Made by a program: the position numbers and the translations under genes. Under the pieces are notes generated by a model. The model had not been told where the DNA came from. It did no database searches and saw only the letters and a list, made by a program, of their open reading frames with translations. Below, piece by piece: positions 1 through 64,000 of a stretch of DNA of 64,000 bases (position 1 is its first letter; each line of letters starts with the position of its first letter). The stretch is from an uncultured Chloroflexia bacterium. GTDB lineage: Bacteria > Chloroflexota > Limnocylindria > QHBO01. The stretch lies in NCBI GenBank assembly GCA_963844415.1, contig CAWJOA010000005.1, positions 412,876-476,875 on the forward strand, in the 5' to 3' direction.

Positions 1-648
1 CTCACGCTCGAGCTGCCGGCCGTTCTCGTCGCGCGGCTCGGTCGAGCGTCCCCACTCCTCAATCGGCCGCTCCACGAAGCTACGGCCGAAGAGGCGCATC
101 GCTGCCCGGTTGCCGTACGTCCCGCGCAGCTCGCTGTCATACACGATCAGCGGCTCGGGGATGGCCTCGGCCACCTCCTCGAGCCGTGCGCGGTCGCGCT
201 CCGCCTCTGCGTGCGCCTGCTCGAGGAGCACGCCGCTGGCCGCGATCCGCTCGCGCTCGGCCTCGAGGCGCTGCTCCGCGGCCCGACTGGCGTCGAGGGC
301 GTCCGCCGCGACTGCGCGCGCCGTCTCGGCGCGGTTGACGAGGTAGACCAGGGCCGGCGCGCCGAAGACGAACGCGCCGAAGCGAACGAGGTCGCTCGTG
401 TCCAGGGACTGGACGCCACCGGGCTGGACGAGGACGAGCGCGAAGACGGTGGCTGCGCCGGCGACGTAGGCGGCGAGCGCGGCCAATGCCCCGAGACCCA
501 GGCCGACGAGGCCGATGGCCAGCACGAGGAGGACGACGTACGGCAGGTGCCGACCGTCGGGCCCGGCCAGCCAGGCCCCGACGAGCGTTGCGGCCACGCC
601 GACGGCGGCCCCGATCAGCGGCGCCTGCGCCTGACCGACGCGCTCCAT
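1..648 (-). CDS. Sensor protein (probable histidine kinase), N-terminal part: TM helices, coiled coil, start of PAS domain; continues beyond window start
   Basis: Absent from the ORF track because it runs off the window. Reverse-strand ATG at 648-646 opens 216 codons down to position 1 (MERVGQAQAPLIGAAVGVAATLVGAWLAG...EEVAEAIPEPLIVYDSELRGTYGNRAAMRLFG). GC3 is high. It starts 3 nt after the stop of the upstream J-domain gene. Confidence 0.55.
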   Translation of the reverse strand, partial: MERVGQAQAPLIGAAVGVAATLVGAWLAGPDGRHLPYVVLLVLAIGLVGLGLGALAALAAYVAGAATVFALVLVQPGGVQSLDTSDLVRFGAFVFGAPALVYLVNRAETARAVAADALDASRAAEQRLEAERERIAASGVLLEQAHAEAERDRARLEEVAEAIPEPLIVYDSELRGTYGNRAAMRLFGRSFVERPIEEWGRSTEPRDENGRQLERE

Positions 649-651
649 CGC

Positions 652-1788
652 TCAGCCCGCCGCGGCCAGGCCGCGCCGCCGGGCGCGCGCGAGGCGCTCG
701 CGCGCGGTGGCGATTCGTTTGAGCGGGCCGGTCACGCGACGGCGGTCGAGGGCCTCGGGATGCTCGCCGCGCGCGATCTCGGCGAGCAGGGTCGACGCCC
801 GGTCGAGCTGCCCGGCCTCGGTGAGCAGCTGGACGAGGCTGAACCAGCGGCCAGCCTCGCTGACCGGTGCCCGCACCACGCGCTCGACGAGCTCGGTTGC
901 CCGTTCCGTGTTGCGCGCCCGACGGTGCGCGACGATCGCGGCACGGTAATCGGTGAAGCTCGGCTCGAGGCCGATCGACTCGAGGAAGTTGAGGAGCAGC
1001 TCGGCGTTCTCGGCGCGCTGGGCCGGCGCGCCGCGCCGGACGTGCTGGTCGCGGTACTCGCCCAGCAGGACGCGCAGCTCGCGATCGGCCCAGCGTCGCT
1101 GCGGCGAGTCGGGCGGATGACCCTCCGCGATGCCGGCCACGACCATCGCGCCGCGCAGCTCCTCGCCGGCGGCGATATACGCCTCGCGCAGGCCGGCGTC
1201 CACGATCTCGGCCATCGGCGGGTCCTGGTCGAGCATGAGCTCCAGGGCGCCGAGCATGTCGTCGGTCCGGCCGCGCTCCCCGTAGTGACGGGCCGCGAAA
1301 CGCAGCCAGTAGCGCTGGGTGTGCTCGCGCCAGTCCTCGCCGGCGATGTGGTGATCGATGATCCATCGGTCCTGGGCGGTCGGCCCGGCCAGGAAGACCT
1401 CGGCCGGGACGCGGAAGCCGGAGACCCAGCGCCACTGCGGCTGGTGCCACGGGCTCGGCTCCTCGACCCGCGGCCGCCGCGCCCGACGCCGGGTGGCGCG
1501 CCGAGCCTCCCCGGGGTCCAGCGGCCAGTCGAGCGTCGCGGCGGTGCCGTTCTCGAGGGCGTGGTCGTAGTGGAGCCGGCGAACCGGGTCGCGCAGCTCG
1601 GCCCACGCCCGGTTCAGTGTCGACGTCCGCCGCGTCGCCACCTCCGACGACGGTGCGCGATCGGGATGGTGGCGGAGCACCGCCCCGCGGAAGGCAGCGC
1701 GCAACTGCGCGGCGGACGCCGACGGCTCGGCGCCGAGCACCTCGTAGTAGTCGCGCTCTTCGGTCTGCATCGGCTCCGACGGGGGCAT
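652..1788 (-). CDS. J-domain (DnaJ-like) protein with ~300-aa helical C-terminal region
   Basis: Lies inside track ORF 652..2529(-). DYYEVLGAEPSASAAQLRAAFRGAVLRHHPDRAP is a J domain with the HPD motif. Start set at ATG 1788 because TAGACT sits 7 nt upstream on the coding strand. ATG 1770 is an alternative. Confidence 0.75.
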   Translation of the reverse strand: MPPSEPMQTEERDYYEVLGAEPSASAAQLRAAFRGAVLRHHPDRAPSSEVATRRTSTLNRAWAELRDPVRRLHYDHALENGTAATLDWPLDPGEARRATRRRARRPRVEEPSPWHQPQWRWVSGFRVPAEVFLAGPTAQDRWIIDHHIAGEDWREHTQRYWLRFAARHYGERGRTDDMLGALELMLDQDPPMAEIVDAGLREAYIAAGEELRGAMVVAGIAEGHPPDSPQRRWADRELRVLLGEYRDQHVRRGAPAQRAENAELLLNFLESIGLEPSFTDYRAAIVAHRRARNTERATELVERVVRAPVSEAGRWFSLVQLLTEAGQLDRASTLLAEIARGEHPEALDRRRVTGPLKRIATARERLARARRRGLAAAG

Positions 1789-1822
1789 CCGATCGAGTCT
1801 AGCGTTCGGTATGCTGCGCGCC

Positions 1823-2815
1823 ATGCCTGCCACGCCCAGCCCCGGGCAGGCCCGGGCCGGCCATCTTCTCATCATCGGCGGGGCCGAGGACAAGCTCCGC
1901 CAGCGCCAGATCCTGGCGCGCTTCGTGTCGCTGGCCGGCGGCGCCGAAGCTCGGGTCGTCGTCATCTCGACGGCCTCCTCGCTGGGCGACGAGGCGACCG
2001 ACCTGTACCTGTCGCTGTTCCGGCAGATGGGGATCGCCGACGTGCGCGGCATGCGCCCGCTCGTGCGCGACGACGCCAACGACAAGCGGCTCGTCGCCCC
2101 GCTCGACGACGCGACCGGGATCTTCATGACCGGCGGCAACCAGCTGCGCCTGTCGAGCGTGATCGCCGGCACGTTCCTCGGCAGGACGCTCGTCGAGCGG
2201 CACAAGCACGGCGCGATCGTGGCCGGCACGAGCGCCGGCGCATCGGCCATCGCCAGCCACATGGTGGCGTTCGGGACAAGCGGCGCCACGCCGAAGCAGC
2301 GCATGACCCAGATGAGCGCGGGGCTCGGCCTGCTGCCCGGCGTGCTCATCGACCAGCACTTCGAACAGCGCAACCGATTCGGGCGCCTGCTCGCGCTCGT
2401 TGCCCAGTCGCCGGCACTGCTCGGCATCGGCATCGACGAGGACACCGCGGCGCTCGTGAGCCCGAAGGGGATCGCCGAGGTGCTCGGCAAGGGCGCGATC
2501 ACCATCCTCGACCCGGCAAACATCCGCACCGATGCCTACGAGGTCAAGCGGCATCGGCCGATCATGGTCTCCGGCGTCATCCTCCACTCGCTGCCATCGG
2601 GCTATCGGTTCGACCTGCGCAAGCGCAAGCTGATGGCGCCGCTGCGCCCGGTGAGCGCCACCGATCGCGAGCTCGCCAGCCTCCAGGCCGCAACGATCGC
2701 CACCCGCCGGCTCATCCGCACGATCGCGGCCGAGGGCGCCGACGACACCGCGCCCGAGCGCGCCCGCCGCCGCGCCGTGCGCGCGCGCCGCGTCGAGGAG
2801 GAGGCCAGCGAATGA
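1823..2815 (+). CDS. cphB: Cyanophycinase (S51 peptidase)
   Basis: Track ORF 1811..2815. Motifs HLLIIGGAED, FMTGGNQLRL, AGTSAGASA, LIDQHFEQRNRFGRL. ATG 1823 is preferred (TATGCT-N7-ATG); ATG 1811 lies inside that -10 box. The stop overlaps the cphA start (ATGA at 2812-2815). Confidence 0.9.
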   Translation: MPATPSPGQARAGHLLIIGGAEDKLRQRQILARFVSLAGGAEARVVVISTASSLGDEATDLYLSLFRQMGIADVRGMRPLVRDDANDKRLVAPLDDATGIFMTGGNQLRLSSVIAGTFLGRTLVERHKHGAIVAGTSAGASAIASHMVAFGTSGATPKQRMTQMSAGLGLLPGVLIDQHFEQRNRFGRLLALVAQSPALLGIGIDEDTAALVSPKGIAEVLGKGAITILDPANIRTDAYEVKRHRPIMVSGVILHSLPSGYRFDLRKRKLMAPLRPVSATDRELASLQAATIATRRLIRTIAAEGADDTAPERARRRAVRARRVEEEASE

Positions 2816-5631
2816 CGGCCACGAACAACCGCGCCAACGCTCGTCGGGAGCGAACGGCCGCCGGCGCGCCGCCCGGATCGGTCCCGAAGGCGGAGCTGAC
2901 GATCGTCGAGACCCGGGTCTTCCGCGGCCCGAACTACTGGAACTACGACCCGGCCATCAAGCTCGTCGTCGACCTCGGCATCCTCGAGCACTACCCGACG
3001 AACACGATCCCCGGCTTCACCATCGCGTTGCTCGAGATGCTGCCCGCCGTCGGCCAACACACCTGCGGGACGGGGCGCGTTGGCGGCTTCTCCGACCGGC
3101 TGCGCGACGGCACCTGGGTCGGGCACGTCGCCGAGCACATCGCCCTCCAGCTCCAGCGCGAGGCCGGCACCGAGGTCGGCCGCGGCAAGACGCGCGGCAC
3201 CGGTGAGCCGGGGCAGTACCACGTGGTCTACTCGTACGCCGAGGAGGGCGTCGGCGTCGCCGCCGGCAAGCTCGCCGTGCGCCTCGTCAACCACCTCGTC
3301 GAGGCCGAGCCGGACTTCGACTTCGGCGCCGAGCTCGAGCGCCTCATCCTGCTGGCGGAGCGCCTCGCGTTCGGGCCCTCGACGCAGGCCATCCTCGACG
3401 AGGCCGCGCTGCGCGACATCCCGTCGATCCGCCTCAACGACCAGTCGCTCGTCCAGCTCGGCCACGGCATCCACCAGAAGCGCATCCGCGCCACGATGAC
3501 CTCGCTGACCGGGTCGCTCGGCGTCGACATCGCCGGGGACAAGAAGCTCACGAACAAGCTGCTGGCGGCGACCGGCGTGCCGGTTCCGCGCGCGGAGACC
3601 GTCCGCAACGCCGATGCGGCGGTGGCCGCCGCGACGCGCATCGGCTTCCCGGTGGCGATGAAGCCCCTCGACGGCAACCACGGGCGCGGCGTGATGCTCA
3701 ACCTCGCCGACGAGGAGGCCGTTCGCGCCGCCTACGCGGTCGCGCGCCGGGAGAGCCGCGGCGGCACGGTGGTCGTCGAGACGTTCCTCACCGGCAACGA
3801 CTATCGGTGCCTCGTCATCGGTGGCACGCTGGTCGCGGTGGCGCAGCGGGTGCCGGCCCACGTGGAGGGCGACGGGGAGCATTCCCTCGCGGAGCTCGTC
3901 GAGATCACGAACACCGACCCGCGCCGCGGCATCGGTCACGAGAAGGTCCTGACGCGCATCAAGGTCGACGACGAGGCGATCGCCTACGCCCGCGAGCAGG
4001 GCTTCGAGTTGAGCGACGTGCCGCCGCGCTCGCAGCGGGTCTACCTCAAGCGCACCGGCAACATGAGCACCGGCGGCATCAGCATCGATCGCACCGAGGA
4101 GGCGCATCCCGACAACGTCGAGCTGGCCGAGCTTGCGGCGCAGGTCGTGGGGCTCGACATCGCCGGGATCGACCTCATCTGCCCCGACGTCGGGCTGCCG
4201 GTCCGCGAGACGGGCGGCGGGATCGTCGAGGTCAACGCCGCGCCGGGCTTCCGGATGCACACGCACCCGACCGAGGGCGAGGCGCAGTACGTCGCCAAGC
4301 CGGTGATCGACATGCTCTTCCCGCCGGGAGCGCCGTCGCGCATTCCGATCGTCGCGGTGACCGGCTCGAACGGCAAGACGACGACCGCCCGGATGATCAG
4401 TCACATCATGAAGGGCATGGGCCGCAAGGTCGGCCTCACGTCGACCGATGGCATCTACGTCGACGGCCGGATCGTGCGCAAGGCGGACGCATCGGGCCCG
4501 AAGTCCGCGTCGATGGTGCTCCAGAACCCGACCGTCGACCTGGCCGTCTTCGAGGTCGCCCGCGGCGGCATCCTGCGCGAGGGCCTCGGCTACCACCGCA
4601 ACGACGTCGCCGTCGTGATCAACGTGACCGGAGACCACCTGGGGCTGGGCGGCATCCACTCGATCCGCCAGCTGGCCGAGGTCAAGCGCGTCGTCGTCGA
4701 GGCCGTTCCCCGCGACGGCGTGGCCGTGCTCAACGCAGATGACCCCCTTGTGGCTGCGATGGCGCGCCACTGCTCCGGCTCGGTCATCTACTTCAGCACC
4801 GATCCTGAGCACGAGCGCCTGAAGTTCCAGGCCGCCCGCGGGCGCCGCGCGGTGACGCTGGAGCAGGGTCGCAACGGCGAGATGATCGTCCTGCGCCAGG
4901 GACGCAAGTCGATGTCGCTGGTGTGGACCCACCTGATTCCCGCGACGTTCGAGGGCCGCGCGCGGATGAACGTCCAGAACGCGCTGGCCGCCACCGGCGC
5001 AGCGTGGGCCGCCGGGGCCCATCTCCACGACATCCGCCAGGGCCTGCGCACGTTCACGACGTCGTACTACATGGCGCCGGGCCGGATGAACATGTTCGAG
5101 CTCGACGGCTACCGCGTCGTCGTCGACTACGCCCACAACCCGCCAGCGCTGCGGGCCGTCGGCGACTTCGTCGAGCGCCTGACCGTGCCGTCGCCGGGTG
5201 GCGCCCGCGCCCCGGTCACCGGCCGCCGGATCGGCGTGGTGGCCACGGCCGGCGACCGCCGCGACGAGGACATCCGCGAGATCGGTCGCGTGGCGGCGGG
5301 CATCTTCGACGAGATCATCATCCGCGAGGACGAGAACAACCGCGGCCGGCCGCGCGGCAACACCGCGGAGCTGATCGCGGAGGGAATCGAGTCAGCCGGC
5401 GCCGAGCGTCGCGCCACCTCGGTCTCAACGTCGCTCGTCGAGCTGGAGGCCACCCGCGAGGCACTCGACCGCGCCACCGATGGCGACGTCGTGGTCGTCT
5501 GCGTCGATCACGCCAACCAGGTCTGGAAGGAGCTCCAGCGCCGCCAGCACGGCGGAGCCAGCGAGACCGATGGACTCCGCGCCGTCGTCGGCATCCCGGA
5601 CGCCGACGACGAGGTCGACATCGAGGTTTAG
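2812..5631 (+). CDS. cphA: Cyanophycin synthetase, 939 aa (N domain, ATP-grasp G domain, Mur-ligase-like M domain)
   Basis: C-terminal 940 codons of track ORF 211..5631. Motifs IVETRVFRGPNYWNYDPAIKLVVDLG, GDKKLTNKLLAATGVPVP, VTGSNGKTTTARMI, ARGGILREGLGY, DYAHNPPAL, ATAGDRRDED. The frame is intact. Confidence 0.95.
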   Translation: MTATNNRANARRERTAAGAPPGSVPKAELTIVETRVFRGPNYWNYDPAIKLVVDLGILEHYPTNTIPGFTIALLEMLPAVGQHTCGTGRVGGFSDRLRDGTWVGHVAEHIALQLQREAGTEVGRGKTRGTGEPGQYHVVYSYAEEGVGVAAGKLAVRLVNHLVEAEPDFDFGAELERLILLAERLAFGPSTQAILDEAALRDIPSIRLNDQSLVQLGHGIHQKRIRATMTSLTGSLGVDIAGDKKLTNKLLAATGVPVPRAETVRNADAAVAAATRIGFPVAMKPLDGNHGRGVMLNLADEEAVRAAYAVARRESRGGTVVVETFLTGNDYRCLVIGGTLVAVAQRVPAHVEGDGEHSLAELVEITNTDPRRGIGHEKVLTRIKVDDEAIAYAREQGFELSDVPPRSQRVYLKRTGNMSTGGISIDRTEEAHPDNVELAELAAQVVGLDIAGIDLICPDVGLPVRETGGGIVEVNAAPGFRMHTHPTEGEAQYVAKPVIDMLFPPGAPSRIPIVAVTGSNGKTTTARMISHIMKGMGRKVGLTSTDGIYVDGRIVRKADASGPKSASMVLQNPTVDLAVFEVARGGILREGLGYHRNDVAVVINVTGDHLGLGGIHSIRQLAEVKRVVVEAVPRDGVAVLNADDPLVAAMARHCSGSVIYFSTDPEHERLKFQAARGRRAVTLEQGRNGEMIVLRQGRKSMSLVWTHLIPATFEGRARMNVQNALAATGAAWAAGAHLHDIRQGLRTFTTSYYMAPGRMNMFELDGYRVVVDYAHNPPALRAVGDFVERLTVPSPGGARAPVTGRRIGVVATAGDRRDEDIREIGRVAAGIFDEIIIREDENNRGRPRGNTAELIAEGIESAGAERRATSVSTSLVELEATREALDRATDGDVVVVCVDHANQVWKELQRRQHGGASETDGLRAVVGIPDADDEVDIEV

Positions 5632-5632
5632 A

Positions 5633-7237
5633 TCACCGGTCCTGCGTGAGACGCCGCAATCGATCGAAGTCCACCGGGCGGAAGCCCTCGCCCTCGAGCC
5701 ACCCGAAGAGCTCGGCGCGCTCGACATGGGCCATGACCGCGCAGACGTCGCCGCGATCGGCCCGCGCGATGAGCGCCTGGAGCGACGAGAGCTCCGTCGG
5801 GAAGTCCTCGATCGCGCTGGCGTAGCCGCCCTCTCGCGCACCCGAGCGAAGGATCTCGTTCATCTCGTCGAGGTCGCGGCCGCGCAGGTAGTGGCGCTTC
5901 TCGCAGATGACGAGGTCGTCGGCGGCTGCGGCGAGGACGCCCAGGCGGTGGAGGATCTCATCGGTGCGGTCGCCGGCGGTGCCATAGGCGAGCCGCACCT
6001 TGTGCTGACCGGCCACGGCACGCGCAACGTCCATCAACCCGGCCAGGCCGGCCTCGTTGTGGGCGAAGTCGACGATGGCGAACACGCCGTCGCGCTCGAA
6101 CAGGTTCAGGCGGCCGGGGTTGGCCGAGCGATCGACGCCGAAGGACCGCAGGCCGGCCTTGATCTGGCGCGTCGTCAGCCCGAGCGCATCGCAGGCCGCG
6201 GCCGCAGCCAGCGCGTTGGCGATGTTGTGACGCGACAGCCCGCCCACCGTGACCGGCAGCTCGGCCGCCTCGAGCAGCCGGCGCGGCCGCTTCGTCGCCC
6301 CGTGCAGCACGATCCAGCCGTCCTCGAGGGTCGCCGCCCGGCCGCGATGCCGGAGCGCGCGACGGACCTCATCGGTCCGGCCCTCCATGCTGAAAGCGAA
6401 GACGCGGGCGCGGGTCGCGCGGCGCATGCCCCAGGCACGCGGATCGTCGGCGTTCAGCACCGCCCAGCCGTCGCGTTTCGTGATGCGCACGACGGTCGAC
6501 TTCACGTCGGCGAGCTCGTCGACGGTGTCGATCCCCTGCAGGCCGAGGTGGTCGGCGCTGACATTGGTGACGACGCTCACGTCGTTTGACGCGTAGCCGA
6601 TGCCACGCAGCAGGATGCCGCCCCGCGCTGTTTCGAGGATCGCGACGTCCAGGCCATGCTCCGAGAGGATCCGCTCAGCCCCGCCGAAGCCGGTCCAGTC
6701 CCCCGCCTCGACCAGCTCGCCGCGCACGTAGATCCCGTCCGAGTTCGTCATTCCCACGTCCATGCCCGCCGTGGCGCAGACGTGGGCGACCAGCCGGGTC
6801 GTCGTGCTCTTCCCGTTCGTGCCGGTGATCGCCACGATCGGGATGCGCGGCTTCGGCAGGTGCGCCAGCTGCCCCAGCGCCATCGCCCGCAGCCCACCGA
6901 GCTCACGCTTGTAGGTCGAGCGCCCGAGGGCAATGCGCGTGGCCGAGGCGCCGATCGCCTGCGAGATCGTCCGCCGTCGCCACGGAAAGGCGATCGCCGA
7001 ACGCAGGTCGTCGACCGAATCGCGCGTCGCCAGTCTCGGCTCCGGCAAGCCCAGCTCCGTTGACAGCCGACGCACCGCTCGCCCGGCCGCCTCGGTCACG
7101 CGCGCCGCGTCGCCCGGCTGCACCCCGGCGAACTCGAGCTTCACCGCGGGCCGCGAGAAGAATCGGTTCGGCCCATCCAGCACCCGGAGCTCCACGAGCT
7201 CCACGTCGCGCCCGCGGCGTCCGACCTTCGGCGGCAT
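5633..7237 (-). CDS. CphA paralogue without ATP-grasp domain (CphA-type N-terminal segment fused directly to Mur-ligase M/C domains), 534 aa
   Basis: Track ORF 5633..7444(-), start ATG 7237. VELVELRVLDGPNRFFSRPAVKLEF resembles the CphA N-terminus. It is followed directly by ITGTNGKSTT and blocks close to the CphA M domain: ARGGILLRGIGYASNDVSVVTNVSADHLGLQGI, GRLNLFERDGVFAIVDFAHNEAGL, GTAGDRTDE. TATACT-N7-ATG precedes the start. Its stop is 1 nt from the cphA stop. Confidence 0.8.
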   Translation of the reverse strand: MPPKVGRRGRDVELVELRVLDGPNRFFSRPAVKLEFAGVQPGDAARVTEAAGRAVRRLSTELGLPEPRLATRDSVDDLRSAIAFPWRRRTISQAIGASATRIALGRSTYKRELGGLRAMALGQLAHLPKPRIPIVAITGTNGKSTTTRLVAHVCATAGMDVGMTNSDGIYVRGELVEAGDWTGFGGAERILSEHGLDVAILETARGGILLRGIGYASNDVSVVTNVSADHLGLQGIDTVDELADVKSTVVRITKRDGWAVLNADDPRAWGMRRATRARVFAFSMEGRTDEVRRALRHRGRAATLEDGWIVLHGATKRPRRLLEAAELPVTVGGLSRHNIANALAAAAACDALGLTTRQIKAGLRSFGVDRSANPGRLNLFERDGVFAIVDFAHNEAGLAGLMDVARAVAGQHKVRLAYGTAGDRTDEILHRLGVLAAAADDLVICEKRHYLRGRDLDEMNEILRSGAREGGYASAIEDFPTELSSLQALIARADRGDVCAVMAHVERAELFGWLEGEGFRPVDFDRLRRLTQDR

Positions 7238-7259
7238 GCGCGTGAGTATATTGACGGCC
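7238..7259. promoter_or_regulatory. 22-bp divergent intergenic region with overlapping -10 boxes (leaderless mRNAs predicted in both directions)
   Basis: On the + strand, TATATT (7247-7252) is followed by 7 nt and ATG 7260. On the - strand, TATACT (complement of 7245-7250) is followed by 7 nt and ATG 7237. This is the only AT-rich patch in the region. Confidence 0.4.
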
Positions 7260-8427
7260 ATGCCCGATCCCGCCGCGCTGTCGCGCATCGTCGAGTCGCG
7301 CCTCCCCCGCTTCCTGGCCGAGCTCGAGCAGCTCGTGAACATCGACTGCGGCTCGTACACGCCCGACGGCGTCAACCGCGTCGCCGACTTCGTGACCGAT
7401 GCGCTCCAGTCCCTCGGCGCGACCGTCGAGCGCACGCCGCACACAGCCGGCCGCTGACCAGCCGCAGCTCGGCGACCTCGTCGTCGGCCGGTTGGATGGC
7501 GACGGCCCGCGCCTGCTGCTCATCGGTCACATGGACACCGTCTTCGACCCGGGCACGGCCGCGCTGCGGCCGTATCGGTCCGATGGTGGGAAGGCGTTCG
7601 GACCCGGCGTGACCGATATGAAGGCCGGGCTCCTGGCTGGCCTCCACGCCGTCGGTGCGTTGGCCGACGCCGGCGAGCGGCCGGCGATCACGTTCGTCGC
7701 CAACCCGGACGAGGAGATCGGCTCGCCGTTCAGCACCCCGGTCATCCGTTCGTTGGCGCCGGAGCACGACGCCGTGCTCGTCCTCGAGTGCGCGCGGGCG
7801 AACGGCGACATCGTGTCCGCCCGCAAGGGCATCGCCGACTACCACGTGACGATCACCGGCCGCGCCGCGCACGCCGGCGTCGAGCCGGAGAAGGGCCGAT
7901 CGGCGATCCTCGAGGCCGCGCACCAGGTCGTTGCGTTGCATGCGCTCAACGGCCGATGGCCCACCGTCACCGTCAACGCCGGCGTCATCCACGGCGGCAC
8001 ACGGCCGAACGTCGTGCCCGAGCGCTGCTCGCTCGAGGTGGATCTCCGCGCGGCGACCGTCGACGCCTTCGACGCGGCGGCGGCCGAGATCGAGCGGCTC
8101 GCGTCGGCGCCAACCGTGCCCGATGTGTCCGTATCGCTGACGCGGACCGCGGGCCATCCGCCGATGGAGAAGACTGATGCTTCCGCCCGGCTGGTGGCGC
8201 TGGCGGTGGGGATCGCCGGCGAGCTCGGCTTCGAGCTCCGCGATGCCGCCACCGGCGGAGCCTCCGATGCCAACACCACCGCGGCACTGGGCATCCCCAC
8301 GTTGGACGGCCTGGGACCGGTCGGCGGCGACGATCACTCCGTCGACGAATGGCTGGACCTCGACAGCGTCGTGCCGCGGACGGCGCTGCTGGCAGGGCTC
8401 ATGTCGCGCATCGGTCTAGCGGTCTAG
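7260..8427 (+). CDS. M20 family metallopeptidase (carboxypeptidase G2 / deacylase-like), frame broken once
   Basis: The N-terminus MPDPAALSRIVESRLPRFLAELEQLVNIDCGSYTPDGVNRVADFV...VERTPHTAG (frame of ATG 7260) ends at TGA 7455-7457. The rest (QLGDLVVGRLDGDGPRLLLIGHMDTVF...GGASDAN) is track ORF 7399..8427 in the +1 frame. This implies a one-nt-scale indel near 7446-7457. Confidence 0.75.
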
Positions 8428-8430
8428 GAC

Positions 8431-8458
8431 GCCGGCGTATATACCTATATACTCCGGC
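8431..8458. promoter_or_regulatory. AT-rich palindrome overlapping a -10 box: candidate operator/promoter of the RHH gene
   Basis: GCCGGCGTATATA-cc-TATATACTCCGGC, with 12 of 13 arm positions complementary. TATACT (8448-8453) is followed by 7 nt and ATG 8461. Confidence 0.45.
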
Positions 8459-8460
8459 GC

Positions 8461-8652
8461 ATGCCAGCCAAACGTGTCCTCATCTCGATCGACGAGCGGA
8501 TCCTCGCGCGCATCGACGACGCCGCCCAGCGCACCGGCCAGACCCGCAGCGGCTTCCTCGCGCAAGCGGCCATGGCCCAGATCGAGGGTCCCGGCACGCA
8601 GCCGGGCTCCAAGGACTCCCTGCGCGCGCTCGACGACCTCGCGAAGCGGTGA
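8461..8652 (+). CDS. Ribbon-helix-helix (CopG/MetJ-type) antitoxin-like protein, 63 aa
   Basis: Track ORF 8461..8652. KRVLISIDERILARIDDAAQRTGQTRSGFLAQAA fits the RHH strand-helix-helix pattern. Confidence 0.7.
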   Translation: MPAKRVLISIDERILARIDDAAQRTGQTRSGFLAQAAMAQIEGPGTQPGSKDSLRALDDLAKR

Positions 8653-8741
8653 AGCGGGTCGTCCTGCACCCGTCCGCCTTCGCGGACTGGTTCGAGGACG
8701 GTGGCACGCCACATCCTGGCTGGATGTGCCGATCGCGGTGA
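8649..8741 (+). pseudogene. Possible remnant of a cognate PIN/VapC-like toxin, truncated
   Basis: GTG 8649 overlaps the RHH stop (GTGA). VKRVVLHPSAFADWFEDGG resembles a VapC N-terminus with the first acidic residue changed. It stops after 30 codons, and only ~140 nt remain before the next promoter. Confidence 0.3.
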
Positions 8742-8796
8742 GCGATCCCGAGCTGCGGCGGCCGCTCAAGACCCTGCCCCAAGCTGTCTAGTCCCT

Positions 8797-8818
8797 CGCG
8801 TATACACATATATACGCG
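8797..8818. promoter_or_regulatory. Second AT-rich palindrome, near-copy of 8433-8450
   Basis: CGCGTATA-cacata-TATACGCG. The 18-mer GCGTATACACATATATAC matches GCGTATATACCTATATAC at 16 of 18 positions. It lies 25 nt upstream of TAGAAT (8843-8848), followed by GTG 8858. Confidence 0.35.
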
Positions 8819-8857
8819 CGCGCCCAACACAGAACCACCCGCTAGAATGGCCCCTCC

Positions 8858-9301
8858 GTGACCGATGAGCTTCGTCACCGCACGCCCCTGCAGGTTCGCT
8901 TTCGCGACACCGATGCGTTCGGGCATGTCAACAACGCCGTCTTCTTCAGCTACATCGAGCTGGCCCGGATCCGGTACTTCCTCGACGTCCTCCGGCCGGA
9001 CGAGCCGTTCGAGCGGATGCCGCTGATCCTGGCACGTGTCGAGCTGGACTTCCGCTCGCCGATCATGTTCGGCGAGGAGGTCGAGGTGGAGACGCGGGTG
9101 GACCGCATCGGTCGATCCAGCATCGCGATGAGCCATCGGATGACGGCTGACGGCCGTCTCGTTGGCGAGTCGGAGTCGGTGCTCGTGACCTATGACTACG
9201 CGAACGCCAGGCCGATGCCCGTCCCCGACGCCTGGCGCGCGAAGTTCGCCGCCTACGAGGGTCGCGCCCTCGAGGCCGAACCAGCGGTTGCGGCCGGCTG
9301 A
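8858..9301 (+). CDS. Acyl-CoA thioesterase, hotdog fold (4HBT/YbgC-like)
   Basis: Track ORF. VRFRDTDAFGHVNNAVFFSYIELARIRYF is the typical 4HBT catalytic-Asp context. Confidence 0.8.
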   Translation: MTDELRHRTPLQVRFRDTDAFGHVNNAVFFSYIELARIRYFLDVLRPDEPFERMPLILARVELDFRSPIMFGEEVEVETRVDRIGRSSIAMSHRMTADGRLVGESESVLVTYDYANARPMPVPDAWRAKFAAYEGRALEAEPAVAAG

Positions 9302-10719
9302 TGGCGGATCCGCAGCGGTTCGACCTGCTCATCCTCGGCGGCGGCATGAGCTACGTCGGCGCCATCCGCGCCGCGCAGCTGGGCCTCAACGTGGGGCTGG
9401 TCGAGCGCGACAAGCTCGGCGGCACGTGCCTGAACCGTGGGTGCATCCCGTCGAAGGCGCTCCTGGAGACGGCCGACCTGCTGCACCGTGTGCAGGAGCA
9501 GGGCGGCGAGTTCGGCCTCTCCGGCCACGAAGGCATCGGTCTCGACTACGGGGCACTGGGCACGCGCCGCGACGCGGTGATCGACAAGCACGTGTCCGGC
9601 GTCGAGTTCCTGTTGAAGAAGAACAAGGTGACCGTGCTGCGCGGGAACGGGACGCTGACGGGTCCGACCAGCGTGCAGGTGGGCGGCGGGGAGTCCGGCG
9701 ACCTGGACGCGAGCGCAGACAACCTCATCCTCGCCACCGGCAGCGCGCCCCGCAGCCTCCCCGGCCTCGACGTCGACGGCCGCCTGATCATCACCAGTGA
9801 CGAGGCGCTGACGCGCGGCGACGTCCCCGGTCGCGTGGCGATCGTCGGCGCCGGCGCGATCGGTGTCGAGTGGGCGTCCATGTACCGCGACTTCGGGTCC
9901 GAGGTCACGCTCATCGAGTTCGCCGACCGAATCGTGCCGCTCGAGGACCCCGAGGTCGGCAAGGAGCTCGCGCGCGTCTTCCGCAAGCGCGGCATCACCT
10001 CCCACGTCGCGTCGACGATCGACACCGAAACCCTGAAGAAGGGCGAGGACGAGGTCAGCTTCCAGATCGCGACGAAGGACGGCTCGAAGCGGACCGACCT
10101 GACCGTCGACGTCATCCTCGTGGCCGTCGGCCGCCGCCCGCTCACCGAGAACATCGGCCTCGAGGCCATCGCCGGCGTCGAGGTCGACCGCGGCTACGTC
10201 ACGGTCGACGAGTTCATGCGGACCGGGGCGCCGAACCTGTACGCCATCGGCGACATCGTCCCCGGCTTCGCGCTGGCCCATGTCGCCAGCCACGAGGCGG
10301 TCGTCGCCGTCGAGCACATGACCGGCCACGACCCGGAGCCCGTGCGCATGGACCTCATGCCGCGGGTGACGTTCTGCCGGCCGCAGATCGCATCGGTCGG
10401 CTGGACCGAGGAGGAGGCGCAGGCGCAGGGTCGCGAGACCAAGTCCGGCTCGTTCCCGTTCCGGGCGCTCGGCAAGGCAACGATCGTCGGCGAGGTCGAC
10501 GGCTTCGCGAAGTTCGTGACCGATGCCGGCAGCGGCGAGCTGCTCGGCGCGCACATCATCGGCCCGCACGCGGGCGACCTCCTGGCGGAGCCGACGCTGG
10601 CCCGCCTGGTGCAGGGAACCGCAGCGGAGATCGCGATGAGCGTCCACGCTCATCCCACCCTGACCGAGGTCCTCGCCGAGGCCGCCCTCGCGGTCGACGG
10701 CGCGGCCATCCACGTGTAG
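9301..10719 (+). CDS. lpdA: Dihydrolipoyl dehydrogenase (E3)
   Basis: Track ORF. Motifs FDLLILGGGMSYVGAIRAAQLG and GGTCLNRGCIPSKALL (redox disulfide). The start overlaps the upstream stop (TGATG). Confidence 0.9.
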   Translation: MADPQRFDLLILGGGMSYVGAIRAAQLGLNVGLVERDKLGGTCLNRGCIPSKALLETADLLHRVQEQGGEFGLSGHEGIGLDYGALGTRRDAVIDKHVSGVEFLLKKNKVTVLRGNGTLTGPTSVQVGGGESGDLDASADNLILATGSAPRSLPGLDVDGRLIITSDEALTRGDVPGRVAIVGAGAIGVEWASMYRDFGSEVTLIEFADRIVPLEDPEVGKELARVFRKRGITSHVASTIDTETLKKGEDEVSFQIATKDGSKRTDLTVDVILVAVGRRPLTENIGLEAIAGVEVDRGYVTVDEFMRTGAPNLYAIGDIVPGFALAHVASHEAVVAVEHMTGHDPEPVRMDLMPRVTFCRPQIASVGWTEEEAQAQGRETKSGSFPFRALGKATIVGEVDGFAKFVTDAGSGELLGAHIIGPHAGDLLAEPTLARLVQGTAAEIAMSVHAHPTLTEVLAEAALAVDGAAIHV

Positions 10720-10737
10720 CAAGGAGGGACGGCAGCC

Positions 10738-11784
10738 GTGGCAAAGACCGATACGCGCCGCCGGCACGCCGAGCTCGGCCTCAGCGACGAGGACGTGCTC
10801 GGGATGTACCGCGCCATGCTGCTCGCCCGCGGCGTGGACGAGCGGATGTGGCTGATGCAGCGTGCCGGCAAGATCGCCTTCATCATCAGCGGCCAGGGGC
10901 ACGAGGGCGCGCAGGTCGCGACCGCCTGGCCGATGCGGCGCGGCACCGACTGGATGGCGCCGTACTACCGCTCGATCGCCTCGGCGATGACCTTCGGAAT
11001 GAGCGCCGAGGACATCATCACCGCCCACCTCGCCAAGGCCGACGACGTGTCATCCGGTGGACGGCAGATGCCCGGCCACTACGGCGGCGCGCCGTACAAC
11101 ATCGTCTCGCTGTCGTCGCCGGTCGGGACGCAGGTCCTCCATGCGGTCGGGATCGCGATGGGCGCCTGGGTCCGCGGCGACAGCGTCGTGGCCCAGACCT
11201 CCTTCGGCGAGGGCACCGCGAACCAGGGCGAGGTCCACGAGGCGATGAACTTCGCCGGCGTGCACAACCTGCCGGTCATCTTCATCTGCGAGAACAACGG
11301 CTACGCCATCTCCGTTCCGCTCGATCGCCAGGTGGCCGGTGGCTCGGTGGCGGCACGCGCGGAGGGCTACGGGATGCCGGGCGTCGTCGTCGACGGCGGG
11401 GACGTCCTCGCCTGCTACGCCGCCGCGAAGAAGGCCCACGACCGCGCGCTGCGCGGCGACGGCCCGACGCTGATCGAGGCGCAGGTCGTACGGCTGACGT
11501 CGCATTCGTCGGACGACGACCAGCGCCGGTACCGCGACCCGGGCGAGGTCGAGGCGCTCAAGGAGCGCGACCCGATCCCGATGTTCGCCAACGAGCTGCG
11601 AGCCGCGCGCGTCCTGACCGACGAGATCGACGAGCGCCTGAAGGCCGAGGTCAAGGCCGAGGTCAACGAGGCCTCGAAGCGCGCGGAGGCGCGGCCCGAG
11701 CCATCCGCCGACGACGCCCACGAGCGCGTCTACGCCGAGCCGATCCCCGGCGGCGGCACGGCCGTTCCACTGGAGGGCCACTGA
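10738..11784 (+). CDS. 2-oxoacid dehydrogenase E1 alpha subunit (BCKDH/PDH heterotetrameric type, TPP-binding)
   Basis: Track ORF. Motifs GQGHEGAQVA and FGEGTANQGEVHEAMNFAGVHNLPVIFICENNGYAIS. Confidence 0.9.
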   Translation: MAKTDTRRRHAELGLSDEDVLGMYRAMLLARGVDERMWLMQRAGKIAFIISGQGHEGAQVATAWPMRRGTDWMAPYYRSIASAMTFGMSAEDIITAHLAKADDVSSGGRQMPGHYGGAPYNIVSLSSPVGTQVLHAVGIAMGAWVRGDSVVAQTSFGEGTANQGEVHEAMNFAGVHNLPVIFICENNGYAISVPLDRQVAGGSVAARAEGYGMPGVVVDGGDVLACYAAAKKAHDRALRGDGPTLIEAQVVRLTSHSSDDDQRRYRDPGEVEALKERDPIPMFANELRAARVLTDEIDERLKAEVKAEVNEASKRAEARPEPSADDAHERVYAEPIPGGGTAVPLEGH

Positions 11785-12770
11785 TGGCCGAGCTCAACAT
11801 CCTCGAGGCGATCCGCTCGGCGATGGACGAGGAGATGGAGCGCGACGAGCGGGTCATGGTCCTGGGCGAGGACGTCGGCAAGAAGGGCGGCGTCTTCGGC
11901 GCCACCGAGGGGCTGTGGGCGAAGTACGGCGACAAGCGAGTGCTCGACACGCCGCTCACCGAGGGCATGATCGCCGGCGCCGCGATGGGCGCCGCGGTCT
12001 ACGGCCTGCGTCCGATCGCCGAGATGCAGTTCGCCGACTTCGTCTATCCCGGCTTCAACCAGATCGTGTCGGAGATCAGCCGGATCCACTACCGATCGAA
12101 CGGCACGTTCTCCGCACCGATGGTCATCCGCATGCCGTACGGCGGCGGCGTCCACGGCGCGCTGTACCACTCGCAGTCGAACGAGGCGTACTTCACCTCC
12201 ACGGTTGGGCTGAAGGTCGTCGCACCCGGCACGCCGGCCGACGCGAAGGGCCTGCTGAAGGCCGCCGTCCGCGACCCCGACCCGGTGATGTTCTTCGAGC
12301 ACAAGAAGACGTATCGGCTCTTCAAGGCCGAGGTTCCCGACGGCGACACGGTCGTGCCGATCGGCAAGGCGTCGGTGGCCCGCGAGGGCACGCACCTGTC
12401 GATCTTCTGCTACGGCTACATGCGCGTCTGCGCGCTCGAGGCGGCCGAGACCCTCGCGCGCGAGGACGGCGTCGAGGCGGAGGTCGTCGACCTGCGCACG
12501 CTCCGTCCGCTCGACCTCGAGACGGTGCTCGCGTCGGTCGCCAAGACGGGCAAGGCGCTCGTCGTCCACGAGGCGAACCGCTTCGGCGGATTCGGCGCCG
12601 AGATCGCCGCGGAGATCGGCGAGAAGGGCTTCGAGCACCTCGACGGCCCGGTCACCCGCCTCGCCGGACCCGACGTCCCCGGCGTGCCGTATCACCACAA
12701 TCTCGAGGACTGGTTCATGATCGGTCCCGACCGAATCGTCGCCGCTGCGCGTCAGCTGGCCTCCTACTGA
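11784..12770 (+). CDS. 2-oxoacid dehydrogenase E1 beta subunit
   Basis: ATG 11784 overlaps the E1alpha stop. MAELNILEAIRSAMDEEMERDERVMVLGEDVG...DTPLTEGMIAG, found inside track ORF 9870..12770. Confidence 0.9.
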   Translation: MAELNILEAIRSAMDEEMERDERVMVLGEDVGKKGGVFGATEGLWAKYGDKRVLDTPLTEGMIAGAAMGAAVYGLRPIAEMQFADFVYPGFNQIVSEISRIHYRSNGTFSAPMVIRMPYGGGVHGALYHSQSNEAYFTSTVGLKVVAPGTPADAKGLLKAAVRDPDPVMFFEHKKTYRLFKAEVPDGDTVVPIGKASVAREGTHLSIFCYGYMRVCALEAAETLAREDGVEAEVVDLRTLRPLDLETVLASVAKTGKALVVHEANRFGGFGAEIAAEIGEKGFEHLDGPVTRLAGPDVPGVPYHHNLEDWFMIGPDRIVAAARQLASY

Positions 12771-12844
12771 CCGATCCCGACCTGCCTGCCACAATCACGA
12801 AGACACGACCGAGACGAAGCGACCGCGAGAGAGGCTCCGAACCG

Positions 12845-14322
12845 ATGGCAACGACGATCAAGATGCCCCAGCTGGGCGAGTCGGTCACCGAAGGCACGAT
12901 CGAGCGCTGGCTCGTCAAGGAAGGTGACACCGTCGAGCAGTACGACCCGCTGTTCGAGGTCGTCACCGACAAGGTGAACGCCGAGGTGCCTGCCGAGGTC
13001 GGCGGGACGATCGCGAAGATCCTCGTCCCCGACGGCGAGACGGTTGCGGTCGGCACGCCGGTCGCCGAAATCGACGCCGAGGGCGGCGCGGCCGCCGCCG
13101 AGGAGCCGGCGGCCGAGGCCCGGCGGCCGAGGCTCCGGCGGCTGAACCGCCCGCCGAAGAGCCGCCGCAGCCCGAAGCGGCCCCAGCGGCCGTCGAGGAG
13201 CAGGAGCAGCAGCCCGAACCGGCACCCGCCGCCCCCGAGGCCGCGCCCGCTCCGGAGCCGCCCGCGCAGCCCGAGGCTCAGCCGGTCGCCGCCCAGGAGC
13301 CGGCACAGCCGAGCGGTGGCAACGGCGCCGCGGCGGCGCGGATGACGCCCGCGGTGCGCCGGCTCGTCCGCGAGCACGACATCGACGTTGCCCAGCTCTC
13401 GGGCAGCGGTGCCGGCGGCCGCGTGACCCGTGACGACGTCCTCGCCTTCATCGACAAGGGCGCTCCGGCGTCCGGATCGGCGGCTCCGGCTCCCGCCGAG
13501 CAGCCACCGGCTGCCGAGGCTCCGCCTCCGACCCCGGCTCCGGCGCAGCCGCAGGCCGCGGCCGCGGCGCCGGCAGCGCGGCCGGCGCCGCCATCGGTCC
13601 CGGCCCCGTCCGGCGGCGATGTCGAGCTGCCGCTGACGCAGATGCGCAAGGGCATCGCGAAGAAGATGACCCAGGTCAAGCAGACCGTCCCCCATGCCTA
13701 CACGGTGGTCGAGGTCGACATGACCAACGTCGTGAAGTGGCGCGAGGCCAACAACATGGCCTTCAAGGCGCGCGAGGGTGCGGCCCTGTCCTACGTCGCC
13801 GTCGTCGTGAAGGCCGTGACCGAGACGCTGCGCAAGCACCCGACGCTGAACAGCCAGTTCGCCGACGACAAGATCATCCTCAAGCAGGCGATGAACATCG
13901 GGATCGCGGTCGCCGTCGACAACGGGCTGATCGTGCCGGTCATCGCGAACGCCGACCAGCTCTCGATCAGCGGCGTGAACGCGCGGATCCGCGACATCTC
14001 CAGCCGCGCGCAGGGCGGCAAGCTCCGGCTCGACGAGCTCCAGGGCGGCACGTTCACGGTGAACAACACCGGCTGGTTCGGGTCGGTCGTGAGCATGCCG
14101 ATCATCAATGCGCCGGAGGTCGCGATCCTGTCGATGGAGGCGATCGTGAAGCGGCCGCGGGTCATGGAGATCGACGGCGCGGACGTCATCGCCATCCGCC
14201 ACATGATGAACATGACCTGCTCGTTCGATCACCGCGTGCTCGACGGTGCGCAGGTCGGGTTCTTCCTGGCCGACGTCCGCACGTTCCTCGAGGAGTGGGA
14301 CGCCAACACGCCGATCGGGTAG
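12845..14322 (+). CDS. Dihydrolipoamide acyltransferase (E2): lipoyl domain, linker, PSBD, catalytic domain; frame broken in the linker
   Basis: The lipoyl domain MATTIKMPQLGESVTEGTIERWLVKEGD...VVTDKVNAEV starts at ATG 12845. PSBD (TPAVRRLVREHDIDVAQLSGSGAGGRVTRDDV) and the catalytic core (SFDHRVLDGAQ) lie in track ORF 13342..14322. The frame switches at 13106-13133. Confidence 0.85.
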
Positions 14323-14340
14323 GGATCGCGGAGGTGGCGG

Positions 14341-14574
14341 CTACCGCGCGGGCGCGTCCTCGTCCCCCCGGAGGCGCTTGACCGCCGGGATCCACGCCAG
14401 CGCGCCCATCGCCTGGAGCGCGACCCAGACGAGGAGCAAGATGCCCGGCACGCCAAGCGTGGCCGCCGGCATGCTCCAGATCTCGATGCCGGCGAGCAGG
14501 TCGATCTCCGCCGCGCCGAGGTCGAGCTGCGGCTCGTCGAACGCGACGCGCGGGGCGGCGTTCTCAACCGGCAC
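14341..14574 (-). CDS. Small membrane protein, 77 aa (hypothetical)
   Basis: GTG 14574 is preceded by GGAGGAG 5 nt upstream. C-terminal TM segment GVPGILLLVWVALQAMGALAWIP. It is the tail of track ORF 14341..15162(-). Confidence 0.35.
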   Translation of the reverse strand: MPVENAAPRVAFDEPQLDLGAAEIDLLAGIEIWSMPAATLGVPGILLLVWVALQAMGALAWIPAVKRLRGDEDAPAR

Positions 14575-14639
14575 GGCCGCTCCTCCACCCTGCCCCGCCC
14601 CGGCGCACCGAGCCGAGAACCATGGGACCCCCCGGTACT

Positions 14640-15362
14640 TCAGGCGGCCGGCCGGCCCTCGCGAAATGCCGCCATCAGCGCGTCGCCGGCGGGGAGGTAC
14701 TTGACCGCCTCGCGCATCGTGACCCCGCTGGCCCGGTCCGTCCGCGGGGCGAGCCAGGCCGACACCTCGTCCGGCCGCCGCTTTCCTGCCTCGCGCAGGA
14801 CCCAGCCGATCGCCTTGCGGATGAAGAACTCGCGTTCGGCGAGCATCGGGTCGGCGCGCGCGAGGAACCGATCGAGTGGCGCGCCGGCGCGGATCGGCCG
14901 CAGCTCGCAGAGCAGCGACGAGCGGCGCACCCAGAAGTCGTCGTCGGTCGCCCATCGGTCCATGGCAGGCGTCATCCGCTCGGGGTCGGCGATGACCATG
15001 CGCCCGAGCACGTCTCCGGCGAGATAGTCGACGAGCGCCCACGTGCGCGACTCGCGCACGAGCCGCTCGAGGAGCGGCAGGTCCGCAACCGTCACCAGGC
15101 GGGGGTGGCGCTGGAGGAAGATCGTCGCCGCCAGGCGGCGCTCGAACACCGGTTTCGACCACAGCGCCTCCACCAGCGTCAGCAGGGCGTCGTGATCCAG
15201 CGACAGTTCGTCGTCGAGCCGCTTCACCTCCGCGCGCGTGTCGGTCACCATCGTCCCGGTGAAGTCGAGGTCGCTCTTGAGGTAGGCCCTCTCGCCTTCG
15301 GCGCGATGCGCGGTGCCGATGGCGCGGAGCGACGCCTCGAGCCGGTCGGCGATGTCGCGCAT
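14640..15362 (-). CDS. DNA alkylation repair protein (AlkD-like HEAT-repeat glycosylase family)
   Basis: Track ORF. Motifs RAYLKSDLDFTGT, DFWVRRSSLL, REFFIRKAIGWVLRE. TAGGAT-N6-ATG precedes the start. Confidence 0.75.
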   Translation of the reverse strand: MRDIADRLEASLRAIGTAHRAEGERAYLKSDLDFTGTMVTDTRAEVKRLDDELSLDHDALLTLVEALWSKPVFERRLAATIFLQRHPRLVTVADLPLLERLVRESRTWALVDYLAGDVLGRMVIADPERMTPAMDRWATDDDFWVRRSSLLCELRPIRAGAPLDRFLARADPMLAEREFFIRKAIGWVLREAGKRRPDEVSAWLAPRTDRASGVTMREAVKYLPAGDALMAAFREGRPAA

Positions 15363-15398
15363 CGGCGCATCCTACGGCCGAGTCGCTAGACTTTTCGC

Positions 15399-16460
15399 AT
15401 GGCCCTCGACACGCCGCGACCCGATTTCAGCTCGCTCGGCGAGCTGAACGTGGTCTCGAACCCAGAGAGCGGGGGCCACGCGTCGCCGTCCGAGGTGATG
15501 TATCCGGGCGGCCCCCAGACCGATGGCGGCCTCCTCGCCGCCGGCGACCCGGTGCCGGAAAATGCCGGGCCGGGTGGGCGACGGCCGGAGTGGCTGAAGG
15601 TCCGCATCGGTGCCGGTTCGACATTTGCGAACACGAAGCACGTCCTCCGCGACGAGGCGCTGAACACCGTCTGCGAGGAGGCGCGCTGCCCGAACATCGG
15701 CGAGTGCTGGGCGCTGGGCACGGCGACGTTCATGATCCTCGGCTCGGTGTGCACGCGGAACTGCGGGTTCTGCGCGATCGACACCGGCCGGCCGCCGATC
15801 ACCGACCACGACGAGCCGCGACGCGTGGCCGAGGCGACGAAGCTCATGGGCCTGCAGCACGTCGTCGTCACGATGGTCGCCCGCGACGATCTCCCGGACG
15901 GCGGGGCGCGCATGGTCGCCGAGACGATCCGTCAGATCCGGCTCGAGAACGCCGGGACGAGCATCGAGGTGCTGATCAGCGACCTGAACGGCCGCCCGAA
16001 CGACATCCGCACCGTCGTCGAGGCCCAGCCCGACATCCTCAACCACAACGTCGAGACGGTCCCCCGCCTCCAGAAGGCCGTCCGGCGGCGCGCGCGCTGG
16101 GATCGGTCCGTGTCGGTGCTGACGCAGGGGCGCGAGGTCGCGGCCGAGATCGGCTTCGACGAGATGGTCACGAAGACCGGGATCATGCTCGGGCTCGGCG
16201 AGACCTGGGACGAGATCGTCGACGCCATGCGCCTGCTGCGTGCGGCCGACGTCGACGTCCTCACGATCGGCCAGTACCTGCGCCCGTCCCGCCAGCACCT
16301 GCCGCTGGTGAAGTACTACACCCCGGCCGAGTTCATGGCGCTGCGCCGGATCGGACTGGAGATGGGCTTCAAGCACGTCCAGTCCGGGCCGCTGGTGCGC
16401 TCCTCCTACCACGCCGCCGAGCAGGTCCCCGGGGCTGCCGCGGCCGCCGCGGCGGTCTGA
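15399..16460 (+). CDS. lipA: Lipoyl synthase
   Basis: Track ORF. Motifs CEEARCPNIGEC and CTRNCGFC (two Fe-S clusters). TAGACT-N6-ATG precedes the start. Confidence 0.95.
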   Translation: MALDTPRPDFSSLGELNVVSNPESGGHASPSEVMYPGGPQTDGGLLAAGDPVPENAGPGGRRPEWLKVRIGAGSTFANTKHVLRDEALNTVCEEARCPNIGECWALGTATFMILGSVCTRNCGFCAIDTGRPPITDHDEPRRVAEATKLMGLQHVVVTMVARDDLPDGGARMVAETIRQIRLENAGTSIEVLISDLNGRPNDIRTVVEAQPDILNHNVETVPRLQKAVRRRARWDRSVSVLTQGREVAAEIGFDEMVTKTGIMLGLGETWDEIVDAMRLLRAADVDVLTIGQYLRPSRQHLPLVKYYTPAEFMALRRIGLEMGFKHVQSGPLVRSSYHAAEQVPGAAAAAAAV

Positions 16461-16502
16461 GCTGGGTTTCCGCCAGATTCAGATGACCGTCGCAGTGGAC
16501 CG

Positions 16503-17312
16503 ATGACGACCTTCCGCGACATCAGCACGCCACAGCCGCCTACGGAGACCGAGCCGCGGCGCCCAGATCGCGACGCGCCGCACCGACCGGCGAGCAACGA
16601 GCACCCGCTGCTCCTCGGTCACGGCGGCGTGCTCACCGTCGACCGGCTCGGGACCGTCGCGTACCGCCCGACCTGGGAGCTCCAGGACGAGCTCGCCGAG
16701 CAGCGACGCGGCCGAAGGATCGGCGACCGGCTGCTGCTCGTCGAGCATTTCCCCGTCTACACGATTGGCCGCGGCGGCAACGAGTCGAACCTGCTGGCGA
16801 CGCCGGAGCGGCTGCGTGAGATCGGCGCCGAACTGATCCGCGTGGACCGCGGCGGCGACATCACGTTCCACGGGCCGGGCCAGATCGTGGCCTACCCGAT
16901 CGTCGAGCTGAAGGACGCGCTCGACCTGCGCCGCTACGTCCGCACCCTCGAGGCGGCGGTGATCGAGACCGCCGGCACCTTCGGCGTCGCGGCCGCGCCC
17001 CTGGAGGGCCATCCCGGCATCTGGGTCGACGGCGAGCGGAAGCTGGCCGCGATCGGGGTGCGGGTGAAGCGCGGCGTGACGACCCACGGCCTCGCGCTGA
17101 ACGTCAACACCGACCTGCGCTGGTTCGACGAGATGATCCCGTGCGGCATCCCCGACAAGTCCGTCACGACCCTGGCCCGGGAGCGCGGACAGTCGCTGCC
17201 GACCGCCGAGGTCGAGGACGAGCTCGCGCGTCAGCTGGCCGCGCACCTGGGCCTTCGTCTCACCGATGGTGCGCACGGCGTCATCGGTCCCGGAGGCGGA
17301 CGCGAGCAGTGA
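16503..17312 (+). CDS. lipB: Lipoyl(octanoyl) transferase
   Basis: Track ORF. Motifs RGGDITFHGPGQIVAYPI, KLAAIGVRVKRGVTTHGLALNV, IPCGI. The true start may lie downstream of 16503. Confidence 0.9.
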   Translation: MTTFRDISTPQPPTETEPRRPDRDAPHRPASNEHPLLLGHGGVLTVDRLGTVAYRPTWELQDELAEQRRGRRIGDRLLLVEHFPVYTIGRGGNESNLLATPERLREIGAELIRVDRGGDITFHGPGQIVAYPIVELKDALDLRRYVRTLEAAVIETAGTFGVAAAPLEGHPGIWVDGERKLAAIGVRVKRGVTTHGLALNVNTDLRWFDEMIPCGIPDKSVTTLARERGQSLPTAEVEDELARQLAAHLGLRLTDGAHGVIGPGGGREQ

Positions 17313-17374
17313 CCGACGAGGCCATCGTCGAGCACAACGGCGTCCCGGCCGAGGACGCCGCACACGGCGTGCGG

Positions 17375-18011
17375 ATGGAGGTCGGGGCGTTCGGGCCGTG
17401 GGAGACGAACGCCTATCTCGTCTGGGACGGCCGGTCGTCCGAGGCGCTCGTCGTCGATCCGGGCATGGGCGCCGCGGCAGCCGCTGATGGAGCGCGCGGA
17501 GGCGAACGGGCTGCGCCTGCATCTCATCGCGAACTCGCACGGGCACATCGACCACATCTTCGACAACGCCCCGTTGATGGCGGCCTCGAAGGCTCCGCTG
17601 GCGATCCATCCCGACGACGCGTATCGGCTCGACGGTCGCAACACGTACGGCTTCGAGATGACGCCGGTGCAAGCCGGCCGCGACCTCACCGAACGCGAGC
17701 AGATCCGCATCGGTGACCTCGTCTTCGATGTGCTCCACACGCCGGGCCACACCGAGGGATCGGTCTGCCTGTACGAGGAGCGCCACGGGCTGCTCCTGGC
17801 CGGCGACGTCCTGTTCGCCGGCAGCTACGGCCGGACCGATCTCCCCGGCGGCAACGACGAGCAGATGGTGGCGTCGCTCGCGCGCCTGGCGCGCGAGATC
17901 CCGCCAGCCGTCCGCGTCCTGCCCGGGCACGGCGTCGAGACGACGATCGGTCGCGAGCTCGCCTGGATGGTCCGGATCGCGGAGGCAGGCCGGCTGCTCG
18001 CTCCGAGCTGA
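17375..18011 (+). CDS. MBL-fold metallo-hydrolase (glyoxalase II-like), frame broken once
   Basis: MEVGAFGPWETNAYLVWDGRSSEALVVDPGMGAAAA lies in the frame of track ORF 17141..17716. It continues as LMERAEANGLRLHLIANSHGHIDHIF...HTPGHTEGS in track ORF 17487..18011. The break is near 17465-17490. Confidence 0.75.
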
Positions 18012-18131
18012 GCTCCTCCTGCCCTGTTCCGCGTCGCTCCGTCCCACCGGGCGTGTCTGGTTCTGGTCTTCCCGTGCGTTGTGAGTGGTGACGGCAGCTC
18101 AACTACGCTGCCGACCTCGGAGGTCAATCGC

Positions 18132-18677
18132 ATGAGGGTGTCGATCTTGGACGCGGACCATGAACTGGGCGCCGTCGGGACCGACCCCGTCCGGCTCGTG
18201 CCGTCGTCGTTTGCGCCGATGTACGAGGCACACCGCCTCAGTGTCTACCGGTACCTGCGTGCGAAGACCTCGAGCGACGACGAGGCGCTCGACCTGACAG
18301 CGGTGACCTTCGAGCGAGCCTTCGCCAACCACCGCCGCTTCCGGCGGCGCGACGGCGGGGTCCATGCCTGGCTCCTGCGGATCGCACGGAACGCCGCAAT
18401 CGACGCAAACCGTCGCCGCCGACCGACGATCGACCTCGCAGGAGCAGATGCCCATCTGGGCCGCCGCGCCGTCGAGGCGGACCGCCTGGCCCAACAGAAC
18501 GCCGAGGTGCTCGATCTCGTCGGGCGGCTTCCCGACGACCAGCGTGACGCCCTCCTCCTGCGGTATGCGGGCGGACTGACGGCCCGAGAGATCGGCATCG
18601 TCATGGGCAAGCGTGAATCAGCCGTTCAGAAGCAGATCGAGCGCGGGCTTGCCGCGCTCCGGGAGGCAATTCGATGA
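18132..18677 (+). CDS. ECF-type RNA polymerase sigma factor
   Basis: Track ORF 18081..18677. ATG 18132 follows GGAGG by 8 nt. Region 2: VYRYLRAKTSSDDEALDLTAVTFERAF. Region 4: LPDDQRDALLLRYAGGLTAREIG. Confidence 0.85.
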   Translation: MRVSILDADHELGAVGTDPVRLVPSSFAPMYEAHRLSVYRYLRAKTSSDDEALDLTAVTFERAFANHRRFRRRDGGVHAWLLRIARNAAIDANRRRRPTIDLAGADAHLGRRAVEADRLAQQNAEVLDLVGRLPDDQRDALLLRYAGGLTAREIGIVMGKRESAVQKQIERGLAALREAIR

Positions 18678-19798
18678 CCATGCATGACGACGTCGAGATC
18701 CGGCTTCGCCAGGCTCTCGAGGTGAGCCCTCCCGAGGAGGGCGGTCGGATGCTCGACGCTCGGGTCGCTCGCGCGATGAGCCAGCCGATCACAGCGCGAG
18801 GGTGGCGCTGGGGCGGCTCCTCCGCGCTCCTCAGAGCCGTCGCCCTCGCAGCGGCACTGGCCCTTCTGACCGGCACAGTGGCTGCCACACTGACCCTGCT
18901 CGACCGGATTGCCGGCGAGTCGACCCCGGGCGTCCAGGCGGCATGGCACAACGCCGAGCTATTGGCTATCGAGGAGACGCACGCCGGCGTGACGATCACC
19001 CTCGAACGCGCCTACGCGGACCTCAACCAGGTCGCGGTCTTCTTCACGGTCGAGGGACTCGACACGGTCACGTCTGACTCCGGAGAGACCGCGCCACTCG
19101 AGTGGACCGCCCAGCTTCGCGATCCAGCCGGCCGATCGGCGGAGGAGTGGGCCGTGGTCCGCAGCGGGACCGAGGCCAATGAGCTCGGCCTCTCGGCGAA
19201 CGTCCACACGTGGGAAGGCGCCGTCACACCGATGGCCGGCACGTGGGAGCTCACGTTCCCTTCGGTCGGCTACAACGGTGGCGGCTTCGTTGGCGGCGCG
19301 TGCGACGCGGAGTCGAACGATCCCGTGTGCGCCAGCTCGCCACCGAGCGCCATGGTCGAGGGCAGCTGGCAGTTCGAGTTCGCCCTGCCACCACCCGCGG
19401 GCTCGCTCGTGTCGACCGACCTGACGGCAACCGCAGATGACGCGATCGTGACGATCAGCGAGCTCCGCATCAGCCCCACGATGATCGCTGCGTCGATGGC
19501 CCTGCGGGTCGATGACGAGATCGTGACCTCCTGGGGAACGGCCAACAACACGCTCGTCTCGATCGAGGGACCCAGCGGCACCTATCCGGCCAACACCAGC
19601 TACCACGTGACGCAGGACCCGGATGACCAGGGACCGGACGGCGATCGGAACCTGTTCATGACCACCGAGGGATCTGACCAGGCCACCGGCTCCTGGACCA
19701 TCACCATCCCGCAGCTCTGGTACGCGACCGACGACGGTGGACCGGAGACGGGAACGACCGTGACCGAGCCGGTGACCTTCACGGTCGACGTGCCCTAG
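18674..19798 (+). CDS. Putative anti-sigma factor, single TM with large extracytoplasmic domain (DUF4179-like)
   Basis: Track ORF. ATGA overlap with the sigma gene. TM segment SALLRAVALAAALALLTGTVAATLTLL. Confidence 0.6.
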   Translation: MTMHDDVEIRLRQALEVSPPEEGGRMLDARVARAMSQPITARGWRWGGSSALLRAVALAAALALLTGTVAATLTLLDRIAGESTPGVQAAWHNAELLAIEETHAGVTITLERAYADLNQVAVFFTVEGLDTVTSDSGETAPLEWTAQLRDPAGRSAEEWAVVRSGTEANELGLSANVHTWEGAVTPMAGTWELTFPSVGYNGGGFVGGACDAESNDPVCASSPPSAMVEGSWQFEFALPPPAGSLVSTDLTATADDAIVTISELRISPTMIAASMALRVDDEIVTSWGTANNTLVSIEGPSGTYPANTSYHVTQDPDDQGPDGDRNLFMTTEGSDQATGSWTITIPQLWYATDDGGPETGTTVTEPVTFTVDVP

Positions 19799-19860
19799 AG
19801 CCCGCGCGGCGACGATGACCGGGCGGCTGCTCGCTCCGTGGCGGCGTCTAGGATGGGCCG

Positions 19861-22800
19861 ATGCAGGACGTGGCCGCCGCCGTGGCCCGGGATGATCCCG
19901 AGGCGTACATCGCGCGCGACCGCCGGCGAGCCCTGGCCGCCCATGAGCCGATGCCGGACCGCGTCACCGGCGCCGCGCTCTTCGCCGATATCTCCGGCTT
20001 CACCCCGCTGACCGAGGCGCTCGCCACCGAGCTCGGCCCACAGCGCGGCCCGGAGGAGCTCACCGCCCACATCGGCCGGGTCTTCCACGCCGTCATCGAA
20101 GAGCTGGACCGGCGCGGTGGCGACGTCATCTATTTCTCGGGCGACGCGATCACCTGCTGGCTCGATGGGGACGATGGGACCCGGGCCGTCGCGGCCGCTG
20201 TCGCGATGCAGGAGGCGATGGGGCGCGTCGGGCGGATCACGACGCCGGCCGGCACCACGGTCGACCTGGCGCTCAAGGTCGCGGTGGCGGTCGGCAGCGC
20301 GCGGCGCTTCGTCGTCGGCGACCCGCAGATCCAGCTCATCGACGTCCTTGCCGGCTCGCTCATCGACGACCTCGCCGAGGCGGAGCACTACGCCGCGAGC
20401 GGCGAGATCGTGCTCGACTCGTCGGCGCTCGCCGCGCTCGGCGACCGGGTGGAGATCGCCGAGGAGCGCCGCGACGCGGCAACCGGACGCACCTTCGCCG
20501 TCGTGCGAGGCCTCCGCGTCGACGTCCCGACCGTCGACGTCGTCGAGCCCCCGCGCCTCGACGACGGCCTCGTCCGCCCCTGGCTCCTCCCCGCCGTCTA
20601 CGAGCGGATGCGCGCCGGCCATGGCGAGCTGCTCGCCGAGCTGCGTCCCGCGTACCCGCTTTTCCTGCGCTTCGCGGGCATCGACTTCGACGACGATCCC
20701 GATGCGGTCGAGGCGCTCGACGCGTTCGTGCGATCCGCGCAGCGGATCATGTCGGGCTACGGCGGCAACTTGCTCCAGCTCACGCTCGGCGACAAGGGCG
20801 CCTACCTGTACGGCGTGTTCGGTTCGCCGATCGCCCACGAGGACGATGCCGCCCGCGCCGCGGCGGCCGCGCTCGAGCTGCGCGAGCTGGCGCGGACGAC
20901 GCGGGCGCGCGACATCCAGATCGGCATGGCCCGCGGGCGTCTGCGGAGCGGAACGTACGGGCACGCGATGCGGCGCACGTTCGTGTGCCTCGGCGACTCG
21001 GTGAACCTCGCCGCACGGCTGATGGCGAAGGCGCCGGCCGGTGGCATCTACGTCGACGACCGGGTCCGGACCGATGCCGGCGACGCCTACATCTGGGAGC
21101 GGCTCGGTGACCTCGAGGTCAAGGGCAAGAAGGGCGCGATCGTTGCGCACGCACTCACCGGCTCCCTCGAGCGCGCCTCGCGCCGGAAGACGCGCTATGA
21201 GCTCGAGCTCGTCGGCCGCCGGGCCGAGCTGGAGCGGCTCGAGACCGCGCTCGATCGCACCGTCGCCGGGGACGGCCGGATCGTCGCGATCGCGGCGGAG
21301 GCCGGCATGGGCAAGTCGAGGCTGATCGCCGAATTCGTCCGCAACGCGCGTCGCCGTGGGCTGTTCGTGGCCCTCGGCGAGTGCCAGTCGTTCGGCACGA
21401 ACGCCAGCTACCACGTCTGGAGCGAGATCTGGCGACGCCTCCTCGACCTCGACGAGGCCGACGGACCCGACCTCCAGCGCGAACGGCTGACGGCCGCCCT
21501 GGCCGGGGCCGATGCCGACCTCGTCGCGCGCGCACCACTGCTGGCCCCGGTCATCGGTCTCGAGATCCCCGACACCGAGCTCACCGCGTCGTTTGACGCG
21601 AAGCTGCGCAAGTCGTCGCTCGAGGACCTCCTCGCCACGTTGCTCCGCGCACGCGCGAGCCGCGAGCCGATCGTGCTCGTGCTCGAGGACTGCCACTGGA
21701 TCGATGCGCTCTCGCGCGATCTCCTCGAGGCGCTCGGTCGAACGGCCGCGGTGCTGCCGGTGCTCTTCGTCCTCGCGTACCGGCCCGACGCGACGCCCGG
21801 CGGCGGCCTCGGCGTCGAGCGCATCGCGGACTTCGAGGAGATCGTGCTCGACCAGCTCGATGCCGATGATGCGGCGACGCTCGTACGGTCGAAGCTGGCG
21901 CAGGTGCTCGGCGCATCGGCCCCCACCGAGGTCGGCGACGTGCTCGTGGCGCTCGTCCACGATCGGTCCGAGGGCAACCCCCTGTACGCCGAGGAGCTCG
22001 TCACCTACCTCGCCGGTCGCGGGATCGACCTCCACGACGCCGATGCCATCCGTGCCATCGAGCTGCCCGAGAGCCTCCACAGCCTCGTGCTGTCGCGGAT
22101 CGACGAGATGACCGATGCGCCCCGACGAACGCTCAAGGTCGCATCGGTCGTAGGACGCGTGTTCGAGGCGCCCATCATCTCCGGCGCCTACCCCGACCTC
22201 GGCGAGCTGCCCGAGGTCGTCGACAACCTCGACGTCCTGCGCACCGCGGACCTCGTGCGGCTCGATCGAGAGCTCGAGCAGGCCTACCTGTTCAAGCACG
22301 TCGCGACGCAGGAGGTGGCGTATACGAGTCTCCCCTTCGCCGTACGCGCGCGGCTCCACGTCCGCATCGGCTCGTACCTCGAGGCGTCCGATCCGGACGG
22401 GGTGGAGCGACGCCTGGACATCCTGGCCCACCATTTCTGGAACGGCGATGACGAGGAACGGAAGCGAACCTATCTCGCGCGCGCCGCGGACGCCGCGCGG
22501 GCGAGCTACGCGAACGCGGCCGCGGTGGACTACCTCACCCGGCTCGTCCCGCTGCTCGATGGCGGCGAGCGGGTCGAGTCGCTGCTGAAGCTCGCGAAGG
22601 CGCAGGAGTTCACCGGCGACTGGCCGACGGCCGAGGCCACGGCCCGCGACGCGCTGGCCGGCGCCACCGAGCTCGGCGACGACGCATCGTGCGGATGGGC
22701 CGAGGTCGGGCTGGCCGAGTCAACTCGCAAGCAGGGCCGCTTCGAGGAGGCGGGTGCGCATCTCGCGGCGGCGCGGGGCCACTTCGACGCAGTCGGCCTC

Positions 22801-23556
22801 GACGAGGGCGTGGGCCAGGTGCTCCACCTCGCCGGCACCGTCGCCGCGCAGCAGGGAGATCTCGTCGGCGCCCGGGAGCGGTACAACGAGAGCCTCGCCA
22901 TCCGCGAGCGCCTCGACGACAAGGCGAGCCTCGGCGGCCTCTACTCGAACCTCGCGATCGTCGCCGAGTACGAGGGCGACATGGCGACCGCGCGCCAGCA
23001 CAACGAGCGCGCGCTTGCCCTCCGACGCGAGGTCGGCGACAAGTGGGCGATCGGCGTGAGCGAGAACAACCTCGGGATGATCGCCCTGCACGAGAAGGCC
23101 TTCGAGGATGCCCGCGGCCACTTCGAGGCCTCGATGCGGCTGAACCGCGAGGTCGGCGACCCGTGGATGGTCGCGATCGGCCACAACAACCTCGGCAACG
23201 CGACCCGCGGCCTCGGCGACCTCGACGCCGCGCGCGAGCACTACGGCGCCGCCCTAGAGGCCTATCGCGACTACGACGACCGGTGGGCGATGGCGTTCCT
23301 GCTCGAGGACATGGGCATCCTGGCCGCTCGGGCGGGTGATCCGGAGGCGGCCCACGAGGCCATCGGGGTGGCCGAGCGCATGCGCGCCGAGATCGAGTCG
23401 CCTCGGGCGCCGGCGCTCGAGGAAGAGCTCGGCGCGGCACTGGCCGATGCGCGCGCCGCGCTCGGCGAGGAGTCGGCGGAGGCCGCCCTGGCGCGCGGAC
23501 GCACCATGGATGCGGACGGCGTCGAGGAGCTCGGGCGACGGATCTGCGCGTCGTGA
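19861..23556 (+). CDS. Tandem class III nucleotidyl cyclase domains + AAA (STAND-type) ATPase + TPR repeats, 1231 aa
   Basis: Track ORF, intact. Motifs ALFADISGFTPLTE...FSGDAITCWL, LGDKGAYLYGVFG...LGDSVNLAARLM, P-loop AAEAGMGKSRL. TPR-like helices occupy the last ~350 aa. TAGGAT-N6-ATG precedes the start. Confidence 0.85.
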   Translation: MQDVAAAVARDDPEAYIARDRRRALAAHEPMPDRVTGAALFADISGFTPLTEALATELGPQRGPEELTAHIGRVFHAVIEELDRRGGDVIYFSGDAITCWLDGDDGTRAVAAAVAMQEAMGRVGRITTPAGTTVDLALKVAVAVGSARRFVVGDPQIQLIDVLAGSLIDDLAEAEHYAASGEIVLDSSALAALGDRVEIAEERRDAATGRTFAVVRGLRVDVPTVDVVEPPRLDDGLVRPWLLPAVYERMRAGHGELLAELRPAYPLFLRFAGIDFDDDPDAVEALDAFVRSAQRIMSGYGGNLLQLTLGDKGAYLYGVFGSPIAHEDDAARAAAAALELRELARTTRARDIQIGMARGRLRSGTYGHAMRRTFVCLGDSVNLAARLMAKAPAGGIYVDDRVRTDAGDAYIWERLGDLEVKGKKGAIVAHALTGSLERASRRKTRYELELVGRRAELERLETALDRTVAGDGRIVAIAAEAGMGKSRLIAEFVRNARRRGLFVALGECQSFGTNASYHVWSEIWRRLLDLDEADGPDLQRERLTAALAGADADLVARAPLLAPVIGLEIPDTELTASFDAKLRKSSLEDLLATLLRARASREPIVLVLEDCHWIDALSRDLLEALGRTAAVLPVLFVLAYRPDATPGGGLGVERIADFEEIVLDQLDADDAATLVRSKLAQVLGASAPTEVGDVLVALVHDRSEGNPLYAEELVTYLAGRGIDLHDADAIRAIELPESLHSLVLSRIDEMTDAPRRTLKVASVVGRVFEAPIISGAYPDLGELPEVVDNLDVLRTADLVRLDRELEQAYLFKHVATQEVAYTSLPFAVRARLHVRIGSYLEASDPDGVERRLDILAHHFWNGDDEERKRTYLARAADAARASYANAAAVDYLTRLVPLLDGGERVESLLKLAKAQEFTGDWPTAEATARDALAGATELGDDASCGWAEVGLAESTRKQGRFEEAGAHLAAARGHFDAVGLDEGVGQVLHLAGTVAAQQGDLVGARERYNESLAIRERLDDKASLGGLYSNLAIVAEYEGDMATARQHNERALALRREVGDKWAIGVSENNLGMIALHEKAFEDARGHFEASMRLNREVGDPWMVAIGHNNLGNATRGLGDLDAAREHYGAALEAYRDYDDRWAMAFLLEDMGILAARAGDPEAAHEAIGVAERMRAEIESPRAPALEEELGAALADARAALGEESAEAALARGRTMDADGVEELGRRICAS

Positions 23557-23650
23557 CCTTGCGTAAGGGGTAGCCGGACCAGTACTCTCGGCGCCACCGA
23601 GACTGCCCGCGTGCCCAGCACGGGTGACCCGAGCCACGTAGAGGACCAAC

Positions 23651-26600
23651 TTGATCCGGCATCCCGAGCCCAGTGCCGCCCCGACCGTTCAGCGGTCGGT
23701 TACCCGCGCGATCGTCGCGTCCATCGCCGCCGTCGTCGCCCTCACCGGCGTCTTCACGCTGCCCCCCGCACCCACGCGCGCCGCGACGTTCACCGTCACG
23801 AGCACCACCGACTCTGGCCTTGGTTCGCTGCGCCAGGCGATCCTCGATGCCAACGCTGCGACCGGGGTCGACACGATCGACTTCAGCATCGCCGGCTCGG
23901 GACCTCACACGATCGCGCTCTTGTCCGCCCTGCCGCCCGCCGACGAGGCGATCACGATCGACGCGAGCGCCGAGCTGCTTGGCAGCGCGCCTGGCGTCGT
24001 CCTTGACGGGACCGCGACGAGCGCCGCCGACGGTCTCGTGATCGCCAATCCGCTCGGCTTCGGAACGATCATCGGTCTCCAGATCGTTAACTTCGACGGC
24101 GCAGGGATTCGGGTGATCGGGTCGGATGGCGCGATCGTCCGTGGCAACCGCATCGGTACCGACGGCTCAGCGGACCTCGGGAACGGCATCGGCGTCGCGG
24201 TCGAGGACTCCTTCGAGGTGATCGTCGGGGGGACCGATCCCTCTGACGGCAACGTCATCGCCTGGAACGACGGGGATGGCGTCCAGGTCGCGAACTCGGG
24301 CTCCGTCTCCGTCCGGGGGAACAGCATCCACGACAACGGCGGGCTCGGCATCGATCATCGACACCGATGGCGTCGGCGGTGGATTCGTCATTCGCCCGGC
24401 CATCACCGTCGGCGAGCGCGACCAGCATCGAGGGCACGCGCCGACCCCGACGTTTCAATCGAGGTCTTCGCCAACGCTGCCTGCGACGCCTCGGGCTCCG
24501 GCGAAGGCGCAGCGCTTCTCGGGACGACAACGTCAGGCCCGGCGGGCAACTGGACGATCGCTGCCCCGGCCACGAACGGGACGCAGCTGAGCGCAACTGC
24601 AACGTTCTCGGACATCAGCGAGACGACTACGTCCGAGTTCGGGACGTGCTTCGAGGTCGTCGACGGGCTGCCCGCTGCCGGGACATGGGTCGGCGAGAGG
24701 ACGTCAGCCACCGGCGGCGTCGTCCCCGGCGGCGATGCCGTGCTCGCCGCCGGATCGGCAGAAGCGGGACCCGCACAGTTCACGTATGGCGCCGCGGACC
24801 CGCTCCCGGACTCCGGGATCGGAGCGTCCGGATCCTGGACGTTCGAGACGACCGCGGCTGCCGCCGCCTCGATCGAGATCCCGTGGCGATACACCGGATT
24901 CCATGCCTTCGCCGGCGTGACCGTGGGCCTCGAAGCGTTCGTGACCGGTTCCGGGGACGTCATCACGCCGCAGCCACTGGTCAGCACGCTGGCGACGTCG
25001 TGCATCCCGATTCCGCCCGACCCGGGCTGCCCGGAGCCCTCGGGCGGCTTCGACTACAACGGGACTGTCGAGTTCAACGTCCAGCCCGGCGACATCTACG
25101 GCTTCATCCTGACGGGATCGAACGGCGATTCGAACGAGACGCTCCGCGGCGAGCTCGTGCTCGGCACGGAGCTGCCGACCGACTGTGCCGATGCACAGGC
25201 GCTGTACGCCGCCGACGATGACGGCCGCTACGTGATCCTGCCGGCCGGGGGCCAGCGGTTCTCGGTGCACTGCGCCGACATGGACGCGACGGCCAAGGAC
25301 TACCTCGAGCTCCATCCCCAGGTCACGGGCCCGGGCTTCAACTTCAGCTCGTACGCCGCCGGCGGCGCGTCCCCCGGGACGACGGTCACATCCTCGTTCA
25401 CGAAGGTCCGTCTCAATCCCGCCACATTGCTGGTCGACATCGACGACAGGACGTTCTCGAATCCCGCGGGAGGGCTGACGCACAGCCAGGTTTCCGACCC
25501 GCATCCCGTGAGCTCGATGCCATTTGCAACCGCGATGGCCTGTAACAACGGCGCCGCGAACGGCACCGCAAACGTCAACCTGTTCGGCACCCCGTTTGTC
25601 GTCGACGACGCCTGGACCCCGAGCGGAACGGCTTCGTCCAACTTCGACAGCGCGACCTTCTCGGCCGGCGACACGGTGGTGGACATCGAGGGCAACGGTT
25701 TCTGCGGCTGGAATCACCCTGACCAGGCCGGGCCGTTCTACGTCTTCGATCCGAACCCGAACCGGTTCGTCCTCCAGCTCGCATACGCGACCGATGCGGT
25801 GCAGCTCGAGACTCCGACGCTGTTCGCATCGGTGAGCCGGGGTCCAACGACCGCGGACCTCTACGGGCGAGTCGATGGCGCGCAGAACACGCCGCTCGAC
25901 GTCGCGATTCACACGAGCGCGAGCTGCACCGACGGGGTGCTGACGAGCCCGGGGGCACCGCTGACGACGGAGAGACGTCACCACCGATGCGGAGGGGTAT
26001 CTGCGCCTCGAGAACATCGACGGCATCGCATCGGGCGACTACGTGACGATCACGGTCACCGCGCCGGATGCCACGGCAGCCTCGTCGTGCGTTCGCACGA
26101 CGGCGGACAACGACTACTGGCCGAAGGCCCTCGAGGTGTCCGCCGGTGCCCAGGACGTGGTGGAGATCGAAGGCCGGGCGCGCTGGTATCGGTTCCCGAT
26201 CGTCCCGGACCAGCAGATCACCGTAACGCTGTCGAGCCTGCCGGCGGACTACGACCTTGCGATCTTCCGCGACATCGCCGCCGAGTTCGAGTCGCAGCTC
26301 GTTCCGGCGAACGCGGACGACCTGACCCGGCTCTCGGCCGAGTTCGCCCCGAGCGTGTTCAGCCCCAGCGTCTTCTCGCCATCGGTCTTCAGCCCGAGCG
26401 TGTTCAGCCCGGACGCCTACGCGCCGAGCGTGTTCAGCCCGAGCGTCTTCTCGCCATCGGTCTTCAGCCCGAGCGTCTTCTCGCCATCGGTCTTCAGCCC
26501 GAGCGTCTTCTCGCCATCGGTCTTCAGCCCGAGCGTGTTCAGCCCGAGCGTGTTCAGCCCGAGCGTCTTCTCGCCATCGGTCTTCAGCCCGAGCGTGTTC

Positions 26601-29600
26601 AGCCCGAGCGTGTTCAGCCCGGAGGAGATCTCGCAGGCCTTCTCGAGCGCCCAGACCCGGAGCCTGATCGGGGTCTCGGCCACGCCCGGCACCGGTGACG
26701 AGACGGTCGTCGTGAATTCCTGGAACAACACCGGCTCCTTCTACGTGCGCGTGACGGGTCGAGGCGGCGCCTTCGATCCGGAAGACCTCTTCACGGTTTC
26801 GGTCGCGAAGTCCGCGAGCACATGCGAGGGCGTCGCGGAGCTTGACGACTCGGTCGCGGCGTTCGCCGCGGTTCCAAGCCTCAGCCAGGTCGAGACCGGC
26901 GCGCCGGTGGAGACGGTGATCCTCACCGACTCGTCCGAGCTCACGCTGGGTTCCGGCGCGGGTTCGCTGCAGTCCCACCTCGACGCGCTCGCCGCGCACG
27001 AGCGGGCGAACGGCGTGATCATCGACGTCAACGATGCTCAGTGGGCGGATCGGATCGCGCCGCTGCGGCAGCAGATGGAGGACAGCGCGGACTGCCCATA
27101 CGCTGCGAACCTCCTCGCGGAGGAGATCAAGAGCATCGTCGACCTGCACCGTGCCACCAACGACATCCGGTACGTCACGATCATCGGCGATGACACCGTC
27201 ATCCCGTTCTTCCGCTACCCCGACCAGAGCGGGCTGGGCCCGGAGTCGCAGTACTTCCCGCCGACCGCCAGCGACACGACCTCCGACGCCAGCCTGCGAC
27301 GTGACTTCGTCCTGAGCCAGGACGCGTACGGCGCCGACGTCAGCATCGACATTCGCACGAACGTCTTCCCCATCCCCGACCTCGCCGTCGGACGCCTGGT
27401 GGAGAGCGAAGCCGAGATCACGAACATGATCGACGCGTTCCTCGACGTGGATGGCACGGTCACCCCCGGCAACTCCCTCGTCACCGGCTACGACTTCCTG
27501 ACCGATGCGGCCGACGCAGTCGTGACCGAACTCGATGAAGGCGGCACCGACGTCGACGAGCTGATCACCGATGCGGACGTGTCGCCACAGCAGCTCGAAG
27601 CGCCAAGCCTCACCGATCCACGACGCTGGTCGTGGACGGCCGACGACCTGCGTGAAGAGCTCCTCGGCGAGCGCCACGATGTCGTCTACCTCGCCGGTCA
27701 CTTCAGCGCCCAGAGCGCGCTGGCCGCCGACTACGACACCAGCGTCCTGACGAGCGAGCTCGCGAGCTCGGACGTCGACCTCCGCAACTCGCTCGTGTTC
27801 AGCGGTGGCTGCCACTCCGGCTACAACCTCGTCGACGGCCACGCGCTGGTGACCACCTCTCCGCTCGACTGGGCGCAGGCCTTCGCGCAGAAGGGCGCCG
27901 TCCTCGTCGGTGGCACCGGCTACCAGTACGGCGACACCGAGTTCCTCGAGTACTCCGAACGGCTGTACCGCGACTTCGCCGAGGAGCTTCGCGCCGGCCA
28001 GGCGGGCACGGCCATCTCCATCGGTGAAGCGCTCATGCGCGCGAAGCGCACGTACCTCGCCACGACCCCGGACATCCGGGGCATCCACGAGAAGGCGATC
28101 CTCGAGGCGACGGTCTTCGGGCTCCCGATGTTCGGCGTCGACATGCCCGACGGCCGCGGCGCGGTCCCCGGGACCGGTGGCGGGACGCTGGATCCGATGG
28201 AGATCGACATCCTGGAACCCGCCGGTGAGCTGGGCCTGGCCACGCACGACCTCGACTTCGTGAGCCAGAACACGGCGGACAGCCTGGAGCTCGACGTCGT
28301 CGAGGCAGGCGGCGTGACCGGGACCGTCACTGCGCACTGGTTCAACGGCCCGTCGGGCGTCGTCACGAATCCGGCCGATCCGGCACTGCCGAAGCACGTC
28401 GAATCGGTCACGTCAGAGGACTCGTCGCAGGTGCTTCGAGGTGTTGGCTGGCGCGGCGGCGAGTACATCGAGGAGGACGAGATCCTGCCGTTGACCGGCG
28501 CGCCGACGACCGAGCTGCGCGGCGTCCATGCGCCCTTCGTCTCACCGGTCTTCTATCCGATGAAGATGTGGACGCCCAACTACTTCGGCCAGCTCAGCGG
28601 GTCGGGCGGGACGAATCTCATCGTGACACCGGTCCAGCACAAGACCGATACGGCGCACCCGGGCCAGACCATTCGGCGCGAATTCACCGATCTCGACCTT
28701 CGGCTGTTCTACAGCTCGAACCTGACAGACGCGGCGCTCTCCGATGCGCCGACGATCGTGAAAGTCTCGACGGCGCCGGATGGAGGCGACATCGTGTTCC
28801 GCGCCGACGTCGTCGGCGACCCGAAGGCGGCCGTGCATGAGGTCTGGATCGTTGCAACCGACGGCGGCGGGACCTGGGCACCGCTCGACCTGCAGCAGTG
28901 CACGCTCGAGACCCCGGCCGACTCGTTGCCGGTCGACTGCGATGGGCTCGACGACTCGAGAGTCTGGGTGGGACGGCTGGCGAACGCACCCTCCAGCATC
29001 GACTATGTCGTCCAGGCGGCGAGCGGTGTCGGACTCGTGGCCTTCGACGACAACCGCGGCCAGTACTACGCCGCGTCGACGACGCCCGCACCCGAGCCGG
29101 TCGCCACGACCCTGACGCTCAACGCCCCGTCGAACGGGACGTACGGCGATACCGCGATCGTGAACGTCGACCTGACGGCGTCCGGCAGCCCGGTGCCGGA
29201 CGCGCTCGTGTTCATCAAGGTCGGCGGCACCGGCGCGGTCGGGATCACCGACGCCTTCGGCCACGCGTCGGTTCCGGTGTCGCTGAACTCGACACCGGCG
29301 ACAAGCCAGGTCACCGCGTCGTTCGGGGGCATGCCGGGGTACCTGCCGTCGACTGCCAGCGCGCCATTCACGATCGCGAAGGCGCCGACCGACTTCGGCC
29401 CATTGACCCCGTTCCTCACGACGACCGAGATCGGCGAGGGCCGTGCACTGACCGTCCTGACCGCCGAACGGGGCGACACGACGCAGCCCCTCATCGATAC
29501 GAGCGTCACGGTCACGCTCTCCGGCGCAACGACCCAGGTCCTGTCGGTGAAGACGAACTACCTCGGCGAGGTCAAGCTGCCCGTGGGCGTCGCGCCGGGG

Positions 29601-30005
29601 TCGTACACCGTGACGGTCGTATTCGCGGGTGATGTGACCTATGAGCCGGCATCGGCATCGGGAACGGCCGCCGTCGTCGACTTCCACTTCCTCGCGCCGA
29701 TCGACGAGGCCCCGGTCGTGAACGTGGTGAAGCCCGGATCGACCGTACCGATCAAGTTCAGCCTCGGCGGCAACCATGGCCTCGGGGTCCTGGATGGGAC
29801 GCCGCGGACCGTCGCCTACGACTGCGACACGGGCGCCCTGCAGGATCCGGTGGAGACCACGAACACCGCGAACAGCGGCCTGACCTTCTCGGACGGGGTC
29901 TACCAGTACAACTGGAAGACGGCGAAGAATGCCCGCGGCTGCTTCCGGTTCGAGCTCGCCCTCGACGACGGCAGCGTCTACGTCGCGCTCTTCCGGCTGC
30001 GCTGA
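23651..30005 (+). CDS. Giant secreted multidomain protein (~2100 aa once frames are joined): signal peptide, CSLREA/parallel beta-helix repeats, GON domain, PPC-like domain with (S/A)PSVF repeat, clan-CD-like Cys peptidase-like domain, Ig-like repeats, C-terminal PxKF domain
   Basis: Joins track ORFs 23651..26698 and 26043..30005. TTG 23651 follows GAGGA by 5 nt. Signal peptide AIVASIAAVVALTGVFTLPPAPTRA. Motifs: GSLRQAILDAN; GNRIGTDG/GNSIHDNGGLGID; GRYVILPAGGQRFSVHCADM...KVRLNP (GON); RARWYRFPI...ADYDLAIF...GSFYVRVTG (PPC-like); IIGDDTVIPFF, YLAGHFSA, FSGGCHSG; VKPGSTVPIKFSL...YQYNWKT...CFRFEL (PxKF). Frame breaks near 24356, 24407, 24439 and 25968. Confidence 0.75.
26346..26615 (+). repeat. 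18 tandem 15-bp units encoding (S/A)PSVF x17 plus one SPDAY, in frame inside the giant gene
   Basis: Three alternating unit variants: agcccgagcgtgttc, agcccgagcgtcttc, tcgccatcggtcttc. Higher-order 30- and 60-nt periodicity is visible. Confidence 0.95.
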
Positions 30006-30127
30006 CGCGGAGTCCGATTCACTCGAAGGCGAGGACGCAGCTCCGGTCGGCGTGGATCGACCGGCCCCAATGCGGGTCGGCATCGGTCCTGCGGTTAGAT
30101 CTGTCCAGCACGTTCGAGGAGAGACCG

Positions 30128-30844
30128 ATGGCGAACCTGCGCATCACCAGGCTCGGGCACGGCGGCGTCCTGTATCGGTCGCCCGACGACGCCTGGGTCT
30201 GGGTGGACCGATGGACCGGCGCGCCAACCTACGCCGATGCGTTCCGCACCGCGGACAAGGTGAGCGTCGTTGCGCCGACGCACTGCCACTTCGACCACGT
30301 CGGCGACGACTGCGTCGATCTCGTCGAGCTGGCCAGCGTCGAGGGCGCCGCGACGATCGGCTCGCACGAGATGAGCATCTGGCTCGCCGGCCGCGGCGTC
30401 GAGGCGATCGGGATGAACAAGGGCGGCACGGTCGAGGCGGCCGGCATCCGCATCACGATGGTCCACGCCGACCACACCGGCGGAGCAACACTCACCACCG
30501 GCTCCGAGCAGGTCACGCGCGACTTCGGCTGCTGGGGCTGGGTCCTCGAGTTCGAGGACGGCACGACGGTCTATCACTCCGGCGACACCGACCTGTTCGG
30601 CGATATGAACCTCGTTCGCGAGCGCTTCGAGCCCGAGATCGCGGTGCTGCCGATCGGCGGGCACTACACGATGGGACCGCGCGACGCTGGCCGGGCGCTG
30701 GCCCTGATCGGTGCGTCGACGGTCATCCCGGTCCACTACGGCACCTTCCCGATCCTGGCCGGAACGCCGGACCAGCTCGCGGATGCGACCGACGCGCGCG
30801 TCGTCGCCCTCGAGCCGGGCGAGACCTGGGAAGCCGAGCCGTAA
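30128..30844 (+). CDS. MBL-fold metal-dependent hydrolase (UPF0173 family)
   Basis: Track ORF. Motifs PTHCHFDHVGD, YHSGDTDLF, VIPVHYGTF. GAGGAGAG Shine-Dalgarno 5 nt upstream. Confidence 0.8.
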   Translation: MANLRITRLGHGGVLYRSPDDAWVWVDRWTGAPTYADAFRTADKVSVVAPTHCHFDHVGDDCVDLVELASVEGAATIGSHEMSIWLAGRGVEAIGMNKGGTVEAAGIRITMVHADHTGGATLTTGSEQVTRDFGCWGWVLEFEDGTTVYHSGDTDLFGDMNLVRERFEPEIAVLPIGGHYTMGPRDAGRALALIGASTVIPVHYGTFPILAGTPDQLADATDARVVALEPGETWEAEP

Positions 30845-30854
30845 CCAAGGCGCG

Positions 30855-31424
30855 CTAGGCGCCGACCCGCAGGACCGACTCGGTCAAGATGTGGAAGACA
30901 AGGGCCGCGCCGACGAGCACGGCGAGCGTCGCGACGACGATGTTCGCGGTCACCGCATGGACCCGCACGGCGACGACGGAATCGCCGGCCTCGCGCTCGA
31001 TGCGCAGATCCAGGAGCGGGATCAGCGCGACGACGAACGCAAGCAGCGGTGCGATCACGAGGGCCAGATCGAGGGGACGCACGGTGCCGATCCAGGCGAC
31101 CCATGGATCGGTGACGGCCGCGACAGCGCCGAACCCCAGCTCGTGACCGAGGAGCGAGAGAGCCACCACCGCGAGGGTCGGGAGCAGCAGGACGCCCGCG
31201 GCCAGCGCGAAGGCCGATGGGTGGCGGTAGGCCGGCTCGAAGCGCATTGGTGCACCTCCATACAGGTGCTCGCGCCAGGCCGATCGGGCAAGGTCGGCCG
31301 CATCGGCCAGCGAGCTGTCGGAATGCTCGACGAGGTCAGCGACCTCGTCCGCGTAGCGGGCACGCCAACCCGCTGGATGCAGGCGGACCGCGGCGCGAGC
31401 GAGCGCGCGACCGAGGCGGGTCAC
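30855..31424 (-). CDS. Membrane protein co-transcribed with PadR (hypothetical)
   Basis: Track ORF. Four predicted TM segments. The start overlaps the padR stop. Confidence 0.5.
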   Translation of the reverse strand: MTRLGRALARAAVRLHPAGWRARYADEVADLVEHSDSSLADAADLARSAWREHLYGGAPMRFEPAYRHPSAFALAAGVLLLPTLAVVALSLLGHELGFGAVAAVTDPWVAWIGTVRPLDLALVIAPLLAFVVALIPLLDLRIEREAGDSVVAVRVHAVTANIVVATLAVLVGAALVFHILTESVLRVGA

Positions 31425-31720
31425 GCGGCGACCTCGATCCGTCGCAGGCCAGTCTGGACGGCCGCGTTCAGGCCGCGCAGCCGACCAGCAAGGGACGTCC
31501 GACCGCGATCCGTGAGGCGATATGGTCGACGCCTGCCTTCGGCTTCCTTCGCCTCGATGAGCCCCTCGGCCTCGAGGCGACCGATCGCCCCATAGAGCGT
31601 GCCCGGACCGAGACGGACGCCCGCGAAGGCCTCGACGTCGAGCATGATCGCGTGCCCGTGCCGAGGGCCAGCCGCGAGGCTGACGAGCACGAGCAGGTTC
31701 GGGTCGTTGGTTGCCCCCAT
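31421..31720 (-). CDS. PadR family transcriptional regulator, 99 aa
   Basis: MGATNDPNLLVLVSLAAGPRHGHAIMLDVE...GTLYGAIGRLEAEGLIE...RRPYRLTDRG, within track ORF 31421..31915(-). Confidence 0.85.
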   Translation of the reverse strand: MGATNDPNLLVLVSLAAGPRHGHAIMLDVEAFAGVRLGPGTLYGAIGRLEAEGLIEAKEAEGRRRPYRLTDRGRTSLAGRLRGLNAAVQTGLRRIEVAA

Positions 31721-31731
31721 TCGGCGCTCAC

Positions 31732-31750
31732 TACTACGTACCACGTAGTA
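31732..31750. promoter_or_regulatory. Palindrome between padR and ggt (candidate PadR operator)
   Basis: TACTACGT-acc-ACGTAGTA, perfect 8-bp arms. Confidence 0.4.
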
Positions 31751-31796
31751 TCGACGCTCAGTCAAGCCCGGCGTCGATCCTGCTACCGTCACGGCC

Positions 31797-33368
31797 ATGT
31801 CCTCCCCAGCCTCGCCGAACGGGATGATCGTCACGCCGCATCCAACGGCAACGGCGGCCGGCGTCGAAGCGCTCCGCGCGGGCGGTACAGCGGTCGACGC
31901 GGCCGTCGCGGCCAACGCGATGCTCGCGGTCGTCTACTGCAACGCCTGCGGCCTCGGCGGCGACGCATTCGCCCTCGTCTGGGACCCCGGCGAGGGCCGG
32001 CTCCACGGCTTCAACGGCAGCGGACGCTCCCCCGCCGCGCTTACGATCGACGCCGTCCGCGCCGCCGGCCACGACACGATGCCGCCGCGCGGTCCGCTGA
32101 CGATCGACGTCCCGGGAGCGGTGGACGCCTGGGTACAGCTGCTCGACCGATTCGGCCGCCGTTCCCTGGCCGATGCCCTCGCGCCCGCGGCGACCACCGC
32201 CGACGACGGCTACGGGCTGACGGCGATCACCTCGCGCGCGATCCATGCGTCGCTCCCATCCTTCGACGGTGCCGCACAGGCGGTGTTCGGCAGCGCGGGC
32301 AACGCTGGCGAGACCTTCCGCCAGCCGCTGCTTGCCGCAACCCTGCGCGCACTTGGCGATGGCGGCCGCGAGGCCTACTACGGCGGACCGATCGGCGAGG
32401 AGATCGCCCGGGCCATCCAGGCCGCGGGCGGGGTCATGACTTCCGACGACATCGCCGCGCACCGCGGCGAGTGGGTCGACCCCGTCTCCACGACTTATGC
32501 CGGGGCCGAGATCGCCACGATCCCGCCGAACTCGCAGGGCATCACTGCGCTGATCGCGCTCAACGTCCTCTCCACGCTCGAGTGGCCGATGGATGCTCCG
32601 ATCGACCGGCTGCACGCCCAGCTCGAGGCGGTCAAGGTGGCCTGGAGCGAGCGCGACCGATGCGTCGCCGAGCCCGATCGGGGCCTGGCGGACCCATCGG
32701 CGCTGCTATCGCCGGAACATGCCGAGTGGCTCGCGTCACGGCTGTCGCCGGATCGGGCGCATCGGTACACGCCGACGAACCCGCCCGGCGGCGGCACGGT
32801 CTACCTGTGCGCCGCCGACGGCGACGGGATGATGGTCAGCCTCATCGAGTCGAACTACATGGGCTTCGGCTCGGGGATCATCGGCGGGTCGACCGGGATC
32901 ATGCTCCAGAACCGCGGCGCCTACTTCTCGCTGGATCCGTCGCACCCCAACGCCCTGGCGCCGCGCTCGCGGCCGCTGCACACGCTCATGCCCGGGATGC
33001 TGCTGCGCGACGGTCGTGCGGAGGTCGCGCTCGGCGCGATGGGCGGCGATGGCCAGCCGCAGACGATGGTCCAGCTCGTCACGGGGCTGCTCGACGACGG
33101 GCTCGACCCGCAGGCCGTCGTGGACCGGCCGCGCTGGGTCGTCTCGACCGAGGGCTCCGGCCAGCCGCTCGGGCCGGTGCATCTCGAGTCCGATGGGTGG
33201 GACGCGTTCGACCGTCGAGGCGCTGGAGGCGCTCGGCCACACCGCGGCGCTCATCGAGCCACGGACACCGGCGACCGGTTGGGCGCAGGTCATCCGCCGG
33301 CGGCCCGACGGCTCCTACGAGGGCGGCGCAGATCCCCGAGCGGACTCGCTGGCCGCCGGCTGGTCTGA
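31797..33368 (+). CDS. ggt: Gamma-glutamyltransferase; last ~55 codons read out of the conserved frame
   Basis: Track ORF. Motifs GGTAVDAAVAANAMLAVV, GGDAFALVW, autoprocessing context PPGGGTVYLCAAD, MGGDGQPQ. The conserved C-terminus TVEALEALGHTAALIEP...GGADPRADSLAAGW lies in the +1 frame (track ORF 33016..33891). TACCGT-N7-ATG precedes the start. Confidence 0.85.
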   Translation: MSSPASPNGMIVTPHPTATAAGVEALRAGGTAVDAAVAANAMLAVVYCNACGLGGDAFALVWDPGEGRLHGFNGSGRSPAALTIDAVRAAGHDTMPPRGPLTIDVPGAVDAWVQLLDRFGRRSLADALAPAATTADDGYGLTAITSRAIHASLPSFDGAAQAVFGSAGNAGETFRQPLLAATLRALGDGGREAYYGGPIGEEIARAIQAAGGVMTSDDIAAHRGEWVDPVSTTYAGAEIATIPPNSQGITALIALNVLSTLEWPMDAPIDRLHAQLEAVKVAWSERDRCVAEPDRGLADPSALLSPEHAEWLASRLSPDRAHRYTPTNPPGGGTVYLCAADGDGMMVSLIESNYMGFGSGIIGGSTGIMLQNRGAYFSLDPSHPNALAPRSRPLHTLMPGMLLRDGRAEVALGAMGGDGQPQTMVQLVTGLLDDGLDPQAVVDRPRWVVSTEGSGQPLGPVHLESDGWDAFDRRGAGGARPHRGAHRATDTGDRLGAGHPPAARRLLRGRRRSPSGLAGRRLV

Positions 33369-33381
33369 GCGGGTTCACGCG

Positions 33382-33561
33382 CCTCGATGTATCGAGGTGA
33401 ATTCACCTGACGGCTTTCCCGCGCGCAGTTCCCGCGCTGTATCGAGAGCCCCGCAGCGTGAGCCGCGCGCCCGCGAGCACTTCATGCGTCCCGGCTCTCG
33501 ATGGACCGCGGAAATCGCACCGGACAGGGCCCTCACGTCACTTTCCCTCGATCTATCGAGA
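33382..33561. repeat. 180-bp intergenic module built from CTCGAT-NN-ATCGAG palindromes
   Basis: CCTCGATgtATCGAGG at 33382-33397 and CTCGATctATCGAG at 33547-33560. Between them is an everted pair, ATCGAGAGCC (33441-33450) and GGCTCTCGAT (33493-33502), each 44 nt from its flanking palindrome. GGTGAATTCACC lies at 33396-33407. Confidence 0.5.
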
Positions 33562-33588
33562 CGCGCGGTTGCGTGCGGTGCCCGTCGC

Positions 33589-34254
33589 CTACGAGAGGTC
33601 CTTGTCCTCCATCTCCCAGGCGTGGTCGAGCACGTGATAGGCGGTGTGCCGCAGCAGCAACGCGATCGTCCAGTTTCGGCCTCTCGCCATCTTCCCCTGC
33701 GCGTTGTGGTCACGCATGGCCGCCACGAATTGATCGCGGTGCGAACGGAGGCCCTCGGGTGTCAGCGAATCGTCGGCAGAGAGGACGCCGACCTTCCTCG
33801 CCAGGTCGCCCCGCTCGTTGCCGACGACGTGGCGGACGATCTGGTCGCGATTGCGACCGCCGCCTCGCGGACCTCGCGCCAGCTCGGGTGAGACCCGAGC
33901 GGCGACGTCGTCGAAGTAGCGCCACGCCGCCTCGAGCAGCGTGAGCTTGCGTTCCAGCTCATCCTCGGGCATCGAGCCCTCCTCGAGCGAGGACGGGGCG
34001 AAGGAGATGCCCCAGAAGTCGGTCGATCCCACCCCGACGTGGTCCTCGACGATCTCGAGTGGGCCTGCCGCGTCGAACTCCGCCTCCAGCCCCGCGAGGT
34101 GTGCGATGGGCCGATAGCGGTCTCGGTAGGCGTCGAGCAGATCGACCGCGTCGCCGGGCGTCTTCGCGCCGCGGCTCCAGCCCGGCCAGTCGACGGCGAA
34201 GACGGCGGTCTTCTTGTCCTTCGGGCCATGCTGGACGACGGTGCGAACGGGCAT
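33589..34254 (-). CDS. Hypothetical protein with DinB-like C-terminal helices
   Basis: Track ORF, high GC3. C-terminus LLRHTAYHVLDHAWEMED. TAGGGT-N6-ATG precedes the start. Function not recognised. Confidence 0.5.
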   Translation of the reverse strand: MPVRTVVQHGPKDKKTAVFAVDWPGWSRGAKTPGDAVDLLDAYRDRYRPIAHLAGLEAEFDAAGPLEIVEDHVGVGSTDFWGISFAPSSLEEGSMPEDELERKLTLLEAAWRYFDDVAARVSPELARGPRGGGRNRDQIVRHVVGNERGDLARKVGVLSADDSLTPEGLRSHRDQFVAAMRDHNAQGKMARGRNWTIALLLRHTAYHVLDHAWEMEDKDLS

Positions 34255-34357
34255 GAGACGACCCTAGCACGCGAATCCTGACACTCTCCGGCAGGAATGC
34301 CTACGACGATTGACCGATGAGACCCGTCGTCGGCATCGGTCTATCATGACGACCCCC

Positions 34358-35294
34358 ATGAGCACGCCCCGAGTCTCTCGTCCATGCCCGCGGACTGACG
34401 AAGCGCTACGCGAACGGCTTCACCGCCGTCGACGGCGTCGACTTCGACGTGCGCCCGGGCAAGGCGTTCGGCTTCCTCGGGCCGAACGGCGCGGGCAAGA
34501 CGAGCACGATGCGCATGATCGCGTGCAGCTCCCCGGTGACCGATGGCGAGCTGAGCGTCATCGGCATGGACCCACGCACCCAGGCGCGCCAGATCAAGTC
34601 GAAGCTCGGCGTCGTTCCGCAGATCGACAACCTCGACACCGAGCTGACGGTGCGCGAGAACCTCGAGATGTACGCGCGCTACTTCGACATCCCGGCCGAG
34701 GTCTTCCGCAAGCGCGCGCAGGAGCTGCTGGAGTTCGTCCAGCTCGAGGAGCGCGCCACGGACCAGGTCGAGCCACTGTCCGGCGGGATGAAGCGGCGCC
34801 TCACGATCGCCCGCGCCCTCATCAACGAGCCGGAGCTCGTCATTCTCGACGAGCCGACCACCGGCCTCGACCCGCAGGCGCGCCACCTCCTCTGGGAACG
34901 CCTCTACCAGCTGAAGCGGCGCGGGGCGACGCTCATCATCACGACCCACTACATGGACGAGGCGGAGCAGCTGTGCGACCACCTCGTGGTCATGGACAAG
35001 GCGAAGATCGTGGCCGAGGGCTCGCCGCGCCAGCTCATCGACGAGCACTCGACGCGCGAGGTGCTCGAGCTTCGCGTCACCGACAACGTCCGCGACGGCC
35101 TCGACGGCAAGCTCGACGGTCTCGCCGATCGCGTCGAGGAGCTGCCAGACCGGCTCCTGCTCTACACCGCCGACGGCGAGCGCACCCTCGAGCAGGTCAA
35201 CCAGCGGCAGATCCCGATCGAGTCGGCGCTCGTCCGTCGCTCGAGCCTGGAGGACGTCTTCCTGCGCCTGACCGGGCGCTCGCTGGTCGAATAG
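34358..35294 (+). CDS. ABC transporter ATP-binding protein (DrrA/NodI-like), N-terminus displaced by a frame slip
   Basis: ATG 34358 gives MSTP, then a CCCC run (34367-34370). ESLVHARGLTKRYANGFTAVDGVDFDVRPGKAFGFLGPNGAGKTS continues in the frame of track ORF 34449..35294. Motifs LSGGMKRRL and ILDEPTTGLD. Confidence 0.85.
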
Positions 35295-35304
35295 GCCGGG
35301 ACCG

Positions 35305-36084
35305 ATGACCGTCATCGCCGCCTCCGGCCGCGTCTGGCACCGCAACTGGCTCGTCTACCGGCGCCTCTGGCATCGGTCGCTGGCGTTCGGGTTCCTCCAG
35401 CCGGTCCTCTTCCTGACCGCCATGGGCCTCGGCCTCGGCACACTGATGACGACCGACGACCTCAGCGCGTTCGGTGGCTTCGAGTACGTCGTCTGGCTCG
35501 GTCCCGGCCTGCTCGCCGCGACGGCGATGCAGACGGCGACGTTCGAGTCGACCTACCCGATCATGAACAAGATCATGTGGGGCCGGAACTACGAGGCGAT
35601 GCTCTCGACGCCGCTCCAGATCCGCAACATCGTGTGGGGCGAGCTCGGCTGGTCCGCGTTCCGCATCGGCTCGCTGGCGGTCGTCTTCCTCGTCGTGCTC
35701 TTCCTGTTCGGCGTGCCACGCTCGCCGATGGCCGTGCTCGCCATCCCGTTCAGCATCCTCATCGGCCTTGCCTTCAGCGCGTGCCTGATCGCGTTCACCG
35801 CCACCCAGAAGAACGACGTCGGGTTCAGCGCGGTCTTCCGCTTCGTCATCAACCCGCTGTTCCTGTTCAGCGGCACGTTCTTCCCGCTCACGCAGCTGCC
35901 CGAAGGGCTCCAGGTCGTGGCGTGGGCCACGCCGCTCTTCCACGGCGTCGAGCTCGTCCGCGGCTCGATCCTCGGCACCCTGGATCCGCTCGCCGCCGTC
36001 CTGCACCTGGCCTACCTGCTGACGATGTTCGCGATCGGTGCCTGGCTCGCCGAGCGCACCCTGACCAAGCGAATGGCCGGCTAG
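35305..36084 (+). CDS. ABC-2 type transporter permease
   Basis: Track ORF, six TM segments. FLFSGTFFPLTQLP is typical ABC-2. Confidence 0.8.
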   Translation: MTVIAASGRVWHRNWLVYRRLWHRSLAFGFLQPVLFLTAMGLGLGTLMTTDDLSAFGGFEYVVWLGPGLLAATAMQTATFESTYPIMNKIMWGRNYEAMLSTPLQIRNIVWGELGWSAFRIGSLAVVFLVVLFLFGVPRSPMAVLAIPFSILIGLAFSACLIAFTATQKNDVGFSAVFRFVINPLFLFSGTFFPLTQLPEGLQVVAWATPLFHGVELVRGSILGTLDPLAAVLHLAYLLTMFAIGAWLAERTLTKRMAG

Positions 36085-36088
36085 ACCG

Positions 36089-36922
36089 ATGACGTCGCTG
36101 GCCCCCACCGCCCCCGCTCCCGCCCGGCCGAACCCGCTGGCGGTCGCCTGGTCGCGCCTCTGGCGCTCCCGGCGGCTCGTCGAGCGCAACATCCTCGTCT
36201 ACCGCCACCAGTGGATCATCATCTTCAGCGGCGTCTTCGAGCCGATCTTCTACCTCATCGGGATCGGCCTCGGCGTCGGCGGGATCATCGGCACGCTCGT
36301 GCTACCCGACGGGCGAACGATCAGCTACCTCGCCTTCGTCGCGCCCGCCCTGCTGGCCACCGCCGCGATGAACGGCGCGGTGTTCGAGACGATCTTCAAC
36401 GTCTTCTTCAAGCTCAACTTCGCGAAGACGTACGACGGCGTGCTGGCCACGCCGATGGGCATTACCGAGATCGCCCTCGGCGAGATGCTGTGGGCCCTCA
36501 TCCGCGCCTTGCTCTATGCGGTCGCGATGTTCGTGATCATGCTCGTCCTCGGGCTGATCCTCTCGCCTTGGGGCCTGCTCATCGTGCCGGCCGCGCTGCT
36601 CGTCGCCGCCGCCTTCGCCGCCGCCGGGCTGGCCGGGACGTCGTACCTGCGCACGGTCAACGACTTCGACGTGCCGATGGGCCTCATCGTCATGCCGATG
36701 TTCCTCTTCAGCGGCACGTTCTTCCCGATCGAGGCCTACCCAGAGCCCCTCCAGTGGGTCATCCAGCTCACGCCGCTGTACCACGCCATCAACCTCATCC
36801 GTGGCCTCTCGCTCGGCGTCGTCGGGCTGCCCCAGCTGTGGGACTTCATCTACCTCATCGCGTTCTTCGCGATCTGCATCACGCTCGCGATGCGCCAGAT
36901 GGAGAAGCGGCTCATCAAGTAG
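36089..36922 (+). CDS. ABC-2 type transporter permease (second subunit)
   Basis: Track ORF. Paralogous to 35305..36084 (FLFSGTFFPIEAYP). Confidence 0.8.
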   Translation: MTSLAPTAPAPARPNPLAVAWSRLWRSRRLVERNILVYRHQWIIIFSGVFEPIFYLIGIGLGVGGIIGTLVLPDGRTISYLAFVAPALLATAAMNGAVFETIFNVFFKLNFAKTYDGVLATPMGITEIALGEMLWALIRALLYAVAMFVIMLVLGLILSPWGLLIVPAALLVAAAFAAAGLAGTSYLRTVNDFDVPMGLIVMPMFLFSGTFFPIEAYPEPLQWVIQLTPLYHAINLIRGLSLGVVGLPQLWDFIYLIAFFAICITLAMRQMEKRLIK

Positions 36923-37046
36923 GCCCGCGGGGGCGAGTGCCACTGTATGGCGATGAAGCAATCGACTGCGGTCTTCCAGTGCCGATTACGCCAATGTCAA
37001 GTTTCTCCCATCGGGTTCCAAGCGAGCTGGTCATACACTCAGGTTG

Positions 37047-37538
37047 ATGCCAGAGACTGACAGCGCTCTCCTGACTCTATCCGCCGAATCACCGGATCTC
37101 GGAGAGGCGGAGTGGGTACGGTCTGGGGAGGTTCGATGGTCTCCGCGACTTGGAACCGAACCAGTAACTGGAGACGAGCTCGCTCGTAGAGATGCCCGAC
37201 TCGCGGAGCGACTCCGCCACGCGTTTGGTACTTCGCCGTATGGCCCCGTAACCCGAGATGCGGTGACGGCGAAGAAGGCCCTCGAAGTCGCAACCGGGAC
37301 AGAGGTGCGTGAAGGGCGGGGAGGGCTCCCAGCTTGCACCTGCACCCTCGGAGTCGCGCGGAGCGGGTCTGACGCGGAGCAGTACGCCGATCTCCACTTG
37401 GCTTATGCAGCCCTTGATCAAGAACACGACAGACGCATCTACACCTGCGCACAAACCGGTCGGCACTGGCAGCTGGTATACCGTGGCAGTTACTACCCCG
37501 ACGCGGATTTGTCGCCGCTGTCCGACCTCGATGCGTGA
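37047..37538 (+). CDS. Hypothetical protein
   Basis: Track ORF 37044..37538. No recognisable motif. Coding is inferred from ORF length only. Confidence 0.4.
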   Translation: MPETDSALLTLSAESPDLGEAEWVRSGEVRWSPRLGTEPVTGDELARRDARLAERLRHAFGTSPYGPVTRDAVTAKKALEVATGTEVREGRGGLPACTCTLGVARSGSDAEQYADLHLAYAALDQEHDRRIYTCAQTGRHWQLVYRGSYYPDADLSPLSDLDA

Positions 37539-37749
37539 GGTCCGGTCGTGATGTGGCTCACTGGCACTTGCAGGCGTCGTCGTCCCAAACGTCCGGGCCT
37601 AGCGGCCACCCGAGGTCAAGTAGGCCGTTTTGCAGGCGCCGCAGCCAAGGGAATCGGCTTCATGATGTGGACGGGTCTGTGACAATGGAATCTCGGAGCG
37701 CACGCACGCCTACGGGTGGGTGAGGCGGGTCCACATGAGGCAATGACCG

Positions 37750-38349
37750 ATGGTCGGGCAATTGGACTTCGCGCAGACGGTGGCGGCGGGCGCAGTCAAT
37801 GCGCTGTTCACGGCGGCGTTCACGGCGGCCTTCGTGGTGATCTTTGGCGGGATCGTCGTGCGATGGTACGAGGGGCGCGCCACTGATCGGCGTCGGCACG
37901 AGGAAGAGCTCCATGAGGAGTTCTTGCAAGGTCGCCAGCTCGAGCACCAGACCCGCGCCGCCTTGCGCGAAACCTACGCCCGCTTTCTGGTGGCACAGCG
38001 GCGGTCACGACAAGCTTCCATAGCCCTCGCGGACGCCGGCGGCTCGTCTTCCGCCAAGGATCTTGACAAGGCGGCTCTGCAGGCGCACGACGAGTTCATT
38101 GACGTGTATCACCTGCTAAACCTCGACGCATCACGAGAGATGTGGCTGGACGCGCGCGGGCTGCGGGCAGCGCTGGACGATTTGCTCAAACTCGGCCAAA
38201 AAGGCAACGCGGCGGAATGCGAGCCGCTCGTAGAGCTAGCGCGGAAGTTACGCCAAAACCTCGAATGGAGCTTCCGGCTCCGTCTCGACCCCAAGCGACC
38301 GCCCCTCCAGGACCGGAACAAGGACGTCGGCGAGTACGCTCGAGTCTGA
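37750..38349 (+). CDS. Hypothetical N-terminally membrane-anchored helical protein
   Basis: Track ORF. TM segment AVNALFTAAFTAAFVVIFGGIVV followed by a charged helical region. Confidence 0.45.
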   Translation: MVGQLDFAQTVAAGAVNALFTAAFTAAFVVIFGGIVVRWYEGRATDRRRHEEELHEEFLQGRQLEHQTRAALRETYARFLVAQRRSRQASIALADAGGSSSAKDLDKAALQAHDEFIDVYHLLNLDASREMWLDARGLRAALDDLLKLGQKGNAAECEPLVELARKLRQNLEWSFRLRLDPKRPPLQDRNKDVGEYARV

Positions 38350-38440
38350 ATCTGGCAACAGCTCACACCGCGGTACCGGGATTCGGCTTCATGGCGTCTC
38401 GGCACTGCTCTCCAGTGCCGGAGGTTACTCGGCGCCCCTC

Positions 38441-38761
38441 TCAATCGTGTGCTATCCAGCTGACAAGCACGCTGTAGATCAGCGAATCCCCAAACGTCGT
38501 TACGCGAATATTGAACTCCTCGGCTTGCACCTCTTCGGCACTCACCGTGACGCGGAGGTTGAACTGGTGTTCTGCGTCGATTACGGCCAGCGCCACGATA
38601 ATGCGCGGCGGAAGTTCGAACGGCACCTTGAAGGGAATGTCCAGCGAGCGGGACGTTCTTGGGGCTCCTCCTTCGGAGCCCTCAGGCCCCGGGACGTTTA
38701 GGGTCCATTCCGGCGAGTCGGCTGCGCCGTCCCCGAGTTCTATGATTCCGGACTGAATCAT
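38441..38761 (-). CDS. H-type lectin domain-like protein, 106 aa
   Basis: Track ORF. The pattern IPFKVPFELPPRIIVALAVID...FNIRVTTFGDS...VLVSWIAHD resembles the H_lectin fold signature. AGGAGGA lies 9 nt upstream. Confidence 0.5.
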   Translation of the reverse strand: MIQSGIIELGDGAADSPEWTLNVPGPEGSEGGAPRTSRSLDIPFKVPFELPPRIIVALAVIDAEHQFNLRVTVSAEEVQAEEFNIRVTTFGDSLIYSVLVSWIAHD

Positions 38762-38853
38762 CGTGCGCGGTCCTCCTGCAACGCCGCGGTTCCTCCGCGG
38801 CTTAGGAGGACATTGTCCCTATGGCCTATGCGGTAACACTGCGGCGGCATAAG

Positions 38854-38920
38854 GAAGCCGCGGCTATCCCGACGCACCGATCCTCCCTGCTAGCTCAGGA
38901 GGCGGGTATGGCCGGGCTTC
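38854..38920 (+). repeat. Dispersed palindromic repeat, copy A (full length, ~67 nt)
   Basis: GAAGCCGCGGCtatcccgacgcaccgatCCTCCctgctagctcaGGAGGcgggtatgGCCGGGCTTC, with outer and inner arms complementary. Confidence 0.7.
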
Positions 38921-38990
38921 GCGGTGGCTCGAGTCGGAGGCTACTCCTGGGTCGCTTACTGGCGGCTTACTGACTCGAAGGCGTCTCGGA

Positions 38991-39236
38991 CTATGGAGCG
39001 GGGCACGCGGGAGTGTCGAAACCCCCAGCGCCGAAACTGAGTGGAGGGATCAGGCCGCTGATCACCGCCGCTGCAGGCGTGTCGTCGACCCGGTTGGCGC
39101 CATCATCCTCAACTCCGACGCAGCGGAGCGGGGTGATTCCGTGCACATGTGCTGACGCGGTTCCGATAGCTGCCACACTCAGCATTGCTGCGGTGACAAT
39201 GGCGATGCCGATTCGTCGCATGGGGACTCCAGTCAC
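38991..39236 (-). CDS. Small secreted protein (hypothetical)
   Basis: Track ORF. Signal peptide MRRIGIAIVTAAMLSVAAIGTASA. Confidence 0.4.
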   Translation of the reverse strand: MTGVPMRRIGIAIVTAAMLSVAAIGTASAHVHGITPLRCVGVEDDGANRVDDTPAAAVISGLIPPLSFGAGGFDTPACPAP

Positions 39237-39310
39237 AGAGCGAGTTCCGTCAGTGGTTGATACGCAGCAAGTTGCCCGCCGCCTCGAGGGAGCTCGCGAA
39301 ATGGGGACGC

Positions 39311-39378
39311 GCCGCTATCCCGGACGCACCGATCCTCTCTGCTAGCTCAGAAGGCGGATACTGGCCGGGCTTCGCGGC
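39311..39378 (+). repeat. Dispersed palindromic repeat, copy B (full length)
   Basis: gccgctatcccggacgcaccgatcctctctgctagctcagaaggcggatactggccgggcttcgcgg. By eye it aligns with copy A along its whole length, with scattered substitutions and two 1-nt indels. Confidence 0.7.
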
Positions 39379-39403
39379 GGCGCGACTGTCCGCGGACCTA
39401 ACG

Positions 39404-39872
39404 CTAGCGGCGAAGGAGCGTCACTAGAACACCCAGCGCCGCGCCATAGACCAGTGGGCTGCGACCATCGTCATGACGCGCGCACGCCGGTCGCTCGATG
39501 CGGGCGGCATGATGCCAAGAGCCGGGACACAGCTCTGATAGCTCACGAGCCAGATACACGTTGCGTAGATCATGCCCTTGACCGCCGCGATCGCGAGCGA
39601 GCTGTGTGCGGACCTCGGTCGCGTCGTCAGAAGGCCGAACAGGGCGCCGGCAAACGCTCCGAAGCCGAGGTGCACGACGGCGGCGATGGCATCTCGCCGT
39701 GATCATCCGGCTGTTCTGAAGAGAACGCGTCGATCGCCCTGCCGGTGATCCGCTCGGGCGGCAACTCTCCGGTGACACCCGCTCGCTTCGCCCCGAGCAT
39801 GACCGCGCTCATCGAGACTGTTGAGAGGACACCGGCCGTGGCGCCGACTAACGAGGAAACTACAGCCTTCAT
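39404..39872 (-). pseudogene. Small multi-TM membrane protein with at least two frame breaks
   Basis: MKAVVSSLVGATAGVLSTVSMSAVMLGAKRAG... (ORF 39627..39941) continues as HLGFGAFAGALFGLL...IWLVSYQ (ORF 39424..39675). A plausible C-terminus VYGAALGVLVTLLRR lies in a third frame (ORF 39404..39778). Confidence 0.45.
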
Positions 39873-39947
39873 GCTGGCCGTTGAGCAAGGGCCGTACCGG
39901 CCCCGGCGGCCGCGAGCAGACCGAATGCGCCGCCTAGTCACCGCCAG

Positions 39948-40030
39948 AGCGCTATCCCCGCACCATTCAGAAAGCCGCCGCTATCCCCTGCTCATCCACA
40001 GGCGGCAGACCTGGGTGGTTGCGGCCGGCG
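39948..40030 (+). repeat. Dispersed repeat, degenerate copies D'/D
   Basis: agcgctatccccgcaccattcag is followed by gaaagccgccgctatccc[15-nt gap relative to copy A]ctgctcatccacaggcggcagacctgggtggttgcggccggcgg. Confidence 0.5.
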
Positions 40031-40077
40031 GATAGATCCAGTCCGCCGCACCGCTGACTTGCACGTAGGATCAGTCC

Positions 40078-40964
40078 ATGCGTGGCCTACTGAGCCGAGT
40101 GTTGGTAATCGGTGCCGATCGCGCGGACGACGAGGACACGCGGCTTCGGAAACTACTGCTGCTCGTTACCGCGCTCACCATGACGCCGCTTTCCGTCCTC
40201 TGGGGACTCCTCTATTGGCTGGCAGGAAACCCTATGGCCGCACTCATCGCATGGACATACGTAGGCGTGTCGTTCATCGGTCTGAGCACGTTCGCCGCAA
40301 CGCGCCGATATCCATGGTTCGCCGCGAGCCAGTTCACGCCGTACATGATCCTTCCATTCGTCCTGATGTGGGCGTTAGGCGGGCCGATCAGCGGCAGCGC
40401 GGTCCACTATGGGCTGGACTTGGGCCGATCTATGCCCTCTTGCTCGGGCATCGACGGCTGGCGACTCTCCTCGCGGGCGCATACGCGGCGCTGGTATATG
40501 TCAGCGACCTCGCTCCAGCTCCCGTAGATGCGGATACCGCGGTCGAGTCGCGCGAACAACACTACGACTAGAACTTGGCTAGAGTGCCCTTAGAGGCGTG
40601 GCTGTTGGTGCGGGTCTTTGCCGGTGGACGCGAAGGCGCCTTGGCGACGGTCTGGACAGTCGACCGCCGCTATCTCCCCGCAGACTACGTCACGCTGCTC
40701 AGCGCCGATCCACAGCGCCGCGACCTCGGCGGTCAGGTGGCCGAGACACGCTGTAGTACGCCGATCTCGGAGACTACTCGGCCTATGCCAGGCGAGAGCA
40801 CCGAGCGAGGTGGACGCCTAGCGAACTGGTACTACGGTGCCGCGAAGCCAGCGATCAACGAGGAGGGCGGCACGCCTGTGCACCTCCCAGGCGACGCGAC
40901 TACGCTATCTACGGCGCGACGACGCTGCGAGCTGACAAGCTGCGCGAGAAAGTCGGGCGGCTAG
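40078..40964 (+). pseudogene. Decayed membrane-anchored class III adenylate cyclase (N-terminal TM region plus degenerate catalytic domain)
   Basis: DEDTRLRKLLLLVTALTMTPLSVLWGLLYWLAGNPMAALIAWTYVG is the typical cyclase membrane N-terminus. There is a frame break near 40400 and an in-frame TAG at 40569-40571. RYLPADYVTLLSADPQRRDLGG...LANWYYGAAKPAINEEGGTPVHLPGDAT aligns in spacing with RYLP...LGGE...LLNxYFxxMxxxIxxxGGTVDKFIGDA, with hydrophobic positions lost. Confidence 0.6.
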
Positions 40965-41790
40965 CGAGATCTAGGAGCGGACTGCGCAACTAGGCGAACT
41001 GCCGATCAGCGGACTGCGCTACAGCAACGGCAACAACTAAGAGAAAGAGATGGAGGGGAACAACGAGAGAGACGAAAAAAGAAACTACAAAGAGAAAGGA
41101 GACAAGACAAAAGACGATACGAGACTACAGAACGACGAGAGAGACGGGAAAAAAGAAAAAGGGATGGAGACTGCTAGGCTACTAGATGGAACGAGGGAAA
41201 TGGAGGCTCTAGGAGAGATCACGAGAAGGGACGGTCGAACACGGACGACGCTATGAGGAACGAAACACGGCGCTGAACAATGCTGGCCTGAGCTCCTCGA
41301 GACGGATCGACCGAGCACGAGCGGCGACGGCTACTCGAAGGCAATGACCGAACCAGAGACACAAGTGGATCGGAACGAGAACGAGCCGACTGACAAGTCC
41401 GCAAGTCTGCCACGAGCGCCACACCAACGGTGCCAGCGAACTCCACCTAGAGGAACAGCCCTACTGAGAGACGACCTGCACGCAGAGTCCATACAAAGCG
41501 ATTCTAGCTAGTCTGGCTCAAGATCGAACGGTGCCGGCACGAGCCGGCACGACACAGACGAGACGGTACCACTGAGCAAGACTACAGATCGCGCGAGAAC
41601 CCAAGAGCGAGAACTCGGACGGCGACACGAGAGCGAGCGCAGGGCGACGACCTGATGGCGACGGAACGGCACAGCGGAACAGACCCGAGAAGGCGAAGGG
41701 CGCACCAGTCTCGGTGACGAACGAGTCGGATGACTCGAGGTAGCAGACCGGCGCGGCGAGCACGGTAGGAGACCCCAGCTCCCTCGACTT
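40965..41790 (+). other. T-depleted, purine-rich non-coding-looking tract
   Basis: Hand count over 41041-41760: 242 A against 65 T in 720 nt. In 41041-41160 there are 66 A and 4 T in 120 nt, about 85% purine. Stop codons occur in all + frames. Confidence 0.8.
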
Positions 41791-41891
41791 GCCCGCGAAG
41801 AGGAAGGGGGCGGCGTCGTCATCCCACTGGCGCGTCTGCAGGCGGCCCTCGACGGCGCCAGCTGGCCCTTCAACAGGGCTCGCACATCTGG

Positions 41892-42344
41892 CTACGGTGT
41901 ATCGAGGTTGTACTGTCCCGGAGCCCATGGGGCTGGCTGTGCCGGTCCATCGGCAGCCGCGACCATGCCGGCGACGAGGATCAAAATCATGAGCAGCATC
42001 ATGCCTGCCAACACGATCCAACCGGTTCGACCGGATGACGGCTCATCGCTGCGCCGAGGGACTGTGGCGGCGCGTGCGCCGTGCCAGTCCGGCTGGCCGC
42101 TGGGCGGCCATTCCCAGACAGCCATCGCCAATCCGCCGCGGGCACGCCGATGCTGATCCGATAGTGTCTGCCACGCCTCGTTGATGGCTTGCATTCGCTT
42201 GCCGGATCCATCGGCTGCCAAATCGGGATGGAATTGCTTGGCGAGACGGCGTCGAGCACGCGCGATCTCGAGGAGCGACGCGCCGCGGGGAACGCCGAGC
42301 ACGACGTACGGGTCGGCGCCTTCATGAGTCACGGCAACCTCCAT
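41892..42344 (-). CDS. J-domain protein with C-terminal TM anchor
   Basis: Track ORF. DPYVVLGVPRGASLLEIARARRRLAKQFHPD, and TM segment GWIVLAGMMLLMILILVAGMVAA. Confidence 0.7.
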   Translation of the reverse strand: MEVAVTHEGADPYVVLGVPRGASLLEIARARRRLAKQFHPDLAADGSGKRMQAINEAWQTLSDQHRRARGGLAMAVWEWPPSGQPDWHGARAATVPRRSDEPSSGRTGWIVLAGMMLLMILILVAGMVAAADGPAQPAPWAPGQYNLDTP

Positions 42345-42410
42345 CCCTCACGGGTGGGGCTGCGACGAGTGGCCGGACTATTGTCGAGGCGTGGTCAACT
42401 GGCGACAGTG

Positions 42411-42453
42411 GACCGCCGACAACCCGACGCACCGATTCTCCCGGCTAGCACGG
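42411..42453 (+). repeat. Dispersed repeat, left-half copy F (diverged)
   Basis: gaccgccgacaacccgacgcaccgattctcccggctagcacgg. Confidence 0.5.
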
Positions 42454-42486
42454 TGGGGCACAAATGCCGAGCTCGCAGGTGTCCCC

Positions 42487-42585
42487 ATGCCTGATCCGTT
42501 GGTGTGGCTCACGGCCGCCCTCCTCGCGGCAATCATCGCGGTCGTAATGCGCGCCTTGAGCTGGTTCAACAGGCGGCGACGGTGA
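42487..42585 (+). CDS. Possible 32-aa single-TM peptide
   Basis: ATG 42487 follows AGGTG by 5 nt. MPDPLVWLTAALLAAIIAVVMRALSWFNRRRR, mostly GC3 codons. Below the track size cut-off. Confidence 0.25.
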   Translation: MPDPLVWLTAALLAAIIAVVMRALSWFNRRRR

Positions 42586-42591
42586 GCACTC

Positions 42592-42628
42592 GGAAGCCGC
42601 CGCTGTCCCGCGACACCAATACTCCCTG
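42592..42628 (+). repeat. Dispersed repeat, left-half copy G (diverged)
   Basis: ggaagccgccgctgtcccgcgacaccaatactccctg. Confidence 0.55.
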
Positions 42629-42654
42629 ATGCCCTAGCAGCCAGCTAGTCAGAC

Positions 42655-42691
42655 GAAGCCGCCGCTATCCCGACGCACCGATCCTCCCTGC
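42655..42691 (+). repeat. Dispersed repeat, left-half copy C
   Basis: gaagccgccgctatcccgacgcaccgatcctccctgc, 36 of 37 identical to copy A. It lies 21 nt beyond the pgsA stop. Confidence 0.7.
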
Positions 42692-42711
42692 CACAAACAG
42701 GGATGACGCCA

Positions 42712-43326
42712 CTAGCCGTCGTGCGGCGGGTCCCCGACCAGGATCGGCCAGGCGGCGGCGACGTAGGCGTAGCCCGAGATGACGCTGAGCGCCGTGGCAG
42801 CGGCGAGGACCCACAGCCCGACGACATGGATCACGACGCCGGTGCCGGTTGCGGCCAGCGGCCCGCCGCTCGCCGCATCGGCCGCGAGCAGGAGCAGGGC
42901 GATGCCGGCGTTCGTGGCGAGCGTCTTGGCCTTGCCCAATGCGCGGGCGCTGATCACAACGTCCTCGGCCGCGGCGAGCTGACGGACGGCCTGCACGACG
43001 AACTCGCGGATGAGGATCGTCGCCGCGATCCAGGTCGGGACGAGGCCGGCCTCGACCATCGCGATGAGGACGCCGGCGACGAGGACCTTGTCGGCGGCCA
43101 GGTCCATGAACACGCCGAGTGGCGTCACCTCGTGGCGAGCCCGCGCGATCCAGCCGTCGGCGACGTCGCTGAGGGCGGCGACGACGAAGAGGATGGCGGC
43201 GGCGAGATCGGTTCCCTCACCCGGCAGGAGGAGGAGCGCCATGACGACCGGCGTGGCGAGGATGCGGCCAACGCCGAGGAGGTTCGGAAGGGTGGCGATC
43301 GTGCCGGGCCGCGTTCGATCGGCCAT
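42712..43326 (-). CDS. pgsA: CDP-diacylglycerol--glycerol-3-phosphate 3-phosphatidyltransferase
   Basis: Track ORF. DVADGWIARARHEVTPLGVFMDLAADK is the CDP-alcohol phosphatidyltransferase motif. Confidence 0.85.
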   Translation of the reverse strand: MADRTRPGTIATLPNLLGVGRILATPVVMALLLLPGEGTDLAAAILFVVAALSDVADGWIARARHEVTPLGVFMDLAADKVLVAGVLIAMVEAGLVPTWIAATILIREFVVQAVRQLAAAEDVVISARALGKAKTLATNAGIALLLLAADAASGGPLAATGTGVVIHVVGLWVLAAATALSVISGYAYVAAAWPILVGDPPHDG

Positions 43327-43931
43327 CAGTGCTCGCCCAGCCTGCGCTCGGTGCCCGACAGCAGCCGACCGATGTTATCGGCGTGCGCGACGATCACGAC
43401 GACCGCGATGAGCGCGGCAGCCACGACGACCTCGAGCCCGACCCAGCCGATGGCGTAGAGGACGCCGCTCACCAGCACGACGGTGATCGAGGCGCTGATC
43501 GACGCGAGCGACACGAGCCGGGTCGCCGCGACGATCACGACGAGCTCGACCGCCGCCGCGACCGCGGCCAGCGGCGCGAGCACGAGCATCGCCCCACCGC
43601 CGGTGGCCACCCCGCGACCGCCCTTGAAGCCGATGAAGACCGACCACACGTGACCGATGACCGCCGCCACCGCGGCGAGGGCGCCAGCCCACGGCTCGGG
43701 ACCGATCGCGTTGGCCGCCAGGACCGCCACCACCCCCTTTGCGAGGTCGAGCACCGCGACGGCCGCGGCCCAGCGCCTGCCGAGGCTGCGCAGCGCGTTC
43801 GTCGTGCCGGTTCGACCCGAGCCGGAAGCCCGCGGGTCACGCCCGGCCAGGCGGCCGATGACGACGCCGGACGGAAAGGCGCCGATGAGGTAGCCGACGA
43901 TGACCGCGACGACGAGGCTGAGCGCCGGCAT
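43326..43931 (-). CDS. plsY: Glycerol-3-phosphate acyltransferase PlsY
   Basis: Track ORF. Motifs GSGRTGTTNALR and FKGGRGVATGGG. The stop overlaps the pgsA start. Confidence 0.9.
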   Translation of the reverse strand: MPALSLVVAVIVGYLIGAFPSGVVIGRLAGRDPRASGSGRTGTTNALRSLGRRWAAAVAVLDLAKGVVAVLAANAIGPEPWAGALAAVAAVIGHVWSVFIGFKGGRGVATGGGAMLVLAPLAAVAAAVELVVIVAATRLVSLASISASITVVLVSGVLYAIGWVGLEVVVAAALIAVVVIVAHADNIGRLLSGTERRLGEH

Positions 43932-43940
43932 CGGCCCGCC

Positions 43941-44273
43941 TCAGGGAGCGCGCGAGACGCGCGCCATGAGGAAGCGGAGGGCGAAGATCGTCACGAGGGC
44001 TACGGCCCCGGCCGCGAGGCCGATATACGCCGCGCGCGGCATGCCCTCGCTCCATTGGACGCTGAACGCCAGGAAGCCGACGGCGACGGCGACGAGCACG
44101 GTGCGGACGACGAAGCGGCGAGAGAACGGGCGCGACGGCTCCGTGGTGGTGCGACGAGCCTCGCGCTTCGCCGCGGTGCGCTCGGCGCGGGCCCTGGCGG
44201 CCGGCGGCAGCGCCGGAGTCTTCTCGTAGGCCTTCATCTGGCGCTGGTAGGCGCGCCGCTCTTCTCGTGACAT
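43941..44273 (-). CDS. Hypothetical membrane protein, 110 aa
   Basis: Track ORF. Basic N-terminus followed by two TM segments. Confidence 0.5.
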   Translation of the reverse strand: MSREERRAYQRQMKAYEKTPALPPAARARAERTAAKREARRTTTEPSRPFSRRFVVRTVLVAVAVGFLAFSVQWSEGMPRAAYIGLAAGAVALVTIFALRFLMARVSRAP

Positions 44274-44295
44274 CGGTTCGCAAGTCTAGCGACGC

Positions 44296-45673
44296 TCAGC
44301 CACGCGGGTCGAACGAGCGTGGCCGAGGACGGCGCGTGCCCGACGGTCCCATCCCGCCGCGTTCACCGGGGTAGTCGACCTTCAGCTGCACCGGATCGGA
44401 GCCGAAGATGGCGTGGACGAGCCAGTCCATCCCCACGCGCGCCTTGCCGCCGATCCCCGGCACCCGGGTCCAGTAGTAGCCGCGCCACATGAACCACGCG
44501 ATCCAGCCACGGACCTTGATCCCGAACACGACCCCGACGCCGGTGCGGTGGCCGATGCTGGCCAGCGTCCCGATCACCTCGTAGCGGAACGGCCGGATCT
44601 CCTGCGTGCGCCCGTCGATCGCCGCCATCACGTTGCGGGCCAGCTGCTTCGCCTCACGCACCGCGTTCTGGGCCGTCGGAGCGTGGAACGCGCCGTCAGT
44701 GTCGGCATCGGGGATGCGCGCGCAGTCGCCGATGGCCCACACCCCGGGCCGGCTCGTCTCCATCGTCGGCTGCACGACCGCTCGGCCGGCGCGGTCGACC
44801 TCGATCCCCGACTCGCCGACCATCGGCGACGGCTGGACGCCGCCGGTCCAGATCACCGTCCGCGCAGGGATGTACTCACCGTCGCCGATGACGACGCCGC
44901 CCTCGCGGACCTCGCGGATCGGCGTTTCGAGGTGGATCTGATAGCCGCGCTCGCGGAGCTTGCGGGCGGCGTACTCCCCCATCTCTGCGGGCATCTCGGG
45001 CAGAACGCGGTCCTTCAGCTCGACGAGGTGGACCCGGATCTCATCGGCGCCGGATCTTCGGGTAGAACCGCCGCCGCACGCGGCGGATGAAGTCCTCGAT
45101 CTCGCCCGCCGTCTCGACCCCGCTGAACCCGGCGCCGCCGACGACGAACGTCAGCTCCGCGGCGCGCTCGTCGGGCTGATCCTCGAGGTCGGCGCGCTCG
45201 AGCATCTCGATGATCCGGTTGCGGAGGGCGAACGCATCGGCCAGCGTCTTCATGCCGACCGCGAACTCGTCGATGCCCGCGATCCCGAACGTGGCCGTCT
45301 CGCCGCCGAGGGCGATCACCAGGCTGTCGTAGTTGAGCCGATGCAGGTCGCCGTCGCCGCCGAGCACCGTGACCTGCGTCGCGTCGAGGTCGATGCCCTC
45401 CACCTCGGCCGTCACCGCCCAGCTCGACGGGCGGCGCATCTGGGCGCGGAGGGCGGTCACGCAGTGGCGCGCCTCGATGTGGCCGGAGCAGACCTCCGGC
45501 AGCAGCGGCGTGAACAGCGAGAAGTTCTCGCGGCTGACGAGCCAGATCTCGACGTCGTCCCGTCGCCGCGTGAGCCGCTCGAGGTGCTTCGCCGTCTCGA
45601 CCCCGGCGAAGCCGCCGCCGAGGATGAGGACGCGATGCGGCCAGGGCGGCTCGGATCGATAGATCGTGCGCAT
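44296..45673 (-). CDS. ndh: Type II NADH dehydrogenase, frame broken once
   Basis: The N-terminal half is track ORF 45041..45673 (RVLILGGGFAGVE, VVGGAGFSGVE). The C-terminal half is ORF 44296..44994 (VWAIGDCA). The junction FYPKIR/DEIRVHLVELKDRVLPEM needs a 1-nt correction near 45040-45050. Confidence 0.8.
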
Positions 45674-45731
45674 CGCTGCCGATCATGCCACTCGCCACCG
45701 ATCGGGATCGGTCTGTACCATAGCCATCGAG

Positions 45732-48425
45732 ATGCAACGACCGATTCACGACGTGTTCGACCAGTTCAAGCAGCAGCTGCCCGACATCGACCCGGTCGAG
45801 ACCGGCGAGTGGATCGACTCGCTCGAGGACGTCGTCGAGGCCCAGGGCAAGGAGCGGGCCCGCTTCATCCTCTACCGGCTCCTCAAGCGCGCGCGCCAGC
45901 TCCAGGTCGGCCTGCCGAGCCTGACCCAGACGCGCTACATCAATACGATCAGCCCCGAGCAGGAGCCCTACTTCCCCGGCGACGAGGCGATGGAGCTGCG
46001 CGTCCGGCGCATGATCCGATGGAACGCGCTGGCGATGGTGCTGCGCGCGAACACCCGCTTCGAGGGCATCGGCGGCCACCTGTCGACGTACGCCAGCGCC
46101 GCGAGCCTGTACGAGGTCGGCTTCAACCACTTCTTCCGCGGCTCGGACGAGGCGCCCGGCGACCAGATCTTCTTCCAGGGCCACGCCGCGCCGGGCATCT
46201 ACGCCCGCGCCTTCCTCGAGGGACGCCTGACCGAGGAAAACCTCGACCACTTCCGCCGCGAGTCGCTGACCCCGAGCGTCGGACTCTCGAGCTACCCGCA
46301 CCCGCGCCTGATGCCCGGCTTCTGGCAGTTCCCCACCGTCAGCATGGGCCTCGGCCCGATGGCCGCCGTGTACCAGGCCCGCTTCAATCGCTACCTTGCT
46401 GCGCGCGGCATCGCCGACACGAGCGCCGCCCGGGTATGGGCATTCGTCGGCGACGGCGAGATGGACGAGCCGGAGGCGGTCGGCGCGCTGAGCCTCGCCG
46501 CGCGCGAGGGGCTCGACAACCTCACCTTCGTCGTCAACTGCAACCTCCAGCGCCTCGACGGCCCGGTGCGCGGCAACGGCAAGGTCATCCAGGAGCTGGA
46601 GTCGATCTTCCGCGGCGCCGGCTGGAACGTCATCAAGGTCATCTGGGCGCGGGAGTGGGACGACCTCCTGGCGCGCGACAAGGACGGCGTGCTGCTCGCC
46701 AAGATGAACGAGACCCTCGACGGCGACTACCAGCGCCTGGCCGTCAGCGACGGCGCCACGGTCCGCGAGACCTTCTTCGGGCCGGAGCCGCGCCTGAAGG
46801 CCCTGGTCGAGCACCTGACCGATGACGACCTCGCCAAGCTCCGCCGCGGCGGCCACGACTACCGAAAGGTGTACGCCGCGTACGCGGCCGCGGTCGAGCA
46901 CAAGGGCGCGCCGACGGTGATCCTCGCCAAGACGCTGAAGGGCTGGACGCTCGGCCCGGGGATCGCCGGCCGCAACGTCACGCACCAGGCCAAGAAGCTG
47001 ACCGCCGACGAGCTGAAGATCTTCCGCGACCGCCTCGAGCTGCCGATCCCCGACGACCAGCTCGCCGACGCGCCGTACTACCACCCCGGCGAGGACGCGC
47101 CGGAGATCCAGTACATGCTCGAGCGCCGCGCGGCCCTCGGCGGCGTCGTGCCGAAGCGCACGTATGTCGCCAAGCCGCTGCCCGCGGCGAAGGACGAAGC
47201 CTTCACCGACTTCTACGCGGGCTCCGACCGACCGGCCAGCACGACGAGCGCCTTCAGCCGGCTCGTCCGCAATCTCGTACGCGACCCGCAGATCGGCGGG
47301 CGCGTCGTCCCGATCATTCCCGACGAGGCGCGCACGTTCGGCATGGACCCGCTGTTCAAGGAGGTCGGGATCTACAACCCGCTCGGCCAGAAGTACACGC
47401 CGGTCGACAAGGAGCTGCTGCTCTCCTACCTCGAGAAGGCCGACGGCCAGCTGCTCGAGGAGGGCATCACCGAGGCGGGCTCGATGTCCTCGTTCCAGGC
47501 GGCGGGCACCGCATACGCGACCTGGTCGGAGCCGATGGTGCCGTTCTACACGTTCTACTCGATGTTCGGCCTCCAGCGCACCGGCGACCAGGTGTGGGCC
47601 TTCGGCGACGCCCGCGGGCGCGGCTTCATGATGGGCGCCACCGCCGGGCGAACGACGCTCACCGGCGAGGGCCTCCAGCACGACGACGGGCAGTCGCACC
47701 TGCTTGCCTCCACGATCCCGAACGTCCTCGCCTACGACCCGGCCTTCGCCTACGAGCTGGCGATCATCGTCCGCGAGGGCATCGACCGCATGTACGGCGC
47801 GCGCGGCGAGGACGTCTTCTATTACGTCACGATCTACAACGAGAACTGGGTCCAACCGGCCAAGGCCGATGGTGTCGAGGACGGCGTGCTGCGCGGCCTG
47901 TATCGGTTCCGCGAGGCATCGTCCGGCTCACGACGCGTTCAGATCCTTGCATCCGGACCGATCGTCCAGCAGGCGCTCCGCGCCCAGGAGATCCTCGGCG
48001 AGAAGTACGACGTCGCGGCCGATCTATGGTCGGCGACCTCGTTCCAGCAGCTGCGCAACGAGGCACTCGACGTCGAGCGCTGGAACCGCCTGCACCCCGA
48101 CCAGGAGCAGCGCGTCCCGTACGTGCGGGAGTGCCTGGGGCCGTCGGCCGGACCGATCGTCGCGGCCACCGACTACATGAAGGCGGTCCCGGACATGGTC
48201 TCGCGCTGGATCGACCGGCCGTACACCGTCCTCGGGACCGATGGATTCGGCCGTTCCGACACCCGCGAGGCGCTGCGCACCCACTTCGAGGTCAACGCCG
48301 AGCACATCGCCTACGCCGCGCTCCACGGTCTCTGCCTCGACGGCGCCTCCACGCCCGACGAGCTGAAGCGCGCGATCGCCGACCTGGGGATCGATCCGGA
48401 GCGCGTGAACCCGCTCTACGCGTAG
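45732..48425 (+). CDS. aceE: Pyruvate dehydrogenase E1 component, homodimeric type, 897 aa
   Basis: ATG 45732 inside track ORF 45666..48425. Motifs PDIDPVETGEWIDSL, GGHLSTYASAASLYEVGFNHFFRG, GDGEMDEPE. The frame is intact. Confidence 0.9.
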   Translation: MQRPIHDVFDQFKQQLPDIDPVETGEWIDSLEDVVEAQGKERARFILYRLLKRARQLQVGLPSLTQTRYINTISPEQEPYFPGDEAMELRVRRMIRWNALAMVLRANTRFEGIGGHLSTYASAASLYEVGFNHFFRGSDEAPGDQIFFQGHAAPGIYARAFLEGRLTEENLDHFRRESLTPSVGLSSYPHPRLMPGFWQFPTVSMGLGPMAAVYQARFNRYLAARGIADTSAARVWAFVGDGEMDEPEAVGALSLAAREGLDNLTFVVNCNLQRLDGPVRGNGKVIQELESIFRGAGWNVIKVIWAREWDDLLARDKDGVLLAKMNETLDGDYQRLAVSDGATVRETFFGPEPRLKALVEHLTDDDLAKLRRGGHDYRKVYAAYAAAVEHKGAPTVILAKTLKGWTLGPGIAGRNVTHQAKKLTADELKIFRDRLELPIPDDQLADAPYYHPGEDAPEIQYMLERRAALGGVVPKRTYVAKPLPAAKDEAFTDFYAGSDRPASTTSAFSRLVRNLVRDPQIGGRVVPIIPDEARTFGMDPLFKEVGIYNPLGQKYTPVDKELLLSYLEKADGQLLEEGITEAGSMSSFQAAGTAYATWSEPMVPFYTFYSMFGLQRTGDQVWAFGDARGRGFMMGATAGRTTLTGEGLQHDDGQSHLLASTIPNVLAYDPAFAYELAIIVREGIDRMYGARGEDVFYYVTIYNENWVQPAKADGVEDGVLRGLYRFREASSGSRRVQILASGPIVQQALRAQEILGEKYDVAADLWSATSFQQLRNEALDVERWNRLHPDQEQRVPYVRECLGPSAGPIVAATDYMKAVPDMVSRWIDRPYTVLGTDGFGRSDTREALRTHFEVNAEHIAYAALHGLCLDGASTPDELKRAIADLGIDPERVNPLYA

Positions 48426-48635
48426 CGCCGAAGCGCGTCGGCCGCGCCTCCGCATCGGTGTTCCGTCGCATGCAGGCCAGAGCGGCACCAGCTGCGGATC
48501 AGGGCCCTGAATCCGTCACCTGCGGCGGTCACCGTGCAGGATGGACAGTTCGGAGCCGCGAAGGCGGAATAGTGCTGCGGTGGCCAGAATCTGACGGGAT
48601 CGGCGCCGGGGTCAGCGGCCTGCGAGCACCGAAGC

Positions 48636-49130
48636 TCAGCCGTCTGTCGGCAGCCGCGCGCCGCACGCGCCGCAGAACGCGTCTTCGTCGTCCAGGATCA
48701 CGGCCCGGCAGCCGGGGCAGCGGTCGGGCAGGAGCTCCGCCACCGTCGCGCGCACGCCGACGACGGTCGCCTTGGCGTAACGCTCGACCGCCGTCTGCGG
48801 CCCCGGCAGCGAGTACACGGGCGTGAACGGAACCTGCGGACGCGGGCGGAATGCGACGGAGCCACGCATGTCATGGAACCGCCGACGCTCGCGGTCGTAG
48901 ATGGCTCGGCTCTCGGGATCGGTCAGGACCTGGCGCACCGTGTTGACGACCTGCATCTCGGCCGTGGCCCGCGTCGACCGGTTGTGGTCCGGATGGAAGG
49001 TGCGCGCCAGCCGCCGGCAGGCGGCGGTGATCTCATCGGTCGAGGCCGACGATGGGACGCCCAACAGGCGGTAGACGTCGCGGTCGGGGGTGTACGGAAG
49101 AAGCGGCTGGAGCATCGGGACCTCGGTCAT
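48636..49130 (-). CDS. J-domain protein with C-terminal zinc ribbon
   Basis: Track ORF 48636..49184. DVYRLLGVPSSASTDEITAACRRLARTFHPD, and CPGCRAVILDDEDAFCGACGARL. Confidence 0.7.
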   Translation of the reverse strand: MTEVPMLQPLLPYTPDRDVYRLLGVPSSASTDEITAACRRLARTFHPDHNRSTRATAEMQVVNTVRQVLTDPESRAIYDRERRRFHDMRGSVAFRPRPQVPFTPVYSLPGPQTAVERYAKATVVGVRATVAELLPDRCPGCRAVILDDEDAFCGACGARLPTDG

Positions 49131-49211
49131 GGTAGCGCCTTGGCCCGGGTGGTGCCGCGAGGAACCGCATCGCGTGATTAGCAACAGCCATTGCTATTTT
49201 GCCATGCAGAC

Positions 49212-49240
49212 TTGACATATTTCGTACTCCACCGTAGTCT
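49212..49240 (+). promoter_or_regulatory. Near-consensus sigma-70-type promoter
   Basis: TTGACA (49212-49217), a 17-nt spacer, then TAGTCT (49235-49240). It lies ~200 nt upstream of the DUF2089 gene. A TAGCAA-cagcca-TTGCTA hairpin followed by TTTT sits just upstream. Confidence 0.45.
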
Positions 49241-49301
49241 ACGGCACATCTGACGACCATTCGGCACGTACGGACTGCGAAATCTCAGGAGCACCGGACC
49301 G

Positions 49302-49445
49302 ATGTATGACTACCGACTCGTCTCCGCGTACATGAGACACCACCTGCCATCCACGGAGCGACGCCCGGCGCCAGCACTTCCGACCAGCCGCGTCTACCAG
49401 CTCCCCACCCAGCGGCGCACGCCGCGCAACGAGCGAAGCCGCTGA
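49302..49445 (+). CDS. Possible 47-aa basic leader ORF
   Basis: ATG 49302, with AGGAG ~11 nt upstream. MYDYRLVSAYMRHHLPSTERRPAPALPTSRVYQLPTQRRTPRNERSR, GC3-rich. Its stop is 2 nt before ATG 49448. Confidence 0.25.
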   Translation: MYDYRLVSAYMRHHLPSTERRPAPALPTSRVYQLPTQRRTPRNERSR

Positions 49446-49447
49446 CC

Positions 49448-49888
49448 ATGGTCCACGACGTCATCGCCACCTGCCCGGTCTGCTCGGGCGAGCTCACGAT
49501 CACCCGCCTCCATTGCCGTGCCTGCGGGTCGGCCCTGGAGGGCGAGTTCGGTGTCGGTCGCTTCGGGCGCCTCGACCGCGAGCAGCTGGGCCTGCTCGAG
49601 AGCTTCCTCCGTTCGCGGGGCAACCTGAAGGAGATGGAGCGCGAGCTCGGCATCAGCTACCCCACCGTCCGCGGCCGGGTCGACGCACTCGTGCGCGCCC
49701 TCGGATTCGGCGACGCGCCCGACGCCCCCGTCGAGGACGACTTCGACGCCGACACCGACCTTGAGACCGAGATCGCCGAGGCCGATGCGGCGACGGATCG
49801 CCGCGAGATCCTCGAGCGCCTGGCGCGCAAGGAGATCGGCGCCGAGGAGGCCGCGGAGGCACTTCGCGCCCTTGGCAGCGCGGGCTGA
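49448..49888 (+). CDS. DUF2089-type zinc-ribbon + HTH protein
   Basis: Track ORF. Motifs CPVCSGELTITRLHCRACGSALEG and GNLKEMERELGISYPTVRGRVDAL. Confidence 0.7.
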   Translation: MVHDVIATCPVCSGELTITRLHCRACGSALEGEFGVGRFGRLDREQLGLLESFLRSRGNLKEMERELGISYPTVRGRVDALVRALGFGDAPDAPVEDDFDADTDLETEIAEADAATDRREILERLARKEIGAEEAAEALRALGSAG

Positions 49889-50901
49889 TGGCGACCTACG
49901 TCCGAACCCAGGAGATCGCGCACGAGATCGGTGCGCGCGGGCGCTTCACGCTGCGGGTCACGAGCCCCGACGTCGAGCTGCGCGCCGGCGACGACACGAC
50001 GGCGATCGTCCGCGTCAAGATCGAGCTGCGCGCCGGCAGCGAGGAAGAGGCCGACGAGCTCTTCGAGCGCATGCGCTTCCATGTCCGCCAGGCCGATGGC
50101 GTGCTCGAGGTGGCCGAGCCGCGGCGCGATGACTCGGGCATCGGCAGCATCGTGCGCCTCCTCGGCATCGGCAGTGCCCGCCTTGACGACGCCTCGGTAG
50201 ACGCTGTGCTTCCCGCGGGCACCGAGATCGTGTTCGAGGGCGTCAGCACCGACCTCACCGCGTCGGGCTTCACCGGCTCGCAGCAGTACCGCACCGTTTC
50301 AGGCGACATGGTCCTCGACCGCGTCGCCGGCGACGTCAGGGTCCGCGACGTCTCGGGCGACGTGAGCATCCGCGCCGAGGAGCCGCTGCGCCTCGAGATG
50401 AATACGGTGAGCGGCGACATCTCTGCGGTCGCGCCACGGTTCGACCAACTCCGCCTCGTGACGGTGAGCGGCGACGTCGAGATCGAGGGCGACTTCGCCG
50501 AGGGCGGTCACCATCGCGTCGAGACGGTCAGCGGCGACCTGTCGCTCGGCGTCACCGATGGGCTAACCCTCGAGGTCCGCGGCCTGTCGACCGACACGCG
50601 CGTCTCCGTCCCGCACCGCTCGGAAGGCTCGCGCGACCGGCGGCGCTACGTGATCGGGGGCGGCGAGGGGCAGCTCCAGTTCAGCTCGATGTCCGGCGAC
50701 GCTTCGGTCCATCCCGGCCGGCGCCTGTCCGCGCCGATCCCACCGACCCATCCGACCGCGCCGACGCCACCCACACCACCGACCCCGGCGACGCCGGTCG
50801 ACACGGACGAACAGCTCGTGATCCTTCGCGCGCTCGAGGCCGGCGAGATCGGGGTCGACGAGGCCGCCGAGCGCCTCGCCGGCGGGACTACCGATGCCTG
50901 A
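49888..50901 (+). CDS. DUF4097-type (LiaG-like) beta-repeat protein
   Basis: Track ORF. Repeated VSGD(V/I/L)S motifs, a Pro/Thr linker and a C-terminal helical tail. Confidence 0.7.
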   Translation: MATYVRTQEIAHEIGARGRFTLRVTSPDVELRAGDDTTAIVRVKIELRAGSEEEADELFERMRFHVRQADGVLEVAEPRRDDSGIGSIVRLLGIGSARLDDASVDAVLPAGTEIVFEGVSTDLTASGFTGSQQYRTVSGDMVLDRVAGDVRVRDVSGDVSIRAEEPLRLEMNTVSGDISAVAPRFDQLRLVTVSGDVEIEGDFAEGGHHRVETVSGDLSLGVTDGLTLEVRGLSTDTRVSVPHRSEGSRDRRRYVIGGGEGQLQFSSMSGDASVHPGRRLSAPIPPTHPTAPTPPTPPTPATPVDTDEQLVILRALEAGEIGVDEAAERLAGGTTDA

Positions 50902-51337
50902 CGAGCTCGAGACGATCCTGCGCCTCGTGGCCGACGGCCGCCTCTCGCCGGAGGAGGCCGGGCCGATCATCGAGGCGCTGACGCGCGCCGAGCAGGCAGA
51001 GGGCCGCGCGGCCGAGCGCATGAGCCGCGGCGCGACGCGGCTGGATCGCGAGCTCACGCGCGCCCAGGGACGGATCGACCGGGCCCTCGAGCGGGCGCAG
51101 GTCCGTTTCGGCGCGCACGGCGGCCGTCAGCTTCGCATCCAGGTGAAGGAGCACGGGCGGCAGCACGTGAACCTGCGCATCCCGATCGGCTTCGTCGACG
51201 CCGCCCTCGGCTTCGTGCCCGGCCTGGCCGGCGACCAGGCCGATCGCATCCGCGAGGCGGTGAAGGCCGGCGAGATCGGACCGATCATCGACGTCGAGGA
51301 TCCGGACGGCGACGGCGTCCTCATCAGCGTGGAGTAA
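50894..51337 (+). CDS. Hypothetical protein with SHOCT-like N-terminal helix; third gene of the operon
   Basis: Track ORF. ELETILRLVADGRLSPEEAGPIIEAL. It overlaps the upstream gene by 8 nt. Confidence 0.55.
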   Translation: MPDELETILRLVADGRLSPEEAGPIIEALTRAEQAEGRAAERMSRGATRLDRELTRAQGRIDRALERAQVRFGAHGGRQLRIQVKEHGRQHVNLRIPIGFVDAALGFVPGLAGDQADRIREAVKAGEIGPIIDVEDPDGDGVLISVE

Positions 51338-51340
51338 CCG

Positions 51341-52639
51341 ATGGCAACCAGCGAGATCTCCCCCGCTGCGGCTGTCGCGACGACGGCGACGCCGGAAACG
51401 GGGCCGGCCCTCCTGCGGCCGCTGCGCATCCGCGACTTCCGGCTCCTCTTCGCCGGCGAGACGATCAGCGTGCTCGGCGACCAGTTCCACTTCGTGGCCC
51501 TCACCTGGCTCGCCCTCCAGCTGACCGGCTCGGGCCTCGTGCTCGGCACGGTGCTGATGACGGCCGCCATCCCGCGCGCGGCATTCATGCTGCTCGGCGG
51601 CGCGTTCAGCGACCGCTTCTCACCGCGCACGCTCATGCTGACCTCGAATGTCATCCGCGCCGTCGTGGTCGGCATCCTCGCGGCTCTCGTCCTCACCGGC
51701 CAGGCCGAGCTGTGGCAGCTGTACGTGCTCGCCGCGATCTTTGGCATCGTCGACGCGTTCTTCTACCCCGCCCTGAACACGATCGTCCCGATGCTCGTCC
51801 CCGAGCGGCAGCTGGCTCCCGCGAACGCGCTCGTCCAGAGCGCCCAGCAGGTGATGGGGCTGCTCGGGCCGGCGCTCGCCGGCGCGATGGTGGCGATCGT
51901 GCAGACCGGCCCGGCATTCGTCATCGACGCCGCGTCGTTCGCGGTCGCGGCGTTTGCGCTGCTCCTCATCCGGGGCGGGCGCCGTCAGGCATCGGTGCGC
52001 GACGCGCAGGGCGGCAACGTCCTGGCCGCCATCGGTGACGGCGTGCGGGCGGCATGGGCCGATCCGGCCGTACGCTCGATCGTGGTGCTCACCACGACCA
52101 TGAACTTCGCGATCGTCGGACCGATGAGCGTCGGGCTCGCGATCCTGGCCGACACGCGCTTCGACGGGGGCGCGGCCGCGTTCGGCCTCCTCTTCAGCGC
52201 CTTCGGCGCCGGCGCGGTCGTGGGCGCGATCGCCGCCGGGTCGATCCCCCGCCCGGCCCACCTCGGGGCGGTCACCCTCGCGATGACGACGCTGCTCGGC
52301 GTCGGGCTGGCCGGGATCGGCATCGCGCCGACGCTCGTCATCGCCCTCGCCATCCACGCGGCCATGGGCCTGCTCATCGGATTCGTGAACGTCCAGGCCA
52401 TCGCCTGGCTCCAGGCACGGATTCCCGATGAACGGCGCGGCAGGGTGATGAGCCTCGTGACGCTCGGGTCGGTCGGCCTGGCGCCGGTCTCGCTGGCGGT
52501 GGCCGGCGCGCTCGTCGAGCTCGGCGCCGTCACGCAGATCTTCCTCGCCGGCGGCGCGATCATCATCACGGCGTCGCTTGCCGGGTATGCCTGGGGCGTG
52601 CCGAAGCTCATGGTCTGGGCAGACGAGGACGCCGCTTAA
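51341..52639 (+). CDS. MFS transporter
   Basis: Track ORF, 12 TM segments. Motifs FRLLFAGETISVLGDQ and LGGAFSDRFSPR. Confidence 0.85.
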   Translation: MATSEISPAAAVATTATPETGPALLRPLRIRDFRLLFAGETISVLGDQFHFVALTWLALQLTGSGLVLGTVLMTAAIPRAAFMLLGGAFSDRFSPRTLMLTSNVIRAVVVGILAALVLTGQAELWQLYVLAAIFGIVDAFFYPALNTIVPMLVPERQLAPANALVQSAQQVMGLLGPALAGAMVAIVQTGPAFVIDAASFAVAAFALLLIRGGRRQASVRDAQGGNVLAAIGDGVRAAWADPAVRSIVVLTTTMNFAIVGPMSVGLAILADTRFDGGAAAFGLLFSAFGAGAVVGAIAAGSIPRPAHLGAVTLAMTTLLGVGLAGIGIAPTLVIALAIHAAMGLLIGFVNVQAIAWLQARIPDERRGRVMSLVTLGSVGLAPVSLAVAGALVELGAVTQIFLAGGAIIITASLAGYAWGVPKLMVWADEDAA

Positions 52640-52791
52640 GGTTCCGCCTGCGCCAGGCGCGCCCGGACCTCGTCCGCGAGCGGCAGGACCGAGCCGGCGA
52701 TCAGCAGCCACACGTACGACACCGCCACCGTCAGGATCGGTGCGATCAGGACGGTGGACGCGACGAGCACGAGCGCCGATCCGAGTGCCAC
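52636..52791 (-). CDS. Possible 51-aa two-TM peptide
   Basis: GTG 52791. ALGSALVLVASTVLIAPILTVAVSYVWLLIAGSVLPLADEVRARLAQAEP, GC3-rich. Below the track cut-off. Confidence 0.25.
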   Translation of the reverse strand: MALGSALVLVASTVLIAPILTVAVSYVWLLIAGSVLPLADEVRARLAQAEP

Positions 52792-52835
52792 CCCTCCGAC
52801 GCGGCGCGGCGCATGCGGTGCTAACGTTCGTCGCC

Positions 52836-54881
52836 GTGAGCCGCTCCCGCGACCCCGCCGACCAGGGCCGCGTCGACCCGCTCCTCGAGGTGCGTCAGAA
52901 ACGCCGCGGGCAGCGCCCCGGCGACGCGTATGTGCGCGTCGTGCGCCCCTACGAGGACACCTTCCGGAAGGGCGAGGACGAGGGCGAGCTCATCGCCACC
53001 GAGCGCACGGTCCTCGAGCGGCGTGGCTGGAAGTCCGGGCTCCGGCACGTGCGGACGTGGCTCATCGGCCGCCCGATCCACAGCGAGCGCGAGGAGCACG
53101 AGCGCCTGACCAAGGTCAAGGGCCTCGCGATCTTCTCGAGCGACAACATCAGCTCATCGGCCTACGGGCCCGAGGAGATCATGCACGTGCTGGTCCTCGC
53201 CGGCACGGGCGCGCTGGCGCTGACGCTGCCGCTGGCGGGCCTGATCATCGTGATGCTCGGGATCGTCACGGTGTCGTATCGGCAGACGATCAAGGCCTAC
53301 CCCACCGGTGCCAGCAGCTACATCGTGGCCAGCGACAACCTGGGATCGACGATGGGGGTCCTGGCGGCGGCCGCGCTGCTGATCGGGTACGTCGTCACGG
53401 TGTCGGTCTCCGTGTCGGCCGGCGTGGCGGCGATGACGTCGATCCTGCCGCAGATCTACGACGCCCGCGTCTGGATCAGCGTGGCACTGGTCGCGCTGCT
53501 CATGCTCGGCAACCTTCGTGGCATCCGCGAGTCGGGCACGATCTTCATGGTCCCGACGTACGCGTACATCGTCGTCATGCTCGGGATCATTGCCTTTGGG
53601 CTGTACCAGGTCACGTTCGGCGAGATCCCGCCGTTCGTGCCGCCAACCTCGTGGGCGTCCGTCGAGCAGGGCGGCCAGACGCTCGGCCTCTTCCTGATCT
53701 TGCGGGCCTTCAGCCAAGGTGCCGTGGCGCTCACCGGCGTGGAGGCCATCAGCGACGGCGTGCCGGCGTTCAAGCCGCCGGAGTGGAAGAACGCGCGGAC
53801 GACGCTGACGTGGGCGGCCATCGTCTTCGCGATCCTCTTCCTGGGGATCGCGTATCTGCTTACGACCCTCCGCATCGTCCCCGACCCGAACCACGAGCAG
53901 ACGGTCCTCAGCCTCCTGGTCCGCCACCTTGCGGGCGATGGGGTCGTGCTCGTCGTGGCGCAGGTGGCGACGGCGCTCATCCTCGTATTGGCGGCGAACA
54001 CGAGCTTCGCCGACTTCCCACGGCTGAGCTCGTTCCTCGCGCGCGACGGCTTCCTCCCGCGGCAATTCGCATTCCGCGGCGAGCGGCTCGCGTTCACGAC
54101 CGGGATCGTCGCGCTGTCACTGATGGCCATGGCGCTGATCATCGGCTTCGACGCCAGTGTCACCGGGCTGATCCCGCTCTATACCCTGGGCGTCTTCATC
54201 GCCTTCACGCTGTCGCAGGGCGGCATGCTCCAGCGCTGGTGGACCCGCCGCGAAGACGGCTGGCGGGCGGGTCTGGCAATCAACGGGCTCGGGACGCTCA
54301 CGACCGCGGTCGTTGCCGTCGTGGTCGGCACCAGCAACTTCTTCCAGGGCGCCTGGCTCGTGATCGTGCTCGTGCCGATTCTCATGCTGATCCTCGCAGG
54401 CATCAACCGCCACTACCGCGAGATGGATCGGGCACTCGCGCTCGACCACATCCCGCAGGCCGAGGAAGTGGCGCCGCGGCCGATCGTGATCGTGCCGATC
54501 GCTCGCCTCGACCGCCCGGCGCGGCAGGCGATCGCCTTCGCCAACTCGATCAGCTCCGAGGCGGTCGCGGTGCACGTCACGAACGACCCCGCGACGGCCG
54601 ACGAGCTGCGCGAGCGCTGGCCCGAGTGGGCGGGCTCGACCGAGCTGGTCGTCGTCGAGTCGCCGTATCGGGCGCTCATCGGTCCGCTGCTGGCGTACAT
54701 GGATGCGCTCCAGCGCCAGGCGCCGGACCGCCCGGTCCTCGTCGTGCTCAGCGAGTTCGTGCCGAAGCACTGGTGGGAGAACCTCCTCCACAACCAGACT
54801 GCGCTCCGACTGAAGCTGCGCCTCTTCACTCGCCGCAATACGATCGTCGCCGACGTGCCATTCCACCCGGACCGGGATTGA
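52836..54881 (+). CDS. APC superfamily permease with large cytoplasmic C-terminal domain
   Basis: Within track ORF 52578..54881; GTG 52836 chosen. Motifs LAIFSSDNISSSAYGPEE and VEAISDGVPAFKPPEWKNA, 12 TM segments. Confidence 0.8.
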   Translation: MSRSRDPADQGRVDPLLEVRQKRRGQRPGDAYVRVVRPYEDTFRKGEDEGELIATERTVLERRGWKSGLRHVRTWLIGRPIHSEREEHERLTKVKGLAIFSSDNISSSAYGPEEIMHVLVLAGTGALALTLPLAGLIIVMLGIVTVSYRQTIKAYPTGASSYIVASDNLGSTMGVLAAAALLIGYVVTVSVSVSAGVAAMTSILPQIYDARVWISVALVALLMLGNLRGIRESGTIFMVPTYAYIVVMLGIIAFGLYQVTFGEIPPFVPPTSWASVEQGGQTLGLFLILRAFSQGAVALTGVEAISDGVPAFKPPEWKNARTTLTWAAIVFAILFLGIAYLLTTLRIVPDPNHEQTVLSLLVRHLAGDGVVLVVAQVATALILVLAANTSFADFPRLSSFLARDGFLPRQFAFRGERLAFTTGIVALSLMAMALIIGFDASVTGLIPLYTLGVFIAFTLSQGGMLQRWWTRREDGWRAGLAINGLGTLTTAVVAVVVGTSNFFQGAWLVIVLVPILMLILAGINRHYREMDRALALDHIPQAEEVAPRPIVIVPIARLDRPARQAIAFANSISSEAVAVHVTNDPATADELRERWPEWAGSTELVVVESPYRALIGPLLAYMDALQRQAPDRPVLVVLSEFVPKHWWENLLHNQTALRLKLRLFTRRNTIVADVPFHPDRD

Positions 54882-54903
54882 GGCGCCGGCTGGGCACGAA
54901 TCT

Positions 54904-55149
54904 GCCGCTCAGCGACTGTGGGCCCGGCGCGCGGGCAAACTGGCCCGTGCCCGATAACGGCCGCCCAGCGACTGTAGGCGCGACCGATGGACCAGGGTCA
55001 GCCGCTCAGCGGCTGATATCGCGACCGAGAGGTGTGGTGACGTTCGAAACAGCCGGCGCGTGCTCGATCTCCGCCGCCCACCGACTGGAATCTGGGCTGG
55101 CGCGACCCTGAGCGGGCATTCGTTCGCGAAAGAGTCGCTCAGCGACTAC
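54904..55149. repeat. Cluster of five short palindromic (REP-like) repeats between convergent genes
   Basis: GCCGC(T/C)CA(G/C)CG(A/G)CTG begins at 54904, 54960, 55001 and 55073, with a variant at 55135. Perfect palindromes: CAGCCGCTcAGCGGCTG (54999-55015) and GTCGCTcAGCGAC (55135-55147). Confidence 0.55.
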
Positions 55150-55174
55150 GAAGAGACACGCGCCGATGCGCTCT

Positions 55175-55621
55175 TCATGGCATCTCGAGGCGGAAGTATC
55201 GGCCCTGGCTGAGGATGTGGCGGCGAGCAGCCCGATAGATCAGGTTGCCCGGGAACGGCTGCTGCTCGGCGGTTGCCAGGATGACGGCCGTGCGTTCAGG
55301 TCCGTCATCCAGCGCGATCGCAGTGACCTCGAACGTCTCCTCTGAGCGCGGTGCGATGCTCGCCTGACCGGCCTCGCGCAGGTTCGCCGTCCATCCGACC
55401 TCGCCGTTCGGATGGCCGACGTACCAGTTGCCGTCGACCCGGAGCAGGCCCACCAGCACGCTTCGCGGGCGGCCGGTCCGACGGCCGCGCACGGTCAGCT
55501 TCGCGGTGATCCCGATGCCGACGCTGAACCACGCCCAGCGGATGAGCGGGTCGAGCAGCCGAAGGACCGCGTACTCGATGCGGAGGGCGACGGTCCAGGC
55601 AGCCGATCGGCGCGGGGTCAT
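55175..55621 (-). CDS. Deazaflavin-dependent nitroreductase-family (Ddn-like) oxidoreductase
   Basis: Track ORF. LTVRGRRTGRPRSVLVGLLRVDGNWYVGHPNGEVGWTANLREAG fits the split beta-barrel Ddn pattern. Confidence 0.55.
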   Translation of the reverse strand: MTPRRSAAWTVALRIEYAVLRLLDPLIRWAWFSVGIGITAKLTVRGRRTGRPRSVLVGLLRVDGNWYVGHPNGEVGWTANLREAGQASIAPRSEETFEVTAIALDDGPERTAVILATAEQQPFPGNLIYRAARRHILSQGRYFRLEMP

Positions 55622-55658
55622 CGGTCAATGATGGCGCGCCAGTGCGACACTTCCGCGG

Positions 55659-57404
55659 ATGCGCGCTGCACCGCCGACGACGTCCTCGCGTCAATTGACA
55701 CGATTCGTCCCGATCCTCGAGTGGTCGAGAAGCTACGACCGCCGATGGCTCCGCGGCGACCTCATCGCCGGTGTCGCTGTCGCGGCGATGATCGTGCCCA
55801 AGAACCTCGGCTACGCGGGCATCGCAGGGATCCCCGTCGAGAACGGGCTGTATGCGGCAGCGGCGGCAGCGATCATCTACAGCCTCTTCTGCACATCTCG
55901 ACACATCTCGACCGGCCCGAGCTCGTCGCTCGCGGCCGTCGCCGGCGGCGCGGTCATCTTGACGGGCCTCAGTGGCAACGAGGCGGCACAGATGGTCGCG
56001 GCCATCGCCGTCGTGACCGGCGCGCTGTTCCTCCTGGTCGCCGTCCTCAGGCTCGGCTGGCTGGCGAGCTTCCTCTCGCTGGCGGTCGTGACCGGATTCC
56101 TCGCCGGCGCCGCGATCGACGTCGTCATCGGCGAGCTGCCAAAGCTCACCGGAACATCCGCCGACGGCGTGAATGCGTGGCAGGAGCTCGCGTCGTGGTT
56201 CCGTGGGCTGGGCGACCTCAGCCTGGCGACGTTGCTGGTCGGCCTGGTTGCCCTTGCGGTCATCCTCGGGCTTCGATTTGCGTATCCGAGGATGCCGGGT
56301 GCGCTCGTGCTCGTGGTCGGCGGCCTGATCGGCTCGGTCGTCCTCGACCTCGGAGCGCAGGGAGTCGCGCTGGTGGGCCCCGTCCCACGCGGGCTGCCGC
56401 TTCCGCAGCTGCCATCGCTCGAGGTCGTGTCGCAGAACCTCCCGACGATCGTCATCTCGTCATTCGCGCTCCTGCTCATCGGGTTCTCCCAGACTGCGGG
56501 TGATGCCCAGGCATTCGCGACGAAGCATCGGTATCGCATCGACCTCAACCAGGAGTCGGTGGCACAGGGAATGGCAAACGTCGGCGCCGGCGTCTTCCAG
56601 GGAATGCCCGTGTCCACCAGCCTCTCGGCGAGCTCGCTGAACGAGTCCGCAGGGGCGAGGACGCCGGTCGCCTCGCTCGCAACCGGAGGGATCGTCGTCG
56701 CGACGCTGATCCTCCTCGCGCCGCTCTTCTCCGAGCTGCCCAAGGCGGTCCTGGGCGCGATCATCATCGACGCGGTCGTCTTCGGGATGATCAACCTCGC
56801 GGAGTTCGGACGGCTTCGGCGGGTGAAGCCGTTCGATTTCTGGATCGCGATCGCCGCAGTCATCGGCGTGCTGTCGGTGGGGGTGCTGCTCGGCGTCGTC
56901 GTCGGCATCGCGCTGTCCCTGCTGTGGCTCATCAACGTCGCGACCCGACCGTCCATGCCGATCCTGGGGCGTGAGCCCGGCACGCACGTGTACCGCGATC
57001 TCGACGAGCACCCGGACGGCGAGACCTATCCGGGGGTGGCGGTGATCCGGATCGATGGTGGCGTGTTCTTCGCGACGGCTGCGGCCCTGGACGAGCGCGT
57101 GCGCGCGATCCTCGGGAGCCAGCCCGACCTGCACTCACTCGTGCTGGACCTCGAGGGCGTGAACTTCGTCGACTCGCAAGGCGCAGCGAAGCTGAGCGAC
57201 CTCCATGAGCTGACCGAGACGAACGCGATCGAGCTGCGCCTCGCCCGGGTGAAGCCCGACGTGTCAAGGGTGCTGGCGGCCGATGGGCTCATCGACCGGA
57301 TCGGGCGCGAGCGGATCCACGGCAACGTCCACCGGGCGGTCGAGGCGGCGAAGAGAGCAGATGCTCGAAGACAGGAGGAGGCAGCAACGCCGCCCACACC
57401 GTAG
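55659..57404 (+). CDS. SulP family anion permease with C-terminal STAS domain
   Basis: Track ORF. Motifs RGDLIAGVAVAAMIVPKNLGYAGIAG and LVLDLEGVNFVDSQGAAKL. Confidence 0.9.
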   Translation: MRAAPPTTSSRQLTRFVPILEWSRSYDRRWLRGDLIAGVAVAAMIVPKNLGYAGIAGIPVENGLYAAAAAAIIYSLFCTSRHISTGPSSSLAAVAGGAVILTGLSGNEAAQMVAAIAVVTGALFLLVAVLRLGWLASFLSLAVVTGFLAGAAIDVVIGELPKLTGTSADGVNAWQELASWFRGLGDLSLATLLVGLVALAVILGLRFAYPRMPGALVLVVGGLIGSVVLDLGAQGVALVGPVPRGLPLPQLPSLEVVSQNLPTIVISSFALLLIGFSQTAGDAQAFATKHRYRIDLNQESVAQGMANVGAGVFQGMPVSTSLSASSLNESAGARTPVASLATGGIVVATLILLAPLFSELPKAVLGAIIIDAVVFGMINLAEFGRLRRVKPFDFWIAIAAVIGVLSVGVLLGVVVGIALSLLWLINVATRPSMPILGREPGTHVYRDLDEHPDGETYPGVAVIRIDGGVFFATAAALDERVRAILGSQPDLHSLVLDLEGVNFVDSQGAAKLSDLHELTETNAIELRLARVKPDVSRVLAADGLIDRIGRERIHGNVHRAVEAAKRADARRQEEAATPPTP

Positions 57405-57413
57405 CCGCAGTGC

Positions 57414-57490
57414 TGGCGCGCCCGGAGGGATTCGAACCCCCGACCTGCTGATCCGAAGTCAGCTGCTCTGATCCACTGAGCTACGGGCGC
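57414..57490 (-). tRNA. tRNA-Arg (anticodon TCG), CCA encoded
   Basis: GCGCCCG ta GCTC agtggatca GAGC a GCTGA ctTCGga TCAGC aggtc GGGGG ttcgaat CCCTC CGGGCGC g cca. All four stems pair. Confidence 0.9.
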
Positions 57491-57590
57491 ACTATTCACG
57501 CTCAAACTGAGCGGAAAACTCGTTCTGCATTGTGCCACAGCGCTCAGTGCAGGCCACGGGGTCATGAGGGGGCGCTAGACCAGATTGGTG

Positions 57591-58697
57591 CTAGGCACCT
57601 GGTCCTTCTACCCGAGCACGCTGCGCCTGTAGGGCTGCTTCGCGCTCATGGTGGCGAGTGATTTCGTGGGGGTCCGCGCCCGAGTGCTCGCATGGGTTGA
57701 CGTGGATGATCGCCATGTCAAGCCGGGATATCTCGTGAAGCAGACGGTGACGTACCTCCTCCGAAACCCGGTGGCCATCCGCGACAGTGAGATCGCGATC
57801 GACGGTGATCGCGAGCGTTGCCTCGAGACCATGGCCGAGCCACCGCACGCGGAGACGCTCCACGTCCTGGACCTCCGGCACCGACGCCGCAACCGCCTCC
57901 ACCTGCTGAACGATCTCCGGCTCGACGGCGTCCATGAGCCGGGCGACAACATGGCCCGCGGCCTGGCGCAGGACAAACAGAATGACGACCGTGATGAGCA
58001 GCCCGACGAGTGGGTCGGCAAGCGGGTAGCCCGCCGCGACGCCGATGGCTCCAGCAACGACTGCCAGCGATGTAAGCCCGTCGGTCCGGGCGTGGTGGCC
58101 ATCCGCCACGAGGGCGGCCGACCCGATCGAGCGTCCCACCCGTATCCGGTACAGGGCGACCGCCTCATTGCCCACGAACCCGATCACACCCGCGACCATG
58201 ACGATCGGAAGATTCGCGACCGGCTGCGGATCGATGAGGCGATGAATCGATTCGTATGCGGCGAGGCCCGCTGACGCGGCGATCATGAGCAGGATGAACA
58301 GGCCCGCCAGGTCCTCCGCACGCCGATAGCCGAAGGTGTAGCGTCTGGTGGCCGCCCGGCTGCCGAGGGCGAACGCGATCCACAAGGGTACCGAGGTCAA
58401 CGCATCGCTGAAGTTGTGGACCGTGTCCGCGAAGAGGGCCACCGACCCCGAAATCAGGACTACCCCGAGTTGGGCGAGGGCGGTGACTCCGAGGACCGCC
58501 AGCGACACCTTGACTGCCCGGATGCCGCGAGCGTCGGAGGTCAGCGCATCGTCGACCGAGTCGGACGGGTCGTGGGAATGCCCAAGGATGCCCGCAAGGA
58601 AGCCACGCACGCCAGCATGGCGGCGGATGTGGTCGGCGTTATGAGCGTGGCCGTGGCCGTGCTCGTCAGGGACAGCGTCGCGCAGCTCATCGGACAC
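57591..58697 (-). CDS. Cation diffusion facilitator (CzcD/ZitB-like) with His-rich N-terminus
   Basis: Track ORF. Motifs DEHGHGHAHNADH, ALFADTVHNFSDALTS, HHARTDGLTSL. TACACT-N6-GTG precedes the start. Confidence 0.9.
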   Translation of the reverse strand: MSDELRDAVPDEHGHGHAHNADHIRRHAGVRGFLAGILGHSHDPSDSVDDALTSDARGIRAVKVSLAVLGVTALAQLGVVLISGSVALFADTVHNFSDALTSVPLWIAFALGSRAATRRYTFGYRRAEDLAGLFILLMIAASAGLAAYESIHRLIDPQPVANLPIVMVAGVIGFVGNEAVALYRIRVGRSIGSAALVADGHHARTDGLTSLAVVAGAIGVAAGYPLADPLVGLLITVVILFVLRQAAGHVVARLMDAVEPEIVQQVEAVAASVPEVQDVERLRVRWLGHGLEATLAITVDRDLTVADGHRVSEEVRHRLLHEISRLDMAIIHVNPCEHSGADPHEITRHHEREAALQAQRARVEGPGA

Positions 58698-58822
58698 GGA
58701 GCAAGTGTAGGCCGCCTGTGTGCCGCTTCCTCATTTCGAATCTGGCGCGTCGGATCGGTACGGTGCGGTTGAGGCTTGCCCAACCGCCAATGCGAACGGC
58801 GCGACGTGGTCCTGTGCGGAAC

Positions 58823-60039
58823 CTATCGAAGAAGGACGATACCCAGGGCGCCGGCTCCCAAGATGACGACCGGAACCGCCGCGCCTGCCCGCCAGAGGTA
58901 GAGGGCCGCAAGCGCCAATCCGAAGATCAGCACCGTTAGCAGGCTCGTCAGAGCGGCCATCCCGAGTTGCAGGGTGGTGGCGGCAACCAGGCCAATGACT
59001 GCGGCCGTAATGCCATCGAGGATGGCGTGTAGGCGGTGGTTGTTGACCATCCGCTCCAAGAGGCCGTGCCCGAGCAAGGTGATAGCAAAGGCAGGCACGA
59101 ACATCCCGACAGTGATTGCCGTTGCGCCGACGATGCCGCCGCCGACGAAGCCGACGAACGTCGCGAAGATGACCAGTGGCGCCGGGATGATGCCTGCGAG
59201 GGCCAGGCCATCGAGAAACTGATCGTCGCCCATCCAGCCATCCGACCCGACCGCATCGTTCCGGACGAAGGGGATCGAGGTATAGGCGCCGCCGAACGTC
59301 AGTGCCCCGCCCTTGAGGCCGGTGACGAATAGCTGGCCGGGAGTCACCTCCGCGCCTGAACTGGCAGGCAGTTCTGCTCGGTTGGAAAAGCCGAGGTCGG
59401 CAACGATCACGAACACGATCGCCACGGCTAGAAGCACCAGCGGAACACCAGCCACTCGCGAGTGGCCGCGCTCATCCAGCAGGAAGACGAGCCCACCGAC
59501 CGTGAGCGGAATCACAAAGGGCAGGCCCGCCAAGCCAGCCCCGGCCGCCAACCCCGCCACCACAAATGAGACTGGGCTCCCCAGAACTCGCTCGCCGATG
59601 CGGTGGAAGCCGCGCAGGACAAGAGCGACCACCGCGGCTTGGCAACCGGCGAAGGCCGCCGCGACGATCGGGGACTCGAGACCCGCCTCGACGTAGAGCC
59701 ACGACAACGTCAGCATCAGCATGAAGCCCGGCAGCATGAAGCCGAGCCCGGCGAGCAGTCCGCCGATGCGTCCACGGGCGACCATGCCGAAGAAACCGCC
59801 AGCTCCTGCGCCTCTGGACCGGGGAGTACTTGGTAGACCGCCAACGTGCGGTTGAATCTCGCTGACGAGATCCACTCTTGCTGGTCGACCAAACCGGTCC
59901 GGAGCATGCCGATCTGCGCGACCGGACCACCCCAAGCCAGTATCCCGAACCGCAGAAAGCGCACAAATAACGAGGCAAGCGACTGATGGGGTGGACCTGC
60001 TTCGTTCTGCCCGCGGTCGGCATGGGGGGCGATGCTCAC
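58823..60039 (-). CDS. chrA: Chromate transporter family protein, frame broken once
   Basis: The N-terminus is track ORF 59716..60039 (FLRFGILAWGGPVAQIGMLR...VLPGPEAQELA). The rest is ORF 58823..59935 (FFGMVARGRIGGLLAGLGFMLPGF...). The break is near 59785-59800. TAACCT-N7-GTG precedes the start. Confidence 0.8.
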
Positions 60040-60201
60040 GCCGCCTAGGTTACGGTGAGCGTCTGGCTTGGCTCCCGCCTAACCGGGAACCGTCAGGCCG
60101 TTGCGGATGCGGGCCGCCTAGCAAAGCCAGAAGAGAGCAGATAACTCGACACGTTTCGCTCCCCCATCCACGCTTGGGCTACAGCGCATCGGCCGGGATA
60201 G

Positions 60202-60304
60202 TCCGAAGTCAGCTGCTCTGATCCACTGAGCTACGGGCGCCGATTCACGCTCAAACAGAGCGGATAACTCGTCCCTGCATTGTGCCACAGCGCTTACTCA
60301 GTGC
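60202..60304 (-). repeat. Truncated tRNA-Arg (positions 1-38 only) plus upstream flank; direct repeat of 57452-57550
   Basis: 39 of 39 nt are identical to the tRNA 5' half, up to the 3' edge of the anticodon loop. The following ~60 nt match roughly 90%, with a 4-nt indel. Confidence 0.8.
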
Positions 60305-60361
60305 CTGAGCGTGCGGAGAGAGGCGGCAGAGCTGCCGCGATCGGGTCTGCCCTCCGAAGCT

Positions 60362-60385
60362 TCACACTAACCACTGTTAGTGTGA
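60362..60385. promoter_or_regulatory. Perfect 10-bp inverted repeat (hairpin or operator)
   Basis: TCACACTAAC-cact-GTTAGTGTGA. Confidence 0.4.
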
Positions 60386-60525
60386 TCACGCTTTAGGGCA
60401 TCCTGGATCGGTCTACTGGCGGGACGCGGCGCGGGTGCAGCGAAAATACCTGGCGGCTTCCGCTCGAGGGCAGCCTCACGCCACGGGTCTCCTGTGCTCG
60501 GGAGCCGAGGAGTTAGAGTTAGAGA

Positions 60526-60574
60526 AGAGCCGCCGGGTCAACTGTGTTCCCCCCACAGTGTGTCCGGCGGCTCT
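60526..60574 (-). terminator. Long imperfect hairpin downstream of the tetR-ABC operon
   Basis: AGAGCCGCCGG gtca ACTGTG ttcccc CACAGT gtgt CCGGCGGCTCT. On the minus strand it is followed by CTCTTCTCTAACTCT. Confidence 0.4.
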
Positions 60575-60604
60575 GGTGTACCGATTGCACCGAGCGTGCC
60601 ATCC

Positions 60605-60638
60605 GAAATCGCCGCTATCCCAACGCACCGGTCTCCCC
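60605..60638 (+). repeat. Dispersed repeat, left-half copy E
   Basis: gaaatcgccgctatcccaacgcaccggtctcccc, 16 nt beyond the stop of the ABC-2 permease gene. Confidence 0.55.
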
Positions 60639-60653
60639 ACAAGGCGCGCCCGG

Positions 60654-61443
60654 TCATTCGGACTGATCCGCACGCTCCCACCAGGCGACGGTCCCCGCCA
60701 GGCCGATGCCCGCGGCCACCAGGACGACGACCACGCCGCCGATCGTGACCGGCTCGACCTCCGAGCCGCCTGCTCCAGCAAGGATGGCCGGTACCGACCA
60801 CGGGAACCAGGCGCCCCAGCCCAGCACCGCCAGGATCTGGGCCAGCGCAACGGTGAGCACGGCGAACGCCCAATGGCGCGATGTAGCCGCGTCCGATGCC
60901 GGCGACGAGGGCGGTGCCGGTCTGGAGCGCGACGGTGAGGGCGGCGGCGAGGCCGATCGAGCCCAGCGCGCGGAGCGCGTCGTCGAACGACCAGCCGGGC
61001 AAGCCGACGACCGCGCCGATGGCCATGCCGACGGCCAGGACCCATGCGGAGATGGCGATGCCCCAGCCGGCGACGACGATCGCCTTCGCCAGCACGACCG
61101 CCCGGCGAGACGTCGGGATCGCCAGCAGGTCGCGAATCGTGCGGTCGGCGAACTCGCGACCGAAGATCCAGGCCGTGAGGAAGGCGAACAGGACCGCGCC
61201 GCCGATGGCGACCGCCTGCCCGAGCATGTTGAGAAACGTCGGCCAATCGGCGGTGCCGGCCGTGAGTGCTGCCTTGGTGCCGATCAGGCCGAGTGAGCGC
61301 GCCGCTTCAGGGTCCTTGAGGATCACCATGAACAGGCCACTCACGAGCGGCGCCAGGGTGAACGCGATGGCTACCAGCCATGGGACCCGTGAGCGCCGCG
61401 CCTTCAGCAGCTCGACGCCGAGAGCGGTGGGCAGCTGCGTCAT
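60654..61443 (-). CDS. ABC-2 type transporter permease, frame broken once
   Basis: The N-terminal ~190 aa are in track ORF 60538..61443. The C-terminus AVLTVALAQILAVLGWGAWFPWSVPAIL...WWERADQSE is in ORF 60654..60860. The break is near 60865-60875. Confidence 0.7.
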
Positions 61444-62384
61444 GCCGCAACCCTCGCATCGACCGCGCTGGTGAGACGGACGAAGTGCTCCTCGAGCGAC
61501 TCGCGCGCGATCGCGAGGTGCAGTGGCGGCACTCCGGCTGCGACCAGCAGGCTGGCGATCTCATCCGGGGCGTCGAGCGCGCGCGGATCGCGCAGCTCGA
61601 GCCGCACATTGCCCGTTGGGCCGGCGTGCGTTGGCGACAGGCCCGCGTTGCGTAGCGCGCGCTCCGCGGCGTCCAGGTCACGTGCCGCGATCTCGAGCCG
61701 CCGGTCGGCCTGCTCCTCGAGCGCCTCCGCGTCGAGCTCCTCGACCAGCCGCCCGCGATGGACGATCCCGATGCGGGTCGCCAGCCGCTCGACCTCGGCC
61801 AGGATGTGGCTCGACATGAAGACCGTCGCACCACGTTCCCTGGCCAGACGACGGATGAGCTCGCGGATCTCGATGACGCCCGCCGGGTCGAGGCCGTTGG
61901 CCGGCTCGTCAAGGAGGAGCAGCTCCGGCTCGGCAATGAGCGCCCGTCCCAGCGCCAAGCGCTGGAGGTTTCCGAGCGAGAGGGTGGCGGCCCGCCGCCG
62001 GTCGTAGGGCTCGAGCGCGAGCTCGTTGATCATGGCGTCGACCCTTCCCCGATCGGCGACGCCTGCCAGCCGCCGGGCGACTTCGAGGTTCTCGCGCACG
62101 GTCAGCTCGGGGTAGGCGGTCGCGCTCTCCACCAGGTGGCCGACGCGGCGCCACAGGTGAGTCGCGTCGGCGCGCACCGGCTCGCCCAACAGCTCAGCGT
62201 GACCGGCCGTCGGGCGAATCATGCCGAGCAGCATGCGGATGGTGGTCGACTTGCCCGCGCCGTTCAGGCCCAGGAAGGCGTAGATCTCGCCCCGCGCCAC
62301 CCGCAGGTCGAGCTGATCGACCGCGAGGACGCCGCCCCGATAGACCTTCGTCAAGCCGTTGGTTGCAACGGCCAGCTCAGACAT
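61440..62384 (-). CDS. ABC transporter ATP-binding protein
   Basis: ATG 62384 inside track ORF 61440..62453. Motifs GLNGAGKSTT, LSLGNLQRL, LLLDEPANGLD. Confidence 0.9.
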   Translation of the reverse strand: MSELAVATNGLTKVYRGGVLAVDQLDLRVARGEIYAFLGLNGAGKSTTIRMLLGMIRPTAGHAELLGEPVRADATHLWRRVGHLVESATAYPELTVRENLEVARRLAGVADRGRVDAMINELALEPYDRRRAATLSLGNLQRLALGRALIAEPELLLLDEPANGLDPAGVIEIRELIRRLARERGATVFMSSHILAEVERLATRIGIVHRGRLVEELDAEALEEQADRRLEIAARDLDAAERALRNAGLSPTHAGPTGNVRLELRDPRALDAPDEIASLLVAAGVPPLHLAIARESLEEHFVRLTSAVDARVAA

Positions 62385-63042
62385 GGGGCAGCTGCCCGTC
62401 GTAGCCCAGGCCGCGCAGCACAAAGGCGTTGAGCTCTCTGGTGACGGCGGCAACCTCGGTGGGGTCGCTCACCACATCGTGGAGCGAGGAGAAGCACGCG
62501 AAGACATAGGCGGCGGCGCGTACCGGATCGATGGCTCGAAACATCCCGGAATCGACGCCCTCGGCGACGATCGCCGAGACGAGGGGGGCCAGTGCGCGGA
62601 ATGTGTGTTCCGAGATCCGGTCATGAATCGCTCGGTTCTCCGGGCGATGGAAGATCTCGATGAGGTCGCGTTCGTACGAATTGCCGCCAACTTGCCCGAT
62701 CGCGGCCGCAAAGGCCAACAACCGCTCGACCGGTGACTGGTCCGGCTTCGACGCCGTCCCCTGAATCCGGTCCGCGACCTCGAGCACCATCGCTTCCGCG
62801 ACCGCCGTTACGACCGCGTCTTTCGTCGCGAAATAGAGGTAGAACGTGCCCTTCGCAACCCCGGCCGCACGGACGATGTCATCAACCGACGCCGCGGCCA
62901 CCCCTTGCTGCATGAAGACCGATGCGGCCGACTTGACGAGCTGCTCGCGCCGAGCCTCCTTACGCTTGGCTCGCTGCGTGGTGGCGATCGGCCTGGCGTC
63001 TTCCTCTCCGGTCGCTCTTCGCATTGGCATTCGCCTTTCCAT
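62377..63042 (-). CDS. TetR family transcriptional regulator
   Basis: Track ORF. The HTH is ASVDDIVRAAGVAKGTFYLYFATKD. An alternative start at ATG 63030 follows GGAAAGG. Confidence 0.85.
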   Translation of the reverse strand: MERRMPMRRATGEEDARPIATTQRAKRKEARREQLVKSAASVFMQQGVAAASVDDIVRAAGVAKGTFYLYFATKDAVVTAVAEAMVLEVADRIQGTASKPDQSPVERLLAFAAAIGQVGGNSYERDLIEIFHRPENRAIHDRISEHTFRALAPLVSAIVAEGVDSGMFRAIDPVRAAAYVFACFSSLHDVVSDPTEVAAVTRELNAFVLRGLGYDGQLPHV

Positions 63043-63056
63043 GCAATCCGCCGCAC

Positions 63057-63073
63057 TGACTGACGGTCAGTCA
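63057..63073. promoter_or_regulatory. Palindromic candidate TetR operator
   Basis: TGACTGAC-g-GTCAGTCA, 15 nt upstream of the tetR ORF. Confidence 0.5.
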
Positions 63074-63205
63074 CCATATCACGGAAGCGGCTATGGACGG
63101 GCTCCTACATCGCGCCGTCCGACGCGGTAGGCTGCGTCACTTTCGCCGCCACAACGGCTAATCGCGGACGTCCCGATCGGCAGACTGTTGCTCGCATCTC
63201 GGCGG

Positions 63206-63305
63206 TACACTGGGGCTGGCTCACCGCATGAGCCGGGCGCGGCGTCAAGCCCTTACCCCGACGCCGAAGGTGGAGACTGCGCATGGCGCAGTCTCCGTTT
63301 GTCTT
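63206..63305 (+). ncRNA. Candidate small RNA or 5' leader: three hairpins, the last an intrinsic terminator
   Basis: TACACT at 63206-63211. Hairpins: GGCTCA/TGAGCC (63218-63234); GGCGTC/GACGCC (63241-63265) with loop aagcccttacccc; GGAGACTGCGC-atg-GCGCAGTCTCC (63272-63296) followed by GTTTGTCTT. Confidence 0.4.
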
Positions 63306-63387
63306 ATACGGAGATGCCGATGGCCGAGCGGACGCCTCGGCCTGGAGCTGGCGTAAGGCGTCTCATCGAACCGGGTGGTGCAGGAAG

Positions 63388-64000
63388 ATGATTCCGTTCT
63401 GGGCGCTGGCGCTGGTTGCCGGCACTGCGATGGTGGCGGTGCTGCTGATGCTTGCTGCACGTCGGTTCAGCCCTCAGGGGCTACTCCACGATTCCGTTCC
63501 TGCCGCGGCCGTCTTCGGAGTGCTCGGCGTCGCGTTTGCCGTGATTCTCGCGTTCGTCATGTTCCTTGGGTTCGATAACTACGTCGTGGCCAGCGAAGGG
63601 GCGTCCCGCGAGGCCGTCGCGGTATCCCAATTGGCGCGCGTCAGCCGGTTGTTTCCCGATGCGCAGGGCGAAGAGCTCCGTGATGACCTCGGGTGCTATG
63701 CACGCGCCGTCATCTCGGACGAGTGGCCACTGATGCGCGAAGGCCGCGAGAGCGACGTGGTCCTCGGCTGGCTCGCGCAGATTGAAACGACGATCAACGA
63801 GATGCCCATCGATGACGGTGTGAGCCAGATCGCACTCGGCCACTGGCTGGATGAGCAGGCGGTCCGAAGAGAGGGCAGGCGGGCGCGGCTTGCCCAAGCC
63901 GCGCCGACCATCCCCGCCTCGGTCTGGTCGATGCTGGTGCTCGGGGCGGTCCTCACCGTCGCTTACGTGATCGTGTTTGCCGACCGGCGCGAGCGCTGGT
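63388..64000 (+). CDS. DUF4239-like membrane protein, 3' end outside window
   Basis: ATG 63388 directly follows AGGAAG. The frame stays open to the window end. MIPFWALALVAGTAMVAVLLMLAA...ISDEWPLMREG...IPASVWSMLVLGAVL. Absent from the track because it has no stop in the window. Confidence 0.55.
   Translation, partial: MIPFWALALVAGTAMVAVLLMLAARRFSPQGLLHDSVPAAAVFGVLGVAFAVILAFVMFLGFDNYVVASEGASREAVAVSQLARVSRLFPDAQGEELRDDLGCYARAVISDEWPLMREGRESDVVLGWLAQIETTINEMPIDDGVSQIALGHWLDEQAVRREGRRARLAQAAPTIPASVWSMLVLGAVLTVAYVIVFADRRERW

Follow-up and report, generated by a model that had tools for sequence, protein, structure and literature searches.

A conserved half-tRNA module suggests recombinase-less gene cassettes at the anticodon loop of a tRNA-Arg gene in soil Chloroflexota

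Why would a chromosome carry, 2.7 kb upstream of the 5' end of an intact tRNA gene, a perfect copy of that gene's 5' half and nothing of its 3' half? In the window, as we call the whole 64,000-nucleotide stretch of DNA analysed here, ARAGORN and Rfam detect a single tRNA at this locus, a tRNA-Arg(TCG) on the minus strand. An identical copy of its nucleotides 1–39 lies at a repeat-to-repeat distance of 2.75 kb, and the final base of this copy is the last base of the seven-nucleotide anticodon loop, CTTCGGA (Table 1). The intact gene, the 39-of-39 match and its end at the 3' edge of the anticodon loop had all been described in an earlier note on this DNA, and our analysis bears out each of them. 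The same is true of its statement that the repeats enclose just two genes: Pfam assigns these to a His-rich CDF exporter and to the chromate transporter ChrA. The latter is interrupted near 59790-59796, where a 1-nt frameshift falls within an A/T run, and may be a pseudogene or reflect a long-read homopolymer error.

Table 1. Positions of the tRNA gene, the repeated elements and the surrounding genes in the window
Feature	Position	Strand	Description
SulP/STAS sulfate permease	55659-57404	plus	Pfam; abuts the tRNA 3' end, fixed left border here
Box2-like motif TCGAGCATCTGCTCTCTTC	57347-57366	minus	45 nt downstream of the tRNA, in the variable SulP C-terminal tail; p < 0.001 vs shuffles
Intact tRNA-Arg(TCG)	57414-57490	minus	77 nt, CCA encoded; ARAGORN; Rfam tRNA, 71.6 bits
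Proximal E-flank	57491-57545	minus	55 nt upstream of the intact tRNA; box1 (GCGCTGTGGCACAA) and box2 (CGAGTTTTCCGCTCA, 57508-57522)
Cargo gene 1, His-rich CDF	57591-58697	minus	Pfam PF01545 Cation_efflux and PF16916 ZT_dimer
Cargo gene 2, chromate transporter ChrA	58823-60039	minus	Pfam PF02417; translations
Conserved arm (cons65), 72 nt	60130-60201	minus	directly after the break; nhmmer E = 5.5e-22
Displaced tRNA-Arg copy, nt 1-39	60202-60240	minus	39/39 identical (repeat search)
Distal E-flank	60241-60294	minus	54 nt, ~90% identical to 57491-57545; box2 at 60257-60271
Non-coding spacer, ~360 nt	60295-60653		from the module to the ABC-2 permease stop; two palindromes
TetR / ABC ATPase / ABC-2 permease operon	60654-63042	minus	Pfam; upstream of the module; 94.7% to L062

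The repeat continues past the tRNA into its upstream flank, over about 55–65 nt at roughly 90% identity. Positions 57494-57523 match 60243-60272 at 93%, and 57525-57544 match 60275-60294 at 100%; a second comparison gives 93.6% over 94 nt. The repeated flank of the earlier note is thus real, but the 4-nt indel (GTAA) that it had counted within the repeat sits just outside the 55-nt flank, where it adds about 12 nt of weak match, and two 1-nt indels separate the copies inside. On the other side of the displaced half, directly after the break, we found a 72-nt arm that contains box1 (GCGCTGTAGCCCAA), GAGCGTGG, GGGGGAGCG and box2 (CGAGTTATCTGCTCT, 60134-60148), and that has two motifs in common with the flank, GCGCTGTRGCnCAA and CGAGTTATCYGCTCT. 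What had been read as a third, weaker copy of the flank at about 60125-60190 is this arm: the similarity holds, but the element is a separate one that shares the two motifs. The nhmmer profile of the arm matches only beside half tRNAs. Flank, 5' half and arm together form a module of about 165 nt (60130-60294 in the window), and we propose that its 72-nt part is a P' arm that marks the end of a cassette.

The box2 motif occurs 36 times in the 1.06 Mb comprising the window and related loci, and 35 of these occurrences fall inside modules, where they form direct repeats on either side of the half tRNA and resemble arm-type sites. Calculations of RNA and single-stranded DNA folding gave no structural signal (z = +0.85 and +0.60), 14 modules yielded no compensatory pairs, and Rfam matched nothing in the module besides the tRNA. 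The absence of a fold signal favours a double-stranded protein-binding site, and on the same grounds we rejected a structured RNA or an attC-like hairpin. The 5' halves hardly change at all (39/39 in most copies), against a variation of 5–15% in the arms, a pattern that fits selection for rebuilding a working tRNA. A split tRNA or a tRNA intron was also considered and set aside, as neither a 3' half nor a T-arm lies beyond the arm and the intact gene adjoins.

The module recurs. Other soil Chloroflexota assemblies contain 19 copies of the unit of flank, 5' half and arm, distributed over 14 contigs (related loci carry L numbers here), and all 19 displaced halves end at the same base and continue into the same arm. 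The cargo next to them is unrelated from module to module and includes CDF/ChrA, an AI-2E transporter, a PEMT-DsbA-pirin-ABC exporter group, GNAT, PNPOx/DoxX, Cu-ATPase/YHS and ECF sigma/Kelch genes, among others. Modules form arrays with cassettes of 0.9–7 kb, some of just 0.9–1.3 kb: the array in L060 holds three cassettes (6.7, 2.4 and 1.5 kb), L053 has three modules within 4 kb, and L062 has two. The window's CDF gene reappears at 87% DNA identity in the cassette arrays of L058 and L059, there unaccompanied by ChrA. Comparison with L030 shows where the two loci part. The two sequences are collinear over 50002-57545, homology ends exactly at the edge of the flank (57545), and it resumes only at 60133-60294. 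In L062 the module sits in the same place by a 94.7%-identical ABC/TetR block and is followed by a different, 7.1-kb cassette.

These comparisons favour a crossover in the anticodon loop with an incoming 5' half and upstream flank, one of the two routes that the earlier note had offered. We think it probable that the 2.6-kb ChrA-CDF segment is a non-autonomous cassette that a recombinase acting in trans inserted into tRNA-Arg(UCG), with 'reversed' polarity and site-specifically in the anticodon loop. The incoming attP-like site would have consisted of the upstream flank with its two protein-binding-type motifs, tRNA nucleotides 1–39, and the 72-nt arm with the same motifs. Crossover would place the resident 3' half behind the flank and 5' half of the cassette, yielding the working tRNA of today, so that 57414-57451 would represent the fixed chromosomal side and 57452-57490 the half that arrived with the cassette. 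The earlier 5' half and its flank would be displaced to the far end, where they would abut the cassette's arm. Repeated events would then build arrays in which every internal junction regenerates a full module of about 165 nt, with the putative recombinase encoded outside the cassettes. The flank would drive expression of the rebuilt tRNA.

Not every observation fits this scheme. Some modules (c1 and c3 of L060, and L049) have a different, promoter-like flank devoid of the motifs, from which it follows that the left arm is not obligatory. The box2-like motif downstream of the tRNA, found only in the window and L030, is not predicted by a cassette model, and the flank has no consensus sigma-70 promoter. 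Among the related loci compared we saw neither an empty site nor a circular form, and the module had no match in phage, plasmid and viral collections. The flank variants of the window and L062, at 85% versus 89% identity as counted from the sequences, do not place the crossover.

A homologous arm is found at a second tRNA. On the opposite strand, the arm profile matches beside 3' fragments of tRNA-Gly(CCC), starting exactly at the break (E = 7e-5 to 4e-3), and the Arg-type and Gly-type arms align over about 60 nt. This flipped arrangement has the classical polarity. In L020 a homologous arm accompanies a tRNA-Gly 5' half. Together, the flipped arms and that of L020 indicate one module family that uses different tRNA halves in either orientation, as would be expected of an integrase family that changes its target. 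L036 carries a classical 3' fragment of the same tRNA-Arg (nt 32-77), whose only overlap with the 5' block (nt 1-39) is the loop ACTTCGGA. More tentatively, soil Chloroflexota might possess an integron-like gene-capture platform on tRNA genes, a possibility to which we give well under even weight. Short cassettes with no recombinase of their own would enter and leave the anticodon loops of tRNA-Arg(UCG) and tRNA-Gly(CCC) through the action of an unlinked recombinase, and the module of about 165 nt that it uses would, with its tRNA half, restore the gene at every event. If so, a module family that serves in either orientation would account for both classical and 'reversed' polarity, and transcription from the displaced tRNA promoter may extend into the most recent cassette.

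The recombinase itself did not appear in any of our searches, which counts against the cassette mechanism. Scanning six frames of the 1.06 Mb for tyrosine and serine recombinase motifs returned nothing plausible; Pfam found none among about 70 neighbouring genes or in precomputed lists; no integrase was found within ±10 kb of about 60 related loci; and a clustering of 1480 ORFs, meant to reveal any linked family that recurs, brought up only SulP and adenylate-cyclase/AAA/TPR paralogues. The earlier note had remarked that no integrase remains. None is indeed present between the repeats or nearby, but loss is probably the wrong picture, since none of the roughly 19 modules in 14 contigs has a recombinase near it. 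Rather, recombinase-free modules and cassettes of 0.9–1.3 kb suggest that the cassettes look non-autonomous from the start.

How does this arrangement compare with known elements? The earlier note had called it a mirror image of canonical tRNA islands. The reversed polarity is real here, yet it is not new in itself: of the 3919 islands in Islander, 159 have a 5' tDNA fragment and 3760 a 3' fragment (PMC4383910), and the first island with a displaced 5' fragment is credited to Zhao and Williams (2002, J Bacteriol 184:859, as cited in PMC6563490). Like the locus described here, such islands of 'reversed target orientation' combine an intact tRNA with an upstream direct repeat of its 5' part; their crossover is centred on the anticodon loop, as is proposed here, and they have to bring the 5' part of the gene together with whatever lies upstream. 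By the measures of Islander, the locus has an intact tRNA, a cognate fragment in the same orientation (both minus), the 5' fragment upstream of the gene, and a length from repeat to repeat of 2.75 kb, within the permitted 2–200 kb. Two features set it apart. Reversed islands are defined by their own tyrosine integrase, whereas only CDF and ChrA lie between the repeats here, and one conserved module serves again and again as the junction in arrays of very small cassettes.

Integrase-less tandem islands have likewise been described. Of 31 Dehalococcoides islands at ssrA, 15 have no integration module, and cis-mobilization was proposed for them, whereas 16 carry the serine integrase DsiB next to attL; their target is the 3' end/T-loop of the tmRNA, with a 20-bp repeat and classical polarity (PMC3146451). 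The shared traits are the phylum Chloroflexota, tandem arrays at a tRNA-like gene, and direct repeats with an adjoining conserved motif; unlike in Dehalococcoides, none of the islands in view has a recombinase, a 39-nt 5' half with arms makes up the repeat, and the cassettes are smaller. CIMEs, as described for the ICESt1 family, are att-flanked DNA lacking integration and transfer genes that accretes in tandem at one site and depends for its movement on a recombinase encoded elsewhere (Pavlovic 2004, as cited in PMC3146451; ICEberg 2.0, PMC6323972). The window's cassette likewise has no integration or transfer genes of its own, and the constant break at the loop, the conserved arm and the arrays make its flanks putative att-type sites. 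CIMEs are identified through a related integrase-bearing ICE at the same site, and our search of the ±10 kb around about 60 loci and of phage, plasmid and viral collections turned up no master element of this kind.

Integron cassette arrays and CALINs consist of short cassettes that have no recombinase of their own, share a repeated recombination site and depend on an enzyme encoded elsewhere. Acinetobacter dif modules are short recombinase-less gene cassettes between repeated sites (PMC6449649, PMC13141974). With both, our arrays share the layout of short recombinase-less cassettes between repeated sites, with a recombinase that would likewise be encoded elsewhere, and adaptive cargo (metal resistance, transport, regulators). 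Unlike integrons, the module has no attC-type imperfect hairpin (DNA fold z as given above), its box repeats are direct and not inverted, and there is no intI or attI; the neighbours of the array are permeases, an ABC operon and TetR, with no tyrosine recombinase motif. A tRNA half forms the core of the site, which would restore a tRNA gene, and unlike the Acinetobacter modules it is not a 28-bp Xer site.

The most serious competing account holds that the modules are old integration relics, kept and shuffled by homologous recombination or gene conversion alone, with tRNA half and arms serving as homology anchors and no dedicated recombinase acting today. We consider it rather unlikely, although it would explain at once why no array has a recombinase nearby. 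It can also draw on 'solo' box units in L058 and L059, which resemble deletions between 20-nt box2 direct repeats and show that recombination between box2 repeats also occurs, a point that counts against fixing the crossover within the identity block. The mosaic duplication of module flanks in L053, and a hybrid tRNA-Gly/tRNA-Arg 3' fragment in L020 joined in the shared T-loop, fit this account as well. Yet non-functional arms of 55–72 nt should decay, and these are 85–95% conserved where other non-coding DNA is unalignable across assemblies. Nor does homologous recombination explain why the same arm is joined to more than one kind of tRNA half, in opposite orientation, and why every break falls at the loop.

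A less probable proposal is that the module is expressed and in this way drives or regulates the genes that follow it, be it as a mobile promoter with a leader or as a tRNA-derived small RNA. Counting through the ORF and gene lists, we find that the gene directly past the module shares its orientation in about 12 of 17 cases, and a promoter function of the flank may be presumed because it precedes a working tRNA in the window, L030 and L024. That orientation bias is weak (p ~0.07), and the want of fold signal, covariation and Rfam match described above counts against an expressed unit. A promoter scan of the flank found no consensus match to a sigma-54 or sigma-70 promoter, the TGGCAC of box1, inspected by eye, has no correctly spaced GC, and there is no consensus terminator. 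The flipped version beside tRNA-Gly 3' fragments would also go unexplained. Expression is nevertheless compatible with the cassette mechanism, of which it would be a by-product: a tRNA promoter, once displaced, would point into the cassette and transcribe it.

The second route of the earlier note, segmental or tandem duplication of tRNA and flank followed by deletion of the second copy's 3' half, is very improbable, and we reject it. A more distant relative, L010, does have two complete tRNA-Arg(TCG) genes 1.36 kb apart, but these are a different sequence variant that lacks the module motifs. The closest relatives (L030, L060 and L062), where a second complete tRNA could have betrayed simple decay, instead carry the half tRNA and the same arm. 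After nucleotide 39 there is no similarity to the tRNA 3' half or to the DNA downstream of it, and such a history is at odds with an identical break and the same 72-nt arm in 19 of 19 copies whose cargo always differs. That the repeat is an artefact of a long-read metagenome-assembled genome, as the ChrA and ABC-2 permease frameshifts might suggest, has a negligible probability, because module and layout recur in at least 14 contigs, drawn from samples and pipelines that are independent of one another (ENA MAGs, JGI metagenomes, ENA assemblies), and the two flank copies of the window differ at several positions.

If the modules are active, abundant uncultured soil bacteria would swap adaptive genes one at a time (for example those for metal efflux pumps, transporters or regulators), with no need of an integrase for each piece. 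There would also be direct evidence that one family of recombination sites can target a tRNA gene from either side, and the rare 'reversed' tRNA islands, no longer an oddity, would follow simply from the symmetry of the anticodon stem-loop. Programs that accept an island only if it contains an integrase will miss all these cassettes.

The genes that border the cassette have features of their own. The SulP gene, which is the fixed left border here, is in other relatives itself a single-gene islet adjoining a tRNA. On the other side, the spacer between module and ABC-2 permease shrinks to about 45 nt at the corresponding position of the 95%-identical relative L062. The TetR/ABC operon beyond it could be either the next cassette or the chromosomal border, and its ABC-2 permease gene is, like ChrA, frameshifted.

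The sole tRNA gene of the window, tRNA-Arg(TCG), recurs as a displaced copy of its first 39 nt that stops at the final base of the anticodon loop CTTCGGA. This pair, first pointed out in the earlier note, proved genuine and non-random. Upstream of the tRNA, 55 nt are duplicated too, at ~90% identity with two 1-nt indels; the 4-nt indel previously placed in this flank arises only past the 55 nt, where allowing it extends a weaker match by ~12 nt. We looked for a consensus promoter in the flank and found none. What had been taken for a third weak copy of the flank is present but is actually a conserved ~72-nt arm, which starts at the first base past the loop. Between the repeats lie a CDF and a ChrA gene, as the note had proposed.

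Features of the window, with the evidence that assigns them
Feature	Position	Strand	Evidence
Two long ORFs overlapping in different frames	52578-55111
Amino-acid permease	52578-54881		Pfam
785-aa ORF	52754-55111
Box2-like motif	57347-57366
tRNA-Arg(TCG)	57414-57490	minus	Rfam, 71.6 bits
His-rich CDF gene	57591-58697		Pfam
ChrA gene	58823-60039	minus	Pfam
~72-nt arm	60130-60201
Copy of tRNA-Arg first 39 nt, 39/39 identical	60202-60240		Repeat search
Non-coding spacer, 360 nt	60295-60653
Palindromes in the spacer	~60356-60380; 60526-60574
ABC-2 permease ORF, 301 aa	60476-61443

A search with the neighbouring SulP protein gathered 45 loci, nearly all from 'uncultured Chloroflexia' soil MAGs (handles beginning with L denote such loci, or module-bearing contigs, of other soil Chloroflexota assemblies). 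The nearest relative, L030 (SulP 94%), has an identical layout, a 5' half with its flank lying 2.3 kb upstream of the tRNA, and L022 carries two more 5'-half copies. The window and L030 are collinear over 50002-57545; homology ends exactly at the flank edge, comes back over 60133-60294 only, and then ends again. The cargo between the repeats is unrelated among the three loci: L030 holds an AI-2E transporter and an unknown gene, and L022 holds PEMT, DsbA, a luciferase-like oxidoreductase, pirin, LUD and an ABC exporter, followed by GNAT and an unknown gene. L062 is 94.7% identical to the window over the bestrophin/TetR/ABC block and has the module in the identical place, whereas past it ECF sigma factors, a Kelch protein and a Tricorn-like protein replace ChrA-CDF. 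Because the same arm follows every displaced half, we rejected the alternative of a duplication followed by deletion. Rather, the same arm beside unrelated cargo makes the first interpretation in the earlier note, a 5' half supplied by an element after crossover in the anticodon loop, essentially right.

Arm and upstream flank have two motifs in common, GCGCTGTRGCnCAA and CGAGTTATCYGCTCT (the boxes of the module), which bracket the half tRNA as direct repeats. In 1.06 Mb examined, CGAGTTATCYGCTCT occurs 36 times, 35 of them within modules. A metagenome scan with an arm-derived pattern gave eight true matches, all eight of them flank, 5' half and arm. Together with contigs reached via CDF, GNAT and ABC-permease proteins, this brought the total to 19 full modules and two 'solo' box units on 14 contigs. 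Modules stand in arrays: L060 has three cassettes of 6.7, 2.4 and 1.5 kb, L053 has three modules in 4 kb (cassettes of 1.3 and 0.86 kb), and L062 has two modules separated by 7.1 kb. The 5' halves hardly vary, and the arms differ by 5-15%; the near-invariance is consistent with a requirement that a functional tRNA be restored. Where the flank of a module is of native type, the left-arm motifs are missing. We detected no fold signal in the module, either as RNA or as single-stranded DNA, and no covariation, which argues for a putative double-stranded binding site and not an RNA or attC-type hairpin. In the solo units (L058 1814-1853; L059 5986-6025), which contain no tRNA half, the left part of the flank is fused to the right arm end, as would result from loss of the half tRNA between the two box2 repeats. 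Since they look like deletions, box2 is also a place of recombination, and the exact crossover position is a proposed one.

The same tRNA-Arg also yields classical 3' fragments, at L036 (13830-13875, nt 32-77) and L022 (11776-11796, the 21-nt 3' end); L036 16781-16819 is listed with these sites. The L036 fragment overlaps the 5' block (nt 1-39) in ACTTCGGA, essentially the anticodon loop. Neither module arms nor an integrase are in view at these fragments, so other element families exploit this gene as well. The pattern returns at the SulP-linked tRNA-Gly(CCC) of other relatives, where 3' fragments (nt 31-76) are numerous and 5' halves (nt 1-40) number two. Sites of this hotspot include L017 18768-19899 and L044 17566-18640, 5979-6024 and 7993-8070, besides L006, L015 and L037; the 3' fragments stand in arrays, some just 1 kb apart, each preceded by a conserved arm of ~80 nt that is a reverse-complement homologue of the tRNA-Arg arm. 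The arm profile matches beside them on the opposite strand, keeping register with the break (E values of 7e-5 to 4e-3); the two arms can be aligned over ~60 nt, with the box2/TGAG motif on the other side as well. A tRNA-Gly 5' half in L020 has a homologous arm in 'reversed' layout. These alignments point to one module family, laid out as box2, half tRNA, 14 nt and box1...box2, joined to three tRNA parts: the tRNA-Arg 5' half (sense), the tRNA-Gly 3' part (antisense) and the tRNA-Gly 5' half. Such combinations would be expected of attP sites used by recombinases of one family at the quasi-symmetric anticodon stem-loop. The 'reversed polarity' would then amount to no more than the site being turned round with respect to the gene. 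The mirror-image polarity noted earlier is present in the window but is not novel in itself: recombination with the 5' part of tRNA genes is documented yet rare, with 159 5'-fragment islands against 3760 3'-fragment islands in Islander (PMC4383910), and a passage in Krupovic et al. calls it 'considerably less frequent', citing Zhao and Williams 2002 (PMC6563490).

No recombinase accompanies the modules. Six-frame scans for tyrosine and serine recombinase motifs in the window and all loci gave nothing plausible, nor did Pfam searches of ~70 genes near the tRNAs or the precomputed Pfam lists of L060 and L062 contain one. Clustering of 1480 ORFs returned SulP and adenylate-cyclase/AAA/TPR paralogues as the only recurrent linked family, and the module is absent from the phage, plasmid and viral-contig collections searched. 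With no recombinase in the window or any locus, the earlier picture of a lost integrase is probably wrong. We favor, with moderate confidence, the explanation that the segment is a cassette mobilised in trans at a recombination site in the anticodon loop. Under this model, flank, 5' half and arm would form the attP-like boundary where one tandem cassette meets the next (most modules); a native promoter-like flank (TACAAT/TACGAT) with 5' half and arm would mark the displaced chromosomal end (L060 c1 and c3; L049); flank plus intact tRNA would be the proximal junction (window, L030, L024); and native flank plus intact tRNA would be the unoccupied site (most other relatives). Because the window's distal module has a motif-bearing and not a native flank, the TetR-ABC block may itself be one more cassette. 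The array edge lies past the window. Points that fit the model poorly are the modules without left-arm motifs, the solo units, the missing consensus promoter and a box2-like motif, TCGAGCATCTGCTCTCTTC, 45 nt downstream of the intact tRNA in the variable C-terminal SulP tail (also L030 11689-11712); this last motif is limited to the window and L030, the sole loci where SulP directly abuts the tRNA.

Integrons are cassette systems whose recombinase is encoded elsewhere; that our segment represents a gene-capture system of integron type based on tRNA genes is a tentative extension of our model, less likely than not. Acinetobacter dif modules likewise need a recombinase from elsewhere (PMC6449649), and Dehalococcoides, of the same phylum as the window's source, has islands arranged in tandem at a tRNA-like gene; around half of these lack an integration module and have been proposed to be cis-mobilizable (PMC3146451). 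In the literature searched, we did not find the combination of a conserved ~165-nt module bearing a tRNA half, its reuse in arrays whose cassettes are very small and all lack a recombinase, and its working at two tRNAs in both polarities.

Over 57.4-60.6 kb, G+C drops from ~0.70 to 0.62-0.66, and the GC3 of CDF and ChrA (0.75-0.79) is under that of most neighbouring genes. CDF recurs at 87% DNA identity in two more arrays, where ChrA is missing and a Cu-ATPase/YHS cassette adjoins it. Within ChrA, an A/T run near 59790-59796 contains a 1-nt frameshift that puts the N-terminal 85 residues and the remainder in different frames; either the gene is a pseudogene or the run is a homopolymer misread by long-read sequencing. 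The ABC-2 permease gene probably has a frameshift in this assembly too, since its homologues are 262 aa long and cover just 64% of the ORF, and comparison with L062 places the true stop near 60654. The spacer beside the module corresponds to just ~45 nt in the 95%-identical L062, and ~21 nt of it, adjoining the module, match the sequence preceding the module in L058; it could be a small insertion or a lost-cassette remnant.

SulP itself behaves like cargo, because its homologues (82-94% identity) lie in non-syntenic contexts across the 45 loci. In L020 (10005-10050 and 12092-12167; also 18554-18593), SulP forms a single-gene islet with an intact tRNA-Gly on one side and a hybrid 3' fragment on the other. 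In this hybrid the T-loop is the place where tRNA-Gly nt 31-62 meet a 3' end resembling that of tRNA-Arg; the hybrid is antisense and joined to the SulP N-terminus. L010 carries a pair of tRNA-Arg(TCG) genes (18342-18418 and 19700-19776), both complete, identical to each other and belonging to another sequence variant, 1.36 kb apart, which enclose a TetR gene and a 157-aa gene and show no module motifs. Large adenylate/guanylate-cyclase + AAA_16 + TPR proteins occur near the tRNA hotspots at ~3 per locus (159 ORFs, 46 loci; L001-L061). Of the two overlapping ORFs in the window, only the amino-acid permease has a Pfam match, and the 785-aa ORF is a high-GC shadow frame. The gene-poor stretch at ~36.9-42.7 kb, with short ORFs alone and GC3 of 0.76-0.82 against 0.9 in its surroundings, may be another foreign or degraded segment.
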